64,000 nt of DNA from Hamiltosporidium tvaerminnensis FI-OER-3-3 (taxonomy: Eukaryota > Fungi > Microsporidia). A model generated the notes under the pieces. The model had not been told where the DNA came from. It worked only from the letters and a program-made list of their open reading frames with translations, and ran no database searches. Shown one piece after another: positions 1 to 64,000 of this stretch. Each line of letters starts with the position of its first letter. Position 1 is the first letter of the stretch. Both the position numbers and the translations under genes were made by a program. Location of the stretch: the NCBI GenBank assembly GCA_022605425.2, contig CM061253.1, forward strand, positions 620,001 to 684,000, written 5' to 3'.

Positions 1-1130
1 AATCCTAAAGGTGGAAAGTACCAATAGAACCCACCATCTGAAATAGAAAGCTTCTTAAAAGTGAAATATAGGTTGGAAGAAGAGGTCACTGAGAAGAATT
101 TAGTAGATGCTCAACTTGCAAAATTATAAGACGAAAACTTCATTCAAAGTTATATAATATAAGAAAAATTTGGCTTGTGTTTAGTCACTCTACTAGATGG
201 GTAAAGAAGAAGAGTGTTAGACCACTGATGAAGCGTTCTGCTGCTATATTTAGATAGAAATGTATTCTGAGGAGGAAAAAGTATTTACTAACACCGTAAT
301 GAATCCGTTAAAACTGTAGATATCCTAGCAACTCGATATGAGAAAATACTAGGCCATGGCTACACCAGACGGCGTAAGGAAGTGGTAAGATACCAGCACC
401 CTCTCTTTCTAAACAAATAAAGATATAGTCTTCAAACCGAATTGGAAGCCAACAGTTCAATAAATTTTTAACAACAAGCATACGGAGATAAGACTGGACA
501 CCGGGGTAAGAACTGCTGTCAAGATTCGGAATTATAGACCCGATATATTTATTTTAGATAAAAGAAAAAATATTCTGATATTCATTGAAGTAGGAATTAC
601 ATTCCAAAATTCACTTCAAATAGTGTAAACTGCCCAACTTATGAAGTATGATCTGCTAACTAATGAGTTAGGTCTTATTTATATGTGTAGTGTTTATTTA
701 ATCCCCGTATGTGACAACCTGGGAGGATATTTTGACAAAATACCATAAGTCACACCTCAAAAGACAGCAAATCTCTCATAATGCAAAATATACATTCATT
801 CATAGTACTTAAGCAGACGGTCGAAACAATTTAGTTTGATCAAAGAAAGAATTTATTCTGGTCAAAATCAAGCTGAGAAACTGCATCAAGGGGTGTTAGT
901 AATAGAGCCGAAATCCAAGAAGAACAATATTATCTTTAAAACAAGCCACTAACGATGAAGATGGTGTTAAGCATTTAAGAAAAGGAACTAATATTCCTTG
1001 ATTTCAGAAGGATGAACTACATTAAAGAACACTATGCTAAACATAAATGAAAGGTTGGATTTAGAAGAAGAGACGATTGTAGTACAAAAGGTAGAAGCAA
1101 ACGCAGTAAACTGGAAAAATGGGTTCAACC
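1..1130 (+). mobile_element. Degenerate 3' part of an R4/Dong-type RLE non-LTR retrotransposon (runs off the window start)
   Basis: Colinear similarity to 37090-38270 (aatcctaaaggtgga, ctcaacttgcaaaa, ctaggccatggctacaccagacgg, tatatttattttagataa, tgacaaaataccataa) with many stops and frameshifts. The 3' end is approximate. Confidence 0.9.
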
Positions 1131-1749
1131 GTGAAATTATGGAAAAAAATAAAAGAAAAGTGAAAAGTATAAGAACAATAAAAGTATCTCGTCGTGATGA
1201 AAAAGACAAATGATGCAAGAAATCAATGTCTGGATTTTCGCTAAGTGCAAGATTATAAAATTTTTTCTTATCTTTACAAATCCTTTAAGAATTAGAAGGC
1301 TACTAAATGGCAAGACTTTTTCTAGAAATCTGTTTTGTAATTTTCATGTAACTAGAATAGAAAAATTGGCTGAAGTTGTTAGTAATTGTCGTAATTTTTC
1401 GTCCGGCTTATATATAGGGAAATATCTTTTAAAAATTTCTATTTATTTACAAAGAAGGGAAATCATTAAAATAGGGATTAAGCAAAAAAAATGCATATTA
1501 TTATCAATCAAAATGCTTTCTGGATATTTTAGAATGATTTTTTTTTTGAAGTATAAAATTTGAATACTTAAATGAAATAAAGTCAAAGAATAATTAATTT
1601 TTTTTTAAAAAATAATCGTTTTTAAATCACCTCGGGTGATCATTTTTGTTACTATCTTCTCATTGAAAATTTCTATAATAGTAAAAACGTTTTATATGAC
1701 ATTTTTTCGTTAAACCACAATTTGATTTTTTTATAGTTCGTTTGGGTAT

Positions 1750-2015
1750 TTCCTACTTTTGAAAAACCTTTATTTGCTCTAATTCTATTTTTCTTCACAA
1801 TTACTTTGCTTTGGTATAAAAAGTTAAACAACATATTTGCCCAAATGATTGCTATAGATGCAAACCATCCTTCATTAATTGGTTTTCGAAATTGTTTCTT
1901 TCTTTTTCTTTAAAAAAATCTTTGTATAAATCAAGTAAGAAAATATAAATAAAAGAGGTGAAAAGAAGAATAGAAAGAGAAGATTAGCAGAAATAAAACT
2001 TTATACTATGCATCT
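1750..2015 (+). repeat. Dispersed non-coding repeat, copy 1 (copy 2 at ~11600-11965)
   Basis: Shared blocks acaattacttt.ctttgg, aaacaacatatttgc.caaatgattgctatagatg.aaa, aagaaaatataaa, atagaaagag...agcagaaa and tatgcat.tttac. Confidence 0.75.
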
Positions 2016-3565
2016 TTACTGTTGTAAATGAGCATAATGAAGCTATATAATTGGTTCAAATATAACCCAGTTACTTCATGAGATTATCTACATCGAATTA
2101 TCCAACATTGATGAGATATAATAATCAATGATAAGTTATAGTTTTGGTCACGTATAAATATAAATATACGTAAGTTTTAAATTTACATGTTTTTTCATAA
2201 TAATTTTTTTATTTACTTTGAAAAAAACTAGTGGTAGGGCATACAAACCCAACCGTCAGTATAAGAGTTGTAGTTTCTGCAAATATTATCATGGTTAATA
2301 GGCCAGAATTTACATCTGAAAACCTAATTCAGTTCTCGGTCAATTTAATATTTACCTTTCAAAAAATAAAAGTTTGCAGTAAGCTGAGAACATAAACAAT
2401 CCAAATAAAGATGTCTATGGAAAGCCTTCATTTAGCCCATCCCAAATTCACTTGTATCGATTTTTTTTTTCATATGATAATGCAAGTCATAGAAAAATAT
2501 TAAGATTATATATATCAGTATTAAAACTTCAACTTTTCTTATACCGATTAATTCGTTAATTATCAGAATTATAGTTTAGTCATTAATTCGAAAGTAAAAT
2601 ATTTTTGAATTTATTTTATTTTATTTATCTAGTGGATATTTCCATAGTACATTGTTCGGTTAAACATGAAACGTTATGAGATAAAAAAATTAATGATAAG
2701 AAATCAAAACTGGATATGCTTAATTAATATCAAATTATATTTCTAGGAATTATAAATACTACCTGAGAAAAAAAAATTGCTTCAATTGCTACGAAAAGTT
2801 TATTTTCCTATAAATAATCAATTTTCCCTACAAACGTTTTTAGAAAGTTCTATGAAAATGAACCTTAAGTCTCTTTCATAATAAGACATCTCTGTGTATT
2901 TAGAATCAACCCTATTTTTTGATCAGTTAAACATTTTAGAATTTCCCAGAATGTTTCTACAAGAATATAAAATATTTTATAAACAAATCAAATCATAAAA
3001 AAAAAATAAAAAACAATTCTATAAAAAAATTCCTTAAATAAATAAAAATTCGTCATAATTTCTATCAACCACATACCTTGAAAAACATTGTTAAAATATT
3101 AAAGTCTTATAAATGTATTTCTAAACGTGTAATTTACTTCTACATGTTATCAATAAAATATTCAAAAAAATAGAAATTAACAGTAATTTTTCGGAGCAAA
3201 ATTCTAAAACCAATGCTTTTTTTATCAATTGTCATTTTTTTATTTACGTTTTCAATTTTTTTCTATGTTTCTTTTTCTAATTTTATCTTCTAAAAATATT
3301 TTTATGTAAATAAAAAGCATTTAAACGCTGCTAAATTTATCTTTCTTTGCTACAATTTTAAGTTTTTTCCTGTTAGTGTTTCATAGTAAATTTTATTGTA
3401 ATTATTCTTTTGAATAAAATTTTACACATATTTTAACACATTCCTTAACATTTAACCTTACCTCTAATTATCCTTGATCTTATCATCCATACCCCTCCTC
3501 ATATCCTCCTTCTTCTTATTTCCTTTAGTTTAATTTTTTTTTCTTTGTTAAAACAAATACCTTTA

Positions 3566-3579
3566 AAATAACCCTTATG
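3566..3579 (+). promoter_or_regulatory. Microsporidian-type CCC motif immediately upstream of the start codon (representative; also before 6173, 9910, 14853, 48360 and 33794 minus)
   Basis: aacccttATG, aacccATG, accccaaATG, cccccccaaATG, cccctttaaaaaaatagaaATG and accccttaaaaATG: six of the seven intact genes. Confidence 0.8.
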
Positions 3580-4890
3580 AAAGACACAGAAATGTTCACA
3601 ACAATACTCCATCTTACACCTAAAGATCCATTAAAAGCAACCACACTTCTTCGTAGCCACCTAAACACACTAACACCAACATCTGAGCCTACTACACCAT
3701 CAGCCGAAATATTTTTTCATGCAGTTCAACTAACAAATCTAATCAAACAAAAAAAATACGACACTGTTTTAGAAATAAGCATTACACTTATAAAAAAGCA
3801 TTTTCATATTTCCAACATATTCCAACATAACTACGACTACATAACACTTATTGATCAGATGTATTCATCTCCGTGCCTGCGACACTTCGATTTTCCACTT
3901 TCCATAATTCTTTTGTGTTTTTATAATTCTTTTAAAAAAATTCATTCCACAAAAAATTCTCAAATATTTTTTATTCTTTTAAATTTAAATAAAGAAATAC
4001 AAAATACAGAAAGCGTAGGAATTTTAACTGTTGTTGTTTTAGACATTCTTATTAAGAACCACCTATACTCACAAGCACTTCTCCTCATAAACAAATGTAA
4101 TTACACATTAAGAGGAGCATGTCAACTGAGTGGAAGTAAAACCATTGTTGATAGTTTTAGCTTAGGTGATAATATAGAGTTTGGTGTCTTGCAAGAAGAT
4201 AAAGATTCTAAAATCGAAAATTTACACGAAAATATCAAGGATTCTAAATTAGGTAATAAAAATCAGCACAAAACACAAAATACAAGTCAAAGTACTTTTA
4301 TTTCTACTAACTTGTTACATCTTTTCTTCTATTATAAAGGACTGGCTTGTTTGTATCTCGGTGACTACAAATTATCAATTCAGTCCTTTCATTCTTCATT
4401 TATGCTTTCAAAAAATATAAATTTTAAAAAATTTCTAGAAAAATACACAATAATAGCCAATTTATTGATTTCTAACATTTCTTATTTAAAAAAAGTGAAA
4501 TGGACAAAAGAATTAAAAAGTTATTACAAATTATATGTGTGTTTAAAAGATGGGTGTTCGGTAAGGTTTGCACATATTTTGAAGGGGTGTGAATATGAAT
4601 TTAAAAAAGATAAAGTTTTATTGCTAATAAGAAGAATGTGGGTTAGAATATTAATGGAAGGGCTTAGAAAAATAGGAATGGTTTATGAAAGGATAGGGTT
4701 AAGTGATGTAGGGGTTAAGTTAAATATTGAGAGAGAAGATGTAGAGTTTATTGTTATGAAAGGTGTTAAGGCCAAGGTTCTTGAAGGGTGGATTGAAGGG
4801 GATGTTTTGTGTGTGGGTGGTGGGTTTAGAGAAAGGGGTGGGTATAAAATAAGAGAGGCTTTGGATGTAGGAGATGTAGTTATTGATTAG
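3577..4890 (+). CDS. RPN3: 26S proteasome lid subunit Rpn3/PSMD3 (PCI domain)
   Basis: 437-aa ORF. The C-terminal segment EGLRKIGMVYERIGLSDVGVKLNIEREDVEFIVMKGVKAKVLEGWI matches the Rpn3 PCI pattern. FFYYKGLACLYLGDY helix; CCC motif 2 nt before the ATG. Confidence 0.85.
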   Translation: MKDTEMFTTILHLTPKDPLKATTLLRSHLNTLTPTSEPTTPSAEIFFHAVQLTNLIKQKKYDTVLEISITLIKKHFHISNIFQHNYDYITLIDQMYSSPCLRHFDFPLSIILLCFYNSFKKIHSTKNSQIFFILLNLNKEIQNTESVGILTVVVLDILIKNHLYSQALLLINKCNYTLRGACQLSGSKTIVDSFSLGDNIEFGVLQEDKDSKIENLHENIKDSKLGNKNQHKTQNTSQSTFISTNLLHLFFYYKGLACLYLGDYKLSIQSFHSSFMLSKNINFKKFLEKYTIIANLLISNISYLKKVKWTKELKSYYKLYVCLKDGCSVRFAHILKGCEYEFKKDKVLLLIRRMWVRILMEGLRKIGMVYERIGLSDVGVKLNIEREDVEFIVMKGVKAKVLEGWIEGDVLCVGGGFRERGGYKIREALDVGDVVID

Positions 4891-5079
4891 TAAGAGAGGT
4901 ATTAATGATAAAGGGTGGGTAATAAATAAGAGTAGATTAAGAGGGGGTTAGTAATACTAGTAGTAATTATAAGGGTGTTAGTAATAAGGAATATAAATAA
5001 AAGTAGTATGTAAGAAAGATGTTAGTGATTGTAATAAAGATATTGTTGGTTCTTATTTCATTTTTTTTCTTTCCACGTA

Positions 5080-5806
5080 AATCACTTTATCTAAAAGTAT
5101 CACATCTTTTTAAAATATTGGCAAGTGTTATATTTGTTTTCATGACATTAACCCAGTTCTAGGTTTAACATAAATAATTGCTACCCCAACACTTCATCAG
5201 TACCCCCTGCGATGCCAAGTCCCAAAGCCTTTCATCTACCAGGTGTGTAGAACCTAATTACTAGGCGAGGCAGTTGCCCGGTGTTCGTTAATGTCCGTTG
5301 CATGGAGTGTGATCGAAGGCCGAAGCCCCCCTGGGTTCCTCCAAGACTATGCAGCATTCCCACTTACTCTACACTTTCTGAACCCAATAAACCTCTAGCT
5401 AAGATATATTTCAGAGATTTACATAGGGTCCACCTAGACAGTGCAATGTCATACCAACAGGTATTATCTGCTACTTAGCTCTCCCGGCTTTTAATGGTTT
5501 TTTGTTTCGTATCTCCCAGGCGCTAAGTCTTCTAACCCGAGTGAGCAAGGCTAGGTTTCCATGTTTTTACATGGCAATTACCTGCTAGTTCAGCTGCGGT
5601 CTGCAATCTGGTTAGTAAAAAACTACAAAAAAATCGTAGAAAAAGATTTGCCCTTTCGTCGATATTCTCCTCTTTAAACATACTCCCATGGAACAATCGG
5701 AACTTTAGTGTCCTTTTATGCCTACCAAAAATCCAATCAATGATCTTCACACCAGTTTTATACATTCATTGCCAAGCAGAAAGTTTTTTATGTGGTTATC
5801 CTCCTT
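5080..5806 (-). ncRNA. Putative ~700-nt structured RNA of unknown family, copy A
   Basis: GC-enriched island colinear with 62570-63290(+). Minus-strand hairpins include GGGGGC-UUCG-GCCUUC (5315-5330), CCAUGU/ACAUGG (5559-5574), ACUUAGC/GCUAAGU (5473-5528) and UAAAUCUCU/AGAGGUUUA (5388-5421). No reading frame stays open in both copies. Confidence 0.55.
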
Positions 5807-5904
5807 CCACTACTTGTTTTATTATTACTATTTTTAATTGTGTTCGTAGTGAAATATCCTAATTTAATAACACCATTTAGACATTATTATCTTATAATAC
5901 TATA

Positions 5905-6080
5905 TAACACCCTTTAAATATCAGTAGATTTATAATCATTACTAACACACTTTAAATATCTGTAAATTTATAAATTACTAAAACCCTTTAAATATCTTTA
6001 AATATCTTTAAATATCTTTAAATTTATAATTACTAACACACTTTAAATATTCGTAAATTTATAAGTATAGCTAACACCCA
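5905..6080. repeat. Degenerate ~35-40 bp tandem repeats upstream of glutaredoxin
   Basis: Recurring (c/a)ctttaaatatc...aatttataa...actaacac unit, including (tttaaatatc)x3. Confidence 0.7.
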
Positions 6081-6172
6081 TTATTATAACACCCCCTAAT
6101 ACACCTACCTTACCTAAAACAACACCCCTTATTTCTCTTACATTTTAAGAAATAAAACTATAAAAAAAACCC

Positions 6173-6508
6173 ATGAAAATTCAAAATAAAATGGAAAACA
6201 GAGAAGTAGAAATACAAGAAAATGAAAAATTAGAAAAGGAATTGGAAGAAAAATTACAAGAAAATGAAAACATAATGTTAGGCAAAGAAATTTGTCCATT
6301 TACAACAGCAGCACAAGATCTTCTTAAGCAAAGAGAAATTTCATATAAATATTATCCTAAAGAGTCAAATCCCTTACTTACACAAGCTATAAGCTCATTA
6401 CACGGTGGTAAAACCTTTCCACAGGTTTTTCTTAAAAAGAAATATATTGGAGGTCTTAATGAGATGCAAATATATTTTAATGCAGATTGTAATAATCGTG
6501 AAGAATAA
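6173..6508 (+). CDS. Glutaredoxin with a monothiol-type CPFT active site
   Basis: ICPFT at the CPYC position, TFPQVF (TVP cis-Pro motif) and YIGG; aacccATG start. Confidence 0.85.
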   Translation: MKIQNKMENREVEIQENEKLEKELEEKLQENENIMLGKEICPFTTAAQDLLKQREISYKYYPKESNPLLTQAISSLHGGKTFPQVFLKKKYIGGLNEMQIYFNADCNNREE

Positions 6509-6534
6509 ATAAAGGAGGTTTATACTAGTTTTAG

Positions 6535-6660
6535 TTGTTTTATATATTTTGTTGTTAGTCTTTTATATTTTAGTGTTAGTCTTTTATATTTTGGTGTAAG
6601 TTGTCTTATATTTTAGTGTAAGTTGTCTTATATTTTAGTGTAAGTTGTTTTATATTTCTG
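6535..6660. repeat. ~20-22 bp tandem repeat downstream of glutaredoxin
   Basis: About 5 imperfect copies of tatattttagtgtaagttgtct / tatattttagtgttagtcttt. Confidence 0.8.
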
Positions 6661-6899
6661 CTATTATTAGTCTCATGTTATTCCTTAAATTTATTGTTAA
6701 GACTAATAATAAAGTACGTTTTTAACACCTTTTAATTTTAAGTACCTATCTAACGCATCATATCTAATACTATAATATCTAACATCTTAATTACTCAGGG
6801 GTGTTACGAGTTAATGTGAGTATTAACATCTTTTAGCATAAATTTTCACTTTTCATGATCAAGAAAATATTTTTTTCCATTCGTCTATGCTAAGGTTAA

Positions 6900-7600
6900 A
6901 GAAAAATTTTTTTGAAATTTTTAGTTTTTTGGCGATTCAGAAGTCTTTGGCTTTTACGAGTGGAAATGTACACTTTTTACGTACCTCTTTTATCTGGAAT
7001 TTGTTTAAGAGAATCTAGTCCTCAAAGTCTTGTTCTTTTAACATCATTTACCGGGCCTAAATCCGATGCATGGTCTCAAGTAGATGGATATTACGAATCA
7101 GCAACTCATTTTGTTACTTGCCTCAGATCCCGTGTATTTTCGAGATTTTTTCGTTTCCATATGTATAGTGTCGCTTACATGGAATTGTTCAAATATCGAT
7201 GTTTAACGACCGTACATCACTTACGCTCCAGGGATAGTTCTATATATATTTTTCTTGTTTCTGCACAATAAAGTCGAGATTTTCGTTTTCTTGTGAGTCA
7301 ATATTTCCTTTTTTCCTGCTTTATTTCTCCAATATTTTCAATATTGCTTGTCAGAAACACGATTAGATATAAACAAAATATGCTTTAATAAAGATATCCA
7401 TCTCGAGAAAGTATCGTAGAATATTTAGATGCTTTTTTGAACTTATTATGTAGTTTGTTTTATTGTCATAGATAAAAAGACTTTTTTTCGTGTTTGATCT
7501 ACAATCTTTTCTATATAATCAAAAAGGTAGTCTACTTTTTCTGCTATGATACCGATATCATGTACCCGATTAACCAATAAATTTATTTGTTTCATAGATA
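6900..7600 (-). mobile_element. Possible heavily decayed Ty3/Gypsy pol relic
   Basis: Minus-strand remnants in pol order: RLPF (~7530), YSTILSRDGY (~7400, like RT FSxIDLxDGY) and HASDLG (~7060, like RNase H DASDxG). No open frame; boundaries unknown. Confidence 0.3.
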
Positions 7601-9909
7601 TTATAACTATTTTTTTATCTTTTTCTTAGATTTTTTTTGCGTTGTTTTTAGATGCCATACAGGTGATTAAATCCCTTTTTTATAACCATACAAATATCAA
7701 TATCTGTCGTTTATATTCTTCTATTAAGATTCATGTCTTTGCCGAATTGATTTATATTCAATCAAACTTATGATTTTTAGGTGAATTTTCGAGTTTACAG
7801 GTTTTAAAATAAAAATAATATTATTACCCGCTATTATATGCATATTTATAGATTATTAAAGCCAGTTACATGAATTAATTGTAGTCGTAGCATTATTTTT
7901 GAAAAACAATCTTCCGGAATTATTTAGTCGATTTTTGATCTTCCTTTTCTTTTCTAAAACCAGCTTTTCATTCACCGATGATATTTTATAAGTATGATTT
8001 GAGACGTTTCGCTATACTTTCTGTAGGGTTTTGTATGTGTGAGTTAGAAGTTATGTCGGCTTAAAATTTGAGAAATTAATATCAGGTTTTTCTGTACATC
8101 GGCACAAAAAGAATCTTATTTAAATATTCTGTGCCTTTGAAAATGTTTCATACGCCTCAGATTGACGAGAAAACGTCTTCTTTTAGCGCCTTAACACGTT
8201 ACTTTAAAAATAATATTGTTTATGAGCTTTTCACTGCATAGTTGCTTGATTTTCATATAATACATTCGCGTATAATTTATTAAGTGTATTCGTTACCTTC
8301 GCTATTTTTATTGGTGATTTTGTTTGAAACTCCAAAGATTTTGCGATATTCTTTCATTTCAATAGATCGTGAGAGATTTTTTTTTGTATCTGCCCTCAAA
8401 CCCAGACATTTTTCAGTCTTTACAACACTATACGAAAAATCAGAATAGCAACTTTTCTGATTCGCAAACCTCTTATTGCGTCTTTTATATACGCAAACAT
8501 TTCTCTTTTTCGTTTATTTTATGGGTCTGATTATGTTATCAGTCTTTTTTCATCATTCTATCTTCCTTTTCTTGTTCTACATACGTGTGAGGCTTTGTCC
8601 TGGCAATTGTCGAGTGGTTTTGTACCGCTAAAAATATATTTTTCCAATTTATATACCGCCTGATTAGCGCGTATGTCGCCAATTCTTTTTACTCAAACTA
8701 GCGTATGTCTTTTGGTGTGCTTATTAGCCTAGTTTTAGTTTAGTCACACCTTTGTTAGTATTTTTAGCCTTTTTCATATCTTTTTGTTTCACCTCTTATG
8801 TTCTAATTCGGTAGCTTCAAAATAATTTTTACTTTATAAAATTATACCGTGCAAGTCTTTTACACATAGATTTTTTTTGTTTTTCTAAGTCAAATTTCTT
8901 AGCGGAAAAGGTTTTAAACCAAGTACTCCAAAATATTATTTCTTCTAGATTCTATAATTAACACTTAGTTATCTGTAGCTGATTATACTCTCTTATATTT
9001 ACATACAGCTTGCTTAATGAGTGGGTATCTTGTCTTCTCAACCTCTTCATATATTTGATTGATCGATGCTGAGCTGATATTTTTTACGTTCTTTGTGTAT
9101 TTATTTATGTATAAAACGTGTGCTAAAACAGATTGATGCCTTGCTTGTAACAAAGTCAGTTTAGAACAAATCGTTTTTTTTGTTTCCTTATAAACGATTT
9201 CTTTTTCGGTATCTGCTGTTGTACCTTTTCTTTAATCTTATTTAGCGTCTATGTCACCGAGTAGCCTGGTTATATCATTTTTGCGGCTTTAAATATAGTA
9301 TATCTTGTAGGTTGTAAATAATGTATTCTTTATATCATTTTTTTTCATCAGTGGAAGCCTATGAGTATCATTTTGACAAATTAAAGAATCTATTTTCTTC
9401 ATATTCGGTAGATTTTTTCACTTATTTTTTTTAGTATTTTACATTTAAACAATATTATGTTTAAAGGAAATCAATACGCATCATATTATAGAGTAATGTT
9501 CCAATTATAAAAGATTGTTTAGTCTTCGATTTCGACTAAAAATCTTCCTTTCCAATGAACATCTTACAACACTGCAATATTCATTTAATATTATTACTTC
9601 TGAAGCAAAGTATTCATATACCCGTGGCATAAGAATGTCTGCACATTTTAAGGCGTCATCCTTAGCTCATATCTAAGATTCTTTGTTTTTTTAATTAATT
9701 TATAAGAATTTTCGTTTATTGAGTCTTGTTGCGTAACAGTTTTAAAATAGTCATAACATAGTGGTACCTTCCTAAATAGGTTTATCCGGAAGATTAAAAC
9801 TTTCCTTTTGAATCTAAGTTACGGACCGAGGGATTCATAGCCAACTCCTCCCGCACTTTCATTCCTATTAGACCAAACAAACTTTTTTATCCTATAAATT
9901 ATACCCCAA

Positions 9910-10977
9910 ATGAAGAATAAAAGTTTAAAATACTTTTTACTTGGTTGTACATTACTAGCAATAAGAAAATATTATAAAAACAATTTAAACATATCATTCA
10001 GCTCAATAAACATTAACAGTCCTCTTTTAGGATATGAAATCCAATTCAGAACAAAATACTGTTTAAAAGAAGAAAATAGAAATAAAAAAGTAGAAAATAC
10101 AAATATTTCACACTTTTTTTACAAATACATTAATATAAAATACTTTGCACCAGTTATGTCACTAACAGACATATTAGTAAGTATATATACAAAAGATATA
10201 AAATATTATTTACTATCCTTATTATTACCTTATGATATATCAAGTATAGAAAATTTATTATTTTTATTACTTCTTAAGGAAAAGTGGTATTCTTTGTTTT
10301 GTGGGTTTGTTTTATCTTTATATTCATATTATTATTTACCTTTTCTTATTCTAATTAGTATTAAATTTTATAAGAGAAATATAAAGATAGGAATGCCGAT
10401 GAGTATAATACTTGGTATAAGTATGTGGATGTATAATATAATATGTAGCATGTTTGATAAGTATAATATTAATAATTACAAAACCACACCTTTATATATT
10501 TTTAAAAGTATATTTTTAATCTGGTATAACAATTATAAAGACTTATACAATATATTACATTATCCTTCTCAAAACATGTTCTGGTATTTATACATGCATA
10601 TGTATAAACAGTATAGTTTATATGTGTATAGTATATTTACAATAACATATTTCTTTATATTTACTATCCTGCCTGTAAATATATCATATGTTCATATTAT
10701 AGTTTTATTATTTTTTAAACCGTGTAATTATAAAAATTTTATACTTTTACCTTTTTTGGAAGGGAATGGAAGAGTATTTACCGAAGAAAAGATGGTTAAT
10801 AAAGAAAGAATTTTTAATGAAGGATGGGTGTTTTTTTGTGTGGTAGGGTTCTTACAGATGTGCGTGAGTTATATGTTTTGTTTTTCGTTGGTTGGAAATA
10901 CCAATTTTATTTATTGGTTGAACTTTTTATGGTTTATAATTGTGTTTGTAGTTATAAGTCATAAGTATAAATTATAA
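9910..10977 (+). CDS. PIGU: GPI transamidase subunit PIG-U/Gab1-like multi-pass membrane protein
   Basis: 355 aa with many hydrophobic segments. PSQNMFWYLYMHMY resembles the PIG-U PNxGLxWYFFxEMF motif, and the C-terminal GNTNFIY resembles ANxNFFY; ccccaaATG start. Confidence 0.7.
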   Translation: MKNKSLKYFLLGCTLLAIRKYYKNNLNISFSSININSPLLGYEIQFRTKYCLKEENRNKKVENTNISHFFYKYINIKYFAPVMSLTDILVSIYTKDIKYYLLSLLLPYDISSIENLLFLLLLKEKWYSLFCGFVLSLYSYYYLPFLILISIKFYKRNIKIGMPMSIILGISMWMYNIICSMFDKYNINNYKTTPLYIFKSIFLIWYNNYKDLYNILHYPSQNMFWYLYMHMYKQYSLYVYSIFTITYFFIFTILPVNISYVHIIVLLFFKPCNYKNFILLPFLEGNGRVFTEEKMVNKERIFNEGWVFFCVVGFLQMCVSYMFCFSLVGNTNFIYWLNFLWFIIVFVVISHKYKL

Positions 10978-11599
10978 TAGGAATTTTTATTTTATGGTAG
11001 GTTATGTGATTAGTTATAATATTAGCCATATTATTGGTTAGAAATATAAGTCATGGGATTAATTATATTTAGATGGTTTAATTTAGAACTATTAATTGTA
11101 AGATTGATTATCACCAGATTTTCCGATTAAAAACTTGTAATTTATTGTCGTTTAAAGTTTTTTTATAAAAAATATTTTTGAATCTTTTATTAGTCTGATA
11201 TTTTAAAAATTAGTTAGATTAAGAAATAGAAGTGCACCTTGTCTTAAGTGTCCTATTAATATTAATAAACTACAATCATATCTGACTTCTTTATTTATAG
11301 AGAATATTTTTTTAAGTTTATATTTTTTCCAAAAATGCAGAACAATTTAATTAAAGGTTTGATAATAAACTATTTTTTTTTCAAAGCGAAATGTTTGGCG
11401 GGGATGTTTTAACTGAAAAGTTTTAAGGAAGCTTGAAATTTAGCAAGAAAAATAAATTAAAATTCATAGATGAAGTTTAATTTTTTTCACTACCAATTGG
11501 GTTTAAATAATCGATGATATTTTTTATTAGAAATTCTGTTATTGGGAATTTCAAGAATCTAAAACATTTTCTGCCTAAAGCATTTCGATGTATTTTGTC

Positions 11600-11965
11600 C
11601 ATTCCTACTGTTTTTTGATCTTTTTTAAATAATTTAGATTTCTTTAGTTTTCAAAAACCTTTTTAGTGTTTCTTCCTCTTTTTTGTTTTTACAATTACTT
11701 TCCTTTGGGATTAAAAAGTTTTTAATTCGAATTAAAGAGAAATTTATAATACATATAAAGATACTATAAAATAAACAACATATTTGCTCAAATGATTGCT
11801 ATAGATGTAAAATATCTTTTATGGTTGTCTGTCACAATTTTTTGCTTTTTTTTTTCTTTTCTTCAAAAAATCATTGTAAAAATATAAAAATCTCCCAAGA
11901 AAATATAAAGAAAAATAGAAAGAGCAGTTAAGCAGAAAAATCCAACCTTAAAATATGCATTTTTA
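11600..11965 (+). repeat. Dispersed non-coding repeat, copy 2 (copy 1 at ~1750-2015)
   Basis: Same conserved blocks as copy 1, with a ~50-bp insertion after aaaaagtt. Confidence 0.75.
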
Positions 11966-13312
11966 CAATACAAAAAAGTTTTAAAGATTTGTTTTATCAT
12001 TTTTTATATAAGCATCTTTATAAATTAACGAGATCGATAGGACATGGAAGAATCGATAGGATTGAGAAACCAATCCTTAAATGTTTAAGTAAAATAAATA
12101 TATATGAAAATATTAGAACAAATGTAATTGATAAATAATAATCTATCTTCAAATCCCAAAACCTAAATATATCATAAACTCTATAAGACAAGCTGCAGAA
12201 ATTATCAGTTAAATGTTGATTTAAGAAATTAAATAAGCATTATTGGTGCCAAGCCATTTTATCGTAGATCAATTTAAGTAATTATGTCAAGAAAACACAT
12301 GAATAAATTTAAAAGTATAAGCAAAAGTCTAGGTTTACAACGGTTTTTTTAATCTAAAAATTAGTGATTTAGTAGGCATAAGAATTATGATTTCGGTAAC
12401 AGATTGAAAATTTTAGATTATCATAGAAATCACTGTTTGATATTTCGTATTTCTAGGTAAATGATGTCTATGAATATTATAGTCAATATATTTTAGAAAA
12501 TTAAAACAAATATATTAATTTGGAAAGGTTACGGTGCTTTGATATTTTCAAATACATGTCACGCTTAATTACCTTTATAAATGCGTTTAGATGCAAAGTT
12601 GAACATATTTTTGCAATAAAATAACATAACCTACGTTATCAATATTTGAAACAGTGTGTTTTGTTGTAAGTGTCTTCAATATAATTATTATTTTATATTA
12701 TAATACTAAAAAATCCGAGCATAACGAATTTCATGATATATAATCTTTTGTAAATTAAAATTTAAGGCAATTGAACTTCAAATATTTAAAAAAGAAAATT
12801 TTAAACTAATATTGGGATTAAGAATTAGCTCACAATCTTTTTCGCTACCAAAAAATATCTTTGCTTTATGAACGAAAGTGAGTTAAAGTAAATACCAAAA
12901 CAAATACATTTAAAACAGAATAACGGATTTAACGGATCTAACCTGAAATTAAGCAATGTAAAAAAATATAACTATAAATGAGTTTCTACTGAGGTTATCA
13001 TGGTATTCAAAGAATGTTAATATAAAAAAAATAAATTAGAAATAAATATCTGTGTAAATATTATAGAAATAATGAAATTCGAACATTTTGAAATTAATGA
13101 TATATTCTTTTTTAAAAATAAAGTTTTATTATTCAAAGTTTGGGAAGATTTTTCTCTCGTAAAATTTCTTTGCTAAATATTAAATTTATTTTCTTTACAT
13201 ATAATATTGTCAAATTTTGAATTTGATAGAATGGAATTGTATTTATATTACTAGAAGCCTATTATTTTGCTATGATCTGCATTCCATGATTGAATTTTCT
13301 AAATATGCAGCC

Positions 13313-13548
13313 GAATTTTCCACCATTTCAGGAACAGAATTGGCTTGAAGTATTTTCTGCTTTCGAAGATCCGACTAAAAGAGACTGGTTTCCAAGTTGG
13401 GCGTAGGGTTAACAACCCACACTTTAAAACTACCTTGTTACGAAACCCGAAAAAGCAAACAAATACACTTTAAAAAGACTCGTGGGCGGTATTACTGAGA
13501 GCGACCAAGGCCCGTACAGGGCTATAGGGCTAAGGATAATCATAATAA
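13313..13548 (+). mobile_element. Short bipartite non-autonomous RTE derivative (5' end fused to 3' end of the LINE) with target-site duplication
   Basis: The 5' part matches 19791-19925 (cagaattggcttg.agtatt; gttgggcgtag.g.taacaa) and the 3' part matches 22815-22875 (gtgggcg; ccaag.c.cgt.cagggct.tag.gc). TSD aaatatgcagcc at 13301-13312 and 13549-13560. Confidence 0.9.
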
Positions 13549-14852
13549 AAATATGCAGCCAAACTTTATACAGCTTATTTAGCCAAAATCAGACACTTTC
13601 ATATATTATTTTTTTTTTAAATAGCTCTTTCTTCGTCATTTAAACAGACAGCAAGTACTCAATTTGTTTGTGCGCATTAGGGCTTTAAAAACCGTTTTTC
13701 TGCCCATAAAGGTATTTTTTTACTCAAAATCTTTAGGATAATCAGATAGTTTCGACTATCTTTCTTTGTTCTCCAAATAAATTATTGCTTGTTGATTAAA
13801 AGATAGGAGGTATGAAAGCCATATGTTTTGGTGTATAACTTATACTTATTTTAATACTTAAAATTGTTCTAAAAATTTATATTTATAATTAGATCCGGCA
13901 AATCAGCCAATAAGCAATATATATTTTCAATTTAACGATTACGAGTAAAAAAATTTACAATAAAACTGATTTGATGTATTAATTTTATTTTATTCTCTAT
14001 CCATAGGAAAAACTATATTTAGTCCCTTACATTAAATATATATATTATTTTCTTTCTGATGGCAAGTTTCATTCACAAATATGTTTTGTAACAACGTGAT
14101 TTCGAATTTGTATAACAGTGATATTATTTTACCTATTTACGCTGCGGTATGATACCGAAAATAATTTTTATTTGCTCAAGATAAACATGTACTGGTATTT
14201 TTAGTATCAATTCCTTATACTTACTACAGTGTGGTAAATTTCTCAATATTAATATTAGTATTGTGCATTCCATGATACTTTTTTGCGAGATGCAACAAAA
14301 TATAGAGATTTAATTCGTTCATTATATCTATTCTGGCAGTTTGAAAGCATTTTTTATACTAAGCATGGTTGTTTAGGCTTAGAATCAGAATATTTACAAA
14401 ATATAAGAATATATTAATATCTATAAAAAAAATATTAGTACGAAGTAATCTAGTATCTATTCAGAATAGGGATTCGAACACTTCTTTTTGATTATATAAC
14501 AATTGAAAAGAATTTATTGATACTAATTGAAAATCGAAATTGAAACACTGGCAATAAATTTAAGTGCAAAATAGAAAGAATAAAACATGTTAAATGTAGT
14601 TTATAATAAAAGTTTTATCTATCGATTTAATTTCTATTTTTTGATTATTCTAGTATTATTGTCATACACATATTGACTAAAAATAATTTATTAAATGATT
14701 CGATGGTAAATTTGTAAAATATAAATTAAAAGAATATAGAAATAAAGAACAAAATAATTTGGCAAGATAAAGCATTAAAGAAGTATTTTATCCATAATTT
14801 AATCAACGAATAAATTAAAAAAACCGGCTTGATGTTTTTTTATCCCCCCCAA

Positions 14853-17150
14853 ATGAGAGTTTCGAATAAGGTTGATATTTTTAAAAATACGTATACAATA
14901 AAAATTATATTCTTAGTATGTTTAATTTTGCTAATTAAGAATATAAAGGCAGATATGTCAATCCTTTTCCATTTTTATGATCCACAGAATCAGCAAGAAT
15001 GTAATTTAAATTGTAATAAAGAAGAGAAAATGCAATTTTCTAACTTTATTAAGCAGAGGTACAATTGTTATGAACATGAAGAATGTATTCAATGTACCAG
15101 ATATATTATTAAAGATCCAAGCGAACTCATATTAAACTTAGATGATAATAAAAGTAATGAAAATAATGAAAAGAAAATTTATATTTGCACGGATGTATGT
15201 AAGTACGAAGATTTTCTATATTTTTTGAAAATATTAAATGGAATTCATGATTTCAAAGAAAATTTACAAGTTGATGATTTCATATTATTAATACACATAC
15301 TTGATATGTTTAAATTCAAGAAGGATAAAAAATTTAAACAAATAATTCGAATTATTTTGCTTTCAATCATTTACAATTGTCAAAAAAATTATAATAAAGG
15401 TGATTTAACCAAAAAAAATTACATTTCATCATCTTTATTTAACTGTATTTTATATGAATTCCGTAAAATATATTTTTTTGATTTGAAGCCAAATTTTGAT
15501 AAAGAAGAAAGAGTATCTGGTGAACATATTAAGAATCTGATAGTAGAAAACTTCGATGAAAACTTTTGCTTAGGTAAAACTTATGTCAGTATAAAATCAG
15601 AGTTTCTTATTAAACTAAGCAAGTATATAAAATATAACAAAGAATTTAAACATAATTTCAAAAATATTTTTAAATGGATTAAACCGCTAAGAGTGGCTTT
15701 TGATAGTATAAATTCTACATCTGACTTATCTATGCTTCTGCCCTTAATTTATTTTATACCTGGAGAAGAACTTTGTTTTCAATCTTGGAAAAATGCGGTA
15801 CAACTTCAATACATCTTAGAAAATTTTGGTTTCGAAAAAATCAAGACATTGTTCTTTATAGATTGTAATTTTCTTTCATTTTACGAAAGCTATTTTGAAA
15901 GCTTCAGATCATTAAAATGTATTTATTTATTAGATTCATGGTTGTTAAATGCAACCGCATCTGAAAAAACAGAGAATTTAATACACAATTTAGTCTCAAT
16001 AATTTCTAATGAAATAGAAAATAAAACCGATGCTTCAAAATTGGAAAAACTGAATACGAAAGATTTATTTAAGAAAAATTTTTTGAATTGGGATAAATCT
16101 TTAGCTTTCAATGAAAATTTTCTTATACAAAATATGTTTAACTCTAGTAAATATATGATACATTTTTCAAACACTTTATCCATTTCTCTGCCATCTGCAA
16201 CATTCAAAGTAGCAATTTTGAATCTTCAAAGAATTTTTAGGATAGATATTTTCTTAGATCAAAATTTCTTCATTGATTTGAATTTAGAAAGTATGTACGT
16301 AAGTAAAAATGTTAAAAGCCTGGAAATTAAATGGGTCGATTTAACTGATATATTCTTATGTAGCGTTCTATCATTGTCGAATTTAAAAAAAGTTTCAATA
16401 TTTGCCTCTAAATTTATCCAAAAGAACTATGAAACGAAATACATGAAACACATATCAATGCAAGAGCTTGTTATTACCCATAGTATTTTAATATACCCTG
16501 AGAGAATATTTAAATTTATTAATTCAATGCCAAATTTAAAAAAATTGCAAATTAGTTATAATACTACAGATATATTCAAACATATATTCAATTTTAATAT
16601 GATTGAGTTAGTTCATTTAGAAGTTTTTATTTTTCAGCAATGCGGTGAATGCACATCTGGATTCCCGAAGTTCACAAACAAGAATTCAATTATAAATTTA
16701 AATATTAGTTATGATTTCAGCGGAAGTCTACTCTATTACTTGTTTATACACAAAGAATTACAAAATATTCAAATATTGGAACTCTCTCGCTTTACTATAA
16801 GTAAGAGTGATAGAAATTCGATGGGGAGTTGTACAAAAATTAAAGATATAACAATCATCGGCTGTAGATTGAGTGGGATATCATTTTTTGAAATATTTGA
16901 TATTAAAAAGGAATATGCGATCAAAAGAGTAACTTTAAAGGATATGGTTCTAGGTATACATGATATTATTTTCATATCAAATCTGAAGCACTTAAGATTT
17001 CTGACGCTTAATTATACTTATTTTACCCCTAATTTCTTCGTCGTATCTCAACTTGTATCTCCAAGCTATTCTAAGATAAACATGGGAATTAACGTAAATT
17101 TGAAATTCCTGCGATTTAAATATAGGCTTGACGAATTTTTCAGCACGTAA
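14853..17150 (+). CDS. Lineage-specific leucine-rich-repeat protein with N-terminal signal or anchor (candidate secreted effector)
   Basis: Long intact ORF. The likely start is ATG 14853 after ccccccc. Hydrophobic IIFLVCLILLI segment; degenerate LxxLxxLxL repeats (LSNLKKVSI, MPNLKKLQI, LVHLEVFIF, LQNIQILEL, LKHLRFLTL). Paralogue at 26530-28862. Confidence 0.8.
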   Translation: MRVSNKVDIFKNTYTIKIIFLVCLILLIKNIKADMSILFHFYDPQNQQECNLNCNKEEKMQFSNFIKQRYNCYEHEECIQCTRYIIKDPSELILNLDDNKSNENNEKKIYICTDVCKYEDFLYFLKILNGIHDFKENLQVDDFILLIHILDMFKFKKDKKFKQIIRIILLSIIYNCQKNYNKGDLTKKNYISSSLFNCILYEFRKIYFFDLKPNFDKEERVSGEHIKNLIVENFDENFCLGKTYVSIKSEFLIKLSKYIKYNKEFKHNFKNIFKWIKPLRVAFDSINSTSDLSMLLPLIYFIPGEELCFQSWKNAVQLQYILENFGFEKIKTLFFIDCNFLSFYESYFESFRSLKCIYLLDSWLLNATASEKTENLIHNLVSIISNEIENKTDASKLEKLNTKDLFKKNFLNWDKSLAFNENFLIQNMFNSSKYMIHFSNTLSISLPSATFKVAILNLQRIFRIDIFLDQNFFIDLNLESMYVSKNVKSLEIKWVDLTDIFLCSVLSLSNLKKVSIFASKFIQKNYETKYMKHISMQELVITHSILIYPERIFKFINSMPNLKKLQISYNTTDIFKHIFNFNMIELVHLEVFIFQQCGECTSGFPKFTNKNSIINLNISYDFSGSLLYYLFIHKELQNIQILELSRFTISKSDRNSMGSCTKIKDITIIGCRLSGISFFEIFDIKKEYAIKRVTLKDMVLGIHDIIFISNLKHLRFLTLNYTYFTPNFFVVSQLVSPSYSKINMGINVNLKFLRFKYRLDEFFST

Positions 17151-17280
17151 TAAATAAAAATGATTCGTTATTTGATCGTTTTTACTAAAGTATCAACAAT
17201 AAAACTTTATATTTAGAGTTGTTTTTGGATATATTTTAAATGCTTTTTTTGACCTTCAAATCTATCAAGATTAAATGTAC

Positions 17281-17518
17281 ATTCATGTTCGGAACAACAG
17301 CTCGGCTAGGGCCCCGGTCTTTCTTATTAATTCCGTTCACTATATCTTTCTAATGAGTTCGTTTATTTTTTTAGGGTTCGTAACAATGTAGTTCTAAAGG
17401 GTTGGCTGTTAACCCTACGCTCACCTCCAATCTTGAAGACCAGTTCCTAACAATCGCCTCTTACGACAAAGAAAGAATACTGCAAGCCAATTTGCGCCTG
17501 GCATGGTGGGGGATGAAC
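17281..17518 (-). mobile_element. Second short bipartite RTE derivative
   Basis: The reverse complement reads ...ccaccatgccagg...aattggcttgcagtatt...gtcgtaagaggcga...gcgtagggttaacagccaaccctttag..., followed by an RTE-like 3' end (accggggccctagccgagctgttgttccgaa). Confidence 0.85.
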
Positions 17519-19780
17519 TTACATGGCTTTCATTCTAACACGATGTGTTTTTGGTACATTTTTCCTTCTAAAGGTTATGTCTTATATTATGATTTCATAA
17601 AAGAGCAGATTATTTCTGGAAATAGACAGATCTAAATATTCTATTTGATTTCTTCTGTTTGCTAGTTTTTTTACAAAATGGACACTTGAAAAAAGTAAAA
17701 ATTGAGCCGCTAAAAATCTTAACTAATAATAATCCTAAAATTTATTTACTTTGACCAATATTTTGAGACGTTACTCTCTTTTGCTATGGGAAAACTATTC
17801 TTTTATGAAATAATTCAATTTTGTTAGTATAATTTCTTAGAAACTTTAAAAATGAAAATTCTAAGTTTCTTAACTTATAGATGTTACTTTTTTAGTTAAA
17901 CGTTGTTTTTAGTGGTATTGATGTGAATATTTCTTGGTTTGTTTTATAAGAATCATTTATGAAATATAATTTAAAACACTAACTTTATTAAAGCTATACA
18001 AAAATTTATGTAATTTCTAATCACAGCCTCACAGTTATATCGGATTTTGCATTTCATTTAACTATATAATAATTAAGATAGATATTAAGTTATAATCGCT
18101 GTTTAAAAAATTTTGAAAATAGGTTTGCAGAAATTAGCGGGATGAACACAGAATGAGAACCAAAATTCAAATGTAGAATTATAGGCTACATATTTACCCT
18201 AGACGAGCAGCTAAATAAAATATCTTTGTTGAATTAGGAACGCTTCTTAAGATTTACCTCAAATAATTAAATTTAAAAAAAATAATAAGTATGACCTATT
18301 AGTCAATGTGTCGGGTCTTATTTATAGGTGTGCAGTTAAATAATTCATATGAGTATAATCATAGGCGATATTGGGATAGATACCAAAGATATATCCGAAA
18401 AGACTTAAATACTCGGAAATTTTCAGGCATTTATTTAGTCGATAGTACATACAAAGACAGTTGGAATGGTGTAATTTATCCGCATAGGAAGATTTTAGTC
18501 AGAAGCATTTGTAGAAGCGAGCAATTACCAGCGCCATTCGAGTTATTAAAAGAGAAGAACAAAAAAACATAATATTTAATTTAAAGCAATCGAATTACGT
18601 GAAATATTGTGTTAAACACTGAAAAAACAACAAGTAATACCCTTTTTATTTTAGCTGAATCAGCCACAGTACAGGAACCGACAATATATAAAAGAATAAT
18701 AAGATTTAGAAGAATAATATATGATGGGTAATGAGATAGAAGTAGAATATATAAAAAGATGAAAAAATATTTTAATATAGAATTTTATTAAATAAATTTT
18801 TTTACTTTAATTTATGCGATTTCAAAAAGTAGTACAATTGGCAAAAAGGGAAGACATATTTAAATAACAATCAAAATTAATGTAACTTTTTAGTAAGAAT
18901 ATTCACAAAAAGAATAATAGAGAACTTGAAGTCTAATTGTAAGGTTTTAAATAAGTAAGTTTGAATTTTAAACGCGAAAAGATTGATAAAAGTCTAATCA
19001 GATGGAATATTTTTCAATTTTCGCCTTTTTGAACGGTAAGAGACAGAAGAAATACGAGAATCACTAAAGTATAAATGGTGATTTAATATTTATATTCCAG
19101 TCTTATTTTACCTTTCGGTATCGAAAATTATAGAATGGAAGCCAATATTATTCTTTCCTGATCATAGTCTTAGCTTTTCTTGGTCTGTTACTCTGCCAAG
19201 AAAAACCGATTTTAAGGAGTTAAACATTTCTTATTTAACATCTTCTTCTATTTTCAATAAAATCTATTTGTTTTATGTTCCACAGTTATGTTCGGATTCT
19301 ACTCAAGGCAATTGATTTTTGAGACAGTCTTTCGGTTTTCTATTTATATCCTTTAATCTAATGTAATTCGGGGTTATGGGAATTGGCTCATAGATCCAAT
19401 GTGGTTTTATAACGCTAAAATGTTAAAAATGATTTTATTACCAATCTCGCACAATCATTTTCAATAAGCTGGTTTAAATGAAGTTTCATCCCTCCACCTA
19501 TTAATGCTGATAAAAATATTTTATAATGATTTAATCAGAAAAAAAATCTAAAGAGGTATTTTCTATTACCTTAAAACGTGTCAAATACAATTTACTCTGT
19601 AGGGAATGTATATTTTTCTAAAATATATTTTTAGTGTTTCCTTGAGTTTTAATTAGAAATTTAAAGCCAAAAACTTAACCATTTTGCATTTCTATCAGGA
19701 AAACAATGACTAAAAATTTAATTTGAATTGTAATAAAGCAAATAAAATAAAATTTTCTAAGTTTATAAAACAGTTTTTCT

Positions 19781-22700
19781 TCCCTACATGCCGGGAGCAG
19801 AATTGGCTTGGAGTATTCCCTGCTTGTCGTAAGTGGCGAATTAAAGGAACTAGTCCTCCAGACTGGGGTTGGGCGTAGAGCTAACAATCCACCCTTTAAA
19901 GCCAACATGTTTCAAACCCAAAAACGTAATTAAACCCAGACGAAAAATTAAAAAAATACCTAGCGTGTTTAAACGAAAAAACGATATTTTACTTGAAACA
20001 TGAAACGTGCGTTCTCCTACATAGCCCCAGTGCCCTGAAGTGTCTGTCTGATGTGATCTCTGAACGTAATATCGACATTGTAGCCCGACAAGAAATGAGA
20101 TGGACTGGAAAAGGAATTATTGATAGGAAAGACTATCGACTCTACTATAGATGTAACGAAAAATACCACCTACTGGGGACAGGATTCATGGTTGGAAACA
20201 AGATAAAACCGCTTGTAATCGATTTTCAAGCTTACGCACCTAGACTATGTAGAATCAGAATAAGATGCAAAATTTTCAACTATAGTATCATCAATGCCCA
20301 TGCTCACACAGAAGATACAATTGAGAAAAAAAGGGGGGATTTTTATGACTTTTAGGGAAAGTATACGACGATTGTCCTAGAAATGACATACAATTTCTAT
20401 TAGGAGCCATGAACGCAATAATAGGTAAGAACCTGCCTGTAGCAGTATTGAAAATTATAGTTCACATGAGGAGCATTCTCAAAATTGATTCCGACTGATT
20501 GATTTTGCAATTAGCCGAAATTTAATTGTTGGAGAACGATTTTTGACAACAGAAACATACACGGGGTACTTGGACGATGCCGGATGGGGTACAGTCAACC
20601 AAATAGATCGCATTCCCATTGACAAGCGTCACAGCTCCAGCTTACTTGATGTTAGAGCACATCGCAGTGCCAATGCAAATAGAAATCATTTCCTCTTCGT
20701 TGCACGACTTAGAGCAGAATCTCGCACACCAGAAATAAAAAGGAACTAGGTCTGTCAGATATAACACCTGTATGTTAAAATATGAGAAAAGGAAGAAAAT
20801 ATATGAGGCAAAAACTAACGAAATAGTTAGAGAACGGAGTAAGGAAGATATAGATGACAAATGGAGAGTGCTTAAACAAAATATAATAGCAGCCTGGTAA
20901 TCTATCAGATTTTTGCGAATTTTAAAAGAAATGAATGGTTTGATGAGGAATGTACAAGCATAACCAGAGCTAAAAAAAGCCTACAACTTGAATATACAAA
21001 AAAAAGCGGTCTTCAGTATATACTGAAAGATATGAGATGCGAGAAATAAAGAAAAGAGGATATATCGAGCTAAGAAGCGAAAAGCCATGATGACTCAAAT
21101 GGAGCTAATTCGGAAATATAATACCAAACACTTGAGCAGAGAAATGTTTAGAAAGGTGAATGATACCAGACGAGCTTTTATTACACGAACGAACAGCTGT
21201 AGAAGTAAAACGGGTGAGATAATAAGTGACATTCAAGGAGTAATAAATAGATGGTCAGAACATTTTAGAGAACTACTGGGTGAATGCGGAGATTAGGCAG
21301 ACACGGAAGACATGTTTAACAAACTAGATAATACAGGTATCTACGAAAATATTGTGCCTTCTTATGAAGAAATACATAAAGCTGTAGAAAAACCGAAAAA
21401 CAATAAAGCCCCTGGGACGGACGAAATTCTTAATGAACTCATTAAAAATGCTTGTGGAAATTACATTAAGGAGTTGACACTTTACTTGGAGTGATATCGA
21501 AATAAGAGAAAATGCCTAAAGAATGGGATACAAGTCTTGTCTTTTTGATTTACAAAAAAGGCGACAGATTGAATTGTGAAAATTACCGATGAATATCTCT
21601 TCTAAACACAACGTAAAAAGTTCTGTCCAGCATTATTTTCACACGATTGCTACCTTATGCAAAGAACATCATCGGTGAATACCAATGCGGCTATCGGAAA
21701 GATAGGTCGACTTCGGATCAGATTTATACACTAAACAAATTCTGTAAAAAACATTGGAATATAAAATGAGCACTCACCACCTTTTTATAGACTTCAAGCA
21801 AGCTTATGATAAAGTCAATAGAAAAATGCTTTACAAAGCCATCAAAGAATTTAGTATTCCCCCTAAATTGATAAGATTGATTAAAATGAAAATGTCTAGA
21901 TAAAATTGCAGAATTAGAGTAAAGTCTACTCTGTCAGAACCAGTTTGAAGATTTGATGTTCTAAAGCAGGGTGACGCACTGGCATGTCTACTATTTAATT
22001 TGGCTCCAGAGAAAGTAGTCTGTGATTCATGTCTACGGGTTAGAGGTTAGATATTTAACGAGCAAATTCAAATCCTAGCATAAGCTGATGATATTGACTT
22101 TATTGTAAGATCAGAAGCTTGTTTTCTAAGTGCGTTCATAGCTTTGGAATCTGCAGCCAAAAAGATGAGCTTGATTAGAAACATTCACAAGACCAAATAT
22201 ATGACATTTAGCAATGACCAAAGACTCTCACAATTCCAAGTCAGGGATTATATCTTTGAAACAGTAGAAGATTTTGTATATTTTGTATCCCGAATAGATG
22301 TAAACAACAGCAGCTATAAAGAAATTGAAACAAGAATTCAGGCAGAAAACAAGTGCTATTATAGCTTCTTCGAGCATTTTAAGTCCTATCTCATCACTAG
22401 TAAAACAAAATTCATGCTCTTCAAACGCGTCTGAGACTATTTCTTATGCTTGGATCAGAGTCTTGGGTTGTTAAGAAGACTGATGAGCAAAGACTAGCGG
22501 TGTTCGAAAGGAAATTATTGAGACGTATTTATTAACCTAAAGAAGAAAATGACAGGCGAAGAAACGACACAACAGAGAACTCTACACTGAATTAAGGGAT
22601 GTGCCAGTTGTAGACTTAGTCTGCCTGAACAGACTCGTCTGGGTAGGACACCTGCTAAGAAGAGGGAAGCATCGCATACCTTTCAAAGTTTTGAACCATA

Positions 22701-22880
22701 TACTAGTCGGAAAAGGAATGTGGGAAGACTTAAGACATGCTGGATTGACCAAATCGAAAAGACCGCCCGACTTCCTGGATTAGAAGACTGGTGGAATGTT
22801 GCGCTGAAAAGATACAGGTGGGCGACATTGCAGAGGGAGGCCAAGACTCGTGCAGGGCTGTAGCGCCGAAGATAAAATAA
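19781..22880 (+). mobile_element. Full-length but inactivated RTE-clade LINE (AP endonuclease + reverse transcriptase)
   Basis: APE motifs DIVARQEMRWTGKG, GTGFMV, RLCRIRI and NQIDRI. RT motifs NNKAPGTD, EYQCGYRKDRSTSDQI, FIDFKQAYD, KQGDALACLLFN and A*ADDI. Short 3' end cagggctgtagcgccgaagataa. Many stops and frameshifts. Confidence 0.93.
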
Positions 22881-22979
22881 AAAACAGAGAGATAATTGTA
22901 TTGAACATATGCAGTGTAATGAATGGCCTGGGTATATCATTGCATTTTTAAACGAAGCTAAATTTATTTAGATATTTAT

Positions 22980-26455
<3,476 letters not shown>

Positions 26456-26529
26456 GGGGGGGGGGCATTATGGACTGCGACATTAAAAAACAAATTAAAA
26501 AATATAATATACTACGAAAAAAGTCACAT

Positions 26530-28862
26530 TTATTATACTTCAACAGATAACTCTACTTTTTGTGGTGAAAAAATATTTGGCTCAAATTCTTCAGTAAAAT
26601 GAACAATTTGAGCATCATCATAGCATGAATCGATAGCAGCAAATCTATAATACTCCAATCTTTCGAAGTATATTCCCCTCAGACTCTCATAGCTCTTATT
26701 TATAAATTCACAATATAGAAGTGTTAAATTTTTTAAACTTTTTAATTTAGAAATAAAAAAACATCCTGTGTGGTTATATCAACCGAATTTAAAACCAGAT
26801 TTTCTATAATATACTTTTTTCCTCATCAAATAATTCCGAAAATGAATTTTCCAATAAAAAACAATTGATTAAATCAAAAGATATCAAATTTTCTAAATTT
26901 CCTAACATTTTCTTATCATTTTTTCCAATATAAAAACCATAGAGACTCGGAGTCTTTAATCTGATCATTCTCTTTTTAAAAAATATATTTCTAATAGTTC
27001 CATCTGGAAAATTACTACCTAAACATAAATTTTCCGTAATATCTGTATCAAAATCAAAATTTTGACAGGATTTCATAGAATATTTAGAAATAATTGACAC
27101 AACTTTAAAAGTTTTTGTTGCTATGAATTGAATAAAATTTTTTAAAAAAAGAATTTTATAGATATGATCTCCATTTAGATACACCTTTTCCAGATTCTTT
27201 AACGATTTAAGCAAAAATGGAAGTGAAAGACTATCGCAGTTTTCTTCGGTTAAAAAGGAAAACTCCAAAATTGTATTATTATCTGGCAGAAAATATCCAT
27301 CTTGAATATTTCTATTTGATGAACAATTAAAATTGATTTTCTAATATTTGCTAAACTTAGTATTTTACATATTTTTTGTTTATCGATTTAATATTCTTCT
27401 ATCTCAATTTCTTATATTTTATTAAAAGACAATACTTCAGAAAATAAGTTTTGCTTTGCCACTATCGAAAAAAAATCTACTTTTAGTCTTTTAAGATTCT
27501 CTAGAGATTTTAAAAAGACTAAAATTAAAAAAAATAATTCTTCTATTTCCTCTTAAATTGTGTTTGTTTGTATAATAAAACGTTTGCCATTTTAGCTTGA
27601 AACAGAATTTTCTAAATGAATTAATTTTAGAATTTTCTCATCAAAATCCGATACAAAAATATATTTTTTTACTACCACAGTAGCACAAAGATCGCTATTA
27701 GTTTTAAAAGATTTCTCATTTTCTTCATCAAAGTAATTAAAAATAACGTTTATTTTCTGTAAATGATTAAATTTTTTTAAAAATGTTTTATTCGTTGTTT
27801 CAATGATTGAATCTAAAATTTAAATACATTTTTAATTCTTAAAAACAACATTTTCTAATAAATTATGAATCTTATCTGTAATGTGTACGCTAGAAATTAT
27901 TATTTCATAAATATTATCTATAAATAAGTTTTTAGATGCATTAATAAGGAAATAATCGGTGTTATGCGAAAAAAAAAGCATATTTGGTAACGCAAAAAAT
28001 TTCAAAGAAAAAATAAAGAATATTAAAAAATAAGGTTGAATTTCGATAATTTTTTTACAGATAAACAAGTCTCTATATCAGGAAGTGTGTAAAAAAACAA
28101 ATTGTTATCTAAATACTCAATTGTATATTCTTTTGTCAGTAAAGGAAACAGATTATATTCAAGAAAATCCTCATCATAGAAATTTTCAGAAAATACTATT
28201 CTTTTAATTTTTTTACAAATTATTTCTGAAAATTGTAATGGTAAATTAAATTCTTTTTTAATTTCAAAAGCTTCTTTTTTCAATTCTTTTCTATCACATT
28301 CTAGAACGGAAAACAATTTATAAATTAAAATGGAAATAATTTTTTCTAAATGCCAATTAAGTTCAATTTCCAAATATTCAAATATACTTATTATTTGAAA
28401 AAAATCACGTAAAAAAAATTTTTCTACCGGAAGATAGAAGGATTCCATAAAATTTATAAAAATCAGAAAATCGTTATAACTATATTCCCAAACATTTAAT
28501 ATTTTCGTATTATCAGTATTTAAGTTGATTTTTGAAATTTTATTAAATTGTAACTTATTTTTTTCTATATTTTTTAAAACAATTTCTTTTACTTCTTTTG
28601 TCTTTTTTAAACTTCTAATATATTAAAACTCGTTTTTTCTTCTCATTCGAGCGTTTTTGGTGCCAGACTGGCTTGATTCTTCTTTGATAAAACGATTTTG
28701 ACCAACAATAATATCATCATTTACTTTTGACTCATATCTATTAAATCTAAAAACGACATCTATATTTCTACATCTAGATAAAAAAAGAAGTAGAAATATT
28801 TTCAGCCCTACGTATATTTGATATGAACTAAATATCTTATTTAACCCGTAATGCTATGTCAT
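26530..28862 (-). pseudogene. Disrupted paralogue of the signal-peptide/LRR protein family
   Basis: Minus-strand fragments IFLLLFLSRCRNIDVVFRF (cf. IFLVCLILLIKNIKADMSILFHF), DFFQIISIFEYL (cf. DDFILLIHILDMF), LKNLEKVYL and SFSELFDEEK (cf. SFFEIFDIKK). In-frame stops and frameshifts. Confidence 0.8.
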
Positions 28863-31199
28863 AACGATATCTTTGGTCTTCTAATTTTTAATTTAAAAAA
28901 TAAAATGATATTTTTAATTTTTCAGACAAATCAGGTATTGAGAAATATTTTGTGCAAAAAACTCTAAAAAAATATAAAGTATAAAGTAATACCGAAAGTT
29001 TATTAAAAAAAAAGGTTATAGCATGTGAAAATCTTATTTTGCCCTCCGTATTTAAACACTCAAAATCATAACAGCCGTAATACGAAAGTCTAAATATATA
29101 ATATTATGCCAATTCGAATGTATATATCCTAAAATACCTAACTAGATCAATTTTATTATCCGTTTCCAGGGCTTCTACGTATGAATCAATGACATGACAG
29201 ATGCTGTTATGAAATTATTTCAAACGAAACTTTAGCTATAGTATTACGTATAAACTAAAATCTACAAAGTCTAATAATAAAACACCTCCTGACTTTTATT
29301 CTAAATTCAGAGAACGAAGCAGAAAAATACTTAAAAGGTCAAGAAAACTTCATATAAATTACAATGTAAAATTTATATCAAAATTATATTTCGATTTGCA
29401 AATCGTTTAGTACATAATAAACTAAAATACAAACAAAAAGAAAAGAATAGCATAGAACATAGAATTGCACTTTTCTCGGTAAGTGATTTTTCTTTCTAGA
29501 AATTATTCAGTATATTAAACTTAAAGATATATTTTAATTTAAAAAACGATTTTAAATATAAAAATTTAAAAGAGATTGTACGGAGTTGAAAATTTCGAAA
29601 TTGTCATATACAAGAGTTCTAGATGTTATTGAGCAAAGGCCGTTGAATATCATGAATTAAATATATTATTTCTTATTATATGCGTTGCTTTTATTATAAA
29701 AACTGTAATTATAGTCTTGCAAGGACCTAAATGAAATGAGTTCGGGTTCTTTCAGAAAGAAAAAATGAATTGATAGATTTTTAAGTCTGTGTTTTTAAAA
29801 TATATTTTAAAAAAACATTTAGCATGTAAACTTACTTTTTTAAAAAAAAGCTATTAAGAAAAATAAAAATATCAGTAGGTAAAATCTCAAATCAGACATA
29901 CAAAATGATTCTGGAAGTCTAGTTGAATAAAATTAGTCCTTGTATTTTACTACAAAAACTTGCTGAGTTCAAAAAATAGGAAACAATTCCGAAAAAAGAA
30001 TCAAAATGTAAAGTTTTTCCAAGTGGATATTATTTGGGTTGTCTAAATGAGTTGGAACTAAAGATATGTTTAGTTTTGAATAATTTGTTAGATATTAGTT
30101 CACAATTTGAAAAAAATACAAGGTCGAGTACAAGGATTATCAAATGTCATTTGTATAGATAAGGCAGGACTACTTTTCTGTACTTTATGACTTCAAAAAT
30201 ATCATTAATCAGGCTTTTTGACAACAAAGCATCGGAAATTAATCGCTTTAATATTTCTTCATCGAGAAACTTATGACTATTAATTACTGTCTTTTTAAAA
30301 TTTTTTTATAGCTTGTTTCTTTTTATACCGATGGAATACAATCCATAAGTGAATCAAATCTTTTCTGGATTAAGATAAGCGTTCCAAATACATTTTTTTG
30401 ATTGGTTAGGTTATCACCCAAACCCAATATTCTTGTATTAAAGATAAAGAGTGCCCGTGCCAGGTATTAAACCCAGTCTTTGGAAGTAAATTCTATTATC
30501 CTGCCTCCTAGTAATTTGCGCTCTTTTTTATATCAAACAAGTATAAAATTTAATAGCAACTTATTAAGCTGAATGGCTCCATAGCGGCTCACATATCTGA
30601 TCCAAAGGCCTTCACAAAAAGTATTGAGATAAATGCCAAGCATTCTATGTTACATCTTTGTCAACATAGACATATTTTATACAATGATCGTTCATGTTGT
30701 CGTAGACACGTGGGGTGCCTGGCGAAATCAATTAGGATCGTTAGAACTTGTTAAGGAACAAAAAAAACAGTCATTTTAGAAGTCTGCGTTTATAATGAGT
30801 ATAAAACCAAGTATCGTGCACATGTATTGGTGTCAAAATAAATATATACTAGAAAATGATATTTCTACTAAAAAATTCAAAGTCTTGAATTCTTCTGATT
30901 AAATCTTAAAATATCTTAAGACAACAATATCAAAATAAAAATATGCACAGACTGGCCCGAAAAATCAATTACCTGAAAGATTGAAATAGAAAAAATTCGG
31001 TTATATGATTTTTATATCCTAAATCTAATAATATTTAGGGATTTATTGAGATAAAGCTGTAGGAATAAATCTGCGAAGATAACAATATACACGAATATGG
31101 TTCTCTTGTCTTCAAAAGCAATCCTTTCATTGATCTTCATAAATTCCTCGCAAACATAAGTAAATTATTGTGTTTATGACCCATAGTGTATTGTGTATA

Positions 31200-31520
31200 A
31201 AACCAAAGGTGAGCGATTAATAGACAAAGGTGAGCTATTATAATGCGATGAACAAATTTTATAAAAACATTTAAACGGTCTAAGTTTAAGTAAATATTTA
31301 CAATGACAAATATACCAAACCGGCATGGTATGTTGGTTCTTTGGTTGGTAAAATAAAAGTTTATACGGATACCCCAATACTTTATTTAATTATAAAAACA
31401 TATGGAATTTGTGGAATTCACTTCATAGGCATTCGATATCGCTTATTACCTACTTCCTGAAAATAGTTATAGTTTAACATGCGAATTTTGTAGCAGTTTA
31501 TCGTGATGTACCTACATTTT
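31200..31520 (+). mobile_element. piggyBac-type transposase relic
   Basis: Remnants CDEQIL, FKRSKFK, IPNRHG and YGYP, then SLTCEF, in the order of piggyBac motifs (IDEQL..FKGR..F.Q..P.KP..YG..GY..TCDNFF). Highly decayed; no termini found. Confidence 0.45.
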
Positions 31521-33042
31521 TAATAATGAATCAGCTTAATCTGCCTCTGAAAAGATAAAAACACCATAATGCCAGTAATAGGATTTAGAAGATATCTACA
31601 TACACTTGTCTATTCGAAAACATATGATTTCAACCTTTATATTATCAATAAAAATATAGAGAAAGATATACAAGAAAAATAGAATAATCCAAGAAATGAA
31701 TATTAAATCTATTTTAAACCGATAAAAAAAACTTCTTTCGAGTTAAAAAAAACGAGTTAAACGAAATTTTTAAAAAAAATATAGAGATCCCAATATTAAA
31801 AACAAGTATAAACACATCAAAACCATAAAATTCTATTCAAGACTTAGAATATAAAAATATTAACCTCTTTGGTGACTATATCTATCAAAAAGTCTAAAGA
31901 AGTACAATATTACTCAAAAAAGCCTTTTTGTGAAAATTTTATAAATTATTTTCCAAAAGCAGAAAAATAATGCTAATATTATAGAAATTTTAAAAGTTCG
32001 TATGAAATCATCTGATTAGAATTATAAAAATTATTGAGAATGACTATAAAGAGTGATTCTATTAGTTAGTAGCTTTTATTTATTTCTCATTACTGTCAAA
32101 AATCCAAGACTAAATACGAAAAAAAGCATCCGGCTCAAAAAATCTATTAAATCTCGTATTTCTTAAGGAGAGTCAACATTGAATGAATACTTATTCCAAA
32201 TTACTAGATAATAACATAATATATCCAATCAAACTTTCACAGAACCAATGTTAATACCTTTGAATTTGTTCAAGTTCATAAGACTCCCTAATATACTTAA
32301 AGCAAATAACCCAAGAATTTACAAATTATTAGCTCATAAGCTGAATTTTGTTCTTATATATAGTGTTTTTCGATTCTTTATACCACAAAAGTAGAATTTA
32401 ACGCAATAATATATGATTTATTTTAAGAAGTCTCACCTCCAGTAAAAATTAGTAATATTCGCATATATTTTATAAAAAAAACAGTTAAATTTAGTTATTT
32501 TTTTAGACAAAAACTTAAAATAAAGACAAATTTATTTGAGAACTGCATAAGAGACAATAAAGATGTTATACAAGTAGCAAGATATCAAATAATCCATATG
32601 TTCTTACTCACATGCACAAATGAAAAAGAAACAGTAAACAACATCCAATTTATTTAAACTCTATTCTATGAGAAAATGATATCAAAAATTATTCATTTAT
32701 TCAAAATTTTGAAGGAATTGAATAAAAAGAACATGAAAGAAGTAATATAAAACAAACAAGAAGTAGAAAAATAATTTATTAAGTTTTAAATGAAATTAAT
32801 GTTAAATTTTTTCTTTCATTCTAAACTTTTATTTCTTTTATAATTTATGTAAAAATAACAGATAAAAAATTTATATAAATTACAATTTTAAAATATATTT
32901 AATATTAATAATCTTTGATAATAGTAATTTAAAATTTATATTTTTCAAATAACGAATCATTATTTCTTATTATTGTTCAGTTGAATATTTAATTTATATA
33001 AATGTATATTAATAATCCGTTAAATTATTTAGTACAAATTTA

Positions 33043-33266
33043 TTATTATTTTCTTTTTTATTAAAATTATTTGCTACTCAAAAGTCATTATAAAATAAAC
33101 TTTACTCTAAAATTATTATTTTCTTTTTTTAATAAAATTATTTGCTACTCAGTACTCATTATAAAATAAACTTTATTCTAGAATTTATTATTTTCTTTTT
33201 TTATTAAAATTATTTGCTACTCAGAACTCATTATAAAATAAACTTTATTCTCAAATTATTATTTTT
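33043..33266. repeat. Three tandem copies of a ~72-bp AT-rich unit
   Basis: ttattattttcttttttattaaaattatttgctactca...cattataaaataaacttta.tct occurs three times. Confidence 0.9.
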
Positions 33267-33467
33267 ACCAAAAAATGTAATAATTAATTCACACCCTACG
33301 AATTTCTATTTTTTTTCTTCCCAATAAATAATAAAAATATTTTTTTAATTTTTTTTTTCCAAAAACAAATATATTACAAAACAAAATGTAAAAAATTAAT
33401 TTGTTAAAATTTAAATTTAATAGAAACAGCATTACATGATCACTTTATTAAGCTGTACACAACACTT

Positions 33468-33794
33468 CTATCTTTTCCCTAACGCATAGATACCACTAAA
33501 TGCGAATATAACAAGAATAATGAATACAAGGTATATAACATATTTATAGTATTTGTAAACCATTTCTTTTCTCTTTTTTCCAGATCTTTTAGCAAGAGCA
33601 GAAGTTTTTATATCTAATTCTGAAGATTTACGTAAAAGTACTTGTAACTCATCATTTCTTCCAGACATATCCATCAATATATCTCTATACGTTTTTGCTA
33701 TGTGATTAGCTGTTTCATAAGCCTTGTTTGACACTATTTTGGTATCCTTGTTTTCTTTTTCGTCTTTTGCAGTGAGAAATACTTTTGGTTTCAT
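33468..33794 (-). CDS. R-SNARE (synaptobrevin/VAMP-like)
   Basis: 108 aa. Heptad region ILMDMSGRNDELQVLLRKSSEL with a central R layer, basic linker and C-terminal TM helix; ccccttaaaaATG start. Confidence 0.8.
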   Translation of the reverse strand: MKPKVFLTAKDEKENKDTKIVSNKAYETANHIAKTYRDILMDMSGRNDELQVLLRKSSELDIKTSALAKRSGKKRKEMVYKYYKYVIYLVFIILVIFAFSGIYALGKR

Positions 33795-34464
33795 TTTTAA
33801 GGGGTAGAAAATATAAAATTTTAAATATCAAAAAAATCGATAAGCAAACTTTAAAGGGGATTCTTTTTTTATTGGGGGGTTTTATTTTATTAAAAAAATG
33901 GTTAAGCATTTTAAAGGGGATAATTTTTTTTTATTGGTTGATAAATTTTTTTATGAAATATCGTTTGATATTTAAAAAAAATATAAGGAAAGGGGGGGAT
34001 TTAATAATAACGTATAAATATCAGTCTATGATTAAAAAAAATGATACTTTTTTGTGAAATATTAATGTAAAATTACTTATAAGGAATATTCAATAGGAAT
34101 AGTTGTTTTTGAGATAATAAAAGAAATAATTTATCATAAAGAAATCCTAAAAGTCAATAAATATATATTTTTATTGCTCAAAGCATAGGTTTTGTAATTG
34201 TCTGCTTTTCTAAATATAATTTATTTAAAATTTTTTTAATTTTTAATTTTACTTCAGAGTTTATAATTCTAACGTAAAAAGAAGAAAAATATTGATATGT
34301 ATTTAAATGTAGAATAGTATGCATTTGATTTAAAAAAAATAGTTTAATCTAAAATATATTATGGTTTACTTCTTAAATATTAAGTTATAACGTTTTACAA
34401 CTTATTTTCATATGTTTTTTCGAATTGTATATTATTGGTAATTAAATATTGTGAGAAAGTGAGA

Positions 34465-37400
34465 GAATTATAATATGGGTAGAAAGAAAAATGTTGGCAG
34501 CGAAATATCAAAAAATACCAAAATAAAGGCTGCAAACGACGCTGATGAGGTGAAGAAGAGTGATAGTGGTAAACAAAAATGTAAGCTACACCCACCGGCG
34601 ATCTCCCTACCTTCCTCCTCCTACACAACAATAACACATTCACCACCAAGCCAAACATGCAGTAACATGCAAAATAGTGGGCTTGCCTCCTTACCTTCGC
34701 CTAATACACCCCTTCACTCTTCGGTTGAAGTCTCTGCATGCGAGCCATCGTACTACATGACAAACCCCTGTGCTCTAGCTATTCCGGAAGGTAACAGGCT
34801 AATGGCATTGCAGACGATATTCGATTCCGTAACAGCCGACTCGAAGGAATGGCCTCAAATTGTTTTTTTTGCAGTACAGACAAGGTTTGAAAGAATGCCA
34901 AAAAATGGCTGGACAGAGCTTCACGGGTACTATAATGAGAAATTCGGCTGCACTGAAACTCTCGAAATGTTAAAAAAATTGGCACAAATTGAGATGGGAA
35001 AGGAAGTAAAATCAGAAGAGAATGGAGAGCGACGTAGAATCGCCACTTGTCTCGCTGATACATGCACCTTGACCGACACCACGGAGTACATAAACTTGAG
35101 AGATAAATTCTTGAGTAAAATCAAAGAAATTTCGGAGAAGGAAATTAGAAAAGTGGTAGTCTGAACTCGAAAGCTTCCAAGTAAATTGGTTGACAGTAAA
35201 GTTCTGAATCTCATTAATCGAGTAGTCGGTGAATATGCAGGAGCTCATGTGCCGATGACGATAAATGCAGTGGCAAGGATAATCCAGACAGCCCAGGTAT
35301 ACTATGACGAGGCAACACGTAAAGAGAAGCCTAGATCCGCTTGGAAGGAAAACATAGAAAGTAAAATTTCTAAGTTAGTACTTTCCAAAGATCTTCTCGA
35401 GAAGGCTCGTAAGCAGGAAAAGCTCCCCACTTCGGAAACGAAGAGCCTTAAGAAAATCATGCGAGAGTTTAATTTAAACTTGAGCAGTGTAACTGATATT
35501 TCTAAGGCTTTAGCTAAAAAGAATGAGTCTTTGAATGTTTACGAGAAAAAAATTACGATGTATGAGAGTAGGAAGCGATTCCGAAAAGAGAATAGTATGT
35601 TTGAGCTTTTCCGAGGTCGATTTTATCGTGGGTTATCTGAGCGTGTGGAATCCTAGCATGTGGTTAGTCGTGATGAAATTGTAAGTTTTTGGTCTACAAT
35701 TGGAACAAAAATGATGACGCAATCACGTATGATGATTATTTGATTCCTTTTGTATCAGATAATCATCCGACCACGTTCCCTTCACTTGATGAATTTGTAA
35801 ATATCATTAATTGGCTCCCCAATTGGAAAGCTGCTGGAATTGATGGTATTTACAATTTTTTCATTAAGAAACTTAAACTCTTCACAAATATATTTATGAT
35901 ATTTTGAAAGTTATATGTTATGAAGGAACACCTCAAGCTGATTGGTTTTACTGCGGGCTTACGTATTTGATACCGAAAGGAATTCCACGAAGAGGCTCTG
36001 ACTACAGGCCAATCGCTTGTATGTCCAACCTCTATAAGTTAACGACAAAGTGTGTAACAAAGGTCGTTCAACTTGAAGTGAATAGGTGAATATTGCTTGC
36101 AGAGAACCAGTTGGGAGCAGTTAGAGATGTACAGGGAGCAAAAGAGCAGGCTCTACTGAATATTGCCTTAAATTAAGAGTATGGAAATAATCTTAAAGCA
36201 ATATTGATTGATGTTAGAAAAGCTTATGATTCAATAGATCATGCTTATTTAACTCACTGCATTGAAAACCTTAATTTACCTGATTGGATCCTGAAATTTA
36301 TTTAGGTAATTTTATCAAAATGGAAAATTGATATATCAGTAGGGCCTGAAAAAATCATGAGCAAGAAGATTGATAGAGGGATTCTACAAGAGATAGTCTG
36401 TCACCTTTGTTATTTGTGTTGTGTATTGATCCATTAAGACGAAAGCTTAATGAAAAATACACAAAAGTGACAGTACAAACAGATACAGAATCCCATTCTA
36501 CTAACCATCTCTTGTTTATTGATGATCTAAAGCTCCTTACAAAAGACAGTTCCACATTGAGTGCTATGACAGACGAGGCAAAGGAATTTTTAGAGGTGAT
36601 TGGGTTAGAGATTAACAAAGAGAAGTCAGCCACAAATGATAAGTGTTGTGAAGATACTGCTACTCTTCTAGAAGGTGTTAGTGTTTACAAATATTTAGGA
36701 ATAATAGAATATAGCAGAGGAATTCCAACACGCAGCTCTTTTGAAGAAGTAAGGTGTTAATTTATATCAAGAGTTGAAAGACTTTGTCATAATATATTAA
36801 ACGCAAAAAAATTATTTTCTGCAATCAATCAACATGCGATATCGTTTATCAACTATGACATTAAGTACTTCGACTTGAACCGGCTAACTTCTCTAAGTTA
36901 GATGATGCAGTGCGTGCGGTGTTGGTTAAAAATAAGATACATCTCCGCCCAGGATGTAAAGAGCGTTTGTATCTTCCTAGAACAGAGCTTGGAAGAGGCC
37001 TACATAGTGTTGAGTTGCGAAACGAACATACGCTTCTGCAACTCTTGGATTGTCTGGAAAAAAGTAAAGAAATATCAACTAGACGAGCAGCAATCCTCAA
37101 GGTGGATAATAATAATAAAACCCATCTTTCACTAATAAAAGGCTTCTTAAAAGTAAAGTACAGGTTGGTAGAAGAAGTCACTAAGAAAATTTTAGAAGAA
37201 ACTCAACTTGCAAAACTATATAACGAAATATAAAAACGAAAACTCCATTCAAAGTTATATTATGCAAGAAAAAATGAGCTTGGAGTGTTTGTGACTCTTC
37301 AAGATGGTTAAAGAGAGGGAATATTAGGCCACGAAATGAAGCTGTGTTCTGCTATATCCAGGATAGAAATGTATTCTGGGGAGCAGATGGTGTGTGTCAA

Positions 37401-38272
37401 CATTGCGGCAAGTCTGGTAAGACTGTGGATCATCTAGCAACTAGATGTGAAAAAATGCTAGGCCATGATTACACCAGACGGCATAATGAAGTGGTTAGAT
37501 GCCTACACTTACTTCTCTTAAATAGATATAAGTTTAAGTCTTCAAAACGAATAAGGAGCCACTCAGTTCAAGAAATTCTTGATAATGAGTATGCAGAGAT
37601 AAGAGTGGACACCAGAATTAAAACTGATGTTAAAATTCGGAATAACAGACCGGACATATTTATTTTAGATAAGAAGAAGAATAAGATAACACTCATTGAA
37701 GTAGAAATCACTTCCCAAGATTCACTTCAAATAGTTGAAACTGAAAAACTTAGGAAATATGACCTGCTAGCCAATGAGTTTGGTCTTATTTATAAGTTTA
37801 GTGTTGAGATAATCCCTTATGTGATTACCTGGGACGGTATTGTGACAAAATACCATAAATCTCAACGACAAAGATGAGAAATACCCATGAATGTAGAGGC
37901 ATACATTCAGTCTATAGTACTTAAGAAAACAGTCCAAACAATTTCCTTTGACCGACGAAGAGGACTTGAGTCAGGACTAAATGCCGAAGAGAGCTGGGAG
38001 AGAGCGTCAATGGGTCTTATTATGAGATCAGAGATGCATGAGGAACCAATAACCCCTTTAAAAGAAGCGAAAACAGAGGAAGATGGTGCAAAAAATTTTA
38101 AACCAAAAAATAAAGCACTCTTTATTTCACAAGGAGGAACCACTTTAGAGGAACCGACCAATAACATAAATGAAGAGTCGGATTTGGAAGAAGAGACAAA
38201 AGTGGTTAAAGAGGTAGAAGAAAACATGTAAAAAATGGTAAAAATGTTTTAACCCAGAATTTTATTAAATAA
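34465..38272 (+). mobile_element. Full-length R4/Dong-type RLE non-LTR retrotransposon, inactivated, with 14-bp TSD
   Basis: RT motifs WKAAGIDGI, DYRPIACMSNLYK, HLLFIDDLKL, YKYLGI and RLYLPRTELGRGL. CCHC knuckle CQHC-x7-H-x4-C, RRHNEVV, and RPDIF...IEV...EKLRKY endonuclease. TSD gtgagaaagtgaga at 34451-34464 and 38273-38286. Confidence 0.95.
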
Positions 38273-41199
38273 GTGAGAAAGTGAGATATTAAAGTAAAAG
38301 GATTGTTTGAATAATATTGGTCAGAAAATAATACAAGTTAAAATTAGGTAAAAAAATGTTTTTATTCAAATATATTTGGTATTACAGCAGCTGTACCAGT
38401 AGATTAAGAATTTGAAATAATTAATCTTTTTTTTATAATAAAATCTAAGAATTATGATGAAATTCTGGAAAAGAAATTTAACTAGAAAATCTTATAAAAA
38501 TAAATATGGAATCGGTTTCTTTGATAGACAGATATATAAGAAAATAAAAAATATGAACATAAAAAAAAACTGGAAAAAAATAGATTATTTTAAGGAATAT
38601 TTTATAGTAAAAATCTAGATAAAGAATGGAAGATTGGCGATAGCCTTATTTTACAATAAAATAAATTGTTATATTTTGTAAATATTTCATTTCTTAAATT
38701 GTAAAAATATATTTAAAACTTGATATAAATTAGTATTTAAATAAAAATATAAGCAATAATTTTATACAAGAAAAGTTACGAAGGAAGTGCTAATTAATAG
38801 TAGAAAGATTGATCTAACGTTTTAATACTTCCTGGAATGTTTTGTGCTAGATCTTTATATCACACTAGTGGTAAAATTTCGGTTCATGGTATTTTTTGTA
38901 GAAATCAATGTTTTTGTGCTATCAATACACGATATCATATTATTTTGCTCGAGTATCACACACATGTTACTTTCTTAGTATGTAAAAATATAATTACTGA
39001 GCACGATAATTCGTAATTAATAAAATAAAGTCAAATGCTCTGGATTTCCACGAATTAGAAACTATTATAACACACGGCCTAAAAAGAATCCTTGATATAC
39101 TCTTTTCAACGCTATAATAGGAAGAAAATTTATGAACGAAATTATATTCTTTGGATAACTTGAAAATAAAATGGTTTGTACTGGGAGAAAAAAGAATACT
39201 GAAAATAGTAGCAGAAACTCACTCTCGACTGTAAAAACACAAACACAATGCTCTAATATCGTTAATGACCTTGAAATTCCGAATAATCAACCTATTAAAA
39301 AATCTATCTCCACAATAATGCATATGCATACAAATTTATTATAAGATAATTCACCAAAGGCTAAACTGAAAGCCTACATGGTTGGCATGTTTTGCGTTAA
39401 GATCGAGATATGCGAGTCGATATATCGATTTAGCTACAAGTTAACACTACTCTTAGTAGATAATTAGATTCGAAAATTTAACGAGTCTGCTACAACTGGA
39501 ACTTTAGTGGTTTAAAGCAAGCAATTATAGTAAAATATAAATATTTGTTGGATAAATTGTATTTTTTTTTGAATTGTAAAGAATAAACACAGATAAAATA
39601 AACGTGGGTTTACCTTTTTTGGTTAAATTAAAATAATTGTAAAGAAAAAAAAAAGAAATGAGGGAAAAAAACCACTCATTGAAATCAAATTTATATAAAT
39701 TTAAAAATTATTTTTTTAACAAAGAAAAATAATTTTAAATCAAAACTTTTTCTTTTTTAGGAGATTCAATATCTTTTTAATTTGAAAAAATACTCTCTTC
39801 ATATGAATAATAAAAACTTTAGGTTTCAAATGAACTTATTATAAGAATGAAGACAACTTCATCTTTATTGACAATATAGGTAAAAAATACCAATTATTCG
39901 TCGGAATTCAGCATTTCATCTCTGTTTTGAAGAAAGTTTTAAAATATTGAATTTTATTGTGTATTTTTTATTACACTAATCAAAGTATTGCTTGCAATCT
40001 ATATGACGCTTAGATTTTATACTTTTTAAAAATTCAAGACACCAACTTACAGCATTTTTTATGTCCTTTTTTCGTTCTATCATTACAATAATTGATCTTA
40101 TCAGTTCAACTCATCAAAACAACTATTCTCGCTAAAGGAATGGATTAATCCGTTTTTTTTATTCCAATTTCTTATCTCATATTGATATTTATGGTAATAT
40201 ATTGAAAGAGGAATTCATAAAGAGTAATCTTTGGATCCGATCTTTTTGATCTATAAAAAAACCCTTGAAAATTAAGTACTCTCTAGTCTTATAGTATTGT
40301 TTTTTATACTATCTTGATTATTTATAGCTTCTTTATTTAACTTTCTTTATATCAGGCTCTATAATAAAGCGATTTGTTTTAATGTAGCTAACCCGGTGAA
40401 AACAAGCTTAATTTAAACTTGAAAAGTTCTAAACGCGTATATGATAGAACAAAGATTATTTTGAAACTGTTTCTAATCAGTTAAAATTCTTCTAATACCT
40501 TCTTACTAAGAATATGTATATAATTGTAAATCAATTCATAATTATATCGAAGTAATTAATATTTTAAAATGTGATGATAAAAAAATAAGAGAATATGATT
40601 TGAGAAGTTATCTTAAATATATTCAAAAGTGTCAAAAATCTTTAGCGGACAAAATATGCAATTAAATTGATTGTGTTAACATCTATATTTAACCATAAAA
40701 ATTTTATTTTCATAATGTAGGAATAATCTAAATTTTAAATTTAGTAAATATAAGAGAAAGAATACAAATTCAAATACGATTTTAAATATAAAAAAAAAAT
40801 TTATTTTATATAAATTTAGGAATATAAAACCGCTTTGTTTTATACACAATGGTTTTTATAAATATTCTGGCTTTTCTTAATAATCTGGCATTGGTCACCG
40901 GTATCTTTAATATAAACAATAGCACAATTTGAGTTTCTCACCTAGGAAATGCCAAACATCTTTGCCTATACTAAAAACAGGATTTGGAAGCAAAATACTA
41001 ACTTCGAGGAAACTTTAAGCTTATAAATTAATATTTTCAGTTCAAAACCAACTTCTGGAATTTTTTTCAATTGAAATGAAAGACCTGTATCCGATTACAA
41101 TCGATTTTATTAAGAATTAAAAAATAATTTTTTGAAAACCCGAAAATAACTCCGCTTCAACAATCTTCGTTTCAATTTCATACATAATTAGCGTAGTAA

Positions 41200-44100
41200 A
41201 GCTAAAATTTTCTTTCTGTATTCTTATTTCTGAGATTCATACTAATAGGCTCCTTTCTTGAGATTAAAGCAGAATAAAGAGTTCCAAACACACGAGGTTA
41301 CCTAAGCATCAAACAGGAAATCATTCACATCATTGCTATTATCACCAACGAGATTGTCTAAACTATAATAGACTATTTATGGGCCAAAAAGAATATAAAA
41401 TTCAAAATCAATTCTATTACCCTTTTCATTTGTGTGTACAGTAATTATCTTTTTCTATAACATATATACTGTCTTTTCAGAAAATACTTCACAAAAAATA
41501 TCTTTTATAATACTGTTTTAAATAGCTGAGATGAGATTTCTATCATATTTTCGTCTAAAAAATTACTATTCATGAGTTGACTTTTGCCAAGCTTTATGAG
41601 TCATTTTCAATACCCTTTTCATTTCGCTCGCATATCGTTACATCGTTTTAATTTATTATAAATAGCAAAATTTAAACAAATTGAACAGTATATTATGTCC
41701 GTTCTTTAGGAATCATAGGGGAACAATGTACCTAGCCTCCTTCTAAAGGCATTACATTTCCTTCATAATTCAATCGGTTTAGTTATTATGATACCATAGG
41801 ATAAAGATCTATACTTTGATATGTAAGTCTAGCGATATAGATCTCTTCCAAAAAAAGAGGAGGTGTATGTATTTTTCGGCTTTTCTCGGGTATGACTTAA
41901 CCTTAGTATGATTTTTTCATTAAGAATATGTGAAACTTTTAATTGTATTTGATTTTCCGTTCTCTTAATAACCTATGGCTACTATTTCTGTTGAGGCTAC
42001 AATAATAAATAATGCTTTAATTCTCTGTATCGCATATTAAACGTTTTAGAATCAAATTTTTCGACTATTTTTTTATAAAATCATAAAGCCCGTCTTGGTT
42101 CCTTAGAGCCGCTATTTAGTGCATTCATAATTATATTGAAGATAATATTTTGCTTTTTTTAAATGTTTCTATGAAATAAAATTCACTTATTTTTCCATAG
42201 GCCCATTGCCGAGATAGATAAAGAGGCGGATCTTAAAATAAAAGATCGTTACCAGTTTCTTGTGTATTCTCAAAATTGTATTTATATCTTACAATGTAAT
42301 ATATAAACATATTCATAAAAGACTTAACTATATTCTCTTAGTTAAAACTTCAATCATCGCATATATTAGCTCTCGAATTTGACTATAATTTTAATATGCC
42401 TTGAAAATCGCCAAAAAGGCATATATATCCAAATAAATATATGGTTTTTATGTTATTGTATTTTTACAGCATATTTTAAATGTACTTACGAAGCTTTTAA
42501 CTTGTTTAGAACACCCCTTTGCTCAGGATACTTTAAAGTACATTTGTAGTTTTTCTTCTCACATTTCTTATTAATTTTATTTAAATAGACCTGTTATTGC
42601 CAGCACAAAATTCTTTAGTAGTATAATCGGTATTATATATTGTTGGTAATATGATTCTGCATAGTTTAATTTTTTTTAATTCAAGATTTTTCTTTTAAGT
42701 TTGAACCAAAGTTTTCGAAACTTTCATAGTATTAAAAAGCAATACTGAATGGTTGCTTACTGAAGTTATAATCAACATGTTAAAAAGATTTCTTTGTTTG
42801 TATATACCTTTATCTGTTCATATAATTAATCTAATACTCCCTCTGTCCGGAAATATGGTATACATTTCAAAAAAAACTATAGATTATCGTGAATATAAAA
42901 AATAAATAAGCAACCGTCATGAAATTGTCATAGTAAATATTCATGACAATATAACCTAAAATATTTAACTTTAGTAATATCATTCTTAGTTAAAAAGTTA
43001 CCGCTCAAACATCAGTTTTTTATAAGGTAAAAAAAAATTAGTACCGCTGCAAGACGAATATGGAAAATGTGGAAGGAAATTTGTTAAATTTAGAAAAAGA
43101 GATTCAAAATATAAACAGTTAACTAAAGAACAACGTCAAGGTATTTTGAAAAAATTATTACAGCAGATGAAAGAGAATAAGTTAAAACACGGTGCCATCA
43201 ACGAAATTTCTTCTGCCTTTCAAGTTTCCCGGCTAACCGTTAACAGAATTTGGCATGCAGCACAAACTCAATACAGAAAGGGCAAGATATGTGCCGATGT
43301 ATCTTCAAAAAAGAAAAAAAGATGCGGACGAAAACCTAAAGAATATTCGAACAATTTAGCGCAAATAAGAAAACCCCATTAAATCGTCGAGGAACGCTCC
43401 ACAGTCTTTCCTTTGCAATTGATATTTCAAAATAAACTTTGTTTGATATATTCAAGTCGGGAAAGTATATGAAGAGAATATCTTCTACAGTTAAACCAAC
43501 TTTAACAGATAAAAATAAAATGGACAGATTGAAATTTTGCTTGTCTAAAGTAAATCTTGCCAATAAGGGAGATTTGCTTTTTGATGATTTGTATGACTAC
43601 GTTCACATTGATGAAAAGTGGTTTTATCTAACTAAAGTTAAGCGCTCTTATTACTAAATGTTAAACGAAGAAAAACAGGAGAGAAACTGCAAAAGTAAGC
43701 GATTTATTACGAAAATAATGTTCATGGCTGCAGTAGCTCGACTACGCTATGATGCATATCGAAAGCTTTATTTTGATGGGAAAATTGGAATATGGCCATT
43801 TGTTTATCAAGAACCAGCTTAAAAAAATTCTAAGAATAGGGCTAAAGGGACAATGATAAAAAAAAATGTGGAATCTGTTACAGCAGTCATTGCATAAACA
43901 TGATCATTGATACTGTAATTCCCGCAATTAAATCTAAATTTCCGCCAGCATACAAAAAGAAAACAATTTACATACAACAAAACAATACAAAACCCCATTT
44001 TTCTGATAATGATGCAGATATTGTCGCTCTTGGTTCTGCTGATGACCGGAATATCAAATTTAAGGTGCAACTGGCAAATAGCCTCGATTTAAATGTTCTT

Positions 44101-45950
44101 GATTTAGGTTTTTTCAAAACCATACAATCGTTGTAACATCAAGCTTCGCCACACACAATTGACGAATTAATAAATTGTGTTCAAGATGCATTTCATCAAT
44201 TAGAAGCGAATACTCTCGATAACGTTTTTACAACATTGCAAGCATGTATGGAGTCAATTATGCTAACAGATGATGGAAATTGCTATAAAATACTTCATTT
44301 AAGTAAAGGAAAACTTCGTCGCGAAGGTCGACTGCTAGAAAAATATGTATTTTCCAAAGAAGCATACGTTAAAGCTAAATCAAATTTCGAGTGAACTTAT
44401 TAATTTTAATATATATTTTTTTAAATTTTATTTAATATTTACATTAATATTTATTTAATGTTCGAAATAAAGGCAATAATAAACTTGTCATGTACATTTT
44501 TTATTTTTTTTATTTTTTTCGCAAATGTATACCATATTTCCGGACAAAAAAATCGCTAAAATGTATACCATATTTCCGGACAGAGGGAGTATATTTTATC
44601 TTTTTTACGTTGGCTGCTAGCTTTATCTGCGCGACTTTTTTCTTGCATAGGAAATTCAAATTCTTCAAGCCGTTTTTGCGATCATACATACCTTGAATCT
44701 ATTGTTTTGTAACTTTATTAAGTTTAAAACATAGATTTGCCTTATATGCACTCTTTTAAACATATCTAAAGCTTTACTTTATAATTTTTAATGAAGCTTA
44801 TACAACCATTAATATAATAGTAAATGTTTATAGGAAGATTAGATATGAGATAAGAAATATTCGGTTATATCAATATGATTTTTCTTATATCTGTTTAAAT
44901 CTGTTTTACTTTTAGTATAAAATGTATATCCAAATAAACCTGGAGAAGTTTATTCTTGAAATGCATGTAGAGAAAATTTCGTAAATATTTGTGCCACCGT
45001 ATAAGATACTATAATAAAATTTAATATAGGCCATAAGAATATTTTTAGTTGCGATACGAAATTATTCGCGGTGAGTTCATATCAGAAAGTTTTGGCAAAT
45101 TTTTTTTTTCAAATATTATGGCACTGCAATATTAATATCTTCTTCTTATTTTATCAAAGTATGAATATGAAATAACAATTTTTTTGAAATTCAAAGACAT
45201 AGAAATATGCTTTTCGAATTTCGAAAATATTATTTTTTACTTTGGCATTCACCGGGCTTTATGTTTTTTTTCTATAAACTGCATCTACTATATCATTTCG
45301 GTTTTCAAGGTTTACATCTTTATCGAGATCCTCAAATATTTCACTATAGTTAGGATCAAGAGTCAATGCGATGAAAAAATTTTGTTAACATTTTTCATTT
45401 TTATTTCCACTGCGTCTTGATATTTTTGCGGCATGTTTTTGGAGCTGCCTGAAAAAATGTGATAAAATTACTTGCTTACCTGCATAGAGGCCGTTTCAAA
45501 TAATTGGTTTCGAATTTCTGCCAAATAACTGCATCTTGTGGCATTTAGCTCCATCGGATTAGCCCTGGTGCAATGTATATCATAAATTTCGGCTTTGAAA
45601 TATGCATCTACTACGTACTGTCGATTGAAGCTAACTGCTTCTAAAAATAGATTAAATTTTCTCTTAATTGAAACTAATGGGAATAATATTGTATTGCCGT
45701 AACATTTCTAAGAGCGTGTAGCTTGTTATCTGCATTATAAAGTTTAATTTCATATGCTTGGGTTTCCTCTTTATATGAAGACGAATTAGGCTACATAAAA
45801 CATATATTTTTACTTGTCCGTAGTCTACACGGTAAGTTTCAAAAATCAAAATAGCCCGAAACCCAGGAGGAATTAGCAGCTCTCTATCAATATGGTGTAA
45901 CGTATTTTCTAACAAAAACATATGTAACTTAATTTTATCTTTTTAGATTA
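41200..45950 (-). mobile_element. Decayed Helitron Rep-helicase, interrupted by a mariner insertion
   Basis: Minus-strand motifs in canonical order: QYVVDAYFKAE (~45610), GKQVIL..SGSSKNMPQKYQDAVEI (~45440), FIALTLDPNYSE, NRNDIVDAVY, VFEFQKNCYFHIH (HUH, ~45180) and EFPMQEKS (~44650). Beyond the insertion, weaker Pif1 motifs LFGDFQGIL (~42410) and VFGTLYSAL (~41280). Boundaries are approximate. Confidence 0.8.
42837..44589 (+). mobile_element. Complete Tc1/mariner element of the plant-type DD39D (Stowaway-related) family; transposase pseudogene at 43060-44394
   Basis: Perfect 31-bp TIRs ctccctctgtccggaaatatggtatacattt (42837-42867 and 44559-44589) with TA TSD, and an extra subterminal copy at 44523-44546. 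Motifs VHIDEKWFY, FDGKIGIWPF, QQNN (D to N), then 39 aa to NVLD LGFF. Confidence 0.96.
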
Positions 45951-46512
45951 AATTTTATCTTTTTAGATTATAATTGGGCTCTTACTATTTAAATCCTAAT
46001 CGCCCAATTTAGCCAAAATATTTGATAATCATCTAATTCATCCTTCATTTAAGAAACTACCATCAATTCGATTCCACGATAGTTATAATTTTTTGGCTTT
46101 AGTAAAAATATTTTAAATTTAATTTTCTCTATTATCTCCTTATTTGCCATAATTTCATCAAGAATATATAGTTAGGCGTTTGTCTTCTTCTTCTAAATTT
46201 ATTTGAAACCATGAATGGAAGATGAATGTATGATCGAGGATACAGAAACAAATATAACGAACACGGATTAAACTTAAATATCTTTGAATTGAGAAAAAGA
46301 AAAAACTATGTTCGAGATCTTATATTTTTTTAGGAATTTGTTGAAATAAACAGCTTCATTTCAAAATTTCACGTCTTGTTTAACATTATACTCGTTAGTG
46401 TTGTTGTTTCTTGAAATCAGCATATATTAAATCGGCTTTTAGTAATTTTTCAATATTAAAAACATCGCTTGATAAATACATCAAATTTGATTTAGATACC
46501 AGTAAGAGTTCT

Positions 46513-46698
46513 TATAAGTTGGTTTCGTTAAATTATAGTAATTTCCTATATGAGATACATCTGGTTCTTTAAATTTCAAACCGCTCTCTAAAATTATTAG
46601 GGATATAAGTTGGTTTCGTTAAATTATAGTAATTTCCTATATGAGATACATCTGGTTCTTTATATTTCAAACCGCTCTCTAAAATTATTAGGGATATA
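46513..46698. repeat. Near-perfect 91-bp tandem duplication
   Basis: tataagttggtttcgttaaattatagt...aaattattaggga occurs twice, with one mismatch seen. Confidence 0.95.
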
Positions 46699-48078
46699 TA
46701 TTTATTTTGGCTCTTAGTTATTCTTTCTGTTGATTAATTCGCTTTTAAATTTTTCAGTCTTATTAAATTTGAAAAATTTCTGATGATCTATTTCCTCGTA
46801 AAGTCTTAAGTCACTCTAGCTATTTATTTGTTTTTGTTGGTATTATTCTTTTGATTTATTAACTATGGCTTTTTTCTTTAAACTTCTCAATATCAACAAC
46901 TATTTCTTAGACTGAAAAAAACCGGTTGTTAAGTGAAATCACATCCTATCCATTTATAAATTTTGTAAGTCTATTTATTTATAAAAAAAGCATTAATTTA
47001 AACTAATCTATGTATTTCATGATATTTTTTATAACCAAATTGTTTTGGTAAACAAATCGAACTAACTTTACATTATTAAAAATAAGAAAATATTTTTGTA
47101 AAACGAATGTAGTTGCAGTAGCTATAAATGATCTAAATTTAGCCGAAAATATTTCTAATTTTTACAAATTATTTGACTAGGATTATTTTTTTCTTAAATT
47201 CTTACGCTTTTTGGTTCTATTTACACTGCAAATTCTTGCAACCTTGAGCTTGGGCTGTGATTGTAACAATTAAGAAGATATTTTGAACTGGAAGGTATCA
47301 TTGTTTGCTTAAAAATGCATCTTCATGACATATATAGATATTTGATTATATATTTCTTTCTCTTGATAACATTCTTACCTGCTCTTTCCTGACTCTTATA
47401 TGTAGTTTCGCACTATAAAACATTTTCGTCAAGTAAAAGCAATGAGTTGGATAATATTTCAGTATTCTAAGTTGAATATGTACTTCTTTGCAATTTTTGA
47501 ATATTTTTTTTGATTCGATATTGTTTAATGATTAAGCACACTAAAAAAAGGATCTGAACATAGTGATAAAATACCACGATTTTTAGAACACTTAGAACGC
47601 ATTAGGTGTTAAAAAAACCTTGATTTCTTCTATTATAATGATATAGTAGAATCTTAAAAAGTATTTTGAGGAATTAAGTTGAATAACATTTTGTAACAAT
47701 TAAACTTTCTGAAATATGTCATTTTAGAATTCTGCAGATCATTGTAGATTGTTTAAGATTACAAACAAATTACACAAAACTTGAAAGAGCATATTCGTAA
47801 TCAAAATTCTCTTTTAGCATCTCCTTTTTCAAACCAATTAAACATTTCGAGGAATGTCTTCGTAAGCAGATTCTACTATTCCACTAAAATAAATGATAAT
47901 AAAAAAAAGGTTTTTTTTAACAAATTTATATTTTTTTAAGTAATTTTTCCTTTAATGTAATCCTTAGAATTAATGTAAATTGTATCTTAATCGATTTAAA
48001 ATTAAAATTTTTTTAATGGAATTTATCACATATATTTTCAAATCAACTTAAGTTTTTCAGTCTTTTTAAAAATTCTTT

Positions 48079-48320
48079 TATTTTAATTTTCATTTTTTTG
48101 TGATTTATTTTAAGCATCTTGTCATTGTTTCAATACCCATTTTTGAAAGATTTTTTTTATTTTAATTTTCATTTTTTTGTGATTTATTTTAAGCATCTTT
48201 TATTCCTGTTTTAACAGATATTTTCGATAGATTTTTTTTATTTTAATTTTCATTTTTTTGTGATTTATTTTAAGCATCTTGTCATTGTTTCAATACCCAT
48301 TTTTGAAAGATTTTTTTTAT
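48079..48320. repeat. Three ~80-bp tandem units (A-B-A) directly upstream of the exportin-like gene
   Basis: attttaattttcatttttttgtgatttattttaagcatctt x3; units 1 and 3 share gtcattgtttcaatacccatttttgaaaga. Confidence 0.92.
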
Positions 48321-48359
48321 CATAATTTTGGTTTTTCCGTCCCCTTTAAAAAAATAGAA

Positions 48360-50723
48360 ATGTCTTCTTTAAAGAATCTAATATCTCAATCAAAAACAGA
48401 TCCATCCGTTCTTTCAGAACTCCAGTCACAACTTAAATTATTAATAACATCACAATCTATTGATCCTATTGTTGAAATTCTTACTTCAGAATCATTTGAT
48501 CATCAATTCTATGGCCTCGTGGTTACCGAACAAAAACTTAAACATTTAAAACTTATAAATTCTTCGGTACAACCGATACATTCTTTAATAGAGGGTTACA
48601 GCGGTATTATTTGTGGTGAAAATAGAGACATTTCAAGCATTCCACCATTTATTCTAAACAAATTTTCGGATATTTACGCTTTACTCGCTATTTATGATTG
48701 GCCTTCAAATTTCCCACATTTCTTACCCCTGCTTACCAATCTATTTCAAGCTAAACATCCATTTTCTTACAACATTTTTGAAAAATTTTTATTCCAAGTA
48801 AATACCAACACAGATATTTCCGAAAAAAGAAGACAAGAATTAAAAAAATCGATTTCTTCTATTTTTCCAGAAGTAAAACCATACCTCATTGATTTTAATA
48901 CAAATTCTTTAAATATTGTTAACAATATTTTAGACATTTATATCAATCTTCTTCAGATCATATCTCCAAATTCGCTTCCTATTCCAAATATTTTCTCCCT
49001 CGCTTCTTTAAATCCAAATAAATCTCTTTTCCTAATTTATGAATTAACAACTTTGGTAGATATGAGATCTTTCTTACCAGAAATACAAAAATTAATTTTT
49101 ACTTTGTCTTATAACTCAAGACTGGTAGATATATTTTCAATACTTCTTAATCATAACCGATATAAAGAAATAACAAATTTTCAACAAATTTCTGAATATG
49201 CAATTTCCGGATTTCAAGGTAGTTCATATGACATGGAATCCTCATTAAACTTTTACAATATTCTATTTAAAAGAAAAGATATAACTGATACTCCCGAATT
49301 TATAAAATTTTATGAAAATATTTCTGCCTGTATTTTGTCAAATCTGATACGAGTATCGAATGAAATTGAAACAGATATTACTTTAAACATTAATTATAAC
49401 AATATTGTCAGTCTTTTCACACTTCTTTCCAAGAAATACCAAACACATACTTACAATATTCTTTCATGTATTAACACTGGACTTCAAATAAATAGAAAAC
49501 TTTCTAAAATTCTTATCAAAAATTTTGAACATAAAGAATCTTTGTGTATAAATGATCCGTACATTATGTGTTATATTTTATATATCAGAAACAATCCGGA
49601 TTGTATAAAATATTTAGAAATTTTAGATTTTAATGATGACGATTCTGTTAAATTGGCAATAAAAATTGTTGGAGAATATGTAAGAAGAACAGATGTAAAC
49701 ATTTTACTTAAAAATGTATTAGTCGGTGTTCGTGAAAAATGTAATAAAAGTGACAACGAATTCTGTGATGAATTATTGATCAATATTTTTCTGTTCTATA
49801 ATGAAAATATTGATGTTTTGATGAATGGAGAATGGAATAAAAAAAAGATTGGAAGGTTTTCTTTGTTGGTGAAAAATCGATACGAATCGGTTGTAAATTT
49901 AACTGAAGAATTTTTTACATTTTTTGTTAATTCTATTCGAATACGAAATACTGATTGTATTTTAATTGGATATAAAATTTGTGGGTTGTTAATTTTAAAA
50001 AATGTAAAATTACCTGAAAATATTTTATCTGTAATTTATGAAGGTGTAGATAATATGAATGGGAAAGAAATAGAAGCATTCTGTAATGAATTTGCCAATA
50101 AATTAGAAATTAGTGTACAACGCGTTTATATTAATAAAGTAGTACAAAGAGTATTGGTATTATCTAGTCAAGAAGTAGAAGATGAAATGATAGGCTGTCA
50201 AAGATCTGTAGTATCTTTTCTTGAAAAATCTATTTTAGAAATATCCAAATCAACATGTTTGGGAAAAGAAGTTTTAGAATTTTATTGCAGTGCTTTGACT
50301 GAAATGATTCTGGTTGGAGAAAGTAGTATTATTCGAAAAATTCGTGGTATTTTTAGTAAAATAGAAATTTCTACCAATTTTTCTGATAGACTTATCTTTA
50401 ATTTACTAACAATTTATAATTCAAATATTTATATAAACTCACAAGAAGATATTTTAAATTTTTGTGTAGATTTACTAATAAAAGGACACACACAAGGATT
50501 CTGTGTGTTGGACTGTAAAACTGAAAACATAGAATCTTTAAGACAGAGTGTTGTTACAAACAGTAGAAATGGAAAAAGTATGGTAAAAGAATTTCTTAAA
50601 AATGTTAAAGGTAAACATATCAGTGAAACTGAAAAAAAAGCTTTTGTCTCTGATCAAGGTTTTATTAAGAAAAGGGATAAATCTAAGGGGGGTGATGTTG
50701 ATATCAGTGGGTTTGGTGTTTAA
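48360..50723 (+). CDS. Karyopherin-beta/exportin-family HEAT-repeat protein
   Basis: ~787 aa helical protein. PPFILNKFSDIYALLAIYDWPSNFPHFL matches the Xpo1-domain LNKL...I...EWP..W..F motif. The likely start is ATG 48360, after cccc. Confidence 0.72.
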   Translation: MSSLKNLISQSKTDPSVLSELQSQLKLLITSQSIDPIVEILTSESFDHQFYGLVVTEQKLKHLKLINSSVQPIHSLIEGYSGIICGENRDISSIPPFILNKFSDIYALLAIYDWPSNFPHFLPLLTNLFQAKHPFSYNIFEKFLFQVNTNTDISEKRRQELKKSISSIFPEVKPYLIDFNTNSLNIVNNILDIYINLLQIISPNSLPIPNIFSLASLNPNKSLFLIYELTTLVDMRSFLPEIQKLIFTLSYNSRLVDIFSILLNHNRYKEITNFQQISEYAISGFQGSSYDMESSLNFYNILFKRKDITDTPEFIKFYENISACILSNLIRVSNEIETDITLNINYNNIVSLFTLLSKKYQTHTYNILSCINTGLQINRKLSKILIKNFEHKESLCINDPYIMCYILYIRNNPDCIKYLEILDFNDDDSVKLAIKIVGEYVRRTDVNILLKNVLVGVREKCNKSDNEFCDELLINIFLFYNENIDVLMNGEWNKKKIGRFSLLVKNRYESVVNLTEEFFTFFVNSIRIRNTDCILIGYKICGLLILKNVKLPENILSVIYEGVDNMNGKEIEAFCNEFANKLEISVQRVYINKVVQRVLVLSSQEVEDEMIGCQRSVVSFLEKSILEISKSTCLGKEVLEFYCSALTEMILVGESSIIRKIRGIFSKIEISTNFSDRLIFNLLTIYNSNIYINSQEDILNFCVDLLIKGHTQGFCVLDCKTENIESLRQSVVTNSRNGKSMVKEFLKNVKGKHISETEKKAFVSDQGFIKKRDKSKGGDVDISGFGV

Positions 50724-50787
50724 AGTAAGTCAATTGTTGGGTTGGGTTTCTTTTTATGCTAAAATATTGAATTAGATTTTTTTTATA

Positions 50788-50948
50788 CTTTTATTTTTTA
50801 TTTTTTATTTTTTATCTTTTATTTTTTATTTTTTATTTTTTATTTTTTATTTTTTATTTTTTATTTTTTATTTTTTATTTTTTATTTTTTATTTTTTATT
50901 TTTTATTTTTTATTTTTTATTTTTTATTTTTTATTTTTTATTTTTTTA
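50788..50948. repeat. (TTTTTTA)n microsatellite, continuing after the retrotransposon at ~52254-52275
   Basis: About 22 consecutive heptamers. Confidence 0.95.
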
Positions 50949-52253
50949 ACCTTCCACGTAAAGAACTTGGAAGAGGTTTACATAGTGTCGAGTTCAAAAG
51001 CGAACATATGCTTTTGCAACTCTTGGATTGTCTGGAAAAACATAAAGATACATCGACCAGAAGAGCAGCAATCCTAAAGGTTGAGAATAATAATAAAACC
51101 CACCTTTCACTAATTAAAAACTTTTTAAAAATAAAATACGGGTTGGAAGAGGAAGTCACAAAAAAGAAATTGGAAGAAGCTCAACTAGCTAACCTATATA
51201 ACGAAATCAAAAACCGAAAACTACATTCAAAGTTATATAGCGCTAGAAATAACGAGCTGGTAAGTGTAAATGACTCCTCAAGATGGTTAAAGAAAGGAAG
51301 TGTAAGACCACGTGATGAAGCAGTGTTCTGTTATATCCAGGATAGAAATGTTTTCTGGGGTGCAGAAGGTATGTGTCAACACTGCAACCAGTCTAGGAAA
51401 ACTGTTGATCACTTAGCAACGAGATGTGAAAAAATGCTTGGTCATGACTATACTAGACGACATAATGAAGTGGTACGATGTATACATTTACTCTTGCTGA
51501 ATAAATATAAGTTTAAGTCTTCGAAACGAATTAGAAGCCACTCAGTTCAAGAAATTCTTGATAACGAATATGCAGAGATAAGAGTGGACACCAGAATAAA
51601 AACTGATGTCAAGATCCGGTGTAACAGACCAGATATATTTATTTTAGACAAGAGACAGAATAGGATAACCCTCATTGAAGTAGGAATCACATCCCAAGAC
51701 TCTCTTCAAATAGTTGAAACAGAGAAGCTTAGGAAGTATGACCTATTAGCAAATGAGTTAGGTCTTATTTATAAATGCAATGTAGAGATAATTCCTTATG
51801 TGATGACCTGGGACGGTATTGTGACAAAATACCATAAATCTCATCTTAAAAGACTAGAAATACCCATGAATGTAGAGGCATATATACAATCCATAGTACT
51901 CAAGAAGACAGTCGAAACAATTTCTTTTGATCGACGAAGAGGACTTGAGTCTGGACCAAATGCCGAAGAGAGCTGGGAGAGAGCATCATTAAGTGTTATT
52001 TTAGGAGCTGAGATGCATAAACAACCAATACCCCCTTTAAAGCAAGTAGACAACGAGGAAGATGATGTTAAAACGGAAAATACAAAAAATATTTTACCCC
52101 TTATTTTGGATGGCATAACCACAGCAAAGGAACCAACAACTAATACAAATGAAGAGTTGAGTTGGAGTTGGAGGAAGAGATAGAAGTGGTTGAAATGGTG
52201 GAAAGAATTATTTAAAAAGAAAAATTTGTTAACCCAGAATTTTATTAAATAAA
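50949..52253 (+). mobile_element. 5'-truncated, young R4/Dong-type RLE retrotransposon (second subfamily) inserted in the microsatellite
   Basis: Uninterrupted 391-aa ORF with CCHC, RRHN and PD..E..K motifs. Starts abruptly at LPRKELGRGL and ends with the family 3' end ttaacccagaattttattaaataa. Confidence 0.95.
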
Positions 52254-52552
52254 TTTTTTATTTTTTATTTTTTATTTATTCTTTGATTTAATTTTTCATA
52301 AACTTTTATATTCTTATTTATTCTATTATATTTTTTTAATGATCTTTTTATTTATTAATTATTTTTTTATTAATTATTTTTTTATTCTTAATTGTTCAAT
52401 TTCTATTCTTTTATTAATCTTCTATACTCTTTATTCTTTATTGTTAATTCTTTATTCTTATTCAATTATTTTATTACTGTAAATGATTTATAGATATGTT
52501 AGATAATAATTAGATCAGATTAATAAAGGTAATATTGAATATTAAATTAATG

Positions 52553-53015
52553 ATTTAATTAAAATTTGGGTTAACGAATTTTCTCTCTTTTAAATAGTTT
52601 CTTCCACTTTTTAAATCACTTCATTATCTTCCTCTAAATCCGACTCTTCTTTAATATTTATCGTCTGTTTCTTTACAGTGGTTACGCCATTCAAAATATG
52701 GGGCAATATATTTTGTACTTTCTGTTTTAACTCCATCTTCCTGGTTGTCTACTTATTTTAAAGGGAAATATTGGTTGTTTATGCATCACAGGTATTTCAA
52801 TATCACTTAATGACGCTCTCTCAGCTCTCTTCGGTATTTGGTCCAGACTGAAGTCCTTTTCGTCGATCAAAAGAAATTGTTTTGATTGTCTTCTTTAAGT
52901 ACTATAGATTGTATATATGCCTCTATATTCATGAGTATTTGTAATCCTTTAAGATACATCTTATATTATTTTGTCACAATACCGTCCCAGGTCAACGCAT
53001 AAGGGATAATCTTTA
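52553..53015 (-). mobile_element. Short 5'-truncated, decayed RLE retrotransposon 3' end, tail-to-tail with the previous copy
   Basis: The reverse complement contains gacctgggacggtattgtgacaaaata, tttcttttgatcgacgaa, gagctgagagagcgtcattaagtg and the end ttaacccaaattttaattaaat. Confidence 0.92.
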
Positions 53016-53728
53016 CGCCTAACTTTTTAAATATTTAATTTATATTATTAAACTTAAAAACTTATGGAATTTAAGTATCTTTTTAAAAAATATATTTTAT
53101 AAAAAAAATTATATGGATCGCTTTATATAATATCAAAAAAAAAATACGATATGACAATGTTAGAGAAAATATATGAATTAATCATTTGGAAAAAATTAGA
53201 ATAAAGATATGTGAAATATATATTAGAAATTATAAACCGGAGACATGCAATTAATTAATTAAAAAATTAGAATAAAAAATATTAAATATTATACTTAATT
53301 GAATTTAAAGTATTCTTCAGTGAATTCCAAGTACAAACAAAAATATAAACTAGTATTTTAAAAATATTAAATAGAGTTTAAAATATTTAGTTTTATATTT
53401 GAATAAATGTAAATTAAAAAAAGTTTAGTTATTATCAATTGTAAATATCTAAATTTTAATGATTTATAATTTTATTAACTCTGTATAAAAATTTAAATTT
53501 AACTATCGAGATAATGATTGAAATATTCATTGGGATAATTACTGTTATATTCTATTTATGGTAATATTGATAACGATTTTAACAAACCTAATGATAATGA
53601 AGATGAAATTTTAGAAATTTCTTTTAAAGAATATTGTTACGTTAACAGATTATTTATTCTAACACAATAATAAAAATATATAAAGAAATATTTTTGTACA
53701 GTTTTTTTATTTTTCTTAATCTTATATT

Positions 53729-64000: not shown

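Follow-up and report, generated by a model that had tools for sequence, protein, structure and literature searches.

Two block-conserved segments of the Hamiltosporidium tvaerminnensis genome are very probably copies of a tail-less, SINE-like retroposon family

Two related segments in the window and their genomic family

We analysed a stretch of 64,000 nt from contig CM061253.1 of the microsporidian Hamiltosporidium tvaerminnensis FI-OER-3-3 (positions 620,001 to 684,000), which is called the window in the following. Near its start a PCI-domain gene and a glutaredoxin gene flank a segment that runs antisense to both of them and that we named copy A; a related segment, copy B, lies close to the other end of the window. 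One protein encoded by the window was found to carry 8TM_micro, a Pfam domain specific to microsporidia. The positions of all features are collected in Table 1. An earlier reading made from the letters of the window (the sequence-only reading) had described two segments on opposite strands that share ordered conserved blocks with divergent sequence in between. This description was confirmed by reading and alignment: the segments measure ~725 nt, carry all six blocks in order and have limits within 4 nt of those given before. The strand to which the element had been assigned was also correct. When the whole window was scanned with an nhmmer profile built from diverse family members, the two segments were recovered with the limits 5810..5085 and 62566..63281, and no further fragment of the element was found besides copies A and B.

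Table 1. Positions in the window of the two copies of the element, the conserved parts of copy A and the genes next to it
Feature	Position	Strand	Description	Profile match
PCI-domain gene	3577-4890	+	neighbour of copy A	
Copy A	5084..5810	minus	full-length (727 nt), old family member	nhmmer score 771, profile positions 1-730
3′-terminal block	5084..5115	minus	ends A[A/G]ATAAA, no poly(A) tail; presumed reverse-transcription priming site	
Block 5	5154..5177	minus	TTATTTATGTTAAACCTAGAACTG	
Block 4	5284..5315	minus	CGATCACACTCC...ACGAA; motif used for counting copies	
Block 3	5386..5416	minus	CTCTGAAATATATCTTAGCTAGAGGTTTATT; helix proposed earlier here is mismatched in the youngest subfamily	
Block 2	5525..5583	minus	AGGTAATTG...GAAGACTT; two short local hairpins inside	
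Block 1	5766..5780	minus	TCTGCTTGGCAATGA; identical in copy A, copy B and young copies	
5′-terminal hairpin	5792..5810	minus	copy A version with GUGG/CCAC stem and purine-rich loop	
Glutaredoxin gene	6173-6508	+	neighbour of copy A	
Copy B	62563..63286	plus	full-length, divergent lineage	nhmmer score 501, profile positions 2-728

The sequence-only reading had taken the segment to be present twice, a count that did not survive a search of the genome. The sequence searched comprises 21,638,905 bases in 17 contigs, and the published assembly of H. tvaerminnensis is described as 21.64 Mb in 17 contigs with 26.6% GC, 39.56% repeats and 25.45% of the genome classified as 'other' (PMC10542269). A search with copy A as the query gave 1331 first-look candidates, among them at least 40 that match over the full length with 91% identity and are distributed over every contig. 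Copies were then counted with three 32-nt motifs, each allowing up to 3 mismatches: the motif of the 5′ end gave 580 genomic matches, the middle motif (block 4) gave 614 and the motif of the 3′ end gave 468, whereas the reversed control yielded 0 matches in each case. This flat profile from the 5′ end through the middle to the 3′ end indicates ~600 mostly full-length copies. With a unit of ~730 nt (727–730 nt) the family occupies ~2% of the genome (roughly 0.44 Mb). Two pattern scans of metagenomes with the conserved blocks gave 0 matches.

The copies differ widely in age. Identity to the youngest copy, determined for 60-odd loci, covers a continuous range from 99% down to ~68%. A young cohort of 43 copies shows a mean pairwise identity of 97.2%, which indicates that the family was active recently. 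Taken together, the continuous range of identities, the presence of several sublineages and at least one mosaic copy point to source copies that were active repeatedly as well as recently. Copy A represents an old, dead insertion, with 91% identity to the youngest cohort. Copies A and B are ~64–65% identical in pairwise alignment, and copy B shares 65–66% identity with the youngest family member.

Copy B belongs to a divergent type of sequence. Its 5′ variable region has no second match in the genome, and its 3′ half finds few genomic matches, which are weak (72–73% identity). Traces of a similar type were detected in other copies at the sites where young copies and copy B differ. The mosaic locus L037 on contig 6 is young-like at 112 and B-like at 12 of these sites in columns 1–440, but B-like at 40 and young-like at 26 in columns 441–670. 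Two more old copies are half B-like in columns 441–670. The mosaic and the half-B-like copies indicate that a B-like lineage existed and exchanged sequence with the main lineage; such exchange between lineages happens by template switching. By these comparisons copy B is the lone survivor of a lineage that has diverged by ~35% from the main one. The copy B region is contained in 20 sequencing runs from 7 studies, all of them listed as DNA and none as RNA.

Element ends, mode of insertion and a candidate LINE partner

In order to define the ends of the element, copies were aligned together with their flanks. The 5′ end is sharp and fixed at GTGGAGGGAGG... (also given as GTGGAGGGAGGATAACCAC...). 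The 3′ end is sharp as well and carries no tail: it reads ...TTTTAAATAAA, followed by 0–3 variable nucleotides, and the DNA beyond is unrelated. The terminal letters, GTGGAGG... at the 5′ end and ...AAATAAAGT at the 3′ end, form neither terminal inverted repeats (TIRs) nor TG...CA ends; the absence of TIRs and of a poly(A) tail had also been noted from copies A and B.

Target site duplications (TSDs) of at least 9 nt were detected in 42 of 63 copies, as compared with 4% of shuffled (mismatched) flank pairs. A refined search found TSDs in 43 of 61 full-length copies, with lengths of 10–23 nt and a median of 14 nt. The duplications start with T-rich triplets and the insertion sites are AT-rich; the junctions on either side of the element often contain extra bases. 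At copies A and B themselves no TSD is recognisable, which is why none had been seen before. The earlier statement that a TSD is lacking thus holds for these two copies, but not for the family. A LINE-type enzyme that inserts by target-primed reverse transcription leaves just this footprint: TSDs of variable length, no TIRs and an A-rich 3′ end without a tail. Both segments are therefore very probably copies of one non-autonomous non-LTR retroposon family that is SINE-like in a broad sense. The sequence-only reading had offered the RNA of an unknown non-autonomous mobile element as its fallback, and with ~600 interspersed copies and variable TSDs this fallback turned out to be right.

Three further regularities were looked for among the insertions and rejected. 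No bias towards insertion 30–40 nt upstream of start codons emerged, since only 2 of ~60 copies in the sample are placed in this way. A common GTCTAATTT extension that could have indicated 3′-transduction was seen in only two exact cases and one near case. A Penelope-like partial-tandem arrangement occurs in 2–3 loci only and is not the rule.

A non-autonomous element of this kind would depend on enzymes supplied by a resident LINE. The genome contains at least 150 reverse transcriptase (RT) loci, many of them with intact ORFs. The loci that we read include a LINE with APE and RT that ends in (TTTAT)n, another group of LINEs whose N termini match APE weakly, and Ty3/gypsy elements. The APE LINE at L062/L063 was rejected as a match for the 3′ end, as its (TTTAT)n terminus does not resemble that of the element. 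A different type of LINE came to light as a family of repeated ORFs in the DNA that flanks the element at seven loci. Its ORF contains a Cx2Cx8Hx4C knuckle followed by RPDIF...IEVGIT, a PD..E-type motif, and lies directly downstream of an RT match. A CCHC knuckle together with RPDIF...IEVGIT is a hallmark of the restriction-like endonucleases (RLE) of the R2/R4/Dong type.

The 3′ end of this RLE-type LINE is tail-less (...AGAATTTTATTAAATAAA, also given as ...TTATTAAATAAA), and its TSD measures 13–14 nt (one 5′-truncated copy). At four independent loci the 3′ ends of the RLE LINE and of the element face each other tail-to-tail within 12–110 nt. The tail-less end, the similar TSD and the four tail-to-tail junctions make the RLE-type (R2/R4/Dong-like) LINE the best candidate for the source of the enzymes. 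The terminal sequences of the element and the LINE, ...TTTT(AT)TAAATAAA, agree in 13 of 15 nt, which is not significant (p ~0.1 by shuffling). A BLAST comparison of the element with 12 RT loci and their 3′ UTRs gave no extended similarity, and longer homology was not found either in the RLE LINE sequence that was compared. Judged from these sequence features, we consider the proposal that the RLE LINE is the partner of the element to be evenly balanced.

Conserved blocks, RNA folding and transcription

We next consider the block-wise conservation of the element. When copy B is compared with a young member in windows of 25 nt, the variance of identity is 0.0208, whereas shuffles (n = 2000) average 0.0088 and do not go beyond 0.0179. 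The observed variance lies above every one of the 2000 shuffles, so that chance does not account for the block-wise pattern. As the blocks had been defined by comparing copy A with copy B, the contrast between blocks and remaining sequence is inflated for A and B themselves. In 11 of 14 independent copies the divergence outside the blocks is at least 1.3 times the divergence within them, and it reaches up to 4.1 times. As neutral decay after insertion would be uniform, block-wise conservation between lineages reflects selection on source copies. The conserved blocks are real, and they probably act in cis. The six blocks would be sequences that source copies had to keep, rather than helices of one large fold, and such a cis-acting set would comprise the 5′-terminal hairpin, a promoter-like region next to it, sites inside the element to which proteins bind, and a 3′ site for recognition and priming.

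We also examined whether the blocks could be explained by a protein. The sole open frame common to copy A, copy B and young copies spans 43–45 codons over block 4. Outside block 4 its peptides are unrelated, within block 4 all three nucleotide differences between copy B and young copies (3/3) are non-synonymous, and in young copies no in-frame start precedes the block. Because the frame shows no coding signature by any of these measures a coding reading was rejected, in line with the absence of a coding signal reported from the window.

The sequence-only reading had favored a large folded RNA, and we carried out several tests of RNA structure. A search of the whole window against Rfam at the gathering score gave 0 matches, and matches for copy A, copy B and one young copy at E values up to 10 were at chance level only; no ribozyme was detectable in these scans. 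Curated families such as HDV-like and hammerhead ribozymes, group I/II introns and RNase P/MRP were thus without a match. Folding of single sequences on both strands of both copies revealed no significant stability, with MFE z-scores of −1.16 (A) and −1.64 (B) for the sense strands and +0.13 and −0.90 for the antisense strands; in both copies the sense strand folds slightly better than the antisense strand. RNAalifold on 17 diverse copies predicted a consensus of −0.87 kcal/mol with 8 pairs and 0 compensatory changes, in a sample that includes many decayed copies, which disfavours finding structure. The alignment of young and B sequences scored −65.0 kcal/mol as compared with −60.2 ± 6.8 kcal/mol for shuffled columns (z = −0.72, SCI 0.35), and a local scan of the same alignment gave z below −2 in no 120-column window. 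A set of five sequences showed one window with z = −3.9, but in this window four of the five are of one lineage, so that it is not independent evidence. Furthermore, one of the proposed helices is mismatched in the youngest and most successful subfamily, where AGAAGTTTA replaces AGAGGTTTA.

The substitutions that had been cited as often keeping pairing can indeed be read in the sequence, yet pairing is no better conserved than in column-shuffled controls. Between two sequences that are 35% apart, the cited compensatory examples are no more frequent than chance allows. Among the structural features, only a small hairpin at the 5′ terminus is really supported by covariation. It is kept although its stems differ by lineage: GUGG/CCAC, GGGUA/UACCC (copy B), AUGUGG/CCACAU, UGGUU/AACCA (L077) and GAGA/UCUC (L033b). 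Each version has p = 0.003–0.03 against shuffles, and the loop is always purine-rich. These tests lend no support to a large, conserved fold of the RNA.

Several features bear on the way in which the element is transcribed. No head related to tRNA, 7SL or 5S RNA was found by a tRNA scan or when copies A and B and the young copy were searched against Rfam with E values up to 10. From position 80 onward the element contains runs of T5–T7, which make a full-length Pol III transcript unlikely. The base at position −1 is G in 19 of 49 copies (39%) as compared with a background of 10% (p = 1e-7). In other non-LTR elements an extra 5′ G is a trace left by reverse transcription of the cap. At the other end, AAATAAA fits the polyadenylation hexamer of the host, which is A[A/U]UAAA in H. 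tvaerminnensis (PMC10542269). The T runs, the missing Pol III head, the extra G and the hexamer together suggest a capped Pol II transcript, and the RNA would be made from an internal promoter. The element also falls outside the strict definition of a SINE, which calls for a tRNA, 7SL or 5S head with Pol III A and B boxes and a length that is usually under 500 nt (PMC2996970): such a head is missing and the unit measures 727–730 nt.

Alternative readings and comparison with known systems

Conserved blocks that alternate with variable sequence could in principle also mark genes whose product is a ribozyme or a large structured ncRNA with a fold kept by compensatory substitutions, and this was the headline of the sequence-only reading. 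A few double substitutions that keep pairing (CCUA/UAGG to CCAU/AUGG, for example), the 5′ hairpin and the slightly better folding of the sense strands fit such genes. The existence of ~600 copies with TSDs does not, and neither does the breakage of a proposed helix in the most successful subfamily. The fold z-scores of just −1.16 and −1.64 are unremarkable, no Rfam family was matched at E up to 10, and the RNAalifold result on 17 copies as well as the young/B comparison (z = −0.72, SCI 0.35, no window with z below −2) are null. A deeper alignment without significant covariation had been named beforehand as an outcome that speaks against a folded RNA, and this is the outcome obtained. We regard the structured RNA or ribozyme as largely refuted and very improbable. 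A related proposal is that copy B, or an unsampled locus, is a genuine host ncRNA gene and the ~600 others are its retropseudogenes, in the style of Alu and 7SL RNA; in that case the blocks would have a function in the cell. Copy B finds no match among known RNA families and has no relative in the metagenome scans, but it is single-copy in its variable parts and has no TSD. Its blocks are 90% intact while the remainder is 58% identical, a contrast that is inflated for copy B by the definition of the blocks from A versus B. Its GC content has drifted to 33% outside the blocks (42% in young copies). Other old lineages with B-like states and the mosaic copy are, however, what is expected of competing retroposon lineages, and we consider a host gene quite improbable. 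The narrower proposal that copy B itself has been retained by selection is a minority reading to which, from the sequence pattern, we would give an equally small chance.

Other kinds of mobile element have to be weighed in the same way. The TSDs of 10–23 nt differ from the fixed 4–6 bp of LTR elements and from the fixed TSDs of MITEs, neither terminal inverted repeats nor TG...CA ends are present, and pairs of copies bordering an internal region were not seen among the copies examined. Although a high-copy, non-coding unit with sharp limits would suit a solo LTR or a derivative of a DNA transposon (MITE or Helitron), this reading is ruled out by the TSD pattern and is left with practically no probability. 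A closer competitor is the view that the element arose from a resident LINE by internal deletion and has kept only the 5′ and 3′ ends of its parent, for which RIME/NARTc of trypanosomatids and the R2 SIDEs are precedents. The fixed 5′ and 3′ ends, the mostly full-length copies, the tail-less ...TAAATAAA end as in the RLE LINE and the similar TSD length are in agreement with such an origin. The comparison with the LINE coding and 3′ UTR sequences revealed no BLAST similarity, the terminal match of 13/15 nt is not significant (p ~0.1), and a comparison of coordinates by eye showed no exact match to the 5′ block where the 5′ ends of the listed RT loci would be expected, which makes a deletion derivative rather improbable.

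In the preferred reading the family is a SINE-like retroposon that is long, independent of Pol III and tail-less. It is of a known kind and apparently undescribed for Microsporidia; the word SINE is absent from the main text of the microsporidian genome and transposable element papers that we searched. A more far-reaching proposal would see the blocks and the 5′ hairpin as an RNA module that joins an internal promoter with recognition sites for RT and RNP; by means of this module a tail-less RNA of 730 nt, made by Pol II, would hijack an RLE-type LINE. Alternatively, copy B would be a source gene that has been retained or domesticated and is under selection. We think it unlikely that either of these holds. 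If the RNA module were true, no LINE-SINE system would have been described in Microsporidia before this one, and the SINE would contain no sequence borrowed from its LINE.

Large-genome microsporidia contain at least 25% unclassified repeats, and in H. tvaerminnensis 25.45% of the genome is listed as 'other' (PMC10542269). The element described here accounts for ~2% of the genome, which shows that a recently active retroposon system, probably LINE-driven, adds to genome expansion in this lineage. Its ~600 dated insertions could be used as presence/absence markers for the population history of Hamiltosporidium, and the blocks are concrete candidates for sequences that may be recognised by an RLE-type reverse transcriptase or by the Pol II machinery of the host. 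The block-wise conservation of two distant copies, read before as the sign of a structured RNA gene, signalled selection on the source copies of a retroposon instead. The interest of the family is thus moderate for microsporidian genome evolution and low as an RNA discovery.

Several known systems resemble the element in part. R2 SIDEs are short, internally deleted R2 elements that are site-specific (28S rDNA), occur in low copy number and keep the 5′ HDV-like ribozyme and the 3′ UTR of R2. They are tail-less, and in them as in the element described here a 3′ RNA element is the presumed recognition site of the reverse transcriptase. Like them the element is non-autonomous, tail-less and, as proposed here, a passenger of a LINE of the RLE clade; unlike them it is dispersed, has ~600 copies and contains neither a detectable ribozyme nor a LINE-derived UTR. 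In trypanosomatid elements Pr77 acts as a promoter and ribozyme. The trypanosomatid pairs RIME/ingi and NARTc/L1Tc offer non-autonomous non-LTR elements without a Pol III head and with variable TSDs, of which RIME and NARTc measure ~0.3–0.5 kb (PMC2996970). Their conserved 5′-terminal motif is thought to be an internal Pol II promoter (PMC2996970), and the conserved 5′ motif of our element may have a similar promoter role. RIME and NARTc are described there as deletion derivatives that are LINE-like over their whole length (PMC2996970), whereas the element shows no such similarity to the LINE sequences that were compared.

The SVA elements of hominids are likewise long, non-coding, non-autonomous non-LTR elements without a Pol III promoter and with variable TSDs (PMC3287187). 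They are moved in trans by a LINE (PMC3287187), as we infer for the element. In contrast to the element, SVA is a composite (Alu-like, VNTR and SINE-R parts) with a poly(A) end and depends on the APE-type L1 (PMC3287187).

The closest analogue is EhSINE1 of Entamoeba histolytica with its partner EhLINE1 (PMC2996970, which cites Mandal et al. 2004, PMC329514). The element has no sequence relationship to it. EhSINE1 shares a 3′ end of ~70 bp with its LINE (PMC2996970), while no extended LINE homology was found for the element; it also carries internal repeats of 26–27 bp (PMC2996970), of which the element has none. Furthermore EhSINE1 is known to be transcribed and polyadenylated (PMC2996970), whereas the element is known here from DNA sequence alone. 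EhSINE1 is 500–600 bp long and non-coding, is present in ~400 copies and has TSDs and conserved terminal regions; it is driven by a LINE whose restriction-enzyme-like endonuclease lacks site specificity (PMC2996970). Both elements are thus non-coding units of the 500–700 nt class that occur with TSDs in a few hundred copies in the AT-rich genome of a parasite, and both combine conserved 5′- and 3′-terminal regions with the lack of a tRNA or 7SL head that sets them apart from SINEs in the strict sense.

RLE-type LINE beside repeat copies

In the flanks of several copies of the ~730-nt repeat we found an RLE-type (R2/R4/Dong-like) LINE, which encodes both a Cx2Cx8Hx4C knuckle and the nuclease motif RPDIF...IEVGIT. 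The LINE terminates 3′ in ...TTATTAAATAAA with no tail, and one truncated copy (locus L048) is bounded by a TSD of 13–14 nt. At four loci the 3′ ends of this LINE and of the repeat face each other, separated by 12–110 nt.

Coordinates of LINE-related, coding and low-complexity features (L-numbers are genomic loci outside the window numbering)
Feature	Position	Strand	Details
RLE-type LINE	L006:2-1384; L043:118-1468; L012:2455-3726; L008; L023; L033; L048		in flanks of repeat copies
Decayed APE-type LINE reverse transcriptase fragment	window 21213-22095	+	27–34% identity to L062 protein (APE-type LINE locus), residues 383-691
294-codon ORF	L003:2225-3106	+	ATG immediately after last base of young repeat copy
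Short tandem arrays	window 5905-6058		periods 38/55
Short tandem arrays	window 6526-6657		period 22
Very long homopolymer tracts	window 24406-26210		A run 717 nt, A run 254 nt, T run 375 nt

Other LINE sequences and the homopolymer region

The 3′ UTRs of the LINEs at four further loci (L061, L064, L065 and L069) have a GC-rich hairpin in common, GGCAGGGAGCC...ACTGCC, in which the subfamilies differ by compensatory changes. Several of the copies concerned are situated close to contig ends, as part of larger duplicated blocks. Within the window, the homopolymer tracts begin ~2 kb downstream of the decayed APE-type fragment, and the GC content across 24–26 kb is 6.7%. An unusual AT island is one possible reading of this region; an artefact of the assembly is another.

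Surroundings of the two window copies

Copy B, the divergent plus-strand member, lies between the two arms of an imperfect inverted repeat, ACTATTAGTCAGCAAAAT / ATTTTGCTAATAGT (window ~62541-62558 and ~63289-63302), which may be due to chance in AT-rich DNA or may represent a palindromic target enclosing the copy. Near copy A, short tandem arrays lie on either side of the neighbouring glutaredoxin gene, the one at window 5905-6058 between this gene and the 5′ end of the copy.

Sequences adjoining the 3′ end of the repeat

The 294-codon ORF that directly follows a young repeat copy has no Pfam match. Another ORF begins 35 nt past a copy at locus L030. Among ~60 repeat copies, insertions show no overall tendency to cluster immediately 5′ of start codons. 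On contig C1, 3′ blocks of the repeat are paired exactly 340 nt apart (G000:C1:1630039/1630379), and the same layout recurs 36 kb away (C1:1666179/1666519); these pairs could be a shorter derivative of the repeat or a partial tandem within a segmental duplication. Finally, a 9-nt extension, GTCTAATTT, located between the element end and the TSD, is identical in two copies and near-identical in a third (3′ junctions at L009, L005 and G000:C17:444627). This common extension may reflect 3′ transduction from one source locus.
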